This document shows, piece after piece, positions 1-64,000 of a DNA stretch of 64,000 nucleotides. The notes under the pieces were generated by a model. It ran no database searches. It saw nothing but the letters and a program-made list of their open reading frames with translations, and was not told the origin of the DNA. The stretch lies in the IMG/VR virus record IMGVR_UViG_3300045988_059940, positions 32,001 through 96,000 of that record. The stretch is one strand, 5' to 3'. The translations under genes and the position numbers were made by a program. Position 1 is the stretch's first letter. Each line of letters begins with the position of its first letter. Source of the stretch: a virus.

Positions 1-52
1 TAATAATCAGATATATATCATCTACAAACTACCTAAGTGTAATGTTTGCCAT
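1..52 (-). CDS. 5' end of a leftward gene that runs off the window (MANITLR-TAG-FVDD...)
   Basis: ATG at 52-50 lies 2 nt after the TAA of the upstream gene. There is an in-frame TAG at 31-29. The gene is truncated by the window edge. Confidence 0.25.
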
Positions 53-53
53 A

Positions 54-722
54 TTATTTCTAATTTGTTTCTACTACTCTTACATCTGATGTTTTAAGTA
101 GTTCGTTTGTATTTATAATATCATACTTATAAACAGTTACTTTTTTAAAGTCTAATGTAAATAACCGTTTAAAGAATGACTTTTTATTCTTATATTGTTT
201 CTTTTTATAGATATACAAATATTGAGTATTATTTACTTTCAATCTTATATTTACTGTATCTTTACCTATTGTATATTCTACTGTTGTAAGGTCGTTATAG
301 TTTATAGTATCTTTATATACACTATCTTTAATAATAGTTTTTACTATATCCTACCCCCTTACCCCCTTAGACTTATTAACGTATATTTCCTATGTCTAAG
401 TTGCAGCAGTATTTATGTGACTAGGTTTTATCTTATTTTTTCTGGCTACACTATCTAGTTTGTGTAATAGCGAATCGTTCTAGTCCTTCAATCTTGTCAT
501 ATCTAATTTTAGAACATTGTTAGCCTACTAGGAGCCATTAATTATCCCCTAGTAAGCCTCAATGTTGTTTTGAGCCATTTCTAGCCCTTCTGAGAGCTTT
601 TTATTCTATTTGTATAGAAATATACTACTAGCGACAGATAATGCCACCAGCGCAATTAAAATGGCCTTAGAGATGATTTTACGATTTCGCTTTATCCAGC
701 TTATTATCGTTAGAATCTCCAT
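54..722 (-). CDS. membrane-anchored coiled-coil protein, spanin/Rz-like candidate (222 codons, 9 in-frame TAG)
   Basis: ATG at 722-720 and TAA at 56-54. Walking frame 0 gives no TAA/TGA. TAG occurs at 60, 351, 390, 396, 480, 525, 528, 549 and 606. The N-terminal hydrophobic segment ILIALVALSVASSIFLY is followed by a charged helix-like region. It overlaps the holin-like gene, as lysis genes often do. Confidence 0.55.
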
Positions 723-945
723 GTGCACTTAAAAGACTTTTTATTTCTCCAAATTTAGTATTAATATATGTAGTAATACCAAATACGCTGCCTGCATACA
801 CCAGTGTCTACGACACATACCACAATACTTCGCTTGGTATCTTGTGTTCATTTAAGAAGAACGACAAGAACGTAAGCGCTATACCACTAAATAATGATAC
901 AGACGCTGTGCTATACTGTACCACTTCTTTACTATGTCTTGTCAT
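679..945 (-). CDS. small two-TM protein, holin candidate (1 in-frame TAG at 808-810)
   Basis: The full translation was checked: MTRHSKEVVQYSTASVSLFSGIALTFLSFFLNEHKIPSEVLWYVS-TAG-TLVYAGSVFGITTYINTKFGEIKSLL...KS, ending in TAA. It has two hydrophobic stretches and a charged C-terminus. It lies directly downstream of the putative lysin. Confidence 0.5.
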
Positions 946-946
946 A

Positions 947-1372
947 TCATTCTATTGTTAATGTTACGTTACCTTCTTTACAAGCTTTTTCTATAATTGG
1001 ATATAGCTTGTCTACGGTAGCACGAGAGTTTAATACTTTACCAACTGCTTTATTTTCACCTACTAAAATACAACCGTGACTTTGCTCTGCTGAGTTGCCA
1101 GCATGTATCAATACACCAGAAAATGAATTTACGTTCAACAACCTAGGTGTAAATCTCTTAAATCTAGGTGAGAAGCTCCAAGTTACTTCATATGTACCGT
1201 ATGGTATAGCAGTTTCTCCATATATCTTTTGCTCTCCATTATCAAATACGCCATTCTTATTTAAGTCACGAACAGCATCTTCTAGTGTATCACAAAAGTA
1301 TACTCCATCTATATATAGCTTACCGATAGTATATTTATCGCGTAAAGCCGTTCTTTTAATCGTTATTTTCAT
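947..1372 (-). CDS. DUF5675-like putative cell-wall hydrolase (endolysin candidate)
   Basis: 141 aa with no TAG. The pattern G.LYIDG..C.TLED...IP.GTY.V..S.SPRF....P.L..V..F.G.LIH.GN....S.GCILVG matches my recollection of the DUF5675 family. The stop is TGA at 947. Confidence 0.55.
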   Translation of the reverse strand: MKITIKRTALRDKYTIGKLYIDGVYFCDTLEDAVRDLNKNGVFDNGEQKIYGETAIPYGTYEVTWSFSPRFKRFTPRLLNVNSFSGVLIHAGNSAEQSHGCILVGENKAVGKVLNSRATVDKLYPIIEKACKEGNVTLTIE

Positions 1373-2502
1373 ACGCTTGCCTCTATAACTATATCTTTTG
1401 TAATATTAGGTATTGTAAACCAAACATATTGGTTGTTCATTCCACCCCAATGTAGAGTCAACCTTGATGTTATATCTACGCCTTCTTCATATACATTAAG
1501 ATTAAACCGTTCTTCTGAACCAGATTCTACTGGACGAACAGTAAATTCTCCCGATGTACCATATTTAACAGAAGAAGGGCCGTCCATCTCAAACTTATCT
1601 TTCGTATTCAGTATTATATTACGCCTACGTTTCAGTTGTACGGTGTTTGTGATGTCCACCAGGTTTACTTGTATTATAACACGAAATGTGGTATCCTAAC
1701 TTGTGTCATTTATTCTAATACACATATTTGTTTCATCGTATTCTACACCAAGCGTGTCTACTGATATTTTTATTCCATCTTGTCCGTTGTATAATTTTAC
1801 AGAACCATCTGAGTAATGTAGTTTGATTACAAACTTTTTACCAGATAAATCTTTATCTCCAAATTGAATTACATCTGTCATGTCAAACATGAAATCACCT
1901 AATTCTACTTGTTCTAATATTGGCTCTTCTTTATCTAAATCAATATTACCATCTACATAAGAAGGACCTTCTATAAGCTCTAATGCTTCATTCTTACGTA
2001 TAGTATATGTACGTAGATTATCTTCTCCCCATCCTCGCTGATACAATGTAACCATAATGATTAAATCAAATACACCAGTAAACCTTTGGTCTTCTGCTGG
2101 AAAATAACATTCAGCCATATTCTTTTCTGGAAGAAGTCTTGACGCACAGAGATAATCTGTATGTGTGTTTACAAATCTTTTAGAATATACACCAAAGCCA
2201 TTGTATGATGGGAACATGTGATAATCTGATACTTTGCCAAACATTGCGTTGCTTGAAAAGTAAGGATTATAGTATGTAAATATCTGATTGCCATAGATAT
2301 TCGGACTCATAGTATATTCTGTTGGATGATAAAACTGAGGAAAATTACAGTTATGAACTTTTTCTGTAAAGTCTTTATCTTCGTGTTTGATAAGATAACA
2401 CCTCATCTACTTAACAGACGTTACATCAAACTTATTTAATTCCCCAAGTTTAAATCTAAAACGTACATCTGTACCTTTTGTTATTATTCTATCTTCACTC
2501 AT
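1369..2502 (-). CDS. virion-module hypothetical protein (377 aa, in-frame TAG at 1696 and 2407)
   Basis: ORFs 1369-1659 and 1696-2406 and an upstream ATG at 2502 are all in one frame. Only TAG interrupts them. The gene ends in TGA, overlapping the next ATG as ATGA. Confidence 0.6.
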
Positions 2503-2510
2503 AATATTTT

Positions 2511-2555
2511 ATTTAAAACAAAAATAGCTGGAACGGGAATTAACCCATCCCAGCT
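2511..2555 (-). terminator. rho-independent terminator after the 344-aa structural gene
   Basis: On the minus strand: AGCTGGGATGGG-TTAATT-CCCGTTCCAGCT followed by ATTTTTGTTTT. Confidence 0.7.
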
Positions 2556-2565
2556 ATAAGGGAAA

Positions 2566-3600
2566 TTAAACAAGCTTATTTAATTCAGTCTCAACTAAAC
2601 CAAGTTGACCCTTCAAACCATAAATTTCAAGACACTGGCTCGTCTTACGAACGATGTCGTCAGCAGCACGATAGCTGTTTTCAAACTCTAACGTAAGAGA
2701 ATCGTACTTAGCGCCTTTCTGTACCTCCATGTCAGGACGTATAATAGGCCAAGTACCTTCACCACGGTTTAGGATACCCTCATAACCTTGTGCCCAATAT
2801 TCACGGTCACGTACGTGCTTCCAGTTACATTCACCGTCATGACCTTCTGTCTTCTTAATTACAACACCGTCGATGAAGTATTTGTTCTTTGAAGCAAAAC
2901 CAGATGCTGATGGGTCTGTAAAGTATACATTAGCAACAAAGCGAACCTTGTTTGCAGGACTGATTGACATTACGTTGTCGTCATCATCATAAGGAAGCGC
3001 TTCAATCTTCAATGTCGTTTTGTCAGTAGCTCCATCAACAATAGCAGAAGCAATTACACGTGCACGCTTGTATTGTTTGTTGATAAGATTAGCAAGCTTC
3101 TCTGGCAAGTTCTTTTCATTATCACCATCTTTGGTTACATACTCATAAGACTCAGTCCATTTGCGGAAACGATGAGGCATGTCCTTAAACGTCAAGCGTA
3201 CTATAATACGCTTACCAGCCATACCAAGCTTCGTCTTCATTTGCGTAGACATATTCTTGAATTTAATTTCAACAGTATCTTCTGTTTCGTCTTTATATTC
3301 CTTTTTATGTAAACCGCGAACGTCAGCTTTCTTAATCTCGTTAGACCACTTGATAACTGGTTCATAAGTCGTAGCACCAGTGCTATAATCAACCTTTGGT
3401 TGACGCTTATTTTGAATAAGACCAACCTTTACTACATTACCAGTAATTGTTGCACCGACAGTGCCGTCTTCACAGTTCATGAAGATAAACTTACCTGCGT
3501 CAGCAACAGCAGTGTTTGTAGCAGTATCAGCAGGTTTTGCAGCAGCAATAGCGCCAGTGGCGAGATTGCTAATCATTACATTATTTACGTATGTATTCAT
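2566..3600 (-). CDS. abundant-looking structural protein (344 aa, no TAG)
   Basis: An uninterrupted ORF with a TAA stop and its own strong terminator. It lies in the head/tail-adaptor part of the late module. Its function is not recognisable by eye. Confidence 0.6.
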   Translation of the reverse strand: MNTYVNNVMISNLATGAIAAAKPADTATNTAVADAGKFIFMNCEDGTVGATITGNVVKVGLIQNKRQPKVDYSTGATTYEPVIKWSNEIKKADVRGLHKKEYKDETEDTVEIKFKNMSTQMKTKLGMAGKRIIVRLTFKDMPHRFRKWTESYEYVTKDGDNEKNLPEKLANLINKQYKRARVIASAIVDGATDKTTLKIEALPYDDDDNVMSISPANKVRFVANVYFTDPSASGFASKNKYFIDGVVIKKTEGHDGECNWKHVRDREYWAQGYEGILNRGEGTWPIIRPDMEVQKGAKYDSLTLEFENSYRAADDIVRKTSQCLEIYGLKGQLGLVETELNKLV

Positions 3601-3671
3601 ATTTATTAATTTTTTCTACTCACCCTAATTTCAAAGGCTCAACCTAATGAGCTGGGCTTTCCACGTTAAAA

Positions 3672-4373
3672 TTATTCTTGTGTCATAACTTCCTACGATA
3701 GAGTCTTATACCGCTCATCTTTGGTATTTTCTAAATACATTTGAGCTGCCATTTTGATAATCTCATACATAGTATTGTTATCAAAATCATAATATTCGTC
3801 ATCCATTCTTAGGAAATTTATTTCTTCTGGCTTTTTTAAGTATCCCAGAATATACTTTTTAATTTTATATTTCTTATCTGTTAACAAATAACAACCATTG
3901 TCAGTTCTCACACGTAACGGTCTAGCATAGCCGTACGAATAATGAAAATCTGTTAAGCTGTTATCTACACGATACATAAAGCTGTCTGATGTACATTCAA
4001 ATACACTAACTTGTCTTGGGTTTGAATTTTGCATATCACATATATCCACATCTTCATTTAGTGCATATAGGAAATCACCATTATACCTAACAGAATATTC
4101 ATTATATTGTGGATTAGATGTATTAATTGATGGTGAACCTATTGTAAAGTCCACCTCTTGTGTACGACATAGCTTTATTAAATCGTTTCTACGCTTCTCA
4201 TTTTGTTCATATGATGTTTTGTGTGTAAAATCACCATTGAAGCGTATCTTAATAAACTTATTTACTGCCTAGTTTAACCAATACTATGAATCATCTGTTT
4301 TTGGTTTATTGGCGTAATCGTCAAGCTTATTTATTTCTAATTCAAATGCTTCAAGTATTTCTAGGTTCTTCAT
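3672..4373 (-). CDS. virion-module hypothetical protein (TAG at 3693, 4269, 4284)
   Basis: ATG at 4373 and TAA at 3672. Frame 0 was walked across 4155-4373 and 3672-3692 and contains TAG only. Confidence 0.55.
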
Positions 4374-5070
4374 CAGTATTAGTATTATTTTGTTTATTCT
4401 ATTCTTTTCTTCCAAGTCCAGATAATTTGAATTTGTAGTCTGCTATATACATCTCTACTGCTCCATTTACTATTTCATCAGAACATTGAGATGGTAATAT
4501 ACACGGTGTGTTATCTACGTCAAACCTTGGAGGTTTTGCGTAATATTCAACCGTAAATGAACCAATTTGACAGTATTGGTCATAGACTATATAACACTTA
4601 TTATCTTCACCAAAAGCGACAAGTGGATTTCTAATTATACGACCTTTGTCGCCCTACCCTGGTATATACTTATATAAATCTCTGAAAAATACATGTATAC
4701 ACCTAGCTGTATTAAATGGAAGAACGCGCTTTTTATAATCTCTACTCATTTGGCAATAACTATCTATATATAGGTAGAAATCATTTATTGAGTCTGTATT
4801 TGATATATAAGCGCCATTTTGATATAATTGTGGAGTTATAGACTTCCTAAGCGTTTGAATAACACTAGCAATCTTAACTCCTTGTGGGGTTTGAGAATCT
4901 ATTTTTTCTTGTAATACAAACATAGATTGTATATACTTATTCTAAAACTCATTTAAGAATGAATATATAGTATCTGTATCTAATTTGCTTGCTATTTGAA
5001 AATCAGGCCATATTTCAATTAGGCGGCGCTCAAACTCAATCCCCAAATTTCGTGTTTCTTGTTGTGTCAT
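4351..5070 (-). CDS. virion-module hypothetical protein (TAG at 4399, 4654, 4942)
   Basis: ATG at 5070 overlaps the upstream TGA as ATGA. Frame 1 was walked down to the TGA at 4351-4353 and contains TAG only. Confidence 0.55.
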
Positions 5071-5771
5071 GCCTCTAATTGTTTAGTTTGTAATATACTG
5101 GTTAATCGCGGAGATTCTGTATTTTCTGTTGCGAATACAACAGCTAGATTTATCAATTCATTTGCCATTGTGTCAGATAGTTCAAATTGAGTATTATCGA
5201 ACCTAAATGTATCAATATCATTTCCTACAATTCCACGAGTAAACTGATTTGGTTTCTTTATATATTGATAATATAATCTACTACCAGCTGGTACACCAAA
5301 GTCTTCTGCATACTTATAATCAATAAATACATGAAATTGTGTATCCATATAACCCACTGGTTCTTTTAACCAAGGCTTATTTATACTAGTCTACATTGAC
5401 TTTTGAGCAGCAGCATGTGAAACCAATTGTATGTTTTGCATTTCATCTATACCAAAATATGAACTTATATAATATAACATATCGTTTGGTAAATCTGCTA
5501 TAAGTTCGTTTTTAATTGGTAATACAGTTTTCCTACCTAATGTAGTAGTCCACTCTTTAATCAGCGGCCTTAAATCTTCTATAACCTTTATATCACCTTC
5601 AAATGCTACCTTCCTTGTGTTGTTTCCTGTAAATTTTTGAGCTATTAGAGCTAGGTACGCTTTGTCGAGTAATACAGCGGCTTCATATTCTGTTAACGAC
5701 GGATATGACGAAGTAACATCTGCCTTGTCATATTCTATCATAAACTTAGTATAAATATCACTATGTGTCAT
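5067..5771 (-). CDS. virion-module hypothetical protein (TAG at 5391)
   Basis: ORFs 5391-5771 and 5067-5357 share a frame. The gap contains only the TAG. The stop is TGA. Confidence 0.6.
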
Positions 5772-5786
5772 ACGTCGTATATATTA

Positions 5787-6539
5787 TTATTTATTCTTAG
5801 TTTCGTTTATAATCGAAAGTCTAAGGTCTTGATTCTTCTTATTGTCAAGATAAGCAATTGCTTCTGGAAGTGAGTCTGCAATCATGTCAGTGCCATAGAA
5901 ATATGATGTACGTTCTTTACGAATAACACCTTTTGCCACAGCTTCTTCTAAGATAAACTCAGTTTCCTTTGATTTGTTATTAATCCATTTTTCGAAGAAC
6001 TTCTTTGGTTGTTTATCAATAAGCTGGAATAAAGAAGATTCTACAAGCTCATTTGACATTTGTTCAGAGTTAACGCCAAATAGGCGCAAGCACTGACGCA
6101 TTTGGTCTAATGACAACTTGTCAAATTCTTTAATAGCATCTCTACGTAACTTATTAGCTTTATTTAGTTCGATAGCCTCAGCTTCACGGTTAATGAGCAA
6201 ATAATCCTTGCCTGCATCCATCTTATCTAATGTAGTAGCTACACGTTTGTGACCAGATAAGAACTTTACAATCATTTCTTGACGAGGAACGCTTGTATCC
6301 AAAAGAAGTGTTCTTGCGCCAATTTTTACGCAGAACGTAGTCCAAAAGCTACTTGTCTTAGCAAGGTGACCTTCTGGATAACCTAGTGCTTTCTCATAAT
6401 ATTTTTCATCTTCGGGAGTAAGACCCGTATAAATTGACCCAGACCTTGTGAAGTATGGAGCAATATAATCATAACATGAGCGGTATTTAATTAAACCAGC
6501 CCACGGATTTTTCTTTTTAATTTTTAATTCAACTACCAT
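5787..6539 (-). CDS. hypothetical protein downstream of the major capsid candidate (no TAG)
   Basis: The likely start is MVVELKIKKKNPW at 6539, after the hairpin at 6570-6610. The stop is TAA at 5787. Confidence 0.55.
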   Translation of the reverse strand: MVVELKIKKKNPWAGLIKYRSCYDYIAPYFTRSGSIYTGLTPEDEKYYEKALGYPEGHLAKTSSFWTTFCVKIGARTLLLDTSVPRQEMIVKFLSGHKRVATTLDKMDAGKDYLLINREAEAIELNKANKLRRDAIKEFDKLSLDQMRQCLRLFGVNSEQMSNELVESSLFQLIDKQPKKFFEKWINNKSKETEFILEEAVAKGVIRKERTSYFYGTDMIADSLPEAIAYLDNKKNQDLRLSIINETKNK

Positions 6540-6569
6540 AATATATTTAATCAGTGTTGTACCTATATA

Positions 6570-6610
6570 ATGTAAAGAAGTTCGGGGAAGAATTATCAAC
6601 CCCGAAGTTC
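6570..6610 (-). terminator. hairpin/attenuator after the major capsid candidate
   Basis: On the minus strand: GAACTTCGGGG-12 nt-CCCCGAACTTC followed by TTTACA. The T-run is weak. Confidence 0.45.
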
Positions 6611-6648
6611 ATATTACATTAATACGTTTATATAAGTATTATTGTTTA

Positions 6649-8172
6649 TTACGCACCTACTGCTGCAATACCGTTGTTTTCCATCTCTGCGTCAGCTGCG
6701 TCACAATACAAAATACCGCAAGCCAGAGGGTTACGTACCATAATACCACTTTCACCTAAGAAGTGAACTTGGTAACCGTCGCGGCTATTAGAACGCATCG
6801 TGTTAATTGAATTGCCATAACCACTAGGTATAACTGAACCACCAGTACACCAGGTTACAAACTCACGTCCTTTACGACAAACCTTAACGACGTTAGATTG
6901 TCCATCACGCATACCGAAATCTACAAACAAGAACGTATAAGACATAAGTGGTTTGCCAGTCAGAGGATGAAGTTGACGGAACATTTCTGCATTGTCAAAC
7001 ATAGCACAGCGTTTCAATGTTAACTCAATACCGTTGGTCATCTTATAGGTAGTAAACTGACCACCAAGCGTAAGTTCTTGACCAGAACCAGTAATAAACT
7101 TAGTATCAATGAGGTTGAAGCTAGCAACTTTTTCCTTCAATACACGGTCGAACTCACGAAGTCCCATCTCTCCTGTAATACCAACAAACTTACGTTCGTT
7201 TGTACCAAGCATATTGTAGCTTAGGTCGAACAGATAATCTTCCAGCAATTCTGACGTAAGAGTAGTGTAATAACGTACGTTAGCAGGAGAAATCTGAGCA
7301 AACAAACCAGCACTGATATTTACAGGACGTCCGTTTGTACCTTTTAACGTATAAGTACCGTCTGCATTACGGTTAGGTTTAGCAAACAGAAGCTTCATTT
7401 CTTCCCTCTTCTTCCATTCACGAAGGGCCTTCCAGTGTTGATAATCAGCCCACAAATAACTCTTCTTACCAGTTTCTGGGTCAGTTAGAGCGATTGCTAA
7501 TACGGTAGAATATGCATCACCAGTAATATCATAAGACAGACGTGAAATAGAAAGCGAGTTACGCATCTTAAATGGCGTCTGATAGTTGATGATGTCAGCC
7601 TCATCTGAGTACTCTTCGTAAGCACTACCAATACGGCTTACTTGACGACCAGGTAAAAGGTATTCGTTTGGAATATATGCACCAGCATAGTTATCTACAA
7701 CATAGCATTCATAAACCCAAGCGTTACCATCCTGATAGGGAACACCGTTTGCACGTACTTGGAAATTATAGTTATCAAATGCCAATAGTGCACCAGGACC
7801 GAAGAAACGCTCTTCTATACCGAGATAAATAGGAGCACCATTCATACCAGCGAACCTATTTGCGTTATTATCGTCGCCAACGCGCTTACCACCAGCCTTA
7901 GCCCAAAGGATATTAACAGCATGGTCTGCATCAATTTGTACTGACCACTCATATTCACTGTTATCAATCGTCATAGTCTTACCAAGACCGCCAGTAAGCA
8001 TGTCAATTACGGTAGATACGCCGTCGTCCTTTGTACCAAATACCAGTGAAAGAAGACCAGCAATCTCATGAGGTTTAGTTAATGCGGCGTTAGAAATCAT
8101 ATTTTCGTCTACAAGACCTGCAAAGCGCTTACCGCGATACAGTTGTAGACCATTAAGTAATGTGTTATTCAT
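6649..8172 (-). CDS. major capsid protein candidate (507 aa, no TAG)
   Basis: It is the largest uninterrupted head-region ORF. It sits immediately downstream of a scaffold-like acidic coiled-coil gene, in the order TerL-portal-x-scaffold-capsid, and is followed by a hairpin. The call rests on position and size only. Confidence 0.6.
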   Translation of the reverse strand: MNNTLLNGLQLYRGKRFAGLVDENMISNAALTKPHEIAGLLSLVFGTKDDGVSTVIDMLTGGLGKTMTIDNSEYEWSVQIDADHAVNILWAKAGGKRVGDDNNANRFAGMNGAPIYLGIEERFFGPGALLAFDNYNFQVRANGVPYQDGNAWVYECYVVDNYAGAYIPNEYLLPGRQVSRIGSAYEEYSDEADIINYQTPFKMRNSLSISRLSYDITGDAYSTVLAIALTDPETGKKSYLWADYQHWKALREWKKREEMKLLFAKPNRNADGTYTLKGTNGRPVNISAGLFAQISPANVRYYTTLTSELLEDYLFDLSYNMLGTNERKFVGITGEMGLREFDRVLKEKVASFNLIDTKFITGSGQELTLGGQFTTYKMTNGIELTLKRCAMFDNAEMFRQLHPLTGKPLMSYTFLFVDFGMRDGQSNVVKVCRKGREFVTWCTGGSVIPSGYGNSINTMRSNSRDGYQVHFLGESGIMVRNPLACGILYCDAADAEMENNGIAAVGA

Positions 8173-8194
8173 ATATTGTTATAAATTATATTAA

Positions 8195-9313
8195 TTAGTA
8201 CATACCTGTCAACAGGTCTGTAACTGATTTTTCTTTACTTGTTGCACTCTGCGAAGTGTGATTTTTAGCAGAGTTTCTTAAAAGTTTTCTAAGTTTCTCA
8301 GCAGCAGACGTTTCGCCAGTCTTTTTTGCTGTTGAAACTACGGCATCACCTTTCATAGTAAAGTAAGCAGATTCGATTAGGTTCTTTGCTAGATTAGAAT
8401 CAAAGTCCTTCTGGTATTGTGTATAACCATCTTTATCTGTCTTGAAAATATAATCATACAAAGCTTTGCGGTCTGCTTTTGGGATAGCAATGCCACGAAT
8501 TGAATCTAAACTATTAATACTATCTGTTACAGATTTCATAAATTGCTGTTGTTGAGCCTCTTGTTGTCTAGCCAACTCTGCCTGTTGCTTAGCATTTGCT
8601 TCTGCTTCATTCTTACGAATTTCTTTAAGCATCTCCAAAGCGTCTTCCGACTCTTCGTATAATACGCCAGCATCTTCATATCTAGCAATCTTGTTATTAA
8701 TCTGTTCATCTGTGTAGCCGTTGTGACGAAGCAAATCACCAATTACAGTACGTTGATTGGATTCTGATTCCAAATCAATGTTATCAAGAGTAAGTGCTTG
8801 TTTTTGTACTTGATAGAAATCTTCAAACTTACCACCATTCTTTACAAACTCATCTAACTTCTATATCCTATCATCTGCATACTGTGGAACTGAGTTCTAC
8901 TGTACAACATCTGTAAGGTACTTAGTTAGACCATCTACTGTAAGTGGTCTTTCTTCATCACTAATGTCTGCTATATTCCAACCTAATGATTCAGCAACAG
9001 CATCGAACAAAACACCAACTTGTTGTGCCTCAGCAACATCTTCATCAGTTGGTTCATTTTCATCGACGTCTTGTGTATCTTCTTTATCATCAGATTGTTC
9101 TTTGTCAGCAGGCTCTGTGTCTGCTGCTTGATTTATATCATTATCTTCCTCATCAGGTTCATCGCCTTCTGGTTCTTTAATTTCTGTTACTTCGTCCTCA
9201 ACCACAATATCTTCATCCAAGTTAGTAGCACTAGTATCTCCTTCTGAATTACCGTACATGCTTAACAGGTCATCAAATGTGGATGGATTAGTTTCTTGTT
9301 TACGTTTTGCCAT
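8195..9313 (-). CDS. scaffolding-protein-like (acidic N-terminus, Q/E/A-rich coiled coil; TAG at 8861 and 8897)
   Basis: ORFs 8897-9313 and 8195-8773 share a frame. The gap was walked and contains TAG only. The composition includes DEDIVVEDEVTEIKEPEGDEPDEEDND and AELARQQEAQQQQ. The gene lies directly upstream of the capsid candidate. Confidence 0.5.
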
Positions 9314-9362
9314 AATTATTAATTAATAATTAAATTATTTGTTTCGCTGTTTAATCAGCGTA

Positions 9363-9998
9363 TTACCATTCAGTATAATCATAAGGTCGCCTTAGAGTTG
9401 TAGGGACACCTTTTTTGGTTTTACCATACAACTAATCACGCATACCTTTCAATACTTTTTTCATATCTGGAACACCTTTTGTTTTGGCGTTCTTTGGATT
9501 TAGCTTCCATTTACTCATTGCAGCATCTATGCTCTTCATGTTAGCCATACGATTACTATATGTGTCATATGAAGATTCATAGTATCCTGCGTCTTTTAGT
9601 ATTCTGGCTGCTTTTCTTGGGTCTGTTTCGTCTAGTACATTATTGTACTTTTTATCCATTAAGAGATTGTCGCTAATGTAATAGTTAGCAAAGTCTTGTT
9701 CGTTTTTAAATTGTTTGTATTGATTAATATTTGGACTAACAATACCTCCATAATTGTGTAGATTTCTAGCAATAGGAGATGTACCATTTAATGACTCCAA
9801 TGCAGTTTGACGCATAGCATTATCTAGCCAATCTAGTTTTCCGACTTCTTGCAATCTGTCATATAATGCTGGTGCCATCTTTTCAACATATTCATCGTAC
9901 TAGTCTTTGCCTCCTGCATAATTACGAATATCCCAATAGTTTTCACCATTCTTCCAACGGTCAAATCTTTCTTGAAAAGACTTAGTATTATATCTCAT
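9363..9998 (-). CDS. head-module hypothetical protein (TAG at 9432 and 9900)
   Basis: ATG at 9998 abuts the portal TGA at 10001-10003. Frame 0 was walked down to the TAA at 9363. Confidence 0.55.
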
Positions 9999-10000
9999 AA

Positions 10001-12484
10001 TCAATTCTCCCCAGGAACTTTATTTTTTATAGCCACCTTAGCTTTAAGTCTTTCACGTTCAAGAGCAGCATCATCTTTTTGCTTTTGTAGCTCCATTTCA
10101 TGGTTCATGCGCTTCTTTTCCAAGTCAATCTTAGCATCTTCTATTTCACGCTTTTGACGTGCTTCATAGCGTTTCTAATAAGCATCTTGGTCAATCTTAC
10201 GCAGCTGCGTAGCTTCTCTTGCCATCTCTAATGGGTCTGGAATACCGTTCATATCAATATCCTTATTCTCAGTACCACGATATGTACTAATCTCAGCAAC
10301 TGCAATCTTAGTTTGATTATCAGCATCAATACGATAGCGTTCAAGGTCCATTTCAGCCTCTTTTAGCATAAGTTCTTGTTGCTTAGCTTCATTCTACATT
10401 TGTTGTAATTGCATTTGAGCTTGTTGTTCTTGTTGTTGCTGCTGTTGTTGTAATTGCTCTTGACGAGTTTGCATATCTTGCAGTTTCTGCTTAATGATAT
10501 TGAAGTTATCACTGGTAAGTAATTCCGCTGCTTCAAGTAAGCTAGCGCCATTTTGCATAGCAGGTTGTATAAGCTGTTGAAGTTTTTGTATATTCTCCAA
10601 ATCCTTAGAAGCATCACTTACAAATACATCCATATCTTCATAATAGAACTTCTGTGATATATTTAAGAATGCCCTTTCACCATTATCGAATACATATGAA
10701 AGCTTTTGTTTTCCTGAGTCTTGCCAAGCACCTTTGGCTGTATTTAGCAGCATGTTTAATACTCTGCGCTTACATTGATTGTGTACCCAGAATAAAGGCT
10801 CTGTAATATGTGAAGATTGTACAACAGAACGCTCTACATTACCAACAAGTTCAGATGAACTAATTGCACCTTGACGTTGTTCTGTAATACCAGATATAGT
10901 ACCTGCAAGCTGTTCAATCTTATCCATTAATTGAATATATTCAGATATGACATTACTCATTGTTAAGTCAAGAGCTGTAATCTAATTGAACTGAGCAGGT
11001 TTTCCACCTTCTCTCCCTGGCACATTCCAACCTTCGTCATATGGATTAATGAAGTTTACACCAACACTCGATAGATAGTGCATCCAACGTTCTGGTGTAA
11101 TATTCATAGACTTAGGTATCTATGTAATGTCCATATTTACAACCTTACCTTTATCTCTTGCAATAGCCAACTCCAACCTATACCACAATACAATATACAT
11201 GTATTGTAGAGGTTTAAGGATACTAACCAAAGACCTGGGCCTACTATTAGTATTGCTGTATACACAACCACAATATGGAAGCTTTTGTGAATTAGGATTA
11301 TCAAGACTTACAAATTGATACTCTATTGGTTGTATACCGAAGTATAAGTCATTTCCTGCTTTATATCCTTCCCAGACCTCTATAATCCAGTCTGGTTCTA
11401 CTGCTAGTTCTGTACCTACCTTCTTGTATGTCTCATCACATATATTGATTTGTGGTTCACCATTTTCGTCCATCGTGGTCACATAGAATATCTTCTTGAA
11501 AGATTTCCAGCAACAGTGATATACATCTACATGGTGTTTAGAGTTCATGTCTCCACCGTCTGAAAGGTCAATAGAACGCATTCTAATGCCCTAGAACGTA
11601 TCAACACCATCCTTCTCGATGTTATCTACACCAGGTGCACCAGAGAGCATCTCATTGAGTTTATTTAGCTCTTTTTCACTAAGTTTATCATAATACCTAT
11701 CATACACCTCTTGTATAGGTAATTTCATCTTACGAACACACCAAGAACCATCTTCTATAAACTCTAAATCTGGACTCTTATCATAATTAAAGTATAAAGG
11801 ATTTACACGTTCTGCATAAGGGTCACCATTTTGTACACCAACATAATATACTTCTGTACCACTAATTAGACCGTCTTTCCAACCTTTAATAAATTCGTTA
11901 GCTAAACCTAGTTTTTCTTTTAAGTACTCCAATGTGTGGTATGCTGTGTTTTCTATAATATCTTTGTAGTCCTTATCCATATATTTAGCAATAGCTTCTG
12001 GTGGCATTATCTCCCCAGATTGCAGTTGTTGTTCAAACTGCTACTGCTCTTCTGGACTCATTTTTGATTTTATTGATGCCATTATATACTACATCAACAT
12101 ATCCTTTTCTTTGTCTTGCAGCTCTGATACAGCATCCTGTGATGTACGTATAACTCTAAAATTCATTGGTCGTTTTGTTTCTTCACCAATTAATAAGTCT
12201 ATCTTTGGACGTACTATATTAAAGTCCTGTGGAGTAGCAGGAAATCCATCATCTACCTTAAATGGATTGGTTATACGTTTAAAGTCGTCCTCATTGAACA
12301 CACTATTGTATAAATCATAGTATGTTTGCATTTCACTAACATTACTACCTTTAACTAGTGCTGAATTACTTTTTGATTCGCCTATGATATAATCGACACA
12401 CTTATGTTGCCAATCCTTATCTTTCTTTGTAAGTGGTAGTTTTTGTTGCGGAAACGAAGAAGTATGTAAATTACTATCTATCAT
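10001..12484 (-). CDS. portal protein candidate (827 aa, 7 in-frame TAG)
   Basis: Five track ORFs (12089, 11591, 11120, 10394, 10175) are all in frame 2. All gaps were walked and contain TAG only, at 12089, 12041, 11591, 11120, 10982, 10394 and 10175. The stop is TGA at 10001. The gene lies immediately downstream of terL. The call rests on position and size. Confidence 0.6.
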
Positions 12485-12488
12485 ATCG

Positions 12489-14785
12489 TTAAAGTGTAAA
12501 TGTCGGTATGTCGTCCTATTCTGTCACATCGTTGTCCCAGTAATTATTACTAAACAATGGCGTTTCAAATAGTTCGACTTGTTTGTTTTTATCTTTATGT
12601 GCTTGTGTTTTTATCTGATATAACTCTTCTCTATATATCATTACCATACACAAAGCAATTACTCTATCGACGTTTCTTATTCCGTCATTTTCAATCAGCT
12701 CCTCTAATAGAGGTTCGCTGTATATTCGTTCTAAGTTTAGTCGTCCTGGTTCATATTCATCCATTAACCATTCTAATATTAGACCTTCTCCATACGCTCG
12801 TATTGATTTGGTCATATGACAACCTTTTCTTCTTTGTACCTTAGAATCTTTAAATATCTCTGAGATTACTTTGTCTGGCTAATCAGCCAATAAGTAATCA
12901 CAGTGTTTATTGGTGAAATAAGGATAAATTCCTTTACGTTCATTTTCAAATAATAGTCTAGCATTATAGAACAACAATAACTTTCTTACGTTCTCATAAT
13001 ACTCTTCTGCTGTATCTGGTCTACCAGAATACTCAGCTACTATTACGTCATTCCAAGCTTCACCTGCTTGCACGCGTTTAAATATAAATGTAGAGCCTAA
13101 CGAATTAGTAAAGCTCTCATCGTGGTCATCAGTTTGTTATCGTACAGCTTTTTATCTGTACTTCTATATGTTTCCATATAGCCCAGCATACATTATTACT
13201 TTGATAGTATCGGGCACTCGTGGCAAGATTATATTTATTCACTTGCTATGCGTTACGGTGACCTATAACCTTTCGTAATTTATAGGTTTACCACGGTGTT
13301 TCCACATATATTGATTATATAAGGTGTCCTCCGTATTTGCCCGATTTTAGACCCGCTGACTTACGCGTACGGGTCGCACCCCCCTACATATAATCCATAA
13401 GGAGGGTCTTTAACTGGATATTCCCAGATTACAATAGAGCCATGAGGTTTATCATCTTTTTTTAAATGATATGTTGTAATATCACCAGACTTTTTCTCTG
13501 TTGCTACAACATTACCATTCTCAAACCTAAGGTCTACTATATGTTTCATATTCCTAAGCTTTTCGTTTGTTCTAATTCTGGTTAGTTGATTCATCAATAA
13601 CTTTCTAGGGAATATGTTTTTTCCAAGTTCTAATACAGCTTCTTGTGGTTTCAAAGGACGTTCTGATACAAATCTGTCAATAGAAGTCTAACTGGCACCA
13701 CCATCTTTAATAATGTTACGTTGTTTTATTAATTCTTCTATTGCTTTCTCTTTCATTGAGTTTCCATCTTTGTCCATATATATAGGGTTTCCATTTTCAT
13801 CAGAACCCTCCATATTAGACCAAGCTGGAACAAAGAACCCACATTTTTTATCGGTCTATCCGTCATCCCATATGTTTTCAAATCCTAATACATTAAATGC
13901 GTCTGGATTGTAGAATATGTTCTTCAAACCATCAAATGAGCCACCTTCTGTACCACCTGTTCCAAATAGACACAGAAGACCGAAAGCAACACCATCGTCA
14001 GTTTCCACAGCTGGTTGTTCAACACGCCAAGCTGTTTCTAGATTAGGAAACTTACCACCTTCTTCAAATAGTACTAATTTACCACGAGTACCACGAAGAC
14101 GTTCTGGGTCATTCTTCAATGTAATTCCAGTAATGCTTGATAAATAACCCTGTTCAGTCTATTTACCAAATTCATCGGTTACCTTAAAACCAGCAACACG
14201 TTCCATACGAGTACTTGTAAGACGCTGTTTAGACCAGTCTGTATGTTTATCCACAAAGTCCATTATCTACCAGGCTTTGGTTAATATACCATCACCGATT
14301 AAGAATTTTTGTTCTGATGCTACTGCGAAGTTTTTAGAGCCTGGTATCAATTCATAGTTGCGCACTAGCATTGATGCACCTTTAAAACTATATCCTCTCT
14401 GCCTACATTTTAATGTAGCCATATGTTTACCTTGCTCTTCCGCTTCTTCTATTGCATGATAGTAGTAGTAATCGTAATCCCAAAATCTAGGGAAACCAAA
14501 TATACGCTCACGTCTTGTACGTTTTGCACCATATCTGTCTGTATACTCTACTTCTTGCAGTTTCATAATTGGGCTATAATTCAAATAAAAGTAATGATAA
14601 CCAGTTATAGCATCTCCATCGGGAGCTACATACCCATTTATACATCTGTCAGTCTCTCTGTCCCAATATGAATTATAGTCAGTAGTACCTCTTGGTGCAA
14701 GAGTATAACAACCATGTTCCTAAAAAAATATTGCGGCTTCACGGAATTTATCTGAGTTTATCACTCTCTTATTAAAATCAACCAT
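12489..14785 (-). CDS. terL: terminase large subunit, two exons: 14785..13369 and 13129..12489 (685 aa after splicing; 7 in-frame TAG)
   Basis: The N-terminus contains ...GDAITGYHYFYLNYSPI. The nuclease-domain motif GGCDPY|DHDES is restored by splicing. The C-terminal region contains ...NVDRVIALCMV. TAG occurs at 14720, 14267, 14159, 13856, 13688, 12879 and 12516. There is no TAA/TGA in frame in either exon. The spliced length of 2058 nt is divisible by 3. Confidence 0.8.
13130..13368 (-). ncRNA. ORF-less group I intron inside terL (239 nt)
   Basis: The reading frame changes and all frames are closed between 13073 and 13361. P1 pairs exon GACCCGU (13375-13369) with GCGGGUC (13356-13350), with a terminal U.G pair. 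P10 pairs GUCA (13360-13357) with exon-2 UGAC (13128-13125). The terminal G is at 13130. A long-range helix pairs AUCGGGCA (13345-13338) with UGCCCGAU (13216-13209). A GAAA-capped hairpin lies at 13181-13164. Confidence 0.7.
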
Positions 14786-14787
14786 AA

Positions 14788-15306
14788 TTAATTAGGTATT
14801 TCAAATCGACCTATAATACCACCACCTTTAACCTTACCAGATTCCATTTGTTCAGCTTTTGCTTGTTTCATTGCTATATCTAACGATTTAACAACAGAAC
14901 TAACATCTTTTAATATTCTGGTTATTTTGAGCGCAGTATCTATGTCCATGTTTCCTTCTGAATATTGATTCAGAGTTTCTATCAACCCTTCTGCTGCTGA
15001 CTGTGAAGAAGCTAGCAATCTGGTACTAGGAGTCTATTGAAACTCCTAGAACCTTTTTGCTAATTCTTTTACAGATACAGAAGGAATATAATTCTCATCT
15101 TTAAATACATCTTTTGCTACAATTGAAGCCCTTTCCTTCTCTGGATACGCTTCATATGGCGTATTCCATTTATATAACCATACGATGTATTCTATTTCCT
15201 TCAACGCCTATTCTTTATCTTTGGCAGTATTGTAATGTTCCTTAAATGGCGGTACTGCTAAGTCTTCGGTGTTGAGTTTTATTTTACTTCCTTGTATATC
15301 AAACAT
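14788..15306 (-). CDS. hypothetical protein upstream of terL (possible small terminase subunit; TAG at 15034, 15046, 15208)
   Basis: ATG at 15306 and TAA at 14788, which is 2 nt before the terL ATG. The frame was walked and contains TAG only. The function is guessed from position only. Confidence 0.35.
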
Positions 15307-15317
15307 ATTTAATTATA

Positions 15318-16547
15318 TTATGCTACTACTGTACCATTGGCGTCAACCCATTTGTTATCTTTACCAAACCAGAGCGGTTTATTCTTTACTGTATCAAAGA
15401 ACATTTGACCAAGTACTGGATTTGCTGGTCTAGTTGCAGCAGGAGTTTGTGGCAATACATCTTGTACTTTCCTACCATCAGCCAAATACATATCTCCGTT
15501 CACCCTAATATCTAATGCATTACTTCTTACTGTATCAGACTATCCATTACCTATTGTAAATAACGAAGACTATTTAGCTTGATTTGCATCTTTTACAATA
15601 GTACTATAAGAACCATCCCCAACTGTATTTGAAAACGCGCCGAATACAGCTGCATAATCTACATTAGATTTATTATTATTTCCAGTTATAAACTAAGCGT
15701 TTTTGTAAGACTTATTCTTTGCACCAGATATAAAAGACCCATTGGCGTTTGCGCCTATGTAGTTAGAAAATCCAAATGTTGCTGAATATTTTGTTTTTTC
15801 TGCAATATTCTATGTACCAACCGCAATACTATTTGTATAGTTTCCACGATTCTCACCAGCAAGTATTGAACATTTACCATCATTGCTAGTTGTAAACATA
15901 GAAATAATGCCAGGTTTTGTTAATCCGCATTCTATTGCATTTGTGATTATGACCTTATTGTCGGAATTAACATCAAATATTACTTTCTTTAATGTAGATT
16001 TTGAAAATTTTTCACCTTCTAGTTTTAATCCGTTGGCGTATTTTCCAACAATCATATATACATCGTAAGACTTTAAATATGTATATGACGAACTTGTACT
16101 ATCATACGCAGTGACCGCGATGTCACCATTTACAGACTTTATTTTAAATATATATGCATTTGCTATTATTAAATTCTGTTCACCTTTATTTAGAATGCCG
16201 AATCCGCAAAGTATAGATGTATTGCCCAAAGATGCAATATTATATCCAGAAATAATATCCGATGGACCAGAATATACATTGTGGTTTGACTTTATTGTAG
16301 TTAGTGTTATTGCTGTATTATTTATATTTTCTGTCTTATTGTCTGCGGAATAAGATGGCGATATAACACTATCTACTAATGAATTAGATGTTCCACCAAC
16401 AATATTTAAAGATTTTACTTCATTTGCATCCAATATTGTACCTGGTTCAAAACCATTTTTTATATCACCCAAAACTATCTATGGTGTAACGGCATACTTT
16501 AATCCTCCACCCTAAATAGTTGTACCATTTAATTTTACTGTTTCCAT
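15318..16547 (-). CDS. tail fibre protein (409 aa, 6 in-frame TAG)
   Basis: ATG at 16547 and TAA at 15318. Frame 0 was walked, with TAG at 16512, 16479, 15810, 15693, 15570 and 15540. The composition is Gly/Asn/Ser-rich and beta-like. The C-terminus GQMFFDTVKNKPLWFGKDNKWVDANG resembles fibre tip repeats. Confidence 0.55.
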
Positions 16548-19500
16548 TAATTATAATAGTTTTTAGTTGTATTATTATCTAATAGAGTTTTTGGATTTTC
16601 ATGTATAGCATTTGCACCATAGTTCATAAATACTTCTCCATACTCTAATTTATTATGTCCAGCTGAAACATATCTATTTGGTGTAAATACCTATGCAAAC
16701 TTAACCTTTCCTGGACTTACAAATAGTGTACTACCACAGAAAGCACCTCTTATATAAGATAATTGATTAAATCCGTAGAATACGCCACTTATCTATACTG
16801 GTTGAGATGAGTTGCCCGTAACATAATGACAATATGCAAATGCAAACCCTATGTCTCCTAATACAGACTTATTTATATCCTATATAGCAGAAAGATTAGT
16901 TCCTAGATACAATGTTATACCATTAAATGTATTTCTAAGAGTTGTTATATTAGGACAGTATTTAAACAAGCTCTTTGGTATTGTGTAATTTGTAGTACCG
17001 TCTAATAAAGTATATGTAGACAAATATGTACAATTATAAAACATTCCAGTTATATTTTTTGTATAACCATTAAATGGTAACAATAATACTGGTGGAATAC
17101 GTCCGAATAATCCGCCTCTATCTTGAACATTATAACCACATCCACAACCGTAAAATATATTCTATATCTCAGCATCACCATTACAATATCTAAATAAATC
17201 TGGTGCGCAACAATAGTTTAGTGTACCACTTAATATAGTATTATCTCTTGTGATTACAGAAGATACTAAGTTCTCATCGTGTTCATCATCTCCATCATGT
17301 ACCCCAGTCTTCTTATGTACACCATCATAACTCCACATTATTGTGTTGTTTACAGTATCAGGTTGAGCTTTCTAGAATTTACCATTTATAAATAATATGT
17401 TGTATGGTTGATATGTATGGTTTTGAATTTCCTCTGGACTGTTATTAACATAAGGTTGTATATAATTGTACTAAAATAGATTATTAGTAAAGTTTATCTT
17501 TGAGTTTGGTTTCTTTGTAGTAATTGTAGTTTTAAAATATACAACACCTTCTGGGTTCTATATTACCGTACCATCTTTACTCCACTCTATTGTTTCGCCT
17601 GTCTATTTATATTTAAATATATCACCGTTCTTATGTGTTATTGTCACAGTTGTTGTTGAAACACCATTTGATGTAGATGTTTCTGATTCAATTTTACCAT
17701 CAACTATTCCATAATATGTCTATGTAACATCCGTTTCACCGTGATATAATAACTTATACGGTATATGACTTTTTATCCGCTCTTGATATGAAGAATTTGC
17801 AAACAAATAAGATACCTAATTTAATGAAGTACAATTTGCAAACGAGTTCCCAGTAAGCTTATAATCAAACTTTAAATCTGAGAACAAACCATATACATCG
17901 GTTAACTATGGATTGTTTATAAATAAATTACCAGGTAACTCTGGAATAGATATTAGATTTTCTGCTGTTGAATTACTGAACAAATATCGTACAACACTTA
18001 ACTTTTTACAATCTTTAAATATATTTTCTGGAAAACCTCCAACAATACGCTTTTTATAGCCATATCCAAACATTGTTATATTGTTGATAGTGCTTCTATT
18101 ATTAAAATGCGTAAGGTTGGTAAAACCTTCAAATAACTGATTTGTAATTGGGAAATCAACAGATGTTGTACCTTTGCTTAAGCATGCAAATGCAGATATA
18201 ACTGATACATGTTGTGGATGCTTGAACATATTCTTAAAAGATATGGTTCCTTTTCCATAACTTGAAATAAAAGCATCAGATACAGAATTTACTGGATTTT
18301 CAAAAGTTATTGTATCATAATCTATAAAACATGCGTTAAAGCAACTAGTATAATTCTTTGTTAATAAATTCTTGGTAAACATTGTAAGATTTCCTCTATC
18401 AGCACCGCCAGTTTTTGATAATTCTAAATCTCCATTGGCGTATTTATTATCAAAGTCTACAAATCCTGCATTGTTTACATCTTCAACGATGATTGAATTT
18501 TTATGATTAAAAAATCCAGTAAATGAATTTATTTTATAATTCTTAGATGAATGTCTAAACATAAATCTATCGAACATGCCGTGGAATCCATTTGCCCAAC
18601 AATCTATATTTGTCAAACTATCTATAAGTGGACTAAACAGACCGTTGTCTTTCGTAACATTGTTTTCATCGTGTTCTGGTGAGAATATTCTAATGTTTTT
18701 ATAACATCCCCATAGAATATCACGAATATCCCAAACGCCAGTTGCGAAATGATACATATAACGATTTGGACTATTATCCACAGTAGCTGTACGTTCAAAG
18801 TTTACCTTTGACTAAAAGAACATACCACGTAAACTCTTCATCTGTCCTAAGTTTGATAATGCGTAGTATACATCAAATACTGTACATGCGGTTTCTCTAA
18901 ACATATAATCACACACAGCAGTTCCAAATGTTATATTAGTTACACCATCACCACTTTGCCACGGCATCTTCCAATTCAATGGAGGCTGTTTACCTTTACT
19001 ATCTGGATTAGTTATTTCGTATGGCATAAGAACTCTACCGTCTGTGTCTACAACAGATTTGTTCATAAATTTAACAGTAGATACATCTGAACCATGTAGT
19101 GAGAATTTATTCAGCAGATAAAACGTTCTTGTTGATGCAATTACTATATTACCATATAAACGCTTTAAATTGGCACAGCCTTGGAATTGCTAAGTTAAAG
19201 TAATAGGTTTATCTTTATCATTAGCAAACTGTATGTATTCTACTGTACTATTTTGGCTAATATTGAATGTTTGTAAACCTGTAAACTTACTAAGATTTAA
19301 TATATCTTTGCTAGATGGACTTCCTTTTATTGCACTACCGTTCAAGTATAAGTTTTCAACGTTAGCTTCATTACAGTTGTCGATAGTAACATAATTCAAC
19401 TTAGAATTTGAAGATAAATCTATACTGGTAAGTGCTCGCAAATCAGATAGTGTAACATAATTTGTATTAGAATCACCAATCAATGCTTGGTTGTTTATTA

Positions 19501-21037
19501 TTCTTACACTATCTAACCTAGGACAGTTTTCAATAGCAATTTGTGTTAAGTTTACATTATTTGCTATTGTTAAATTAGTAAGATTTTTACAGTTTATAAT
19601 CTATACCTTTTGTAAGTTATTATAACCAGACAAGTCCAAAGATGTATAACCATCGCAATCTTCTATATAAACCGTCTATAAATTGTTACATCCTGTCAAG
19701 TCAATCTGTTTTAGATATGGTTGATGTCTCAAATCCAACTCATTTATGTTAGACCTTTGTATCTATAATGTTTTCAAAGGTACGTTGGTCGGTATGTATA
19801 TGTTTGTAATACATTTACTACCAGATATATTTATATCAGTAAGTTTAGTAAACTTTGTAAATGCGTGTGGAGTTTTGCTGTTTTGTTCTATATCTAAAAC
19901 AAATGTTTTCGTGGGGTCTAAGCACTGTGTATTAGAAAAGTCCATAGTTCTAATCTAAGACTGTATGTCTTTTCTAAATACATCTAATTTAAAGTCTGGG
20001 CTAAAATGTTTGTTGCCACTCAAATCTATTTCATATAATGCTGGGAATCCTAATGCATCTATTGTATTTTGTGCTTCTGTTGCAGCTAATATAGATACCT
20101 ACATACTTGATAACTTATTGTTAGCATTACCAAGCTTTATGAAGTTATTTGAATTAGTAATGTTCCAGTTATATGGACCACCATATTTAATGTTGCCAAC
20201 GTTTACAAACGTTTCTTTATTGTCCTATAAGAAATAGAAAGCGGTAACTGTATCGCCAATACTTATCTTTGATATTATTGGACAGTTTGTTGTTACTGGG
20301 AATACCTGTTGATTTGTACCCATTATACTGTTACCAGTAGATACATCTGCATTTGATTTAAATGTAATAGATTGCTGTTGCTTTGCAGTATCGCGCCACT
20401 TAAATAAGCTATCTAAGAATATAGTATGCTTCTTCAACCAATTTCTACTATGTGCAATCTTACGACCATGTAGCTTAGTCATATCTTTTGTATTACTAAT
20501 TTGGTCGTTAGTAAATTGTAATAGATATTTTAGCTTATAGTCATAATTAAATATCAACGAACCACAATCTGATGTTTGCTTATCAAAGTATTCATCAATG
20601 AAATAATTCGTAAATGTATCATATCCTTTTGACTTAGCTAAATCTTCTGTAAACTTTCTAAAATCATACCAATATTTTGTATATAGTGAATTTACATCTT
20701 CTCCAAATACTGCCCTACTAAACGATGTGTCTAATGACAACCACAGTTTGTTTGTATTTGCAGACACTGTTTTTCTAGATATAGCTTCGTCGAAATTAAA
20801 TGTTTCTGATACATACTACAATCCATTTTGTGCATTTGCAACAGTACCCTTGTTTGTTAGATACTTAATCCACACATCTGGTGTAATAGACAACTAACCT
20901 TGGTTATCACCGCTCATAGAACAGTCTAGGTCATAAAAGTCAGTAAGGTATTTGTTTCCATCCCAAGACCTATATGTTGAGTTCTTTCCAAAGTTATCAA
21001 CTAATCCAAAGAAGTTTGCAATGATGAAGTATTTCAT
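16535..21037 (-). CDS. very large tail/receptor-binding protein with leucine-rich-repeat (BspA-like) regions (1500 aa, 21 in-frame TAG)
   Basis: Seven track ORFs are all in frame 2. Every gap was walked codon by codon and contains TAG only. For example, 17084-17905 has 8 TAG and no TAA/TGA across 274 codons. ATG at 21037 and TAA at 16535. LRR-like periodicity is visible in 18.0-19.7 kb (..NLT.I.I.NC..L..V.., SIDLSSNSKLNYVTIDNC). Confidence 0.65.
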
Positions 21038-21115
21038 TGCACTTTCTACATTGAATCCTAGGTTCTCAGCACTTACTGCATTGGAATCAATTTCAATATC
21101 TTGTTTCTAACCAGT

Positions 21116-24100
21116 CTTATAATAGTTATTAAAGTTATCAACTGAGTATAAATCATAAGACCCTGCAATATAGTTTTTAGAAATCGTACCAATAGAGTCA
21201 CTACTATAACAGCGTTCTATTGGGAAGCGCATTATGTTCTTTACGAACTGTACAAATCCTGGGTAATCGCTAACCTATTTATTTGATGGGTATCTAACAT
21301 CAAACCTACGATTTAAGATTTCTCTATCACTTTGCCAGAAATCACCATTTGAAGTATTTATACCTTCTGGAAGTGTATCTTTTACATTTGCAAAATCACT
21401 TAGAGATACAGTATCTTTAATTTCTATCCAGTTTGCATTTTGTGTATCTTCCTCTACGTATTTTACTTTATCTTTATAGAATGGGAATGTAGTTACCTCA
21501 AATACATTATTACCTTCATCTACGATTTTATTTACTTTCTTAAATCCTAAGTTTCTATATGCGTTACGACCTAGGTTAAATGAATATATTCCAAGTGGCG
21601 TAGTAGATACTTTATTTTGCGCATCTGTGTAGAATTTCATTATTAAGAATACAGGGAAACCTTCTACTGTATGTTTAAGTGTAGCTGTCTTTTGCTGCTT
21701 CTTAACATAATCAGACTCATATACATTGTCTACTGCTTTTTTATCGAATGGGAAATATTCAGATGTACCAATTCTACCAAGTGCACTATTTATAAACGAA
21801 CCAATAGAAGCATTACTAGCATGAGAGCTGTCTACAACGTCAGCTTTAAGTGTATATGTCTGTTCAGGAAACCATGTAGATTTTGGTACAAATGCTGTTG
21901 TGTCAGGTACAGTTATGTTTACGTTCTTAACTGCGTCTGCTAGCGTTGAAGTACCTTGTAATTCAATTGTGACACCGTTAATTGTTTTAATACTAGTGTC
22001 AATACCTGTCTTATCTTGTTTGTTTATTCCAACTGGGTCCCAGTATTGTATAACTTTATTTGTAGTAGCAGTTAGAGTTGTAGATGATGCTGATTGCTGT
22101 TTTACAAACTAATCAAATGTCCAAGATGAGTCGTTACTAACATCAATCAATACAATAGGTATGCCAATAAATGCAGCCTATTCTTGTATGCTTTTACTAT
22201 TTAATCTACCATTAGAATCTAGTAAGAAGTCTACATTATAGCCAGTATGCTCGTTGTATAGGTATGATTTAATACTACCATCAGATTTTCTTTCACAGAA
22301 GTTCTTTTTTAATTCTACCTATATTCTTGCATAGTTTGGAGTTCCATTTACATAATCAGTTGACACAATATTATTTATACTATCAACCATTATGTCGAAC
22401 TCATTAAGTGCATATGTATATATATTCATGTTATATATATCTACATCACACTTATTATATATTACAGACTTTCCATTCTTAATATATTGTCTAGCTCCTA
22501 AATATATAGTATCACCAAATACAATTGGAGTTGTTAGATTTCTAATAGCTGACAATACTCCGTCCAAATACACCTTGACTACATATGATACACTATCCAC
22601 ATATCCAGTTGCTATTTGTGTACGTGTCGTCTACTTCTTACACGTAATTGTAATATCATTTTCAGTACTATCTTCAAGCTATATTACATTTTCATTATTA
22701 ATATAAATGTTATGTACATCAATGGATATACCATTAATCATAGCTCCAAGATTCTAGTCTGCAACAGAAGTATTACCAGAGAATAATATTGTTCTCTCAT
22801 CATCTGGGTGATAGTCTGCTTTATAATGTATATGAATTGTAAATTCGTCACCGCTTGACGATATGATGTCATTAAACTTATATTTTCTAGATTCTAGTGA
22901 AATGTCATCAAATTTGGCATATGCACCATTACTAATCCTATAATACTATACAGCAGAATCTAAAATAGATACTCTTGACCTAATATTACTTTCCATTGTT
23001 CGCAACACAGAACCTATTTGGAATTGTGATTTATAGTTTGTATTTGTAAATTCAAACGTATCATCACCAACGTTCTATGCTCTGGCATGCAATGAGAATA
23101 TTCTGTTGTTTATAATATTAGATGTGTCTGATAAATATGTAACTGATGATTTTATAAACTTAATGTAATATGTCGTAGTTGCTGTCTTCTGTCCAGAAGT
23201 AACGGTCACCTTCAACGGTACTGTCTTATTTGCAACAGTCCACGGTTTATTATTTACAGATATATAATCACTAACCTACCTACCAAATACACCGTCAGCG
23301 TCTTGTCTAACAAGATTTCCATCTATTTCTATATTATACTTATAAGACGTGTACTGACTTACATATGCTGTAAATACAACATTAACAGAACCATCCATAC
23401 TAACCTCTGTTGGCTGTCCTTGTACTTTGCTCATTACAGCAGACGATATTAGAATTTCTGATGACACCACTGTCATTGTAGATTTAATCGTCTTCTTTAC
23501 AGATTGTGTTGTTTTGTTCTGTAAAGTACATTCTACAACATAACTATCTATGTAATCTTCTGTCTATCCTATCAAGTCACTAAGTACAATAGATTTTAAG
23601 AACTAGTCGGTTGTAGCAATTACTAAGTCATACTCTTTTGTAATTGTATGTAATCTACCTATGAGCTTAATTGTCAACTTGTAGTTACCGACAACACCTA
23701 CACTATAATACAACTTTAAAAAAGAAGTATTTAAGCTAGTTAGTGTACTTTGTATATCTTCACATGACATTTCTATGTTGTTGTCAATAATAACACCAGA
23801 CCACTGTGCAGAGCCGTATATACCCTTTTCGTCATCTTCATAAGATGCAGATATATTCAGCTTTCCAGTATGATTTGATAATTGACTTACAACAGTATCA
23901 TATGGTACAAACAGTATAGGATTTGACGCATTAGCTACTGAACTATATATCTATGTACTACCTATACGAGCTATTACATTCCACCCTTTATTGTATTTTA
24001 CACTTAAATCTGACAGCTTTATCTGTAAACCTCCCTAGTCCATTATTATTTGTGAACCAGTTGGTTTATCATTTACAGTAATAGTTGTATTTACTTCTGT

Positions 24101-24346
24101 ATCACCAGGTGTTGCTCCTCCACCTCCACTACCAGAGCCTCCACCTCCATGTAGTGCGAGCCATGATATATTTCCTTGTGCGACAGTTAAATCATCTTTT
24201 AATCTTTCCATCGCAGTATCAACAGAGATTATATTCTCTCCGTCTTTTAAGAACTTAGGGTTTGTTGTACCGATACCTTTTGCATCATTACTTGCTACAA
24301 TATCCCAAGTTCTTTTTGATTCATTATATTTCTTTATGTTATTCAT
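21116..24346 (-). CDS. large tail fibre/spike protein (1076 aa, 14 in-frame TAG)
   Basis: ATG at 24346. Frame 2 was walked across all gaps down to the TAA at 21116-21118. The N-terminus is MNNIKKYNESKRTWD... followed by a GGGGSGSGGGG linker. Confidence 0.6.
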
Positions 24347-24357
24347 TGTAAGAAAGA

Positions 24358-27300
24358 TTATAAGGTGATTGTATATTTGTCCTATGTGGTTATATTATAT
24401 GCAGATAAATCTTGCGGTAATGATTCTTTCAATGTCATTGCTACTGCTGATAGACTATCTAATTGTTTATTCATGTCATACTTTGCAGTATTCTTATCTT
24501 CATTCACCGTCCAAACACCTTTTATTTGTTTAGCTGTAATATCTATTTTACTATCTGACATTTCATACACTACATACATGGGGTAATGTTGCTTAACATT
24601 TTCCTTCGGTGTAACTTCACTAGTCTTAGCTTTAAAATATGCTAACAACCAAGGTATTTGATAATCTGGCCCAGACGGCTGTTCTTTGTTTGAAACTAAC
24701 TTCCAACCAGTTGCCTATGACATAACATATGTTGGTGCATTGATTTTATCTACTATTTCAAATCTTGCAAATTGTAACCAATCATTATTTATATCTGATG
24801 CCTTTGTTACCTAAATTACTGGTTTTCTAGAAACACCTTCTGTTACTTCGCCCATAAACTCAACGGCTGTATTTTGCCTGTTATTCTATATATAATCAGC
24901 TGGTGCATCATATATTGGTTTACTTATACTATAAGTATGTTTGTGACCACCAAATACTAATCGTATACCATACTTCTTAAACAATCTAGAAAACCTATAT
25001 GTACCATTGTTATTTAGTGTATTTAAGTGTGAACCACTACGTCCTTTTACACCATTCATGAAGTCCCAGGTTACGATTGTAAATGGCATTTCATGCATAT
25101 AACAAAGTGTATTTTTACAGTCAGTTGGATTCTCTACACCATAGTATATCTATAAATCTTTCTTTAACCAATCTTCAATTTTAGCGTTCATTGTTTTAGC
25201 AAAGGTAGCATCGCCAGAGTTTGTACTAATGTTCCAATCATCTGTATACACTTTACTAGTAGCTACCGCATTTTCTGAATTAATAGATATGAAATGGAAT
25301 TTCCCATAATTAAACGAATATGTAGAATACATTAAACATTTCTTCCCATTCCATGTTAATTCATATTCATTGTTTGGGTCTAGCTCAAATGTAAAGTATT
25401 TCAATACATTTACATGGTTATATTTAGATGTAACATCATCACCGTCTGTTAGTTGTGTAGCATTATGTCCACACAAGTCATTGTTACCAACAGTAAACAT
25501 TTCAGTTTTATCACCTAAGAACTCGTCTAGTGCTTGATAGTAATCTAACCATTCATTCTCCCTATTACCGTTCTAAGTAATATCTCCTGTATTTATCAAG
25601 AAGTCTGCGTCTTGTTGGTCTTGTGCTAACATCTTGGCCGATTTACGCCAAGCCTGGTAATCTATCCAACTGAACCCTTGTTGGTCAGTTTCTTGTACGA
25701 ATTTAAAAGTTGTTACCTCTGAGTTGTCTTTGACCGTTAACGTCTTAATTGTACTATAATATGACTCGTCAAAGTCTCTTCCTATGCGATATTCATATAC
25801 GCCAGCTTCAAACTATTCACTTAATACTACCTTATGAGTAGTAACCATTGTACCGCGTACCGTCTTCCAGCGTAATCTTTCATAATGGTCTATGAACTTA
25901 TTTATAACAGCTGAGTTAGAAGAATCATCTCTTGTTATAGAATATTGTTTCTTCCATTCAGTTTGTCCTTTTTTACGATATTCTATAAACTCATCGTAAT
26001 ATCCGACAGATACCCAATTGAAGCATCTAGAAGCCTTTTTGTGATTTGCTGTATCGGAAGTGGCTTGAATACCAAATGTACACCTTATGCAGTTTGGTTT
26101 ATTCTTATTGAACTCTGTTTTATCTGTAAAGAAGTTTTTACCCTCCCATGATGCTTTTGGTGTATATTTCTCTTTCATCTCATCTAGATAGTAATACTGT
26201 ATACTATTACCTATCTTTGTAGTTTGACGTTTAAGATTTACATATATCCATAAGCTTGTAGACTTTCTAGCACCATATGCTTTATTACCCTATTTGGCTG
26301 GTTCTAACATAAACCTACGTATAAATAGCGCATCATTCCAAGAATCTCCTGGCTCTAATAAGAATGTAGTTCCACCTTCACTTAACGAGCCTACACCAAA
26401 TCCACAGCTATCTATATATCCTTTATTTACCTTTTGTTTATTCCAAGGTGAAGCTAACTCTCCAACAGCATATAGATTACCATTGGAATCGTACACCCAG
26501 TTATCTGTTGGACTACCAACACACAAATAGAAGCTAGAACAAGTTTGGCTAAACTTTATTAGTTCACCATTTGAGAACCACTCTTGGTCATATGTATTAA
26601 CATCAATGAATTGAGAGTTATAATCATTACATTTAGCTCCTCGTATTAAATATGTAGAGCCTGCTTTTATTACACCACTTAGCGGTAATGTGTGCCACTT
26701 GTATCCGTTTGTACCTCCACCATATGGTGTACCATCTGTATAGAGTAGATATATACCATTTAAGTTAATATCTTCTGTTGAACCATTTGCAAGCTCTACA
26801 AAGTTGTGTGAACACATACAGTCTTCTGAACCTTGTCCACCGCAATATACTTCATTTATACAGAGTAGATGATTTATAAATACACCCCAAGACCCATCTG
26901 GGTTACCTATACCAGTTGGAGTTTGTATATTCTTATGTATCATAAACTCGCCAGACTTACTTACTTCTACTTTGTATGTAGATTCACCGTCTGTAAAGTT
27001 TAGATACCTTAGTTTCGTAGCATATAAATCTTCTACACTAATTCCACCACCAGAACCTCCTGAGCCACCATCTGTTGTGCCTACAAGATTGAACTTCCCA
27101 TCTTTATATAGAACTAAACGTTTTTTATCTGTATAGAATAGTATTTCACCGTCTATTAGGTTTTGTCTATTCTTATTGAAATTAGCTACTGTATCCATCT
27201 TTATAGATACATGATTTACAGTAGGTTCTATTCCTTCTGTATTAGGTTTATCTTTAACTATACCTGGAATATCTTTTGATTCCTTTGGTTTAAGAGGGTC

Positions 27301-28029
27301 TGCTGAACGCATGATAATTTCCCTAGCACTAGAATGTGCATCACCAGCTACTACACCGTTGAGTATTATTTTATTTACAACACTCATGTTTTTGTATATT
27401 TCAGCGAGTGCTGCTTTTATCTTCTTTAACTCATCAGCATCATTCTATGTTAGATTTGTAGTATCACGAGTGTCTATCCACAACTTGCTTTTATCCTCTG
27501 GTGCAATTTGTCCAACATATATCTACGAACTTGATATTTCTGATAAACCTGTTGATAACAGACGATATAATACGCCTGTTGTTTTATTATATATTATTTT
27601 TGTAGATGCTTCTTTGTAATCATCAGATGACCCATAATTATCAGTGGATGCCCACTGTGCATATGCAAAACCTGCCTTTATTGCTAGGAATTTTTTATGT
27701 GCGTCACTGTATACTATTTTATCGTAAGTATTTGCTACGTTTACATCATCGATAGTATATATTGTCGTATCTATTGAATCTATTGTTAATACGTCAGACT
27801 TACGACCATTCTGCTTTATTTTTTTTAATATTTCATCAATGTTTATATCTGGCTATTGTGCCTATAAACGCTCTACAATACGTTTAATGGAGTTGGCATC
27901 AAATATATCCCCATCTTCAAACTAATGGTTATTGATATATTCGCCACGCTATAACATGATTACTTTTGGAGTCCTAGGTATATCTATGTTATCAATAATC
28001 CTAGTACCAAATAGTTTTGTTTTTTTCAT
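24358..28029 (-). CDS. large multidomain tail-associated protein with a lamin-tail-like domain and a metallophosphoesterase domain (1223 aa, 14 in-frame TAG)
   Basis: ATG at 28029 and TAA at 24358. Frame 1 was walked across all gaps. A GGSGGSGGG linker is present. HNFVELANGSTEDINLNGIYLLY is LTD-like. The phosphoesterase motifs are GDIT-TAG-NG, GNNDL and FGGHKHTYS. Confidence 0.6.
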
Positions 28030-28144
28030 GTGCTATAATTAAAAGATTATACAAACAAGGAAAGGGGACCCCTTATCGGGACCCCCTTTTACCTGCGAGA
28101 TATTGCCAGTCTATGTACGCCATCTCAGGTAAGCTTGTTACGCG

Positions 28145-28705
28145 TCACTCGCTTACTTCAGTGTCTTCCGTCGACACCACCGCTTCTGGCTCAAATTCTT
28201 GCTCAGCTTGTACGGCATCGTTTGTGCTGCTAGCTTCCTGTGCAGAATTATTATTCAGTGCGCTCAATTTCTCATCGCTGGAACCATATCCACCTTCCCC
28301 GCGTTCTGTTTCGCTAAGTTCCGTTACTTCTGTTACTGTAACTTCTGGAATCGGCATTACAATCAATTGTACAAAACGTTCCCCAATTTGGTATAATGCA
28401 GGAGCGCCGTTTGTTGTAATGTGCATCTTTGCTGTTACTTCTCCCCTGTATCCAGCGTCTATTACGCCAACACAGTTTGTCATAAACATTGATTTCTTAG
28501 CAATACTAGAACGAGGAAAGAGATAGCCTACGTAACCTTCTGGAATTTCTATCGCTAGACCAGAATGATATACTACAACCGTTTGACCAGCATCGTTTGG
28601 TTCTAATGTAATATCAACCGCTGTAAGGTCAAGTCCTGCGTCATTCTTATGTGCGCGTATAGGCATTATAGCCTTGTCATTCAATCTCTTAATTTTTAGT
28701 TCCAT
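28145..28705 (-). CDS. dut: dUTP diphosphatase (trimeric dUTPase) with an acidic C-terminal extension
   Basis: The motifs DAGLDL, PRSS, GVIDAGYRGE and GERFVQL appear in the canonical order. The stop is TGA. Confidence 0.9.
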   Translation of the reverse strand: MELKIKRLNDKAIMPIRAHKNDAGLDLTAVDITLEPNDAGQTVVVYHSGLAIEIPEGYVGYLFPRSSIAKKSMFMTNCVGVIDAGYRGEVTAKMHITTNGAPALYQIGERFVQLIVMPIPEVTVTEVTELSETERGEGGYGSSDEKLSALNNNSAQEASSTNDAVQAEQEFEPEAVVSTEDTEVSE

Positions 28706-28731
28706 GTATTATTTTATATTAATTTATATAG

Positions 28732-28819
28732 ACGCCCCAGTAGGAGTCGAACCTACCCTGTCACCTTCAGAAGATACGCGGTTTTAGAGACCGCCAGTGC
28801 CACCGTACACCATAGGGCG
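28732..28819 (-). tRNA. amber suppressor tRNA, anticodon CUA, class II (long variable arm), 88 nt
   Basis: Manual fold: acceptor CGCCCUA/UGGGGCG; anticodon stem GCGGU/ACCGC with loop C-U-CUA-A-A; variable arm of about 20 nt with a 5-bp stem; T arm GUAGG-UUCGACU-CCUAC. No CCA is encoded. The base after the acceptor stem is U. Confidence 0.8.
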
Positions 28820-28976
28820 TTATGACGCTGTTTAAAGACTCACACGTCAACGTCTATGAGAAATCGTATTTTTACGTACTAATGGTGAATAATAGCACGG
28901 TGCGGAGGTCGTTATAGTCAGACCGCCATGACTTTGTAAAATTATGCCTAAACAAAATAAAAATATTTTATTATAG

Positions 28977-29049
28977 TTGCGGAGGATGGATTCGAACCAC
29001 CGACCTCACAGGTTATGAGCCTGGCTATCTACCTCTGATATACTCCGCG
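28977..29049 (-). tRNA. tRNA-Met (CAU), initiator-like
   Basis: The 5' end CGCGGAG and 3' end CUCCGCA-A give a C1xA72 mismatch with A73, as in bacterial tRNA-fMet. The anticodon loop is CUCAUAA, the D arm is UAUC/GAUA and the T loop is UUCGAAU. Only two of the three initiator G-C pairs are present in the anticodon stem. Confidence 0.7.
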
Positions 29050-29144
29050 ATATGTGCAGTTTTATAGATGCTGCACTCATCTTAATTATTTTTCCTATTA
29101 AATATGAAACAATTGATTTGTTATAATTTTAAACTTTTTAACAA

Positions 29145-29234
29145 TCCCTAGAATACGAGTCGAACGTACATCTTCAATAAACATTGGCATGCATATTTAT
29201 TGTTGTGCTAATTTACCAATTACACCACCTAGGG
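29145..29234 (-). ncRNA. tRNA-like element with an expanded anticodon arm (90 nt)
   Basis: The acceptor CCCUAGG/UCUAGGG, the D arm GUGU/GCAC with GG in its loop, and the T arm GUACG-UUCGACU-CGUAU are normal. The anticodon arm is a 7-bp stem, CAAUAAA/UUUAUUG, closing a 14-nt loop. No canonical anticodon can be assigned. Confidence 0.45.
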
Positions 29235-29281
29235 AGGGGGTAAGCCGTTGTTTAAGTCTACGGCTTAAAGACTTATATGTT

Positions 29282-29629
29282 TTAGTTGTTACATGATTGT
29301 GTACAACAGGCATCCGATTCTTTTGCTTTCTTACGCATTTGCATTCGTGCGTTAACAGTGTTTGTTATGTATTCGGCCATTTGATTTCCATTGGTAATGT
29401 CTATTACATCATCGTTGTGCGTAATAAGTATGATTGTACCACTTTTGAAGATTTTATGTTCAGTTACAAAGTCATCGTCATTACGAACGATATTAGTTAT
29501 GTCACTGTCTTCTTCTAGTTTATAGAGTTGACCAAGTGCCCCGCAATATATATCACCGCTTGCACTTCGCAAATATCCACTTTCTTTATCGTGATACTTC
29601 AAATAACCGTCTATTACTATATACTTCAT
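29282..29629 (-). CDS. hypothetical protein
   Basis: A 115-aa ORF ending in TAA, with tight spacing to its neighbours. Confidence 0.5.
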   Translation of the reverse strand: MKYIVIDGYLKYHDKESGYLRSASGDIYCGALGQLYKLEEDSDITNIVRNDDDFVTEHKIFKSGTIILITHNDDVIDITNGNQMAEYITNTVNARMQMRKKAKESDACCTQSCNN

Positions 29630-29631
29630 AA

Positions 29632-29925
29632 TTACTTATTGTTAGTCAACCAATTCCAAAAACGCTTTACAACATTCTGCTTCTTTTCAACAGGCTTAGT
29701 TTCAACGCTAAGCATTGTAACAGCTTCACCGTATTGGAAACCTTCATCAAAGCCACTATTGTAACCTTCCACACCACACTCTTGTACAGCATAGTCATAA
29801 TCATAAATAGAGATTGGCAGTTTAGCTTTACACTTAGCTTGATTCATCCTATGTATCCAAGCTTCTGGTTTAGTGACATCAACTACATCAACTACAAATG
29901 CGGGCTTATTTACTTTCTTTGCCAT
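29632..29925 (-). CDS. hypothetical protein
   Basis: A 97-aa ORF ending in TAA. Confidence 0.5.
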   Translation of the reverse strand: MAKKVNKPAFVVDVVDVTKPEAWIHRMNQAKCKAKLPISIYDYDYAVQECGVEGYNSGFDEGFQYGEAVTMLSVETKPVEKKQNVVKRFWNWLTNNK

Positions 29926-30121
29926 TTTGTATTAGCTTTAAAAATTTATTTTTTAGTTTAAACTTAAACAATCCATGAAACAATATTGCCAATGTATTAT
30001 CATCATCTTTCATCTTCTTTTCTGTAAAGTTAAAAGGATGTCTACATACAGCTGTAACAGATTGTTCATCATAACCAGTTTCTTTTTGAACTTCTTTTAT
30101 TATCTATTCTAATGTTATCAT
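29906..30121 (-). CDS. small hypothetical protein with TAG as codon 6
   Basis: ATG at 30121 overlaps the upstream TGA as ATGA. The translation is MITLE-TAG-IIKEVQKETGYDEQSV... down to the TAA at 29906. It is missed by the ORF track because of the TAG. Confidence 0.4.
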
Positions 30122-30510
30122 TTCTGAATAGCGATGATTCCGAATCTAGAAATAAGAACTGAATCTTTCAACCAATCGAACGTTTGAGCTAAGCCTGGCT
30201 TAAATACAATTACATTTCCAACTTGTATATCTTCTCTGCGATTTGTATCAGCTTTGTAAGTCATAGGAACTTTAATTACTACGCCTTTTGCGTAATCTGA
30301 ATCAACCTCCTTAACCTCAGTCTCAACCTTATCGTAATCAATTACGTCGCCGTCTTTCTGTTTCTTTGACGGAATTGGTTTACTAAATTCTTTCTTTACT
30401 TTAATTGGGTCTAGCTTTTTTACTAGAAACAAATCGGTAAATTCGTAATCAATCTTAGCAGCAATATCTTCTGCTAACTTTGTTTGGTCTATAATCTTTT
30501 TGTCTTCCAT
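30118..30510 (-). CDS. hypothetical protein, weak GroES/gp31-like co-chaperonin resemblance
   Basis: 130 aa. The C-terminal part, KGVVIKVP...VGNVIVFKPG...LISRFGIIAI, loosely resembles Cpn10. This is not verified. Confidence 0.3.
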   Translation of the reverse strand: MEDKKIIDQTKLAEDIAAKIDYEFTDLFLVKKLDPIKVKKEFSKPIPSKKQKDGDVIDYDKVETEVKEVDSDYAKGVVIKVPMTYKADTNRREDIQVGNVIVFKPGLAQTFDWLKDSVLISRFGIIAIQK

Positions 30511-30968
30511 TACTTCTTCAAAGATTTAAGATACATCAAAAGGTCGATGTTACTTTCGATAACGTTTGAATGTTCTTTTTGTAACCAACTCGGTTTGTCT
30601 TCGTTGGCATTAACAAACTTCTTAGCCTCTTCTTGGAACTCTTCAAGTAGGTTGTCAATTTCATCAAAGACATTTACGAATGATGAAGATTTCTTTTCTT
30701 TCTCTTCTTCAACGTAGGCAAATGTACCAAGCTCAACAAGCTCTTTTGCTTTACTTGCGCCAATCTTGAAAACGAAATCGAATGTAGATTGTAACCCTGT
30801 CTCTGAATTTACACCCTTGTGTACTTCAAGTAAATACATCTTACCGTCATCTGATAACGTAAGCGTATCTCCAACTTCAAGTCCGTAGAACGGAGAAATT
30901 ACTTTAATTTTCTTTGTCATGCTTTTTATTTTTGCAAATTTGACCCCATAACGTAAATTTTCATACAC
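30510..30968 (-). CDS. hypothetical protein, first gene of the leftward early block
   Basis: A 152-aa ORF. Its TAA overlaps the next ATG. Confidence 0.5.
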   Translation of the reverse strand: MYENLRYGVKFAKIKSMTKKIKVISPFYGLEVGDTLTLSDDGKMYLLEVHKGVNSETGLQSTFDFVFKIGASKAKELVELGTFAYVEEEKEKKSSSFVNVFDEIDNLLEEFQEEAKKFVNANEDKPSWLQKEHSNVIESNIDLLMYLKSLKK

Positions 30969-31183
30969 TTGGTTGCAAAATGAAAAATATTTTGTTAAAT
31001 ATGCAACTTTTTCAAGTTTTTTACGTTATAAGGGAGAGAAGGGGGGATTATAGGGGGGTTAAGAGGGATTAGAGGAGTATATATAGATTATATAGATATA
31101 TACTATATAGAACATATAAACAGTATTATTCATAATACTATATAACATATACTATCATAAGACATATAAACTATACTATTTGT
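30969..31183. promoter_or_regulatory. divergent intergenic region with a purine/G-rich tract and AT-rich iterated motifs
   Basis: The transcription direction switches here. The tract GGGAGAGAAGGGGGGATTATAGGGGGGTTAAGAGGGATTAGAGGAG is followed by repeated ACATATAAAC and ACTATATA-type words. Confidence 0.5.
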
Positions 31184-31588
31184 ATGAATAATAAATCTAT
31201 AATAGATACTTATCGTACTATCTATGATATAGACTTAGTAATAGCTAATCAATATACTACATTAGAGAAGTTAAGAAGATTATACAAGTATGAAGATAAT
31301 AGTAATCTTGTTGAAGATACTATGATTGGATTAGCTACTACTTCTCTTGTTGTAAATAAGAAAACTAATCGTAAGTCTGTTTTAGTTAAAATAAATAAAC
31401 TAAAAATACCGAAATATACAGATAAAAAGTTGGAGTTAGTAAACATAGCTGCACATGAAGAAATGCATGTACTATGTGATATATACAGCCGTGTAGGTGC
31501 AGAAGTAGTTTTTAATAATCAAGAACCGTCGGCTTATTTCTTAGGGTGGATTACTCAAAATATTTATAAAACCATGATTTCCAAATGA
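31184..31588 (+). CDS. HExxH motif protein (putative Zn-metallopeptidase-like)
   Basis: AAHEEMHVLCDIY contains HEEMH. It is the first rightward gene and overlaps the next gene as ATGA. Confidence 0.4.
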   Translation: MNNKSIIDTYRTIYDIDLVIANQYTTLEKLRRLYKYEDNSNLVEDTMIGLATTSLVVNKKTNRKSVLVKINKLKIPKYTDKKLELVNIAAHEEMHVLCDIYSRVGAEVVFNNQEPSAYFLGWITQNIYKTMISK

Positions 31589-32055
31589 ATGACATAGAAT
31601 TAAATGCAATATTATACTACGCTGATTTTCTATCTTTGAAGACTTTAAATAAGCCAATTACTCATACGTGCAAGTACTTTTTTATCCACGGTACGCCATT
31701 AAATGCTACGTATATTGCTACTGGTACACTACAATATGAAGAAGATAATCCATTCTTCTTACAGGCTAGAAAAGAATACGAAACAATTAAAGATAAGTTT
31801 GGTTTAGAGGGTGTAGAAAGCTTCTTAGAAGATATATCTTATCTACGTGCAAGAGGAGCTGTTGATGCTAAACAGATGCTTAGATGTATACATCAATACA
31901 GCACTAGGATAGAAAGAAAGTAGGCCTTTACTAGCTATTACAAGTGGTTAGATGAACAGAAATATACACACATTGTACTCGACGATGATGGAAAAGAAGT
32001 AGAAAAAGAATGCTCAAAATACGTGCTACACTTTGAAGCAGGCTGCAACAGATGA
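31585..32055 (+). CDS. DUF4065/Panacea-like domain protein, extended through an in-frame TAG at 31921
   Basis: The N-terminus ELNAILYYADFLSLKTLNKPITHTCKYFFIHGTPL resembles the SocA/Panacea pattern (KL.YYAd...l...g.pi....y.....GP). Reading through the TAG gives 43 more sensible codons, AFTSYYKWLDEQKY..., down to the TGA at 32053. Confidence 0.4.
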
Positions 32056-32139
32056 TAAGTTTAAGCAAGCTCTTGAACTAATACAAAAAGAGCAGAAATA
32101 TAGACTAAAACATGGATTGTACAATAAAGACAGTGAACA

Positions 32140-32532
32140 ATGGGAAAGATAAATAAATACGCAAATCTATACGACAAACAAGGTAATTTACTACGTAAAA
32201 CAGAAAAAGATGGATTGAAAGATTATACAATAAAAGAACTTTCAGACTTAGTAGATAAGCTTGGTACAGAGAAAGATGAGAACGGTAATCTTAAAGATTA
32301 TGAAGGTTATAAGGATGCACAAGCTGTACTAACTAGAATGTTAATGGACCCCAAATATGCAGCTGAAAGAGAAGCGATGCTTAAAGAAATAACATCTAGA
32401 ATTAAAGCCAATAAAGAAGAGAAAGATAAGGCCTTACAAGACCTAGATGAAGAATTAACTAAGAAAGAAATTGAAGAAAAAGACGGCATCCCGTATACCG
32501 AATTTGAGGAGGTAAGTAATGGAAAAGTTTGA
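32140..32532 (+). CDS. hypothetical charged protein
   Basis: A 130-aa K/E-rich ORF. Confidence 0.5.
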   Translation: MGKINKYANLYDKQGNLLRKTEKDGLKDYTIKELSDLVDKLGTEKDENGNLKDYEGYKDAQAVLTRMLMDPKYAAEREAMLKEITSRIKANKEEKDKALQDLDEELTKKEIEEKDGIPYTEFEEVSNGKV

Positions 32533-33088
32533 CAAAATCAAAGTATTTTTTACATCTGATTTACACTTTAACCACAAAAATATAATTACATTTTGCGGTA
32601 GACCATATACCAACGTAGAGGAAATGAATGCTGCTTTAATTAGCAATTGGAATACAGTTGTACCAGAAGATGGTGTAGTATTTGTATTAGGAGATATAGG
32701 GTTTTGTTCAGTTACGGTTTTAAAAGAGTTGTTCAACAAGATGAACGGAACTAAGTATCTTATTCTCGGCAACCATGATTATTCTATGCAAACACAACTT
32801 GAAAAAGCTGGAATATTTAAAGAAATATATAATCTCAAACAGATTAAGGTTGATACACAAAATATAGTTCTTTGCCACTATCCAATGTTATGTTTTAATG
32901 GAGACCATTATGGTGCATGGCAGTTATTTGGGCACATACACAGTGGTCCAGGGATAATAACAAATGATACCATAAAAGCACAAACATTGCGTCCAACACA
33001 ATATGATGTAGGTGTAGATAATAATAACTATACACCAATTAGTTTTGAGCAATTACAAACAATAATAACCAATAAAAGTAGAGTATGA
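32519..33088 (+). CDS. calcineurin-like metallophosphoesterase
   Basis: The motifs SDLHFNH, GDIGF, GNHD and GHIH appear in the canonical order. Confidence 0.85.
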   Translation: MEKFDKIKVFFTSDLHFNHKNIITFCGRPYTNVEEMNAALISNWNTVVPEDGVVFVLGDIGFCSVTVLKELFNKMNGTKYLILGNHDYSMQTQLEKAGIFKEIYNLKQIKVDTQNIVLCHYPMLCFNGDHYGAWQLFGHIHSGPGIITNDTIKAQTLRPTQYDVGVDNNNYTPISFEQLQTIITNKSRV

Positions 33089-33885
33089 ATTTAGTACATA
33101 GTTCAGTAAAAATTATACAACAAAAGCCTGGTTTACAAGGTGTGTACGAACAGATAGAAAAGGCTGGTAGGTTAGCGTATAAATCAGAAGATAATATCAC
33201 ATACGACATATATGGAAATAGTACCAGTGCTGAGAAGTTTGTAGAAAAACTAATACAGTTAGGCCATATGTCACCACTAGAACACGGTACAGTCTATCTA
33301 CATTTACCAAAAGGTGTTGGTGCAGATTCATACCAATTAAGTCCATTTTGTACATGCTATATTTCAGAAGATAGTGGATGGTACATTACTACAAACTACC
33401 GCTTTATGTATGAAGCAGAATTATTGCAAGACTTAAAGTACATATGTGAACCAACAGATAGTCATGAACGTAGAATTACAGCTGATTTCATATGTGATAG
33501 AGGTATATCACACGAATTTGTAAGACACAGAGTATTCTCATTCTTAATGGAAAGCTAGCGTTATTGTAACTATACAAAAAGTAAATTTAACAATATTATC
33601 ACATTTGTAATGCCCTATTGGTATACAGAAGAAACACCAAAAGAAGCTAGATTACTCTTTGATAAACAACTACTAGATGCCGAAAAGGCATATCTTACAA
33701 TGATAAACGACTATAAGTTGAAACCAGAAGAGGCTCGTGTAATCCTCCCAAATGCTACAAAAACAGAGCTACTAATGACTGGTACAGAGTCTCAATGGTA
33801 TGAGTTTTTTAGACTAAGGTGTGCTAAATCAGCTCATCCAGATGCCCAAAAATTAGCTAATAAATTAAAGGAGATTATATTATGA
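33085..33885 (+). CDS. thyX: flavin-dependent thymidylate synthase ThyX with an in-frame TAG at 33556-33558
   Basis: ORFs 33085-33558 and 33610-33885 are in the same frame. The sequence GHMSPLEHG...RHRVFSFLMES-TAG-RYCNY carries the RHR..S....S.RY ThyX signature, and the C-terminal part VILPNATKT...FFRLRC...AHPDAQ also fits ThyX. Confidence 0.85.
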
Positions 33886-34145
33886 TTAAATCTATTATAA
33901 ATAAAATTACACCAAAGTGGACGAAAGAAAGTAACCGCCCAAAGCACGTATATGCTGGTATTTTAACAGCCACATTCGGTACAATACTGTGTACATTTGG
34001 CGCTGCATTAGCTGCTGAATATAAAGATAAACAGTATGGGAATAAGTTTGATTGGCTAGATTGGGCTGCTACAATGATTGGAGGAGTCATAGGTCAAGCG
34101 TTCCAAATTGGAACAATAGCTCTAATAAGTTCAATTGTACGATAA
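33882..34145 (+). CDS. small membrane protein
   Basis: 87 aa with hydrophobic segments. Confidence 0.5.
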   Translation: MIKSIINKITPKWTKESNRPKHVYAGILTATFGTILCTFGAALAAEYKDKQYGNKFDWLDWAATMIGGVIGQAFQIGTIALISSIVR

Positions 34146-34390
34146 TGAAAGCAGGAGAGATAATTAAATCCATCCTAGTATCTACTAAGGGGAGCATAAG
34201 CAGTAAACGTGTATGTGGGGTATTAGGATGGTTTATCTGCGTAGGAGTAATGGTATATTGTACAATCGTAGATAAACAAGCACCTATTGTAGTAGACAGT
34301 GTACTATTAGGTTCAGCAGCAATGTTGGGTGTAGATAGTATTACAGGTATATGGTCTAATAAAGATAAAAAAGATGATGGAAAAGCATGA
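34145..34390 (+). CDS. small membrane protein
   Basis: ATG at 34145 overlaps the upstream TAA. The hydrophobic core is VCGVLGWFICVGVMVYC. Confidence 0.5.
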   Translation: MKAGEIIKSILVSTKGSISSKRVCGVLGWFICVGVMVYCTIVDKQAPIVVDSVLLGSAAMLGVDSITGIWSNKDKKDDGKA

Positions 34391-34580
34391 TAACTGGGCA
34401 GGAGTAACTCATAGAAGTAAGATAGATGGTAAGTTCTATACAACAGTATTTCATAATAACAGTGTAGCTGGAATGATTCCACATGAAGTGTATGAACGTA
34501 TAGCTGACACATTCGATAAGTGTGATTATCCAACTATAATGCAAATACTAGACCAAAATAAAGTAGATTTCTGGCCATGA
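34374..34580 (+). CDS. hypothetical protein
   Basis: A 68-aa ORF. Confidence 0.45.
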   Translation: MMEKHDNWAGVTHRSKIDGKFYTTVFHNNSVAGMIPHEVYERIADTFDKCDYPTIMQILDQNKVDFWP

Positions 34581-35023
34581 TTGATATTGATGACATACAA
34601 AAGACACGTGAATACTACAAATTATATGTAGCAACAAGACTGCTTGATAAAAATCCAAGTAATATCGCATCAAGAATAATTCCAAAGAAACCAAATCCGT
34701 CGATTAGAGAAGTTTATTATGATTTAGTGTGGAAAACATTTTTTGGAAAAGAATAGGTTACAAAACAAGAGATGGAAAACTTATTGTCAATACAATGGGA
34801 AACACGTAAATACATTGAAGAAAGAGATATGTTAATAAACGCTATGCAATTCTATTGTAAAGACCCATGTAATATGACTAATACAGAATTTATAAAATTT
34901 ATAAGTCCATATGAAACAGACGATACAAGCAAAGAAATCAAGAAAGCAGCGAAACAGCTCTCGGACTGGTACAAAGAAGAAGTATACACAAAAGAATACC
35001 AAAAGAATCGTGGACAAAGATGA
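34577..35023 (+). CDS. paralog 1 of a three-member tandem family (in-frame TAG at 34754)
   Basis: ATG at 34577 overlaps the upstream stop as ATGA. The 59-aa fragment and ORF 34772-35023 are in the same frame. The shared core is ..LINAMQFYCKDP.NMT..EF..FI.PY.TD.TSKEIK....LS.WYK. Confidence 0.6.
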
Positions 35024-35116
35024 TAATTTTGTATATATGGGTAATGGATTGTTGGCACAAATATATGCCATGAAGCCTGTTATAGTTAAAAGTAAAGACG
35101 GAGAGGAGATTAGAAT

Positions 35117-35563
35117 ATGGGTGTAAAACCATCAGCAAGTTTAGAGGATATTCGACAAGCAGCGGGTCTATATCAACAATATGTCGAGCAAATGAAACAA
35201 ATAGATATGCGTCCAAAGAACATAGCACTTAGTGTAATACCAACAAGGCCAAGTGTAAAGAAAAGGAAAGAGCTATTTAAATTGCAGAAAAAGCTATTTA
35301 AAGGTCAAGAATTGACACAAGAAGAGCATTGTAAATTTACAGTATACACTGATGAATTACAAACTTATGCTAGACAAAAAGCTGCACTAATTAATTCAAT
35401 GGAGTTTTACTGTAATGACCCATATCACATGACTGAGGCGGAGTACTTACGATTTATAGGTCCATATACAACAGATGGAACATCAAAAGAAATTAAGAGT
35501 GAAGCAAGACGTCTTTCCAAGTGGTATAAAAAGATAATGACACCACCAAATATGAAAAAATAA
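35117..35563 (+). CDS. paralog 2 of the tandem family (no TAG)
   Basis: LINSMEFYCNDPYHMTEAEYLRFIGPYTTDGTSKEIKSEARRLSKWYKK. Confidence 0.6.
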   Translation: MGVKPSASLEDIRQAAGLYQQYVEQMKQIDMRPKNIALSVIPTRPSVKKRKELFKLQKKLFKGQELTQEEHCKFTVYTDELQTYARQKAALINSMEFYCNDPYHMTEAEYLRFIGPYTTDGTSKEIKSEARRLSKWYKKIMTPPNMKK

Positions 35564-35573
35564 AAGTTGCGAT

Positions 35574-36005
35574 ATGGATACGAAGTCACAAATTGGTTTA
35601 TAGGATGAATTACGTGCATTTGGTCTATGTGATGGTTATATAGAGCAACAAAATAAATACAACTTACCAATAATTCCAAAAAGACCAAGTAAAGAGTTAG
35701 AAAAAGAATGTATAAAGTTGCTAGAAAAATCATATGAAAAAGATGGTCTTTCACAACAAGAACACAATAGACTAATTGTATGTATGGCTAAGTGGCAATC
35801 CTATCAAACACAAAAAAGAACATTAATTCATGCGTTGGAGTATTTTTGCAAAGACCCACATCATATAACAGCAGAAGAATATTTGTGGTGTATTAGAATA
35901 ACAGAAGATAATATAACAATGTCTAAATTACAAGAATATGCAGACCAACTATCTTCTTGGTATACAGAAGTTACGACACCATTAGCACAAAGATTAAGCA
36001 ATTAA
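35574..36005 (+). CDS. paralog 3 of the tandem family (in-frame TAG at 35601)
   Basis: ATG at 35574. The translation MDTKSQIGL-TAG-DELRAFGL... is in the same frame as ORF 35718-36005. The core is LIHALEYFCKDPHHITAEEYL. Confidence 0.55.
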
Positions 36006-36111
36006 AAACAAGATAATGCCAACTATCAGTAAAATGCCGTTTTAGAGATTTGTCATTAAAACAAATACATTATAGGTACAATATATAATATTCTATCGAG
36101 ATGAAACATGT

Positions 36112-36294
36112 TTGATATATGGAGATATTGTAAATGACATTAAAATCCCAAAAGAACATTATGACCAAATGTTACAGTTCGTTCGTCGTAGATGGGGCGA
36201 AGACTATACTCCAAATGTAAGAAGATATACAATGGACGACGCATTAAAAAAGATGCGAGAAATGTCCAATAGATTTGTGATAGTCCCTGGTTGA
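36112..36294 (+). CDS. hypothetical protein
   Basis: A 60-aa ORF. Confidence 0.35.
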   Translation: MIYGDIVNDIKIPKEHYDQMLQFVRRRWGEDYTPNVRRYTMDDALKKMREMSNRFVIVPG

Positions 36295-36601
36295 TTAAGT
36301 TCAACTGGGGATTTTTATTTTTAAAATTTTTTATTTTAAAATTGTTTTGTGAATGTAAAAATAAGTAATAAAATTTTACTATAAATGTGAAAACGAAGAA
36401 TATTTTATAAAATTGTTACGTGTACAAAAACAAGGAATAAATTTTTGTTATGTGTATAAAAATCAGAAATAGCAATAAATCTGACCCCTGTATCGACTAT
36501 CGGATGGAAACACCCCCACATGTTCCAACCCACACACATTATTATATGTGGCGTGCGTATTGTGGGTATAACTTACATTACACTAACAAAACTTACACAA
36601 C

Positions 36602-37147
36602 ATGGCACAACTTATCTCAATTATCCAGGACGAAGCCACATACAAGGCTTCAAACACATCAATTGTTACCTGTGTTTTCAGTCCTACGACTGAAAAAACT
36701 GGAACACTGGCTACTATGTTAGCAAAAGGGGCTTTCGGCTCTGCTAACTCCTACACTCTTTCGTTTGATTTGTCGCGCATCTTCCCCGAAATGGTCGGGG
36801 AGAATGGAAAGTTTAAGCGCATGGCCGCTTACAAAGAATTTCTAGGCATTATGCCTATTGGCATTAATATCCCAGAAGTACAATGTTTTGACATTCCCGT
36901 GTCTGAAATTAGCGAATACGAGGGTGTACAATTTGAAAGAGATGGCGAAACACGCACCATCAAAACCTATCATCTTGCCGTTATGGGCGATAGGGATGCA
37001 GCCGTACAGCTTGCAAAGTCGGGTTTACAGAACGGTATTACAAAGGGTCGCTTAACTCCAATTGATGGAAGTGAAACTACTGTGAAAAATGGTAACATTT
37101 CACAAACCGCACCCGTTGACAACGAAGACGAGGAAGACGAGGAATAA
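36602..37147 (+). CDS. hypothetical protein with an acidic C-terminal tail (DNEDEEDEE)
   Basis: 181 aa and visibly GC-richer than its neighbours. It is preceded by a 300-nt AT-rich leader and followed by a strong terminator. Confidence 0.6.
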   Translation: MAQLISIIQDEATYKASNTSIVTCVFSPTTEKTGTLATMLAKGAFGSANSYTLSFDLSRIFPEMVGENGKFKRMAAYKEFLGIMPIGINIPEVQCFDIPVSEISEYEGVQFERDGETRTIKTYHLAVMGDRDAAVQLAKSGLQNGITKGRLTPIDGSETTVKNGNISQTAPVDNEDEEDEE

Positions 37148-37175
37148 GCCGTATTTAATATATGGCTAAACAACA

Positions 37176-37209
37176 AAACAGACCGCTGAAAGGCGGTTTG
37201 TTTTTTGGA
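37176..37209 (+). terminator. rho-independent terminator
   Basis: ACAGACCGC-TGAAAG-GCGGTTTGTTTTTT. Confidence 0.75.
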
Positions 37210-37569
37210 GCATTTAAACATGCTCTCATAAATAGAAACTTTCCAAGTAATTGGTTATAATACTCGGTACAGGGAGGATTATATAAAAGTACGCAGAAGC
37301 CTAAGGGAAACTATGGTGAGTGGTCTGTACAACACTAGACATCTTTTACAAAACATCGTATTCGTAAAAGAGAGCCTGAAAAGGTATCCTGGTACATCCT
37401 GGTTTAATATTAACATTAAAGCAGTAGATAGTATTCCGAGAAGAGACAGGATTTAAACGGCGGATGAGTTTTCTAGTGGCGTGTGAACTCACACATACAA
37501 CAAAGAGGAACTCTGCACATAAAAGCAGACATATACCTGTGAATAGTTCTTAGTAAGAATTGTGTAAAG

Positions 37570-37971
37570 TTGGGGTATTTTAATATTTCTATGAAAAATT
37601 CAGTAGAAATAGTATCCTTCAATTGTAAATACTGGTTAGAGCGTTATATCAAACGCACATATACAGAGATTTACAAACAAATTAACGATAAATATGGCGA
37701 TAACGCCGTACGTTGGGCAGAAGTTACAATCTATAATAACTATGTTTATCTTATCGTTAGTTTTACATCAGAAGCCGAATATAAGTTTGGTAACGAAGGT
37801 ATTCAAGATTTATTTGGTAAAGCCATTAGAGGTGAATATAGAAAGACTTTTAATAAAGACACTCTGTACTTTACTAACGCATTAGGGATGATGTGTTATG
37901 TATTCTACGGCGCTTCTATGGAAAAAATTATCAAATCTTGTGATGCCGATGGTAATTATCATCTGATGTAA
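37570..37971 (+). CDS. hypothetical protein
   Basis: A 133-aa ORF flanked on both sides by ORF-free structured sequence. The track uses a non-ATG start, so the start is uncertain. Confidence 0.45.
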   Translation: MGYFNISMKNSVEIVSFNCKYWLERYIKRTYTEIYKQINDKYGDNAVRWAEVTIYNNYVYLIVSFTSEAEYKFGNEGIQDLFGKAIRGEYRKTFNKDTLYFTNALGMMCYVFYGASMEKIIKSCDADGNYHLM

Positions 37972-38358
37972 GGGATTTTGCATCTCCTCAGTAAGGAGAA
38001 TGTAATCTGAGGTAGCGTAACACCTTGGGAACACCAAGTTACGCAGTAGGCAGGCTTATCTGCATTGAACATTTACAGCAGTGGTTCGCTTAGCGTTTGG
38101 GCACACAACAAAGGTTGCCACACTGCTGCTCTTTTAAACATAGTTAATGTATGAGTAACGCCACTTAGGTCTGACCCTCTGAATTAACTATCATTAACCG
38201 TACTTTAATCTTGCATCTTTTCAATGCCGATAATTATGTACGGTTCTACCTCGTTCGGATTGACGAGTATAAATAATCAACGCGTGGCTTTTGAGAGTGT
38301 TTCACACGGAAAACTGAAACCTAATTATATTTAACGATAAAACTTAAAACCGTTATAT

Positions 38359-38709
38359 ATGAAAAGATTTATCAAAAGTCTCATATTGCTCCTCATTGGG
38401 GCAGTACTTGGCATCATTACACACATAGTAGTGATGTCGTCATGGGGTTATAAAATGCTTACCCCATTAGAAATGGCGAACTTTAACACTCTTCCTTATA
38501 AAGTAGAGGCGTTGAAAGCCTACAATGCCTACTATAACGCAGTAGAAAATCTGCTAGACTCCACAAATCTAGCCGAAGATGATACTATGTTAGAAACCGA
38601 CGCGGGTTCAAACTATTTGAACAAAAAATGGCGCGTTGATTCTCTAACCAATCTTGAAAAAGATGAGCTAGCTCCTTATAAACCTATAAAACAGTGTTTC
38701 AATGAATAA
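38359..38709 (+). CDS. membrane-anchored hypothetical protein
   Basis: The N-terminal TM segment is LILLLIGAVLGIITHIVVM. Confidence 0.5.
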   Translation: MKRFIKSLILLLIGAVLGIITHIVVMSSWGYKMLTPLEMANFNTLPYKVEALKAYNAYYNAVENLLDSTNLAEDDTMLETDAGSNYLNKKWRVDSLTNLEKDELAPYKPIKQCFNE

Positions 38710-38944
38710 GAAATACTATGTTGTATGTAACAGTTTCTTTGGAGTCCCAAAAAACAAATATACCACATACATTATTACACAAAATAACTGTATAACATTT
38801 GCAGTAGCAATGTTAAATAGAAGTGGTATATGGTATGAGAAAGGTACACTTAAAACAACAGCAGATGATGATTGGAACTATATATCTCTACATAAAAATA
38901 AAGTAGAAATTACCAAGGAACAATGGCTAAGAATATTTAAATAA
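38702..38944 (+). CDS. hypothetical protein
   Basis: An 80-aa ORF overlapping the upstream gene. Confidence 0.45.
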   Translation: MNKKYYVVCNSFFGVPKNKYTTYIITQNNCITFAVAMLNRSGIWYEKGTLKTTADDDWNYISLHKNKVEITKEQWLRIFK

Positions 38945-39001
38945 GGATTTATTTTTACCATATAAAATTTGAAAGATTGGAGACAGATATTAAAAACCTT
39001 A

Positions 39002-39034
39002 ATACCACGATTCGTGAGAACCGTGGTATTTTTA
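39002..39034 (+). terminator. rho-independent terminator
   Basis: ATACCACG-12 nt-CGTGGTAT followed by TTTTT. Confidence 0.7.
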
Positions 39035-39042
39035 AAGCATTA

Positions 39043-39225
39043 CCTAATCCAGCCACACCACAGTGACAGTCCTAAGCCTGTTAAATGGAGAAGGGGTAAT
39101 TGTAAACAACTCTAAATTGAATATGGGTAATGAGCCTACGCCCCGTTTAGATAGTTTACAGCTCACCTAACGAGCAGCTCACTCAAAGTATATGTGGAAT
39201 ACTGAGAGTAAAAGAGGCGGCCGAT
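39043..39225 (+). repeat. copy 1 of a roughly 180-nt duplicated non-coding element
   Basis: It shares three ordered blocks with 39603-39770: TAATCCAGCCA..., GTCCTAAGCCTG...GGAGAAGGGGTAA, and ...TGTGGAATACTGAGAGTAAAAG. Confidence 0.55.
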
Positions 39226-39349
39226 AACCAAATCCGAGTTTATATATTTAGAAAAGCTTTATCAGCAAAACGAACATTATTGTGCACAATAATGTTTATG
39301 TGTAGTTTAGTCCAACAATATGTTTCTGCTCTGGAAGTTTTTACACATT

Positions 39350-39422
39350 TCTCCCTTAGCTCAATCTAGTCAGAGCATCATAGGTATTATGAAAGATTCT
39401 GGTGCAAATCCAGAAGGGAGAA
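39350..39422 (+). ncRNA. tRNA-like element (73 nt) with a non-canonical anticodon loop
   Basis: The acceptor is UCUCCCU/AGGGAGA, the D arm is GCUC/GAGC and the T arm is UCUGG-UGCAAAU-CCAGA. The anticodon arm UCAUA-GGUAU-UAUGA has only a 5-nt loop, or a 7-nt loop AGGUAUU lacking U33. Confidence 0.45.
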
Positions 39423-39463
39423 CGAACGACGTTTTTAAATTTTGCATAAGAAAAAGGATTATG

Positions 39464-39595
39464 TTTCGCTAAGTAACCTGTGAAGGCGAAAGAAATAGGA
39501 ATTGATACGAAATTTCGCTGAGTAATCTGCAAAGATGAAAAGATTACGGAATTTGGAAAGCGTAAATCTGTGAAGACAAGCGCTTTTGTTTTTAC
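39464..39595 (+). ncRNA. three tandem hairpins with a conserved loop sequence plus a terminator-like end (candidate small RNA)
   Basis: The three hairpins are TTTCGC-TAAGTAACCTGTGAAG-GCGAAA, TTTCGCTGAGTAATCTGCAAAG... and AAGCG-TAAATCTGTGAAGACA-AGCGCTTTTGTTTTT. Confidence 0.45.
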
Positions 39596-39602
39596 GTTTA
39601 TC

Positions 39603-39770
39603 TTAATCTAGCCAGTCCCAATGTCGGTCCTAAGCCCGAAATGCGTTCATTACGTATAATAGAGAAGGGGGTAAACGCACACCAAAAATGGCGTAATTAA
39701 CCAAGGTGTGTCTCTCAGTCCAGACGTAAGAGAGTAATCCGCTCATAGTGGGAATATGAGTGAAAAAATA
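39603..39770 (+). repeat. copy 2 of the duplicated non-coding element
   Basis: The blocks TAATCTAGCCA..., GTCCTAAGCCCG...AGAGAAGGGGGTAA and ...AGTGGGAATATGAGTGAAAAAA occur in the same order as in copy 1. Confidence 0.55.
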
Positions 39771-39908
39771 CAATTAAGTAAGTAGTTGTAGAAAGAATTA
39801 AAATAAGTGCTTACTCACAAAACCGAAAATAATGTGTTTGGGTTTATCGTAGCGCGCAAAGAAGCGGATTTCAGAACACATAATCGTCATAGGTATTATG
39901 ACAATCTT

Positions 39909-40001
39909 TCTCTCTTAGTTTAAATAATAAAACATCTATAAGATAGGAAATATTGAAACACCTATTAATAGAAGATATTGGCGTAAATCCAATAGAGAGA
40001 A
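39909..40001 (+). ncRNA. tRNA-like element with an expanded anticodon region (93 nt)
   Basis: The acceptor is UCUCUCU/AGAGAGA, the D arm is GUUU/AAAC and the T arm is AUUGG-CGUAAAU-CCAAU. About 40 nt lie where the 17-nt anticodon arm should be. It is preceded at 39886-39903 by the hairpin GTCATAGGTATTATGAC, the same hairpin that forms the anticodon arm of 39350-39422. Confidence 0.4.
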
Positions 40002-40510
40002 CTATTTTATTCAAATATAGCAGTAACTATTATACCAAAAACTTAATAACTTTCCAAGTCATTGAGGACACCAGTTTCTTACACCCAGTAAGTTTTAGGT
40101 GTAAAATGCAATTCAAGACACTAATCACGTCTAGAATCCATCTTTGTTTGAATTGATTACTCAAACGGAGAAATACCCGTAAAACGGAGCTCAACTACAA
40201 AATACGCTCGTAGTTGCTGAGTATAGGTAGAATTGTGTTTAGTAATTGAGTACGAGGATACGAAGTTACGTGACACTCTGGAAAGACAGAGAGTATGCTT
40301 AATTGCGCAAGTAAGTATACTAGCACTATCGTATAACATATAGATTACGCTCCGTGCTGTCGGAGAAATGTAGGCTTATTACCTACTAGTGCACTAATTG
40401 TTGTCAGCCCCTGTGTGAATAATAGTAACACTTATAGGAACTGTCTGGTGTGGTCACGAAAGTGGCAATTTAATCATAGCTTAATTAAATCCTGCTATGG
40501 GGTAAATATT

Positions 40511-40966
40511 ATGGCAATTAAATGTTTTAAACATGAAAACAATTCTAAGGCTTACATTGACAGTAAACACATCTGCTATGTAAGAGAATGGTCAGACGGA
40601 GAAACAGAAATAGCCACAGTAGATGGAGGTTCAACCTATGTGAAACAAAGTGTAGAGTCTGTTGTAAGTTGGTGGAAGAAACAACAAGAAACGGACGTAA
40701 AAGAGCCTAAGTTCAAAGAGGTTGACGATGTTTATACAATTAGCTTGGCTAACATAAACAATAGAAGGTATCACGTTGTGGAGGCGCTCAAAGAAGTGCT
40801 TAACTTTCACTTAGATGAAAAAAGAAGTTTAGGTGAAAGCAGCAGACTAACCGTACTTATAACAAGAAACAAAGTAGAAGCTATGGAGGTATGGGCAAAA
40901 CTAAAAGCAAGATTGTTCTGTGTCGGTGTCAATGTAATTCTTGAAATAGATTCAGTAAGAGAATAG
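40511..40966 (+). CDS. protein with a ribosomal protein L7/L12 C-terminal-domain-like region (weaker copy)
   Basis: VYTISLANINNRRYHVVEALKEVLNFHLDEKRSL...NKVEAMEVWAKLKA...VNVILE follows the bL12 CTD pattern. The likely start is MAIKCFKHEN at 40511. The gene ends in TAG, with a TAA 5 codons later. Confidence 0.45.
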   Translation: MAIKCFKHENNSKAYIDSKHICYVREWSDGETEIATVDGGSTYVKQSVESVVSWWKKQQETDVKEPKFKEVDDVYTISLANINNRRYHVVEALKEVLNFHLDEKRSLGESSRLTVLITRNKVEAMEVWAKLKARLFCVGVNVILEIDSVRE

Positions 40967-41155
40967 ACAACAAGATGGTAAAGTTACGGCTCCTAAAAGA
41001 TTGTAAGATTGTTATATCTGACAATACTTTAAAAGTATTTAAAGACAATAATAATTTTACAGTAGAAATGCAAGCAAAAAAATATTGCAATTGCAGAATA
41101 CGATAGTTTTGTTGATATTTTATCTAATCTTCCCGTCGAAAAGAAAACTAGCGAA

Positions 41156-41428
41156 TTGAAAAAACCTGTAAAAGTTTATAAAGTTCGATTGGTACACGTA
41201 CTCGGCGACAGACTTAGAGCAATAAAAGCGGTTAAAGAAATACTTAATCTCTGCTTAGCAGACGCAAAAGATTATTGCAGAATTGAAGAGTCAAACAAAA
41301 CTGAATCAATAGTTGTATGTACAACAACAAATAAAGAAGAGGCCTTGAAAACATGGTCAAAGTTTAAAGAAGAACTAAAAGACACCAACGTTAAAGTAGA
41401 TTTCAATGAGTACACATCAGAACAATAA
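41156..41428 (+). CDS. ribosomal protein L7/L12 C-terminal-domain-like protein
   Basis: YKVRLVHVLGDRLRAIKAVKEILNLCLADAKDYC...NKEEALKTWSKFKEELKDTNVKVDF aligns by eye with E. coli bL12 [34 protein letters not shown]...[22 protein letters not shown]. The start codon is uncertain: TTG at 41156, with no in-frame ATG upstream. Confidence 0.6.
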   Translation: MKKPVKVYKVRLVHVLGDRLRAIKAVKEILNLCLADAKDYCRIEESNKTESIVVCTTTNKEEALKTWSKFKEELKDTNVKVDFNEYTSEQ

Positions 41429-41822
41429 AAAGACAACTGCTCTCACAGAAGCAATGCTGCCCAAATTACGCAAAACGGTCCACATCGAAGGCGAAAAGAA
41501 GCAAAAATCTTTCGCCAAGCATAGGCGCAAATCCTATGTGTATGATGCTGAAAAAGACAAATACGTCAAGGTCTGGCGTAATCCTCCTAAGAAAGATATG
41601 ACCAAAAAAGAGCTCAAAGAGTTCTACGGTCATGGATTCAAAGTGACATTTACTCCTGTTCGAGAAATAGAACTGAAAAAGTTCAACATCACTCTACGCT
41701 TCAACCGTAGCAATCAATTTATTGATTTTACGGGAGTTGAAGACAAAGAGGATATACAAATGGTTTCATCTGTACTCGGACAACCAGTAGGGAAAGTATT
41801 GCAATTCTTCCAAGACATCTAG
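41406..41822 (+). CDS. basic hypothetical protein
   Basis: 138 aa and K/R-rich. It ends in TAG. Confidence 0.5.
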   Translation: MSTHQNNKKTTALTEAMLPKLRKTVHIEGEKKQKSFAKHRRKSYVYDAEKDKYVKVWRNPPKKDMTKKELKEFYGHGFKVTFTPVREIELKKFNITLRFNRSNQFIDFTGVEDKEDIQMVSSVLGQPVGKVLQFFQDI

Positions 41823-41823
41823 T

Positions 41824-42042
41824 ATGAGGTTTCAAAATCAACTCCATCAACCTAGGAAAAAGACTAAAACGGTCGATAAACTAGGTAATCAGAGAAGGCG
41901 TATGTGGTTTAAGTGTGGTAATTCAACCATGCTCTTTACCGAATGTACACCAGAAGCAGCCAAATGCCTAAACCGCTCATTAAAAGAACTGTTACAGGCA
42001 TACGGCTGCAAGTTAGAAGGAACATTTATTGTAACAAAATGA
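41824..42042 (+). CDS. basic hypothetical protein
   Basis: A 72-aa ORF. Confidence 0.4.
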   Translation: MRFQNQLHQPRKKTKTVDKLGNQRRRMWFKCGNSTMLFTECTPEAAKCLNRSLKELLQAYGCKLEGTFIVTK

Positions 42043-42464
42043 ACGAAAGAGTGACTTTGCTCCAAGCTAAACGATTACGTAGGCTTGGATATAATAAACC
42101 ATGTTCAACGTATCATTGCGCAGCAGGCAACCAAATCAAGGTAGACAAACCTATGAATTGGAATGCCGAAAAACGGCAATTTTGGTACGATAACTCGAAT
42201 GAACATCAATGTACCTCTATTCCTAAATGTGATGATGTTATCAATTGGTTAAGAGAGAAATATAAAATTATAGCAACTACATTTGCTTTTAGAAGTATGT
42301 CACCTGATACAGAAACTATACGATATGAAACGCACGCTTCGTGTCGTGAAAAATCTAAGTGTAAACTTATATTTGCAAGAAAAAGGTTCTATAAAGATAT
42401 TTTCGCTGCTAAACGTGGCATCATCACTAAGTGTTTAACTTACATAGAATCATTATCAAAATGA
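42039..42464 (+). CDS. hypothetical protein
   Basis: The likely start is MNERVTLLQAKRL, overlapping the upstream stop as ATGA. Confidence 0.5.
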   Translation: MNERVTLLQAKRLRRLGYNKPCSTYHCAAGNQIKVDKPMNWNAEKRQFWYDNSNEHQCTSIPKCDDVINWLREKYKIIATTFAFRSMSPDTETIRYETHASCREKSKCKLIFARKRFYKDIFAAKRGIITKCLTYIESLSK

Positions 42465-42823
42465 CAAAAGAACTTAGCCCCAAATGGCTCATCATAGCAT
42501 TTATTACAATGCTACTATTGTTGTTTGCCAAAAATGTATTTGGTCAAACAAAGACAACGGTAAAACCAGATACTGTGTTGTGTAAGAATGAATGTATTGT
42601 AAAATATGTTCAGACTGAAACAAAGTCTGGTAAGGTGAAAACCTACGCTGTTTACAAAGACGAAAAGAATGGTATCGAGGAGTTAATTCCTATATCTCAA
42701 ACCGTTCTAGATTACGTAAAACTATGCGGTCAGAATAACTTGAAACCTACATTAGGTATTAAAGTTAAGAATGGCCAAATAGTATCTCTCATTCGGTACA
42801 AGCCTAAATTTGTTAAAAAATGA
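42461..42823 (+). CDS. secreted/membrane hypothetical protein
   Basis: The N-terminus is signal-like: MTKELSPKWLIIAFITMLLLLFAKNVFGQ. Confidence 0.5.
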   Translation: MTKELSPKWLIIAFITMLLLLFAKNVFGQTKTTVKPDTVLCKNECIVKYVQTETKSGKVKTYAVYKDEKNGIEELIPISQTVLDYVKLCGQNNLKPTLGIKVKNGQIVSLIRYKPKFVKK

Positions 42824-43260
42824 AACAAGGCAATGTTGTACGAAGGATAACAACAAATGGTACGCTGGTTGGCGCTTATTACATGGTTCATAAAGCCAAA
42901 GGTAATGAGTTGCTAGCCAGCTCACCAGCTGGCGATAAACCAGTAGTGTTAAATAAGGATGAATTTGTCAAAATCCCAAAATATATCTTACGTGTAAATA
43001 AAACTACATTTAAGAAAGTATTAAATGGTTTAAGAACAATAGAACGAGAACCGTCTAAAAACTGGGAGAAAGTCTATGATGCAAACGGAGATGGTATAAT
43101 CGCGGTTTACAATGTAGAATTAGACCAATATTTATACTTTGAGTATGGTAACGTAACGAAAGTATTACGTACAAACATACTTGGAGAAAATAGATTTGGT
43201 CAATTGAGACAACTTCAACCATTAATCAGAGTTGAACTAAAAACTAGAATTTGGTTATGA
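42820..43260 (+). CDS. hypothetical protein
   Basis: A 146-aa ORF with ATGA coupling to its neighbour. Confidence 0.5.
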   Translation: MKQGNVVRRITTNGTLVGAYYMVHKAKGNELLASSPAGDKPVVLNKDEFVKIPKYILRVNKTTFKKVLNGLRTIEREPSKNWEKVYDANGDGIIAVYNVELDQYLYFEYGNVTKVLRTNILGENRFGQLRQLQPLIRVELKTRIWL

Positions 43261-43907
43261 TAACATTTGAAAGATTCTTAGAACTTTTTTGTAAAAAGGC
43301 TAGAATTAAATACGTATCGTTAGCAAAAACGCGACAACAAATACGATTGAATTTCACCGAATTATGCCACAAAGATATTATCAACGGAGTATACATCAAG
43401 AAATATAAAGTATATTTTGAACGATTGAATGTATTCTATAATATAGGAAATTGTACAGAAGACTTTCCATCAAAAGATGAATATGTGTGTATTTTCGTTG
43501 AAAATAATCCTGAGATAATTATATCTAAAAAAGCAAAAGCATATTGTGTTAACAGTAGTGTAGGATTGTTCAAAAACGCAAAAGCATGCTGTATACGTTG
43601 TGATATACGTTGTTTTGAAAATTCAAAAGTTATTGCATATAAATGTGATAATATCACAATGCACGCTAATACGAAAGGATTATTTAAATGTTGTAGTGAC
43701 ATAACAGCAGAATGTAATGCAACAATTAAACTTCTTGGTCATTGTATGGCGTATGCCACTGGTGATGCGGTTATCACTGCGAGTGAGATGTGTTATGTAG
43801 CTGCAACAGATAATGTGAAAATAACTGCAAAACAATACACTTATGCTCTTATTTATAAAAATGTAACAATTGAAGCAGATGAAACATGTTCAGTTAGAAG
43901 ATTATGA
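43251..43907 (+). CDS. Cys-rich repeat hypothetical protein
   Basis: 218 aa with repeated C..A/N..K..C-type segments. Confidence 0.5.
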   Translation: MVMITFERFLELFCKKARIKYVSLAKTRQQIRLNFTELCHKDIINGVYIKKYKVYFERLNVFYNIGNCTEDFPSKDEYVCIFVENNPEIIISKKAKAYCVNSSVGLFKNAKACCIRCDIRCFENSKVIAYKCDNITMHANTKGLFKCCSDITAECNATIKLLGHCMAYATGDAVITASEMCYVAATDNVKITAKQYTYALIYKNVTIEADETCSVRRL

Positions 43908-44092
43908 AAACTCCAAAACCAGGTCAATTTGCTAATATTAACGGTGTAATTGTACGTGCTGTTGTGCGTAAATCTGGATGTAAAGGATGTATGTTTGACA
44001 ACCTGTTCGGCTGTCCTCGAATGAAAGACGAGCGTAGCAAAGAGTCACGTATTGACTGTGAGTTAGCAGGAATTATATTCAAAAAGATATGA
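43904..44092 (+). CDS. small Cys-containing hypothetical protein
   Basis: 62 aa with ATGA coupling to its neighbour. Confidence 0.45.
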   Translation: MKTPKPGQFANINGVIVRAVVRKSGCKGCMFDNLFGCPRMKDERSKESRIDCELAGIIFKKI

Positions 44093-44448
44093 ATACATTA
44101 CAAAAAGCACTGAAACGAAGGTTAGACTGTTTTCTTATCGGTCTATGTGGAGAAGAAGACTTGAAAGACAAATATAACATGGCTTATATTATTCTTCGCG
44201 GCAAACTGACACCTAGATTTTTGTACATACACGAAAAAGAGTTATATGAACTCGGATATTCCTTAGACAAAGTGGTCGAAGGTAAAGTATGTATAATTAC
44301 AAAAAGTGGTACAGAATATAAAAACTGTGAATGTATTTGTTATACAAAATACAATTGCAGCGTAGAAAATGGGAATATAGTCATAATAAGTGGCAAAGTA
44401 CATTGTATCACGAGAGCTTTATTCGTACAAAAGAGAACAACAAACTGA
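44089..44448 (+). CDS. hypothetical protein
   Basis: A 119-aa ORF. Confidence 0.5.
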   Translation: MNTLQKALKRRLDCFLIGLCGEEDLKDKYNMAYIILRGKLTPRFLYIHEKELYELGYSLDKVVEGKVCIITKSGTEYKNCECICYTKYNCSVENGNIVIISGKVHCITRALFVQKRTTN

Positions 44449-44485
44449 ATGTCAAATTGTATGACAAATCACAAATGATGTATAT

Positions 44486-44719
44486 ATGAAAAAATTATTT
44501 GGCAAAGGCCTAACATTCTTATACGGAAATATACTGCTGGTAATGGCTGTAATTCCGTTGGTAGAGTTAATTACAAAACCGCAACTTATGACGGGATTTA
44601 GTACATTGGCTCTAAGTTTAAACTTGATAATATTAATAATATTAATGTTGTCAGGCTGTGTAATAGTTTATTTTGGTTGGTACCGCATAGTGGAAGAAGA
44701 CCAGACTGAAAAAGACTAA
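44486..44719 (+). CDS. small two-TM membrane protein
   Basis: The hydrophobic segments are LLVMAVIPLVELI and LIILIILMLSGCVIVYFGW. Confidence 0.5.
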   Translation: MKKLFGKGLTFLYGNILLVMAVIPLVELITKPQLMTGFSTLALSLNLIILIILMLSGCVIVYFGWYRIVEEDQTEKD

Positions 44720-44935
44720 AAATCAAGAGGGGTGGAATCAATCCATCCCTCTACAAAAGACTTTTAATGTGGCCAAAGACAGTTGCAAGCCTGTAAACAC
44801 AGAGCAAAAAGTCCATTTTACTTATTTAATTCAATTTTAAATGTTTAACGTTATTATCTTTAATAAGCAAACAGAATGCCAGTATTAGCGAATACTTTTG
44901 AAGTATAGTGCTTGTGAAAGTATTATACTTTTTAT

Positions 44936-45022
44936 GCCTCCATGTTGTAACTAGGTAGCCAAGGTAGACTTAAAATCTACTGAACAGTAATGTTCGTATG
45001 GGTTCGAATCCCATTGGAGGTA
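44936..45022 (+). tRNA. tRNA-Leu (UAA), class II
   Basis: The anticodon stem GUAGA/UCUAC closes the loop CUUAAAA. A long variable arm is present. The T arm is AUGGG-UUCGAAU-CCCAU and the acceptor is GCCUCCA/UGGAGGU. Confidence 0.8.
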
Positions 45023-45095
45023 CTACGGTTTTTCCAAGTTTCCATAAAACTGGATATTAAATATTTAATAAAAACTTTCAAAAATTATCAAAATT

Positions 45096-45527
45096 ATGAA
45101 ACATTTATTTAGTGCAGTAATAGCATTTATTTTAATCGTTGCTGCATTGTGTGGAATTATGAGCCTGACTTCTTGTCGAGGTGAATCGCCACAAGAAAAA
45201 CAAAAAGAGTTTGCAAAACAGTATGAACTGTATGCAAACCCAGAGTTCTCTTCTTTTGAAGAAGCACTCGACTATCAAGCTGCTGACATTAAGCAGTTTA
45301 GAGAGGACTCTGTATTTCGATGTATACCCGAAGAGTCATTGGAAAAAGTTATCATCGTATTACAGAACACTGGTGCCAAACTGTCAAAAAGTACAATTGC
45401 CGAACAATACTTAGAAGGCAAGAAGATATTTGACAACCTCGAACCGAAGATAGAACACAAACAAGTCCAAGAGGAGATTGACAGTATCGCATCGTTACAA
45501 CTAACAACAACTTCAAAAGATGAATAG
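45096..45527 (+). CDS. putative lipoprotein
   Basis: The signal peptide ends in the lipobox-like LTSC. The gene ends in TAG and overlaps the ATG of the next gene. Confidence 0.55.
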   Translation: MKHLFSAVIAFILIVAALCGIMSLTSCRGESPQEKQKEFAKQYELYANPEFSSFEEALDYQAADIKQFREDSVFRCIPEESLEKVIIVLQNTGAKLSKSTIAEQYLEGKKIFDNLEPKIEHKQVQEEIDSIASLQLTTTSKDE

Positions 45528-45969
45528 GGCGCTCGTTGTGCGCTATTATGGCGCAGAATTGAACGAGGAACAAATTGCAAAGATTGCAGTTATTGTTTCT
45601 CAAATGGTCAAAGAAGAAGACAAAAACAAGATTTCTATTGCAGTGTTCGATGCAAACAACATCGACAATGCAATACTTAACTTTACGCCAATTGTTCAAA
45701 GGAAAGACGAAATCGTAGAACTAGTCAATCTCATGAAAACAAGACTGGGCTATACGGATTCGAAGCCAGCAATTACGTATGTTTTTGCTATTCTGGACAA
45801 AGTAAAGAGTGATAATGACTTTTTACACGACTTTATGCAAGTACATAGTGTATTGTCAAAAATAGACGAAACACAATTTGCCAACATTGCTAAAAAATGC
45901 AATGTAAAGAAACATTTCATTGAAACAATGTACAGCATAGGCAACCGAATCTTCTTCAATGTGTGCTAA
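45520..45969 (+). CDS. hypothetical protein
   Basis: A 149-aa ORF. Confidence 0.5.
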   Translation: MNRALVVRYYGAELNEEQIAKIAVIVSQMVKEEDKNKISIAVFDANNIDNAILNFTPIVQRKDEIVELVNLMKTRLGYTDSKPAITYVFAILDKVKSDNDFLHDFMQVHSVLSKIDETQFANIAKKCNVKKHFIETMYSIGNRIFFNVC

Positions 45970-46102
45970 AAAGTATGACGACCAACACAAGGTAGTCAAA
46001 AACGGAAAACAAGAACGCGCTAAACACGTAAATGCCATCCCGTATAAGCGCGAAAAATACAAATATGATGGCGATAGTAAGAATTTTTAAATCATTATCA
46101 AA

Positions 46103-46576
46103 ATGGCAAAAGAACAAAAGAAAGTAGAACAACCTGTTACTTTGAGCATGGAAAACGTAGTAGACAATATCCGAAAGGATAACACTCTACAACGTAAGAA
46201 CATTGATGCAGCAATCGAAAAGATTGCTCAGCAAAAAGACGAGAAGCAGCAGAAAGAAGCTATGGACGCAATGTTGCGTGCTGACTTCAATGTTAAGAAG
46301 TCGTTGTTGCAGCTACGTGCTCGTCGTGGTGAAGAGAAAGCCACGAAAGAAGCTCTCGTGAGGAACGCTGCTTTCCTTAACAGACTTACTGGTCGTGACG
46401 GAGAAGGCAAAGAACTTCCTGCCGACCAAGTTATTACTCCCAACGAGTATGGTCAACTTCTTGAAGAGTCTAACAGAAAGACCAAAGAAGACATTAGGAA
46501 GGTAAACGAAGAGCTCGAAAAGCACACACGCGAATTGCGTGACTCTTTCGAGGGTCAATATTGCTATTGGTGGTAA
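46103..46576 (+). CDS. charged coiled-coil hypothetical protein
   Basis: 157 aa and GC-richer. It is preceded by the ATTATCAAA motif. Confidence 0.55.
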   Translation: MAKEQKKVEQPVTLSMENVVDNIRKDNTLQRKNIDAAIEKIAQQKDEKQQKEAMDAMLRADFNVKKSLLQLRARRGEEKATKEALVRNAAFLNRLTGRDGEGKELPADQVITPNEYGQLLEESNRKTKEDIRKVNEELEKHTRELRDSFEGQYCYWW

Positions 46577-47018
46577 CACCTGGTGATGTACAAAAATCAG
46601 TATTCAAAATCGAGAGTCTTAGAACCAGTGATTAGCAGAGGAGGAAGGGAATTAGTTTAACGTTGGACGGATGTTAGTGTATAGAACACCTCGTCTGGTG
46701 AATTAACACCAGCTACAAGAGCCTTTGAGCCAGTAGGAATACGAACTTCTGAAAATACGGAAGTAAAACTATATTAGTATCAAAAATACGTTGCATCTGA
46801 GCCAGAGAGCCGAACAAAAAGGTTTAGAGAAACATAATGATGTTCGTGCAATATATCAAGAGATACGCGTGTCGTAACAAGAACCATTGAGTCAGTTTAC
46901 ATAAACACGTATATTTACCTGTTTAATTGCGTTCTAAGCAATCATAACGTATTGGATGGATTAGCTACCCAGAAGGTATAATATATGCGCTTAAAACAAA
47001 AAAGAATAGGGTCTTTTT

Positions 47019-47050
47019 AGTACGTAGAGAAGGCCTATCTACGTACTTTT
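47019..47050 (+). terminator. terminator-like hairpin abutting tRNA-Arg
   Basis: AGTACGTAGA-9 nt-TCTACGTACT followed by TTT. Confidence 0.55.
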
Positions 47051-47123
47051 GCACCAGTAGTTCAATGGATAGAGCAGGAGTTTTCTAAACTCTTAGTTGT
47101 GGGTTCGAGTCCTACCTGGTGTA
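47051..47123 (+). tRNA. tRNA-Arg (UCU)
   Basis: The acceptor is GCACCAG/CUGGUGU and the D arm is GUUC/GAGC. The anticodon stem GGAGU/ACUCU closes the loop UUUCUAA. The T arm is GUGGG-UUCGAGU-CCUAC. Confidence 0.8.
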
Positions 47124-47139
47124 CTAAAACGTAATCAAT

Positions 47140-47583
47140 ATGAAAACAAAAGGCTATAAAGGAATGCTACGAGATAGACTTCCTCAAACAATAGACATTG
47201 CTCTAAAATGGTGTAAAGCCAAAGAGAAATGGATAGACCATACTTATCATAATTTTGTACAATTCTTGTCTGATAAAGAAGATAGAGATGAAGCTACTAG
47301 AATTATTTTAGGTATAAGTAAAAAATATAGAGAATTTGATTTCCACAAAAGCGTTATGTGGGACAATTTGTCAGAAGAGGAAACTCTTTATTGGCAAAAT
47401 GTAGAAACTTGGGTCAATTGGTTTAGAGTAAAGTATATTTACATCCAAAATGAATATAACAATTCGTTATCATTAGGATTGAATGTCTATACAATAAAAC
47501 AAAAGATTAAAAAGAACTTCTTATCAAGTCTCAATGAAGAATGGCAAGAGAAACTCTGTAATTATTTAATCAGTACATTATGA
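47140..47583 (+). CDS. hypothetical protein
   Basis: A 147-aa ORF. Confidence 0.5.
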   Translation: MKTKGYKGMLRDRLPQTIDIALKWCKAKEKWIDHTYHNFVQFLSDKEDRDEATRIILGISKKYREFDFHKSVMWDNLSEEETLYWQNVETWVNWFRVKYIYIQNEYNNSLSLGLNVYTIKQKIKKNFLSSLNEEWQEKLCNYLISTL

Positions 47584-47963
47584 TACAATATTGGAATATT
47601 TCAGGTATGATAAACAACCAATGGTGGTATATAGCACCAGGTCAATACAATGAATTATCCTTTGTACAACATGTAAGTCGTAACATGTTAACGATTAACT
47701 TATCACAAAATCTCAATTGGACAACTCCAAAAGAGTTACTCGATAGGCAAGTTGCAGAATGTATTGATTGGATGTTTCATAATATATTTCTACAAATAGA
47801 AACACTCAACTATAATAGTTTAGGTGTTCTAATACGAATATTCACAGGTATGCTTATGAAATGTAGTATAGATATAATATTCTTACAACAATTACATGGA
47901 GCAATAGCTAGTTCGTTGTGGAAATTATATTGGGAAAACAGAGTGAAAGACCTACCATTCTAA
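47580..47963 (+). CDS. hypothetical protein
   Basis: 127 aa with ATGA coupling to its neighbour. Confidence 0.5.
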   Translation: MIQYWNISGMINNQWWYIAPGQYNELSFVQHVSRNMLTINLSQNLNWTTPKELLDRQVAECIDWMFHNIFLQIETLNYNSLGVLIRIFTGMLMKCSIDIIFLQQLHGAIASSLWKLYWENRVKDLPF

Positions 47964-48050
47964 GGTATAAATTATTCGTTTAGCTTATATCTACTAAAAG
48001 CGGTTATCGTGTCCGTAATGCCAGTGACAGGCTAATAAACGATTTTGATT

Positions 48051-48608
48051 ATGAAAAATCCTAGAATCACAGAATCAGAGATTTTGCTAATCAGAGAAGC
48101 TCAACAGGGTAGTCAACTTGCTTTTAGTAAGTTGTTTGAGAAATATAAAGGCTTTGTAGAAAGCATTTTATTTTCTTACATTAAGGATATGGATGAAGCG
48201 AAAGATATTGCTAACATCGTATTCCTTAAAGTCTACCACAAACTTTCAAAATTCACAGATTATTCTTCTTTTGGAGGATGGCTGAGAATTTTAACAAACC
48301 GTACAGCAATAGATTATCTACGTAGTATCCGATTGAAACAACGTGCCGAAGTTGAAACAGACCGACTAACTGCTTCAACTCAAATCTCTTCAAGTGAAGA
48401 CGAACTAGTCAATCGTTTGGCATATAAAAAGATATTAGAGGAATTTGAAAAGTTCCCCGTGCATATGAAACGTATATTGGAATTATATTATGTAGAAAAT
48501 TTAACAGTTGTACAAATTAGTGAAGCTCTGTGTGTTCCTACTGGAACTATTAAGTCGATTTTATCAAGAACGCGCAAGCAAATTCAAAGTTCAATTAATA
48601 AAATTTAA
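48051..48608 (+). CDS. ECF-type sigma-70 family RNA polymerase sigma factor
   Basis: The region 2-like segment is FSKLFEKYKGFVESILFSYIKDMDEAKDIANIVFLKVYHKL...FGGWLRILTNRTAIDYLR. The region 4-like HTH segment is LELYYVENLTVVQISEALCVPTGTIKSILSRTRKQI. Confidence 0.8.
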   Translation: MKNPRITESEILLIREAQQGSQLAFSKLFEKYKGFVESILFSYIKDMDEAKDIANIVFLKVYHKLSKFTDYSSFGGWLRILTNRTAIDYLRSIRLKQRAEVETDRLTASTQISSSEDELVNRLAYKKILEEFEKFPVHMKRILELYYVENLTVVQISEALCVPTGTIKSILSRTRKQIQSSINKI

Positions 48609-48611
48609 CAA

Positions 48612-49010
48612 ATGACTTTATTTTTGTTTATCCTAGGGTTGTTTGCAATCTTTTGTATCGGAAGATATAATGAGAGCAACAAACTATTCTGGACTCTTCT
48701 AATTGCTTTCGTTGGCGGTTTTACCGCTGCTCGTATCGCAATAGAGTCTATGGGGACAAACAAGGCTAAGGTATGCAAACTTGAAACAAAGTCCACACAG
48801 GTATCAGAAGGGTTGTCGAAACTAACGTTTCTAGTGACAGACAACCTTGATGATGCAATCGAGGCAACTCAAAACCCTGTGGGTCAGACATCCTGTGTTG
48901 AATTATTTGCATACTACAATAAGTCCTTGCCCGAAGTATTAAATCAGTCTAAACTTTTAAGACCACCAATACTTAATTTACCAACATCTAACTACGATGA
49001 TACATCATGA
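48612..49010 (+). CDS. two-TM membrane protein immediately downstream of the sigma factor (possible anti-sigma partner)
   Basis: It follows the sigma gene after a 3-nt gap. The TM segments are LFLFILGLFAIFCIG and FWTLLIAFVGGFTAARIAI. The partner role is inferred from position only. Confidence 0.35.
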   Translation: MTLFLFILGLFAIFCIGRYNESNKLFWTLLIAFVGGFTAARIAIESMGTNKAKVCKLETKSTQVSEGLSKLTFLVTDNLDDAIEATQNPVGQTSCVELFAYYNKSLPEVLNQSKLLRPPILNLPTSNYDDTS

Positions 49011-49091
49011 CTAACATGATTATCATCTGAGTGTTATAAATAAAGTATTAATTTAAAAAGTAGTGTTTAACAATTTAAAATCATTATCAAA

Positions 49092-50501
49092 ATGAGTAAG
49101 AAACAAAAGAAGGCTAACAGCCAAAAGGTAGTAAACAAAGTAGAAAAGAAGGTAGAGATGAAAATCGTACCTCCTGCACCTGAAACTAAAGAAGAAACCA
49201 AGGTTGAAGAAGCTAAGGTTAAAGAGGTTAAACCTGTAATCAATGTTATCGACACGGGTCAGCTGAAAGAGAATCTCAACCCTCAAACGTCAGGACTTAG
49301 TCCAGACAAACAAGTTGACCTACTGGCTATGATGGACAGAACGTTCCGTCAAGACAAGAATGCAGCTGTTCGTTATCATATGAGCCAAGAGGCCATCGAT
49401 ATGATTAACGAAGTAAGTGCTATTGGTCAGGTTGCAGTTCTTATGAACGAGGTTGTTAACGGTACGAGCAATTTTGCTGTACGTATGCGTGTTGGTACGC
49501 TTGACAACATTCGTAAGATTGCTCCAATGGTTGGTGTAGAGATTGTTGAAAACGCTCTACCTGCACCAGTTGACGGAGTAGTAGAAGTACAATCGAAAGC
49601 CTTGAAGGTTTCTGAGGAAGCAAAGAAAGCTTTGAAGGCTGAGAAAAAGGCAGTAGAAAGCAAAGTGCTTGACCCGAAGGACATAAAGACGAAAGAAGAG
49701 CTGACAACAGCTTTGTTGCAGTTCCTGTCTAAGCGTAACAATATTCACGAAAACATTCAGCAAGCAATTGCCTTTATGCGTGAATACAAGAACGTAAACG
49801 CAACTGATGAAACTAGGGAGGCTGTAAAACAGCTGACTAGAATCGAGTTGCTCAAAGAAGTTGTAGCAACTGTTGAGGAGGCGCCTATCGTATTGAGCGG
49901 TATTGGCAACTTTCTTTACACTACCACTTCGACTTCGAAATCCCCTATTTCGGCGTTCTGTCATTTTAGGAACACAACCCTCATCAAGGAGACAGGAGAG
50001 CCTACTTTGGATGATGCAGAAGTGGCTGATTATGTCAAGATTCTCGTAACTTGGGCATGCGAAATCAAGAAGAGACAATCCACTGCTGAAATCAAGAAGA
50101 TAGAGGACAATCTCAAAGTTCTCCAAAAGGACAAGAAGAACAACAAGGTTGCTATCGCCGAACAGGAGAAGAAGATTGAGACTCAGAAAAACAATATCGT
50201 ACACTTCGATGGCGTAATTGACTATGTTACGAACGCATCAGAAGAGTTCGTTACAAGGTTGATTCCTGAGTACGAAAAGAAGGAAATGATGTTTGTAAAA
50301 ACATTCAACGTGATTGCAAGCAGCTATTATTCAGACGAAGAAATTAAGCAAGCTAAGCTGGCTTCTTTGAAGAAGAACGTTGAGCAACGCGCTGGTATCA
50401 TTACCAACTTATTCCGTTCACCGCTTTCGCAGATGATTAATTACAGCGAAAGCAACATCACCGAGCTAGAAAAGGTAGAAAATGAACCTGAAAAAAACTA
50501 G
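49092..50501 (+). CDS. large charged hypothetical protein (469 aa)
   Basis: It is GC-richer, has a K/E-rich N-terminus and is preceded by the ATTATCAAA motif. It ends in TAG, followed by the hairpin CGACCGAT...ATCGGTCG. Confidence 0.6.
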   Translation: MSKKQKKANSQKVVNKVEKKVEMKIVPPAPETKEETKVEEAKVKEVKPVINVIDTGQLKENLNPQTSGLSPDKQVDLLAMMDRTFRQDKNAAVRYHMSQEAIDMINEVSAIGQVAVLMNEVVNGTSNFAVRMRVGTLDNIRKIAPMVGVEIVENALPAPVDGVVEVQSKALKVSEEAKKALKAEKKAVESKVLDPKDIKTKEELTTALLQFLSKRNNIHENIQQAIAFMREYKNVNATDETREAVKQLTRIELLKEVVATVEEAPIVLSGIGNFLYTTTSTSKSPISAFCHFRNTTLIKETGEPTLDDAEVADYVKILVTWACEIKKRQSTAEIKKIEDNLKVLQKDKKNNKVAIAEQEKKIETQKNNIVHFDGVIDYVTNASEEFVTRLIPEYEKKEMMFVKTFNVIASSYYSDEEIKQAKLASLKKNVEQRAGIITNLFRSPLSQMINYSESNITELEKVENEPEKN

Positions 50502-50577
50502 TTCCGACCGATGAGCCAAAAACGTTTATCGGTCGAATAAGAGAAGTGTGGAATAAACTCACCAAATTATCAAAATT

Positions 50578-50982
50578 ATGAAACGCTTTACAACTATCAT
50601 TTGTAGTATAGCATTTGCCGTATTTGGCGTATGTATTGCAACAGATAAGATAGAGGTAGCTACGCAAGAACAAAACGTAGCTTATGCACAGCCGATACCG
50701 AACTTCGATTTGGCAAAAGTGCAAGTACCAAAAGACATCCAAATGAGTCTTTATGCAAAGCAGCTGGAATCTGAGAAAGCTACATCTCAGAAAGTGCCAG
50801 AGGTAACTATCGTAGCATCGAAGCGCGTTAAGGAGCGCGTTAGAGTAGTTCACAAGACTTCGTATGTTCCTGTGCTCTACATAGCAACTCCTAAAAAAGA
50901 ATCTTCCAAGTATCAGTATGATGTACAGCGTGCTGATATTCAAGCTCCTCCAATTAAAGGAGAGCCAACGTGGGAAGACTGA
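50578..50982 (+). CDS. secreted/membrane hypothetical protein
   Basis: The signal-like N-terminus is MKRFTTIICSIAFAVFGVCIA. It is preceded by the ATTATCAAAATT motif. Confidence 0.55.
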   Translation: MKRFTTIICSIAFAVFGVCIATDKIEVATQEQNVAYAQPIPNFDLAKVQVPKDIQMSLYAKQLESEKATSQKVPEVTIVASKRVKERVRVVHKTSYVPVLYIATPKKESSKYQYDVQRADIQAPPIKGEPTWED

Positions 50983-50989
50983 TAGTAAG

Positions 50990-53220
50990 ACGATTTAGGT
51001 CTCATTAGCCAATAATCGCTCAAACATCAAAAAATTTACTTGGTCCGAGAATATGTTAACCTTCTCAAAAGGCAAGATGTCCGAAAAAGTGTGGACTATC
51101 AAAAGGTAGGACGAAAGACAAGATTGGTGTGAAAAGCCAACTTGTATAGGGGATAGTGACGCATCAAAACCCCTACACGTGTATAAACCAGTTGCAGTCC
51201 TTTATGCTGAACTAGGATAATCTTATCGTGGTGTACACGTAAGGAACAGCACATAAATCACGGCCTTGAAAAATAGATAACCGTGTAAAAGTTGATGCCG
51301 TATCGTAGACAATGCTTTTAGATACAAATTGTATTGTAACGTAACACGAGTTGAATTTATCAATTAGTCAGGACTATAAAGAGGCGCTCTTGTAGTCTTA
51401 TAGGGGATGGATGTGGATGGTAGTGATGATGAGGTCCAACTCTCATTGATAAAGTATCAGTAAGTCGAGCATAGTGTTCATGAGGTCCAAAGTCATTATG
51501 AAGGTGCGAAAAAATATGTGGAGTAAAACAATATCGTGAGGATAATGCTCACGGGGTGTACCGTAACTATGCCGCCTATGTAAGGCCAGTTCCGTGCAAC
51601 TCGGATGCCTCTCGTCACGCGCGTAGGGGAGTAAGTGGGTAAAACGGCTGATTTATGGTGATGCATGACCGCCAGGCTTTTGTTGTTTATGCGGGATATA
51701 AAAGTGAAACAACCAGGAGAGTGGGGCAGACTCTTAATGCGAAGTAGGGCTAACAAGCTTGAAGGCTACGCGAAACGAGTGCGCGGACAAACACTGATTT
51801 AATATGAATATACCTGGCTAGACGAGGTGAAGATGTAAGTTATTCATATAAGATAGATAGAACTAAAAAGCTACTATCCACTACGATGACAACGTTACAG
51901 TCAAAAAATGTACGCTTGCATACAATCAAGCCGAACCAAATTAGGTTTATCGGTTCCAATGCCATATTGCCAATGGTAGTGAAGACCCATTAACCTTTGA
52001 TGTAATAAATAATCAAGGTGTATCACTATTATAATAATATCATTATATCTCTATTGGAGTAATTAAACCAGTATATATGATGTGCATTATGATATATACA
52101 AACAAACCAGAGATGAAATAAAAACATCACAAATGAGAGTAAATAACATGTTTAACAAAAATAGGTGTCCCCCGATAGGTGCCACTTTCGTTGTAAGAAA
52201 GAGCTGAGTCGGAAGCCTGAGTGCCAACCGTGACTTTGAAAAAATTATACAGAATAAACTATACAATTTCCGTCTAAGTTTGAACCGCCGAACGTGAATA
52301 CATTAATAGGTAACCGTGGACGGTAATTGAAGTAGGACAGCAAATCTTTATAGATTTATAGAGTAGTTATCCATTAATTGATGGGCAGCAACAACCTAAG
52401 TACGTCCTTGCAATAAGGATAGGGAGTTAGTGACTCATTGGTGTACACTGTCTATGTACATTGATAGGGAATGTTGTGGGTGACAAGAAGCGTGGGTAGG
52501 GTTGAAATCCCAAGTATTCGAGCACTTCTCAATGAAAAGCGAGATAAAACAAATGAGGAAGCAAAATCCAAGAGAAGAAACAGCCGTAGCATCCGAGATA
52601 CCCCTTGAAGGCTAGATGGTCCGATAATGAAACGTCGCTATTACGTTATAGTATAGCTGAGAGAGGCCTGGTCGCCACCTCGAATAAGAATTGAAAGCAC
52701 CAGCAACTGAGAAAACTGCAAACAACGATATGACCGATAGTCTTGAAAAAGACAATGTCGCCATACTTTCGGTGTCGTATACTGACAATGGCAAAAGCAC
52801 TACGGGTTAGTGTGGAGAGAATTTTTATTAAGTAAGTAACAATTTTTTCAAAACAATTTTCGTGGGTTAAACTTATAAACAGGGTGTAATGCATTCTGTA
52901 TGAGTTTTTTATTTAAGAATTTAAATTACAAAATACAAGCACTTGAATGTGCATTTTCGGCATTTGAAGTTTCAAGTAAACAAATTTAGGCTAAGCTAAT
53001 CCTACCATTGGATTCCCTTGTATTTGACTTCCATACTACTTGTAGATAGGATATATAATACATGTTTGTTGAAATAGTAAACGACCTCTCATTAGCACGG
53101 TTAAACCGAATCTTATTTTAAACTGAGTGTCGGTGCGTCGAGCCACCGAGCCTGCACCAATTTTTAATTCCGACTAGCGTTTACGTTAGTTAATCAATAA
53201 CAATTTCAAAAAGGTAAACA
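50990..53220. ncRNA. 2.2-kb ORF-free, GC-richer, apparently structured non-coding block
   Basis: All three stop codons are frequent in all six frames. The only track ORFs are short ones on the strand opposite the flanking rightward genes. Many local hairpins and G/C-rich complementary words are visible. See findings. Confidence 0.5.
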
Positions 53221-53223
53221 AAA

Positions 53224-53835
53224 ATGGAAAAAATTAATATTAATGCGCTTGCAAACAATCGCAAGCCACTATCTAACATGGGAGCCCTCTTTGGGTGTCA
53301 ATACTTCAAGGCTGAATTGCGTGAGCATGACACCAATTTCACTAAGCGTGAACTACAAACCAAGCAGAACGGCAACATCGACTTGATGCCTAATAGAACA
53401 ATTCACCGTTATCGTATGACAGACTTTGATGTTGTAAGCATCAACTTCGTAACCAACCCTGATGGCAGCAATTCTGTTATCTTCAACATGGGAACGGACG
53501 ATGAGGTTGTGCTGCCTGTTGATAGCAACATGACACAAGTAGGTGAAGTTAACGAAAACGCACTGAAAGAGTCGTTGCGCGGTGATAACAAGAACGTTAT
53601 CTTCGCAAACCCTGAGAACTTGGCTGCGATGCTCAATCGCATGAACCAAGCAGAAATTAACCGAGCCGAAAGCTTGATTAAAGAGCTAGAAACTGCTATT
53701 AAGCAAGCTCGTCGGGCAATGGACGAAAACCAGAAGAAGGTTGAAACGTACATGTCCCAGATGGTGAACTCTACTCCCGCACCTATGTCGCGAGGAACAG
53801 AGGTTAACATTAACATCAAAACGACTGAGGAGTAA
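53224..53835 (+). CDS. hypothetical protein
   Basis: 203 aa and GC-richer. Confidence 0.55.
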   Translation: MEKININALANNRKPLSNMGALFGCQYFKAELREHDTNFTKRELQTKQNGNIDLMPNRTIHRYRMTDFDVVSINFVTNPDGSNSVIFNMGTDDEVVLPVDSNMTQVGEVNENALKESLRGDNKNVIFANPENLAAMLNRMNQAEINRAESLIKELETAIKQARRAMDENQKKVETYMSQMVNSTPAPMSRGTEVNINIKTTEE

Positions 53836-53840
53836 GACTG

Positions 53841-54428
53841 ATGGAAAAGCTTGTTTCGGAATCGAGCAAGCTGTTAATCCAAGTTTTGATGACTGACCCC
53901 AAAATATCAGAAAAAATACTTGAAAACTCGACGGAGTCTGACAAGTATAAGAATTGTTCTATTCTAGAATCTGGTACCATTGTTCTAGGTAAAACAAACT
54001 GTATTTGGTGGAACAAACTCATCAACTGTCAGGACAAAATCCCATTTGACAGTTTTGCTCTTAAAGTATGGGACGCGCTAGTTGATATGTCTAGCGGTCT
54101 TAACAACAAGGCTATCCTCAACGGTTTATCCTTAGAGATAGTAAAGAAATCCATTCGTAGTAAAGAATACGATTGTGTAGTACGACGTTTGTTTGATTGC
54201 TGGTCACACGTAGCTCAGAAAAGTGCTGGATACCAACAAGGAGAGACCTCTGCGGAGGGTAAAGGCCTGGCGCCCCATCTTCTTGACAATTCATCATTTA
54301 ATGAGAACCGTGAGATTACAATTAACATAAACGGTATAAGAAAGACAATTCCTTTTGTAGATAGTATTGGAGACAAACTCAACATTGAGTTAGAAACAGG
54401 AATAATAGGTTTTCGAAGATTGAATTAG
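53841..54428 (+). CDS. hypothetical protein (ends in TAG)
   Basis: A 195-aa ORF. Confidence 0.5.
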   Translation: MEKLVSESSKLLIQVLMTDPKISEKILENSTESDKYKNCSILESGTIVLGKTNCIWWNKLINCQDKIPFDSFALKVWDALVDMSSGLNNKAILNGLSLEIVKKSIRSKEYDCVVRRLFDCWSHVAQKSAGYQQGETSAEGKGLAPHLLDNSSFNENREITININGIRKTIPFVDSIGDKLNIELETGIIGFRRLN

Positions 54429-54722
54429 CACTCACTGCGGTCAGGGGTGTATGTGAATTGTACCGAAGGTTAAGCTGCACTCAGCTAACAATTAACGAAT
54501 ATCGAACTTCTTATTTCGCCAATTAAGAGTTTTATCCAAAACAAAACATTATATTAGTTATTCCATTCTCTGCGGAGAAAGGGGGGGATTACTCCTGCGG
54601 AAAGTGCCTCCCCGCGGAACAACTTTTATTATGTATAGGTGCGACTCCTATAAAGGAACAAGGTAAAGCGGTTTTCAAATTCATGCATTATTTTAAGTTT
54701 AACATCAAAAAATTATTAAATC

Positions 54723-55271
54723 ATGAATAAGAACATCAATTTGAACTCTGCAAACATTATTAACATTCGTAAAGAACTAGACACTAATATTGCAAAGTAT
54801 TGGAAGATTATCCGTACTGAAAACGTAATCTCGAAGAAGGCTAAGGCCTCAGGTCTAGGTTCTGGTTATGACCTAAAAGCTCTATATAATGAAATAACAC
54901 AAATGGCTGAAAAGCGTATCATTGTTAAGGCGATGTTGAATTACCTTAATAGCGGCATTACGACTTTCGACTATGAAGAGTTTAAGAAGACCAACAATTA
55001 TAGCATTTTTGCCGCTGGTGAAGCGAAAGAAGCTATTGCTCAGTTGAAGATGATTTCAACAATTAACCCCTCAGAGAAGGCTAAAAAGGGCAAAAACGGT
55101 CTTTCTAAGACTGAAACGTTTACTTCTGCAAAGATTGCTCAGCTTATCAAAGAACAACAGATGTTGGCTAATAAGTTTGATGCAAATCTAAAAGAATTTA
55201 ACGATAATACATCAATCGAGCTAAAAGACGATTATATTGCTGATAAATTTAAGATTTACGCAATTTTATAA
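54723..55271 (+). CDS. hypothetical protein
   Basis: A 182-aa ORF. Confidence 0.55.
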   Translation: MNKNINLNSANIINIRKELDTNIAKYWKIIRTENVISKKAKASGLGSGYDLKALYNEITQMAEKRIIVKAMLNYLNSGITTFDYEEFKKTNNYSIFAAGEAKEAIAQLKMISTINPSEKAKKGKNGLSKTETFTSAKIAQLIKEQQMLANKFDANLKEFNDNTSIELKDDYIADKFKIYAIL

Positions 55272-55461
55272 TACAAACTATGAAAAAACTTATGGTTTTC
55301 GGGCCAGCTTTATGCGACAGTTCGACTCTGTCTAAGTTTACAACGCGTTTAAGGCTATTTTAAGCGCTTCTATGCCACTCAAATTTATTTTTGGACTAAT
55401 CTATTGATTTGTTGATTTGAGTGTCTTAAAACGAAAATAAACAGTATAACACATTATCAAA

Positions 55462-56316
55462 ATGAAAAACGAAATGCAACCAAAAGGGTATAGTTTCCTC
55501 GTTAACTATAAAAACATTAAGAAAAAACGAGAAGAGTTTCTTAAAAAAAGTTTCAGTGGTATATGTAGATTTTATTCTAAGCAAAGTCAGAAAAGACAAT
55601 TTGTTAGAACAAGAAAAACTCCTTGGTACATGCTTACCTGTGGAAAACAATACAACTACGAAGAACGAAAATTTCCAGGAGGTGCACATACGGGCTATTT
55701 TAGAGTAGATTCAGAGATGAAAGAACTTGCGAAAAAGAACGGTATCTTACGGGGGGTAAGGGGGGAGTGTAAACTAGAACTTTATACTAAACACAAGCTA
55801 AACAAATGGATTAAACGTAATCCTAAGCCGTGTGATGATAGAGATTTATTTGCACAACAATACTTACCAGAATGGGAAAATCGTAAAAAAGAAGCTGAAA
55901 CACAAATACAAAATCATCTAAGTTTTTTATACAAAAAAGAATTTAGATTTGATTCAAAATTAGCAGCTATACTATATACTAAACGAGATATATATAGATA
56001 TGGACGCTATACACTACGAACATATACTAATATAGTATATCAACACGAATATTGTAGAGGAAACGATATAGTATATGTTTGTGATATTAAACCAAACGAA
56101 CTAGTTACAGTAAATCGAATTATCAAAGAGCTTAAAGAAATGCTTTTGGGATTGGAAAAAATTAACAAGCCGTTGCGAATAATATTTCAACAAAACGGCA
56201 TTAATATTATTGTAAACAAAGATAGAACAACCAAGTGTTGTGTAAAAGGAGTACGAACCAAAAAGTTCGGAAACAAAAACTATAACAAACATTATGATGT
56301 TTGGAAAAACAAATAA
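55462..56316 (+). CDS. basic hypothetical protein
   Basis: 284 aa. It is preceded by the ATTATCAAA motif and contains the GGGGGGTAAGGGGGG word. Confidence 0.55.
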   Translation: MKNEMQPKGYSFLVNYKNIKKKREEFLKKSFSGICRFYSKQSQKRQFVRTRKTPWYMLTCGKQYNYEERKFPGGAHTGYFRVDSEMKELAKKNGILRGVRGECKLELYTKHKLNKWIKRNPKPCDDRDLFAQQYLPEWENRKKEAETQIQNHLSFLYKKEFRFDSKLAAILYTKRDIYRYGRYTLRTYTNIVYQHEYCRGNDIVYVCDIKPNELVTVNRIIKELKEMLLGLEKINKPLRIIFQQNGINIIVNKDRTTKCCVKGVRTKKFGNKNYNKHYDVWKNK

Positions 56317-56580
56317 ACAACAAGGATGGGTAAATATACGCTGGTAATGGTCTACATCAGCCTTAAAGTACACGTGAAACCTAAGTAGCGATACGTAACA
56401 ATTCTTTAAGTAAACTTATCATAAACTTATAGATACGTAAAGTGAATTGACCATCGAATGATTAGCGTGTGAAGCAAGTACAAGTTCCGTAATAAGTACG
56501 GTAGGCAAGTTCTATGTACTGTTTTGCTAGATGCTTATGAAAGTATATTTGTTGTTTGGCTCTTCGACGGAAGAGCATTT

Positions 56581-56667
56581 GGAGAAGTGGCAGAGTGGTT
56601 AAATGCAACGGTCTTGAAAACCGTCGGTCGGTAATACGGCTCGTAGGTTCGAATCCTACCTTCTCCG
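56581..56667 (+). tRNA. tRNA-Ser (UGA), class II
   Basis: The acceptor is GGAGAAG/CUUCUCC with G73. The anticodon stem ACGGU/ACCGU closes the loop CUUGAAA. A long variable arm is present. The T arm is GUAGG-UUCGAAU-CCUAC. Confidence 0.85.
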
Positions 56668-56721
56668 CGCAGAGAGACATAAGTCTCAATGTAACATTTA
56701 ATAAATTCAAACAACAAAAAG

Positions 56722-57048
56722 ATGAAAAAAATCAATTTTGTAAAAGTGTTTGTTCTAGGTATGTTAGCATCCATTGTGGTCTACATTACAGGAGTAGCTG
56801 TGTACAACTATGGTTCTGTTCTTCAACAGGACAGTCCAGAGGTTAAACAAGTAATAACGAAGGTTGATAGTCTTCCAGCGAAGAATATCAGAATAACAGA
56901 CCTTCGTGAAGTACTCGACTCAACTGGTGAGTACAAACCAGTACAATTGCTCTACTATGACACAGACAGCACAAAGAGAATTATTCAATTAAATGTTGAA
57001 AAGAAGTGGTGGAAGTACCACGTCAAAGACTATGTGGTAAAACACTAA
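56722..57048 (+). CDS. membrane-anchored hypothetical protein
   Basis: The N-terminal TM segment is VKVFVLGMLASIVVYITGVAVY. Confidence 0.5.
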   Translation: MKKINFVKVFVLGMLASIVVYITGVAVYNYGSVLQQDSPEVKQVITKVDSLPAKNIRITDLREVLDSTGEYKPVQLLYYDTDSTKRIIQLNVEKKWWKYHVKDYVVKH

Positions 57049-57199
57049 GTCTTAGTTTATAACAATTTGAGCGTGGGAGCGCACACCACCTGAGGGGTAT
57101 AGGAGCTGTAATAAATCATTTACAGACCACCTTGGTAGTTTACATGCGGTAAGAACTGGATTGTTATATTTTATTTAATTAATTATAAAATCAATTTAT

Positions 57200-57442
57200 A
57201 TGAAGATTAGAATTGTAAAAAAGTTTTTAAAATACACCATTGAAGAAGAAGGATTTCCGTTTTCAGAATGGAGAAAATTTAGAAAGCCGTTTTCAAACAA
57301 CACATTTGAAAAAGAAGAATGGTATGAAGTGTTATTATTTGCATTAGAAGACGACTGGGTTTTCTTACCGAAAAAACTGAAAGGATATATGATGGCATAT
57401 ATAAAATGGTTTGAAAAAAGACATTCTAATTACTTTATGTAA
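57200..57442 (+). CDS. hypothetical protein
   Basis: An 80-aa ORF. Confidence 0.45.
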   Translation: MKIRIVKKFLKYTIEEEGFPFSEWRKFRKPFSNNTFEKEEWYEVLLFALEDDWVFLPKKLKGYMMAYIKWFEKRHSNYFM

Positions 57443-57447
57443 TGTGA

Positions 57448-57532
57448 GGAAGATTGGGTGAGTGGCTTAAACCAGCAGTTTGCTAAACTGTCAGTCAGAA
57501 ATGGCTCAGAGGTTCGAATCCTCTATCTTCCG
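57448..57532 (+). tRNA. tRNA-Ser (GCU), class II
   Basis: The acceptor is GGAAGAU/AUCUUCC with G73. The anticodon stem GCAGU/ACUGU closes the loop UUGCUAA. A long variable arm is present. The T arm is AGAGG-UUCGAAU-CCUCU. Confidence 0.85.
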
Positions 57533-57555
57533 CATAATTACAACAATAGGCCTGC

Positions 57556-57643
57556 GGTTCCATATGTCAGAAGATTGGTAAACTGACCAGTAATTTTACT
57601 GAACGATATATCGTTATAGCGAGTTCGATTCTTTCTGGAACTG
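57556..57643 (+). ncRNA. degenerate class II tRNA-like element
   Basis: The acceptor is GGUUCCA/UGGAACU and the D arm is UCAG/CUGA with GG in its loop. The variable-arm hairpin is AACGAU-AU-AUCGUU. The T loop is UUCGAUU with an imperfect stem. The anticodon hairpin CAGUA-AUUU-UACUG has only a 4-6 nt loop. Confidence 0.35.
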
Positions 57644-57739
57644 AGACTGTGCCGAACGTGATGTAACTGCAAAAACTACGTAGAGTAGAAAGGCTATCAC
57701 GGTTGTTGTAATTACCTTATAATTTAGACTCTTGAAGCA

Positions 57740-59617
57740 ATGATTATACGAAACAAAACAGTCATTACATATGACATTGAAGTTTTCCACAACGTATTTC
57801 ATTGTACGTGTAAAGATACAGAAACAGGTCAGTTACACTTTTTTGAGTTAAGTAACAGAAAGAATCAACTAAGAGAATTAGTTGATTTTTTTCGTATTAA
57901 TACTTATCTATTTTGTGGATATAACAATAAGCATTTTGATGATGTAGTAATAAATTATATCATTGATATGATTAATGTAATAGAAACAAAAACTCGATTA
58001 AGAGTGGCTGAATCTATTTTTAATCTTTCACAAACAATAATTACGTCTGAGGAAGATATTAGTCCATTTAAGAAGTGGAAGTATATGTATAATTTTGCTT
58101 CTATGGACTTGCTTACAATGCAATTTAGTTCAAAATTACGTGTGGGCTTAAAGGAAATGCAAGTAACTATGTATTATCCTAACGTAAAAGAATATGCAGG
58201 AGATTTTAACGACAACCTGGCAGATTCTGAAATTGACGAAATGATTGCATACAACATTAATGATGTTGATTCTACTACGGAGTTATTAAACAGATTAAAA
58301 TCTGATATAGAATTACGAGAATATATACGACAAGAATATGACATTGATGCATTGTCTATGGACGGCGTTAAGATTGGTGAGACTTTACTATTGAAAAAGT
58401 ATTGTGAAGCTACAAATCTAGACCAAGAATATGTGAAAACATTAAGCAGTCCAATGGATTATATTGCATTAAAAGATGTAATATTACCTATCGTACAATT
58501 TAAAAATCCGATTTTAAAAGACGTTCTTGACGAGATGAAAGCCCAAGTTGTCTACACAAAAGAACGCAAAGGCTATGAGAAGAAGTTTGTTCTCTCAAAT
58601 GTGTGCTATTCTATTGGAGTAGGAGGAATACATTCCATCCATACTCCTAGAATCTTCACTCCTAATGCAGATGAATATATTGGACACAGCGATGTAGCAT
58701 CAATGTATCCGTCCTTTATTATACAGTATGGATGGATACCACAACATTTAGGTAAAGATTTTTGGCAGGTGTACAGCGCAGTTTACAATGAGCGCATAGA
58801 AGCCAAACGTGTCAAACAGAAGTTGAAGGATAAAGTATTAAAGCTTTCCTTGAACGCTGTTACAGGGAAAATGCAACAAGAGACAAGTTGGATGTACGAC
58901 CCACTGTCAGTATTTAAAATACGAATTAACGGACAATTAGTTCTGTTGATGTTAGTGGAGCGTCTATTAGAGTTAGGTTGTAAGATTGTACAAGTTAACA
59001 CTGACGGAGTGGTGTATATTGCAAAAAAAGACAAAGCCGAACAAGTAGGGCAGAGTATTAGAGAAATAGAGCAATTAACACGCTTGTCATTTGAAACAGA
59101 TAGATACGAAGCGTTTTATCAGTACGCAATCAATGATTATTTCGGTGTCGTTGATGGTTTCTCTCAATCTAGGGACGAGAAACTGATAGAAAAGAAAGGT
59201 ATGTTTATCACCAACACCAACCTTGGGAAAGGGTTAACTCCAACCGTAATACCAAAGGCGGTGATAAACTATTTTGTAAACAAAGAACCAGTGTCAGAAT
59301 TTATTAAGAAAGATGAAAACATCTGTGACTTTCTTATGGCACAAAAATGCGACAGAAAGTTTAAAGTTATACATGGAGAAAAGCCTGTACAACGTATTAA
59401 TAGATTTTACGCATCAACGAATGACTATTCGTTATTCAAAGTTTCACCAGAAGGAAAAGAGATTAATATGCTCACAAAATCTGGTGTAACAATCTTGAAC
59501 CAATTAGATAGTAAGCCGATAGGGGAGAGACATCTAAACTATCTATATTATATTAGTGAAGCGAAGAAAATTATTCACGCTTTTGAATGTAGACAGTTAG
59601 ATTTATTTAATGATTAA
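57740..59617 (+). CDS. family B DNA polymerase
   Basis: The exonuclease motifs are YDIEV (ExoI), GYNNKHFD (ExoII) and YNINDVDST (ExoIII). The polymerase motifs are DVASMYPSFI (A), KLSLNAVTGKM (B) and VNTDGV (C). Confidence 0.85.
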   Translation: MIIRNKTVITYDIEVFHNVFHCTCKDTETGQLHFFELSNRKNQLRELVDFFRINTYLFCGYNNKHFDDVVINYIIDMINVIETKTRLRVAESIFNLSQTIITSEEDISPFKKWKYMYNFASMDLLTMQFSSKLRVGLKEMQVTMYYPNVKEYAGDFNDNLADSEIDEMIAYNINDVDSTTELLNRLKSDIELREYIRQEYDIDALSMDGVKIGETLLLKKYCEATNLDQEYVKTLSSPMDYIALKDVILPIVQFKNPILKDVLDEMKAQVVYTKERKGYEKKFVLSNVCYSIGVGGIHSIHTPRIFTPNADEYIGHSDVASMYPSFIIQYGWIPQHLGKDFWQVYSAVYNERIEAKRVKQKLKDKVLKLSLNAVTGKMQQETSWMYDPLSVFKIRINGQLVLLMLVERLLELGCKIVQVNTDGVVYIAKKDKAEQVGQSIREIEQLTRLSFETDRYEAFYQYAINDYFGVVDGFSQSRDEKLIEKKGMFITNTNLGKGLTPTVIPKAVINYFVNKEPVSEFIKKDENICDFLMAQKCDRKFKVIHGEKPVQRINRFYASTNDYSLFKVSPEGKEINMLTKSGVTILNQLDSKPIGERHLNYLYYISEAKKIIHAFECRQLDLFND

Positions 59618-60212
59618 CTCGATAACCTTAGAGTATAAGAGAATGATTATTGAAATTAACACAAAACTTCTGGGTATTCCAGAAAAAATAAATTTAAATC
59701 AATTACTTTTCCTAAGTATGGTATTGGATAAGAATCAAAAAGCCAATAATCAAGACGTCCGCCGAATTGTCAGCCTTATCGACGATGACGAAATATCATG
59801 CTTAGTTCAACAAGGACTGCTCACCTCGATAGAGAGAGGTGGGTCAATTACATACAAAGAAACAGACAAATTGCTCAACTATATTAAACCTAGTAAAGCT
59901 TATTTTGACTTATTCTTTGAGATGTACCCAGTTTATGTAGATAGACCAGATGGAACGAAAGGTTACCTTCGAACTAATATACATAAATGCAGACATTTAT
60001 ATAATACCTACGTTGGTAACAGCCAAACTATGGCGGAACACATCAACAAATGCCTTGAAAAAGAGTTAGCTAAAAAAGCTCAACAAGGCAAATTAGGTTA
60101 TATGAAGACTATGTGGAGATGGTTAGTTGACCATCAGTGGGAAGAAATTGAAGAAGAGATGCGCCACGAAGAAACAACCCAGACACAATCCTATGGAACA
60201 GAACTTATCTAA
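59610..60212 (+). CDS. replication-module hypothetical protein
   Basis: 200 aa, lying between the polymerase and the helicase. Confidence 0.5.
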   Translation: MINSITLEYKRMIIEINTKLLGIPEKINLNQLLFLSMVLDKNQKANNQDVRRIVSLIDDDEISCLVQQGLLTSIERGGSITYKETDKLLNYIKPSKAYFDLFFEMYPVYVDRPDGTKGYLRTNIHKCRHLYNTYVGNSQTMAEHINKCLEKELAKKAQQGKLGYMKTMWRWLVDHQWEEIEEEMRHEETTQTQSYGTELI

Positions 60213-61119
60213 GCTCATTAGACCTATGTCTAGTGTAGCACAAGAAGCTATAAATTATATTGAAGGTAGAAAAAATCATGATATAGATTCTTTAAAGACA
60301 AGATGGGAGAAGTTCAATAAGCAATGTATGGGTGGTATTGAACCTAACACGGTTTATACTATCGCAGGTATTTCTGGAAGCGGTAAATCAAGCGTTACAA
60401 ACTTGATGCAAACTGATGTAATTGATTTAAATAAGGATAAAGATATTATTATACTTAATTTCTCATTAGAGATGGTTGGATTTAGGCAAGTTGGAAGGAC
60501 GCTATCTAATAAACTTAGAAAAACGACTTCGACTCTGTATAGTTCTGAAAAGGACCTAGATGACAAAACTTTTAGTGAAGTCATTAAAGTTTCCAATCAG
60601 TTAAAGCAGTATCCTATCTACTTTGTAGATGTACCAGTAACTGCCACACAAGTAAGTGAAATAATAAAAGAGTTCTATGAATCGTACGTAAAAGGTACGA
60701 ATAAATACTTCATTATATTCTACGACCATACTTTGTTAACAAAACAAGTAGGTTCAGTTATAGAAACAATTAGTGAACTTGAAAAAGTATTCATTCAAGC
60801 GAAAAAATATCCTCTCACTTCGGTTATACAAATAGCTCAAATGAATAGAAACATAGAAACTCCTGAACGAATTAACAACTCGTTACATCATTATCCTATG
60901 AGAAGTGATATTTCTTCATCAGATGCAGTATTTCAAGCAAGTGATTACGTATTCGTAATCCATCGACCAGAAATATTGAACATACAAGAATATGGTCCAA
61001 ACGCTTTACCTACTTATAACAAAGTATACATGCATTTACTTAAAAATAGAGATGCAGGTAAACCATGTATACTAGAATTTGAAAACGACCTAGCGTTCAA
61101 TAATCTGATTGAGAGTTAA
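60193..61119 (+). CDS. DnaB-like replicative helicase (C-terminal RecA-like domain)
   Basis: Walker A is GISGSGKSS. The Walker B-like segment is FIIFYDHT. IAQMNRN resembles the DnaB QLNR motif. The start was chosen at MEQNLSKL, and the track's earlier ATG at 60127 is also possible. Confidence 0.7.
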   Translation: MEQNLSKLIRPMSSVAQEAINYIEGRKNHDIDSLKTRWEKFNKQCMGGIEPNTVYTIAGISGSGKSSVTNLMQTDVIDLNKDKDIIILNFSLEMVGFRQVGRTLSNKLRKTTSTLYSSEKDLDDKTFSEVIKVSNQLKQYPIYFVDVPVTATQVSEIIKEFYESYVKGTNKYFIIFYDHTLLTKQVGSVIETISELEKVFIQAKKYPLTSVIQIAQMNRNIETPERINNSLHHYPMRSDISSSDAVFQASDYVFVIHRPEILNIQEYGPNALPTYNKVYMHLLKNRDAGKPCILEFENDLAFNNLIES

Positions 61120-61159
61120 TACTGCATTAAGTATTAACATTTTTATTAGGCTGACATAT

Positions 61160-61639
61160 ATGAAACTTTACACATTCAATTTTACTTCTACTAACAACAG
61201 TAAGCAAACCAAGAAGACTAACAACTTTCCTAAGTATGCTAAACAAACAGACTATTCTAAGATTCTTGATAGTATTATACTTAATAATGTAATTAATACA
61301 AACACGTATTTGACCAAAACAGCCACGGATAAGGCAGTAGAAGAAGCATTCAAGGCAAATACGAGTATTAAGTATGGTCTAAGCACGTACGCTGCATATC
61401 TTGTAAATCTTATTAAGTCAAAGACAAACTTCCCGTTCAAGTTTGGTAAGAAGTATATCACAAACAACGGAACTATTATCATTTTCTACGATGATGAAGT
61501 TCAGATTGGAACTGACATTTATTCATACGAAGAGTTTGAAGATGAACTGTTCCTAAACAACTTGGAGCAACCTAAGAAGAAGATTATTATCGACATCTTT
61601 GCTCCTGGTAAAAACATTTCAATTAACATTAAGAAATAA
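61160..61639 (+). CDS. hypothetical protein
   Basis: The likely start is MKLYTFNFTS. Confidence 0.45.
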   Translation: MKLYTFNFTSTNNSKQTKKTNNFPKYAKQTDYSKILDSIILNNVINTNTYLTKTATDKAVEEAFKANTSIKYGLSTYAAYLVNLIKSKTNFPFKFGKKYITNNGTIIIFYDDEVQIGTDIYSYEEFEDELFLNNLEQPKKKIIIDIFAPGKNISINIKK

Positions 61640-61644
61640 TATAC

Positions 61645-62385
61645 ATGTTAGTATTACCTACAACGAAAATTCCAGCTAAGTCTACAAATCCGAAGTATTT
61701 AATTATATACGGATTACCTAAATCTGGCAAAACGTCAGCAGTAGCACAGCTAGAAAATAATTTGATTATAGACCTAGAAGGCGGTTCTACGTTTATTGAT
61801 GCAATGTCAATACAATGTAGAACTATAAACGAATTAGGCGAAGCCGCACAAGCAATTCGCGCTAAGAATGAAGAAGTAGGAAAAAACTTTTACAAACATA
61901 TAACCATTGACAATGCTACGCGATTAGAAGATATTTGTCTATCATTTGCAGCACAGCTTTATAGGAAAACAGAGCTTGGAAAGAATTGGAAAGGAGATGA
62001 CGTAACAACGTTACCTCGTGGTGCTGGATATAAGTATCTACGAGACGCGGTAAAAAAGGTTATAGATATGTTTAAAGACTTGTGTGATGAGTTTATTCTC
62101 ATTGGACATGTCAAAGATAGCATTATCGAGAAAGATGGCGAAGAAGTGACCGCTAAGGAGATAGACCTTGTCGGCAAACTTGGTAAAATTATATGCGGAT
62201 TGTCAGATGCAGTAGGATACATCTATCGCAAGGGAAATGAAACCCATATCTCATTTAAAGGAGGTACTGACGAAACTATAATGGAAGCAAGAGCTAAGCA
62301 TATTGCTGGTAAAGATATAGTAATCGCCACTGGAAACGAAGATGGTTCTATCACTACGTATTGGGATAGAATCTATAAAGATTAA
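61645..62385 (+). CDS. P-loop ATPase of the phage Sak4/RecA-like AAA family
   Basis: Walker A is GLPKSGKT. The Walker B-like segment is FILIGH. Its size and its position next to the SSB-like gene fit this family. Confidence 0.55.
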   Translation: MLVLPTTKIPAKSTNPKYLIIYGLPKSGKTSAVAQLENNLIIDLEGGSTFIDAMSIQCRTINELGEAAQAIRAKNEEVGKNFYKHITIDNATRLEDICLSFAAQLYRKTELGKNWKGDDVTTLPRGAGYKYLRDAVKKVIDMFKDLCDEFILIGHVKDSIIEKDGEEVTAKEIDLVGKLGKIICGLSDAVGYIYRKGNETHISFKGGTDETIMEARAKHIAGKDIVIATGNEDGSITTYWDRIYKD

Positions 62386-62416
62386 AAACAAATTTAGAAC
62401 TTATAAGTCAATAATT

Positions 62417-62977
62417 ATGTACAATACGAAAACAGCCGTAACACAAGAGCAAGAATTTACTTCTGCTTATATGCCCGCAGGTATTAACGAAAACGTAACT
62501 TTAAAAGAAGTAAACGTACGTAAGTCACCTACGGACAAAGATTTTTTAGAGTTTATCTTCGAAGATGTTGACGGAAAAACCGCTAGCATGACAGAATGGA
62601 AAAACGAAAAGAACATGTGGATTAAGACCGACGAAGATTTGCAACGTCGTGATGATTTACAGTTCGGTCGTATTATGCAGATTATAAACTGCTACTATCC
62701 TGCAATCGAAGGTTCTTTCGATACATTTAAGGAGATGATTGAGTGGGTTAAGAAACAGCTTGACCCAATGATTAATACTAAGAAGGCATTGCGTCTAAAA
62801 GTAGTTTACGATAACCGTAACTACACGCGCGTATCTTCAAATGGTATCTTTGTAGAACCAATGACCGTTGAAGACTCTAAAATTAAGAAGTTTGCTCGTG
62901 ACACTTTCGAGCGACAAATTGTTGCTGACGAAGAGTCAAAACAGGCGGCAGCAGCTGATAGTGACCTGCCTTTCTAA
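62417..62977 (+). CDS. single-stranded DNA-binding protein candidate
   Basis: The C-terminal tail ...EESKQAAAADSDLPF resembles the acidic D-[IL]-P-F SSB tip. The gene lies in the replication-module context. Confidence 0.45.
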   Translation: MYNTKTAVTQEQEFTSAYMPAGINENVTLKEVNVRKSPTDKDFLEFIFEDVDGKTASMTEWKNEKNMWIKTDEDLQRRDDLQFGRIMQIINCYYPAIEGSFDTFKEMIEWVKKQLDPMINTKKALRLKVVYDNRNYTRVSSNGIFVEPMTVEDSKIKKFARDTFERQIVADEESKQAAAADSDLPF

Positions 62978-63012
62978 AACTATCCAGTTAAGGGTTCTGT
63001 AAAAACCCATAA

Positions 63013-63107
63013 GACACGAATGTGGAACTACAAAAAGTTGATTAATCATAGGTTCTTATTTATTGTTGTATTGTAGTTGAGGGGTTCGATTCCCCTCCGT
63101 GTCACCA
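63013..63107 (+). ncRNA. tRNA-like element with an encoded CCA and an expanded anticodon arm (95 nt)
   Basis: The acceptor is GACACG(A)/(C)CGUGUC, the T arm is AGGGG-UUCGAUU-CCCCU and the 3' end is ACCA. The stem CUACAA/UUGUAG encloses about 37 nt where the anticodon loop should be. Confidence 0.4.
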
Positions 63108-63159
63108 AACAGAGTATTTTTATAAAACGTTTTGTTTGTGAAACTTAGTATTAGTTTCA

Positions 63160-63219
63160 GGCAATAGTCTTGGAGATTTCTTTGTAAAAAGATTAGCGGT
63201 TCGATTCCGTGTATTGCCA
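63160..63219 (+). ncRNA. miniature (60 nt) tRNA-like element, type A copy 1
   Basis: The acceptor is GGCAAUA/UAUUGCC and the T loop is UUCGAUU. A 3-bp mini D hairpin, UCU-UGG-AGA, is present. The stem UCUU/AAGA closes the loop UGUAAA. Confidence 0.4.
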
Positions 63220-63238
63220 CTAACTTAAATTATTTCAT

Positions 63239-63571
63239 ATGAAATTTAAAATTAAAAAGATTGATTACGGAGAAGGTAATGTTCATTATGTTATATTAAA
63301 ACGAAATTGGCTAGGATTATATGTAAAATTCTTCTATAAAATAAATGGGTACCATATATATGAATGGAATGATGTGTGTATGAAGCAATTCAATCGAAAA
63401 ATACTACATTTGACACAAATGGCGTTCGATGAATGCATTATATTAAAACATCTACTTGGTTATAGTGTATTAGACTATTTTACAGACATAGATGCAGCAA
63501 AGCATTTTATCAGACTAGTTATAAAATATAAAAAGAAACGTAAAAAAATAACATATGAAAAATATCCGTAA
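63239..63571 (+). CDS. hypothetical protein
   Basis: A 110-aa ORF lying between the two miniature tRNA-like elements. Confidence 0.45.
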   Translation: MKFKIKKIDYGEGNVHYVILKRNWLGLYVKFFYKINGYHIYEWNDVCMKQFNRKILHLTQMAFDECIILKHLLGYSVLDYFTDIDAAKHFIRLVIKYKKKRKKITYEKYP

Positions 63572-63577
63572 TTTTTA

Positions 63578-63638
63578 GGTAATAGCTTCGGAAGCCTCTT
63601 CATAAAAAGAGAGTATTGGTTCGACTCCAATATTACCA
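63578..63638 (+). ncRNA. miniature (61 nt) tRNA-like element, type A copy 2
   Basis: The acceptor is GGUAAUA/UAUUACC and the T loop is UUCGACU. The mini D hairpin CUU-CGG-AAG is compensatory relative to copy 1. The stem CUCUU/AAGAG closes the loop CAUAAA. Confidence 0.4.
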
Positions 63639-64000
63639 CAACATGCAGTCTGGTGTAATTAACCCAAGTTAGAATGTGTACAATTCGATGCGGGTGGAGT
63701 ATGAAAAGAAAATAAGTAGAAGTAGAAAAACTCGCGAATAAGTATATTTTAAAAGTTTTCAAAGTAATATCTTGCAGACCATCTATGAGGATGGAGGTTG
63801 GAGATAACAAGTTTATCTACTGCATTATGGGGGTATATGGCTTTGATTTTAGACGGAAGATATGTAAGCATGTAGAGCTTGTAACAGCTCTTAAATATAG
63901 TTACAATAAAATTAACCGACAACGTTATTTTGTCAATTGCAGCTTAATTGAATAATAGTAAATTTGGCGCACATTACACAGAACCACTCAAAGTAACTGT

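What the first reader, a model, noticed from the sequence alone, without database searches (positions are those of the whole stretch)
50990..53220. 2.2-kb ORF-free, GC-enriched block: candidate very large structured RNA(s)
Seen in sequence: there is no plausible coding frame between the stop of 50578-50982 and the ATG at 53224. TAA, TGA and TAG are all frequent in all six frames, so TAG recoding does not rescue it. The only track ORFs are short and lie on the strand opposite the flanking rightward genes.

The sequence is visibly richer in G+C than the flanking genes. It is dense in complementary G/C words, for example GGGGTGTACCGTAAC...GCCGCC, GCGTAGGGGAGTAAGTGGG, GGCCTGGTCGCCACC and GGTGCGTCGAGCCACCGAGCCTGCACC. 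A T-loop-like GGGTTGAAATCCC occurs near 52506.

A phage devoting over 3 percent of a 64-kb window to one non-coding block is unusual.

Inference: this may be one or more large ornate RNAs. Phage-associated giant RNAs near tRNA genes, such as GOLLD and ROOL, are known in other lineages. I cannot show homology to any known family.
Basis: partly seen in the sequence, partly recalled or inferred. Interest (0 to 1): 0.8.

Follow-up and report, generated by a model that had tools for sequence, protein, structure and literature searches.

The report
Two-kilobase structured RNA in crAss-like phages
A 2.2-kb gene-free stretch of this gut phage genome is a deeply conserved, intricately folded non-coding RNA locus, shared by the Suoliviridae family of crAss-like phages and matching no known RNA family, so it may be one of the largest structured RNAs found in a bacterial virus.

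Summary
The ORF-free block at 50983-53223 is real and is not coding under any genetic code. All three stop codons are dense in all six frames, and conservation shows no 3-base periodicity, unlike both flanking genes.

The window comes from a crAss-like phage (Crassvirales, Suoliviridae). A gap of about 2.1 kb (mostly 1.95-2.33 kb) lies at the same syntenic position in roughly 90 of 97 related contigs. It is also present in reference genomes of four Suoliviridae subfamilies.

The flanking proteins are only 25-39% identical between these genomes. Blocks of the gap keep 72-84% nucleotide identity.

Two domains were tested formally and show strong compensatory covariation:
- 93.8% and 90.2% of cells are paired, against about 77% in shuffles and 36-54% in slid controls (0/500 shuffles reach the observed values).
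- The central domain contains two crossing-helix (pseudoknot) arrangements.
- G-U pairs outnumber A-C pairs five to one, which places the RNA on the + strand.

No Rfam family matches, including GOLLD, ROOL, OLE and group I/II introns.

The closest precedent is the pair of abundant but uncharacterised long non-coding RNAs of crAss-like phage phi14:2. No sequence homology to them was detectable.

Three things remain unknown: expression, whether this is one ~1.9-kb RNA or several RNAs, and function.

The parts
50998..51010 (+). 5' boundary hairpin GGU-CUCAUUA-GCC, the first 'CAUUAG' loop. In the window an outer stem extends it to 50991-51018.
   Evidence: The stem covaries across lineages (AGG/CCU, CGG/CCG, AGA/UCU, CAG/CUG). 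The exact word TCTCATTAGC occurs only twice in the 64-kb window, both times in this block.
51033..51202 (+). 5' domain, the most widely conserved part. It contains helix 51043-46:51109-12, hairpin 51060-63:51069-72, a variable hairpin with a GUGAAAAG loop, and hairpin GGGG 51149-52:CCCC 51169-72.
   Evidence: Covariance model R1 scores 111.7 bits here. It finds 93 matches in 98 loci. On 72 distinct sequences, 90.2% of cells are paired against 77.5% in shuffles (0/500), and 18 of 22 pairs show compensatory change. R1 also hits the syntenic gap in Loutivirinae, Boorivirinae and Uncouvirinae genomes.
51203..51463 (+). Second domain. Helices: 51212-15:51231-34, 51313-17:51329-33, and a closing helix 51321-26:51452-58 around a variable insert.
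   Evidence: Each helix has 4-5 covarying pairs in the 25-lineage alignment.
51464..51823 (+). Central domain, closed by 51464-66:51821-23. It holds ten helices. Two arrangements have crossing helices (pseudoknots): CCGC 51669-72:GCGG 51691-94 crosses GUUGUUU 51682-88:AAACAAC 51707-13, and the CGCG hairpin at about 51770-51785 crosses AGUG 51778-81:CACU 51792-95.
   Evidence: 93.8% of cells are paired against 77.1% in shuffles (0/500) and 36-47% in slid controls. 31 of 45 pairs show compensatory change. G-U cells number 104 against 21 A-C cells.
51824..52139 (+). Less conserved, A+T-rich linker or expansion region with two supported hairpins: 51887-90:51900-03 and 52041-46:52077-82.
52140..52250 (+). 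Conserved block UAACAUGUUUAACAAAAAU...GUCCCCCGAUAG...GAGUGCCAACCG, with helices 52172-76:52208-12 and 52186-89:52197-200.
   Evidence: Identity to the window reaches 0.86 across 25 lineages. The helices have 4-5 covarying pairs. A colinear nhmmer match is found in Loutivirinae.
52340..52650 (+). 3' core domain. It contains helices 52367-72:52494-99, 52388-92:52475-77 and 52442-47:52455-60, the invariant word GUGGGUGACAAG (52476-87), the T-loop-like hairpin at 52499-52511, and the block GCCGUAG...CGAUAAUGAAACG.
52651..52871 (+). Most variable segment. The window and its close relative L101 lack about 100-150 nt that most relatives carry, including a third CAUUAG-type element.
   Evidence: No covarying helix was found here.
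52872..52912 (+). Intrinsic-terminator-like hairpin followed by a U run. This is the proposed 3' end of the main RNA.
   Evidence: -10.8 kcal/mol, z = -3.9. A comparable hairpin plus T run lies at the equivalent place in about 10 of 25 lineages.
52930..53170 (+). 3' unit. It contains hairpin 52939-42:52949-52, closing helix 52969-73:53077-81, hairpin AAUCC 52998-53002:GGAUU 53010-14, helix 53018-24:53054-62, a CAUUAG loop at 53083-53102, and a weaker terminator-like stem GGUGC..GCACC plus U run at 53124-53166.
53178..53220 (+). Conserved hairpin that covers the ribosome-binding region of the downstream gene. It probably belongs to that gene's translation start and not to the RNA.
   Evidence: 7-bp helix with 6 covarying pairs.

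Best explanation
The block is a locus for large, highly structured non-coding RNA read from the + strand, the same direction as the flanking early/replication-module genes. It is a hallmark of the crAss-like phage family Suoliviridae.

Shown here: the block is non-coding; its position and its ~2.1-kb length are conserved; it consists of a chain of local domains with covarying helices, crossing-helix (pseudoknot) arrangements and a T-loop-like hairpin; the pairing pattern is strand-specific.

Inferred:
- The main product is one multi-domain RNA of about 1.9 kb, running from about 50995 to the terminator-like hairpin at about 52910.
- It is followed by a unit of about 250 nt (52930-53170), which may be a separate RNA or a read-through extension.
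- By analogy with the long non-coding RNAs of phi14:2, it would be made early and stay abundant.
- It would act in trans as a folded scaffold or decoy that binds host or phage proteins, or assembles with itself, through conserved loops such as the CAUUAG loops and the T-loop. This would serve host takeover or defence evasion. It would not act as an mRNA leader.

My sub-confidences: structured RNA on the + strand 0.9; one large RNA rather than several 0.5; trans-acting scaffold or decoy function 0.2.
For: Non-coding:
- Stop codons are dense in all frames under any single recoding.
- Conservation has no period-3 signal, whereas the flanking genes score 56x and 7x the median.
- No + strand ORF of 80 aa or more occurs in the gap in 25 divergent lineages.

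Conservation:
- The syntenic gap is 1.95-2.33 kb in about 90 of 97 loci.
- Profile-HMM matches occur in 196 fetched loci, and 98 of them are near full length.
- The gap is present in Oafivirinae, Loutivirinae, Uncouvirinae and Boorivirinae reference genomes.
- The 5' domain is found there by the covariance model at E from 8e-21 to 1.6e-4.
- Flanking proteins are only 25-39% identical.

Structure:
- 17 local helices have at least 3 covarying pairs, against 0 in ten column shuffles.
- An independent Loutivirinae-type alignment gives 12 such helices, against 0-1 in nulls.

Strand:
- G-U 104 against A-C 21 in the central domain.
- G-U 74 against A-C 44 in helices detected with Watson-Crick pairs only.
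- The terminator-like hairpin plus U run is on the + strand.

One functional unit:
- The domains are colinear and the total length is constrained across subfamilies, with no inserted gene in about 90 loci.
- No other convincing terminator lies between 50990 and 52870; the one other + strand match, at 52164, lacks a T run.

Precedent:
- phi14:2 transcribes long intergenic regions, upstream of its DNA polymerase, rightward and at higher levels than most genes, from the earliest time point sampled and without the later decline (bioRxiv 10.1101/2020.03.07.982082, read).
- The locus here also lies about 4.5 kb upstream of the DNA polymerase gene.
Against: - There is no expression data for any Suoliviridae phage, and I know of no cultured member.
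- No convincing long-range helix ties the domains together. Helices spanning 300 or more columns are only weakly above the shuffle null.
- Two segments (51824-52139 and 52651-52871) are poorly conserved and could be spacers between separate genes.
- The terminator-like hairpin at about 52900 passes my strict test in only about 10 of 25 lineages.
- No promoter was identified.
- phi14:2 makes two long RNAs rather than one. Its region shows no sequence or covariance-model similarity to this one, and its flanking proteins are not detectably related.
- Part of the strand test uses helices that were chosen with G-U counted as a pair, which biases it toward the + strand.
- The proposed function rests on analogy alone.
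Confidence: 0.55

Rival explanations
1. The block is a tandem cluster of several independent small or medium structured RNA genes (for example 51033-51460, 51464-51823, 52140-52650 and 52930-53170). Each would be transcribed or processed separately and have its own function.
For: All well-supported helices are local, spanning 350 nt or less. Poorly conserved A+T-rich spacers separate the conserved domains. There is a terminator-like site at about 52900. phi14:2 has two long non-coding RNAs. The same genomes carry several other small orphan RNA motifs and candidate twister ribozymes that could process transcripts.
Against: The order, co-occurrence and total length (about 2.1 kb) of the domains are held across four subfamilies, with no loss, shuffling or inserted gene in about 90 loci. 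No convincing terminator-like site lies between 50990 and 52870 in the window. No repeated promoter-like motif stands in front of each domain.
Confidence: 0.3
2. The block is a very long structured 5' leader (cis-regulatory region) of the downstream operon that starts at 53224.
For: It has the same orientation as the downstream genes. A conserved hairpin covers their ribosome-binding region (53178-53220). The terminator-like hairpins could work as attenuators.
Against: Two kilobases with at least 25 conserved helices and crossing-helix pseudoknots is far more than known leaders carry. One or two terminator-like sites precede the gene. The block is as conserved as, or more conserved than, the gene it would regulate (mean identity to the window 0.48 against 0.46 and 0.34). 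No riboswitch or leader family matches.
Confidence: 0.08
3. The block is a DNA-level element, such as a replication origin, a packaging site or an array of protein-binding sites, and not an RNA.
For: It lies next to the replication module. It contains A+T-rich stretches and a recurring short word, CATTAG.
Against: Compensatory changes preserve pairing within one strand. G-U pairs are tolerated far more than A-C pairs, which DNA duplex sites would not show. No iteron-like repeat families were found.
Confidence: 0.04
4. The block is a degraded or recoded protein gene, or a self-splicing intron or mobile element that interrupts a gene.
For: The phage recodes TAG: it carries a suppressor tRNA(CUA), and the code-11 ORF gaps elsewhere close when TAG is read as sense. 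From my own knowledge, crAss-like phages are also rich in introns.
Against: No open frame exists under any single-stop recoding. Conservation has no codon periodicity. No group I or group II intron match appears even at E<=10. The flanking ORFs are complete, separate genes in all relatives.
Confidence: 0.02

Closest known systems
Long non-coding RNAs of crAss-like phage phi14:2 (intergenic regions g004-g005 and g005-g006; Drobysheva et al., bioRxiv 10.1101/2020.03.07.982082)
   Same: Both are in a crAss-like phage. Both are a long ORF-free region (about 1.7 kb at 2905-4601 of NC_021806) in the rightward gene block, about 5 kb upstream of the DNA polymerase gene. In phi14:2 the regions are transcribed rightward, more abundantly than most genes, from the earliest time point and without the later drop. 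Their function is unknown.
   Different: phi14:2 belongs to a different family (Steigviridae). There is no profile-HMM or covariance-model similarity. The flanking proteins are not detectably related. No structure or covariation was reported for the phi14:2 RNAs. Two RNAs were reported there.
GOLLD and ROOL large ornate RNAs
   Same: All are large, multi-domain, conserved structured non-coding RNAs with pseudoknots, often carried by phages or prophages, with no established biochemical function. Cryo-EM shows GOLLD and ROOL form RNA-only multimers (PMC12286853, abstract listed).
   Different: No match to either Rfam model. The locus here is roughly two to three times longer (GOLLD and ROOL sizes are from my own knowledge). 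It occurs in Bacteroidota-associated crAss-like phages. It is not adjacent to tRNA genes. Multimerisation was not tested.
OLE, HEARO, raiA and other large bacterial non-coding RNA classes
   Same: They are long structured RNAs discovered by comparative genomics before any function was known.
   Different: No Rfam match. Those classes are encoded by cells or insertion sequences and have characteristic neighbouring genes that are absent here.
RAGATH motifs and twister ribozymes
   Same: They are orphan structured RNAs found in the same genomes and the same rightward block: RAGATH-12 at 40423-40504, sub-threshold twister-P1 matches at 39041 and 39600, and RAGATH-9 and RAGATH-20 in cr56_1.
   Different: They are 60-170 nt motifs located elsewhere in the genome. 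None lies inside the block.
Group I and group II introns
   Same: They are structured RNAs of 0.3-2.5 kb that are common in phages.
   Different: No covariance-model match. The block does not interrupt a gene and carries no intron-encoded protein.

Membership tests
GOLLD RNA (Rfam) | Match to the family covariance model | tested here: not met
   cmscan of the window at gathering thresholds, of 50500-53700 at E<=10 and of relative L003 at E<=1 gave no GOLLD match.
GOLLD RNA (Rfam) | Adjacency to tRNA genes in phage or prophage DNA | tested here: not met
   The nearest tRNA genes are at 47051 and 56581, about 3.3-3.9 kb away with protein genes in between.
ROOL RNA (Rfam) | Match to the family covariance model | tested here: not met
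   No match.
OLE, HEARO, raiA, RNase P, tmRNA, 6S, rRNA (Rfam) | Match to any of these covariance models | tested here: not met
   The only hits within 50983-53223 had E above 5 and scores far below gathering (DLEU2_6, ncr952, FuFi-1). A fourth noise hit, mir-511, lies in the upstream gene.
Group I / group II introns | Match to the intron covariance models, and interruption of a host gene | tested here: not met
   No model match. The flanking ORFs are complete and separately conserved.
phi14:2 long non-coding RNAs | Sequence or structure homology to the phi14:2 intergenic regions | tested here: not met
   nhmmer --max gave only E of about 9 noise. Covariance model R1 with filters off gave a best hit of E 1.2 in phi14:2, outside the gap.
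phi14:2 long non-coding RNAs | Abundant rightward transcription from early in infection | not testable with these tools
   No RNA-seq data were available for a Suoliviridae phage.
phi14:2 long non-coding RNAs | A long ORF-free region in the rightward block a few kb upstream of the DNA polymerase | tested here: met
   Window: gap 50983-53223, DNA polymerase at 57740. phi14:2: gap 2905-4601, PolB at 9636.
Large ornate structured RNA (general kind) | Many conserved helices supported by compensatory changes, including pseudoknots | tested here: met
Large ornate structured RNA (general kind) | A single discrete transcript of that length | not testable with these tools
   Only indirect evidence exists: constrained length and domain order, and no convincing terminator between 50990 and 52870.
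Large ornate structured RNA (general kind) | RNA-only higher-order assembly, as seen for GOLLD, ROOL and OLE | not testable with these tools
   This needs cryo-EM or mass photometry.

The most novel reading that the evidence does not exclude
The whole block from about 50995 to 52910 (possibly to 53170) is one RNA of about 1.9-2.2 kb. That would make it the largest structured non-coding RNA class known in a phage and a defining feature of Suoliviridae. It would form a large RNA-only or RNA-protein particle, or act as a ribozyme, during infection of gut Bacteroidota, using a fold unrelated to any described RNA.
Probability: 0.4. Interest if true: 0.92.

Novelty: new variant of a known kind. Interest (0 to 1): 0.8.

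Why it matters
From general knowledge, crAss-like phages are among the most abundant viruses of the human gut. Here a whole family of them spends about 2% of a roughly 100-kb genome on a non-coding element that is at least as conserved as the proteins encoded beside it.

If it is one RNA, it would be two to three times the size of GOLLD or ROOL, the RNAs whose discovery and recent cryo-EM structures reshaped ideas of what RNA can build on its own.

It also offers a comparative-genomic handle on the unexplained abundant long non-coding RNAs seen in phi14:2.

In practical terms, several deposited genomes carry spurious ORF calls inside this block that should be removed. The covariance model built here can mark the locus in new assemblies.

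Tried and rejected
- The search for related loci with an alignment of the downstream protein failed because no stretch was conserved enough.
- MAFFT Q-INS-i was not usable in the sandbox because MXSCARNA is missing. Alignments other than A5, which was fitted to covariance model R1, are therefore sequence-based, and variable hairpins are under-counted.
- nhmmer with default filters discarded everything at the bias filter. I used --max or --nobias instead.
- Whole-region RNAalifold gave a fragmentary structure.
- Long-range helices are not convincingly above shuffles.
- I considered the idea that the CAUUAG loops pair with the conserved GCUAAU at 52995-53000. The loop word hardly varies, and where it does (CAUAAG variants) I saw no matching change by eye, so I dropped it.
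- Internal repeats are only short window-specific duplications, with no iterons.
- The genome-contig scan gave 37 hits. About 34 are expected by chance for that pattern (my estimate). Only 11 are real, and all sit on phage-sized contigs binned into MAGs, so they give no host or prophage information.
- Scan hits L171 and L177 are false positives, and L088 is a chimeric contig.
- Flanking proteins gave little: apart from the ECF-type sigma factor (48045-48608) and one weak PHROGs tail-fibre-assembly match for the 203-aa protein (E 7e-4), there were no Pfam, PHROGs or NCBIfam hits. The 469-aa neighbour has no PDB sequence match. Its AlphaFold model (pLDDT 76.7, all-alpha) has no significant Foldseek match in the PDB.
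- Literature: Yutin 2021 (PMC7886860) does not mention non-coding regions. Fremin 2023 (PMC10690425) reports only 29-151 nt motifs and does not mention crAss. No paper in the library describes this locus.
Full report
**What the window is.** A blastn search with the block against deposited phage genomes hit only crAss-like phages of the family Suoliviridae (Bohxovirus, Cacepaovirus, Chuhaivirus, Buhlduvirus, Burzaovirus) plus one unclassified lemur-gut phage. The window carries an amber-suppressor tRNA(CUA). Nearly all of its code-11 ORF gaps in the leftward block close when TAG is read as sense. The block of interest lies in the rightward block. Three genes upstream is an ECF-type sigma factor gene. 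About 4.5 kb downstream are the genes for DNA polymerase, a DnaB-like helicase and a Sak4-like protein.

**Checking the observation.** The ORF-free stretch 50983-53223 is real.
- No ORF exceeds 86 aa on either strand.
- Every + frame carries 50-61 stops, made up of all three stop codons. Recoding any one stop leaves at most 90 open codons on the + strand.
- Conservation across 25 lineages shows a strong 3-base periodicity in both flanking genes (56x and 7x the median power) and none in the block (0.4-2.5x). This excludes a coding reading under any code.
- The G+C claim is wrong. The block is 38.6% GC, the window 34.8%, and the immediate flanking genes 39-46%. The block alternates between 47% and 32%.
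GGCCTGGTCGCCACC lies in the least conserved segment.

**Conservation.**
- In all deposited relatives, the same unannotated gap of about 2 kb sits between the same genes. A few records carry small ORF calls inside it that differ from genome to genome.
- Two exact-pattern scans of IMG/VR brought in about 190 loci.
- In 25 representatives that share less than 85% similarity, the + strand has no ORF of 80 aa or more in a gap of 1974-2306 nt. In the second set, about 90 of 97 loci have a gap of 1.95-2.33 kb.
- A profile HMM of the gap matches 196 loci, 98 of them almost end to end.
- The flanking proteins are only 25-39% identical between these genomes. Blocks of the gap keep 72-84% nucleotide identity. 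Mean identity to the window is 0.48 in the gap, against 0.46 and 0.34 in the flanking genes.

**Family-wide distribution.**
- The syntenic gap is present in Loutivirinae (cr56_1 2152 nt, cr4_1 2147 nt, cr52_1 2109 nt).
- It is also present in Uncouvirinae (cr115_1 2205 nt, cr118_1 1920 nt) and in Boorivirinae (cr10_1, about 2.1 kb).
- The profile HMM finds colinear blocks in Loutivirinae.
- The 5'-domain covariance model finds the start of the gap in all four subfamilies, at E from 8e-21 to 1.6e-4.

**Structure.**
- A helix search based on compensatory changes in the 25-lineage alignment found 17 local helices with at least three covarying pairs, against none in ten column-order shuffles. They are spread from 50997 to 53081.
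- Central domain (51464-51823): I curated ten helices on a MAFFT alignment. Two arrangements have crossing helices, which makes them pseudoknots. 93.8% of cells are paired, against 77.1% in shuffles (0/500) and 36-47% when partners are slid. 31 of 45 pairs show changes on both sides.
- 5' domain (51033-51202): a covariance model realigned 93 matches, 72 of them distinct. 90.2% of cells are paired, against 77.5% in shuffles (0/500) and 40-54% slid. 18 of 22 pairs are compensatory.
- An independent alignment of ten Loutivirinae-type gaps gave 12 helices with at least three covarying pairs, against 0-1 in nulls.
- The controls have known limits. Related sequences can beat shuffles without any structure, and part of the structure was derived from these same alignments. 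Even so, the gap to the slid controls is large, and many pairs show three or four pair types.

**Strand.**
- In the central domain, G-U cells outnumber A-C cells 104 to 21. Read from the other strand, pairing would fall from 93.8% to 86.3%.
- In helices detected with Watson-Crick pairs only, the ratio is 74 to 44.
- A good intrinsic-terminator-like hairpin with a U run lies on the + strand at 52872-52912. A comparable site is at the same relative position in about 10 of 25 lineages.
- All of this points to the + strand, the strand of the flanking genes.

**One RNA or several.**
- For one unit: domain order, co-occurrence and total length are held across subfamilies. No gene or mobile element is inserted in about 90 loci. 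No convincing terminator lies between 50990 and 52870.
- Against one unit: all well-supported helices are local. Long-range helices are not clearly above chance. Two segments are poorly conserved.
- I favour a main RNA of about 1.9 kb plus a 3' unit of about 250 nt, but only at about even odds.
- The hairpin at 53178-53220 overlaps the ribosome-binding site of the next gene and probably belongs to that gene.

**A recurring hairpin-loop word.** CAUUAG marks the 5' boundary (50998-51010) and the 3' unit (53083-53102). Most relatives have a third copy just before the terminator-like site. The exact 10-mer occurs nowhere else in the window. Its role is open; it could be a protein-binding site, a processing signal or a tertiary contact.

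**Comparison with known RNAs.** No Rfam 15 family matches the block in the window or in a relative. I found no description of the locus in the paper library.

The closest precedent is in the phi14:2 study. Two long intergenic regions in the rightward early block, upstream of the DNA polymerase, are transcribed more strongly than most genes from the earliest time point and do not decline. Their function is unknown. The phi14:2 gap is about 1.7 kb, but it shows no detectable similarity to this locus, and its neighbouring proteins are unrelated. The link is therefore positional analogy and not demonstrated homology.

**Function.** Nothing in the neighbourhood explains the RNA. The neighbouring proteins have no family matches, apart from one weak PHROGs hit for the 203-aa protein. 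The conserved 469-aa neighbour folds into an all-alpha model with no significant PDB match. My working hypothesis is a stable trans-acting scaffold or decoy RNA made early in infection. It rests on analogy with phi14:2 and with large ornate RNAs, and I give it about 0.2.

**Verdict.** This is a previously undescribed, family-wide locus of about 2.1 kb for structured RNA in crAss-like phages. Expression, transcript architecture and function remain to be shown.

Noticed in passing
window 40423-40504 (+): RAGATH-12 RNA, 89 bits against a gathering score of 75. Relative cr56_1 carries RAGATH-9 (L104 708-865) and RAGATH-20 (L104 1512-1609) in intergenic gaps of the same rightward block. These phages carry several orphan RNA motifs.
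   Followed up: partly
window 39041-39098 and 39600-39672 (+): Two sub-gathering twister-P1 ribozyme matches (46.2 bits, E 1.4e-8; 32.2 bits, E 1.5e-4; gathering 67.2). They lie inside the second-largest ORF-poor stretch of the window (38710-40414), just upstream of RAGATH-12.
   Followed up: partly
window 28731-28819 (-); ORF gaps across 4-25 kb: A tRNA with anticodon CUA, an amber suppressor that ARAGORN labels tRNA-Pyl. Almost all code-11 ORF gaps of 700 nt or more in the leftward block disappear when TAG is read as sense. This indicates TAG recoding of that block.
   Followed up: partly
window 48045-48608 (+): An ECF-type sigma factor gene (Sigma70_r2 and r4). It is conserved three genes upstream of the RNA locus in all four Suoliviridae subfamilies examined.
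   Followed up: partly
window 53178-53220 (+): A conserved 7-bp hairpin with 6 covarying pairs overlaps the ribosome-binding region of the gene that starts at 53224. It is a possible translational control element.
   Followed up: no
L235 5919-6280 (cr115_1); L236 5536-5921 (cr10_1): Annotated tmRNA genes lie in the same rightward block of two related phages. No tmRNA was found in this window.
   Followed up: no
L236 11125-11310; L001 3945-4451; L005 3695-4177; L006 3915-5923: Deposited genomes annotate hypothetical proteins inside the RNA locus: cr10_1 gp22, Bohxovirus ECCNAKDA_00150, cr7_1 gp52, and a dozen tiny CDS in Dulem virus 42. These ORFs are not conserved between lineages, and the cr10_1 call overlaps the covariance-model hit, so they are probably spurious calls.
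   Followed up: partly
L088; L171, L177; L196-L232: IMG/VR contig L088 is chimeric: ABC-transporter-like coding sequence is joined about 250 nt after the anchor. L171 and L177 are chance pattern matches. Eleven GTDB MAG contigs that carry the locus are phage-sized contigs binned into unrelated bacterial MAGs, among them one labelled Segatella copri.
   Followed up: partly
window 51214-51236 vs 51539-51561; 51421-51439 vs 51472-51490: Short internal direct repeats inside the RNA (23 nt at 78%, 19 nt at 89%) suggest local duplication of hairpin modules in this lineage.
   Followed up: no
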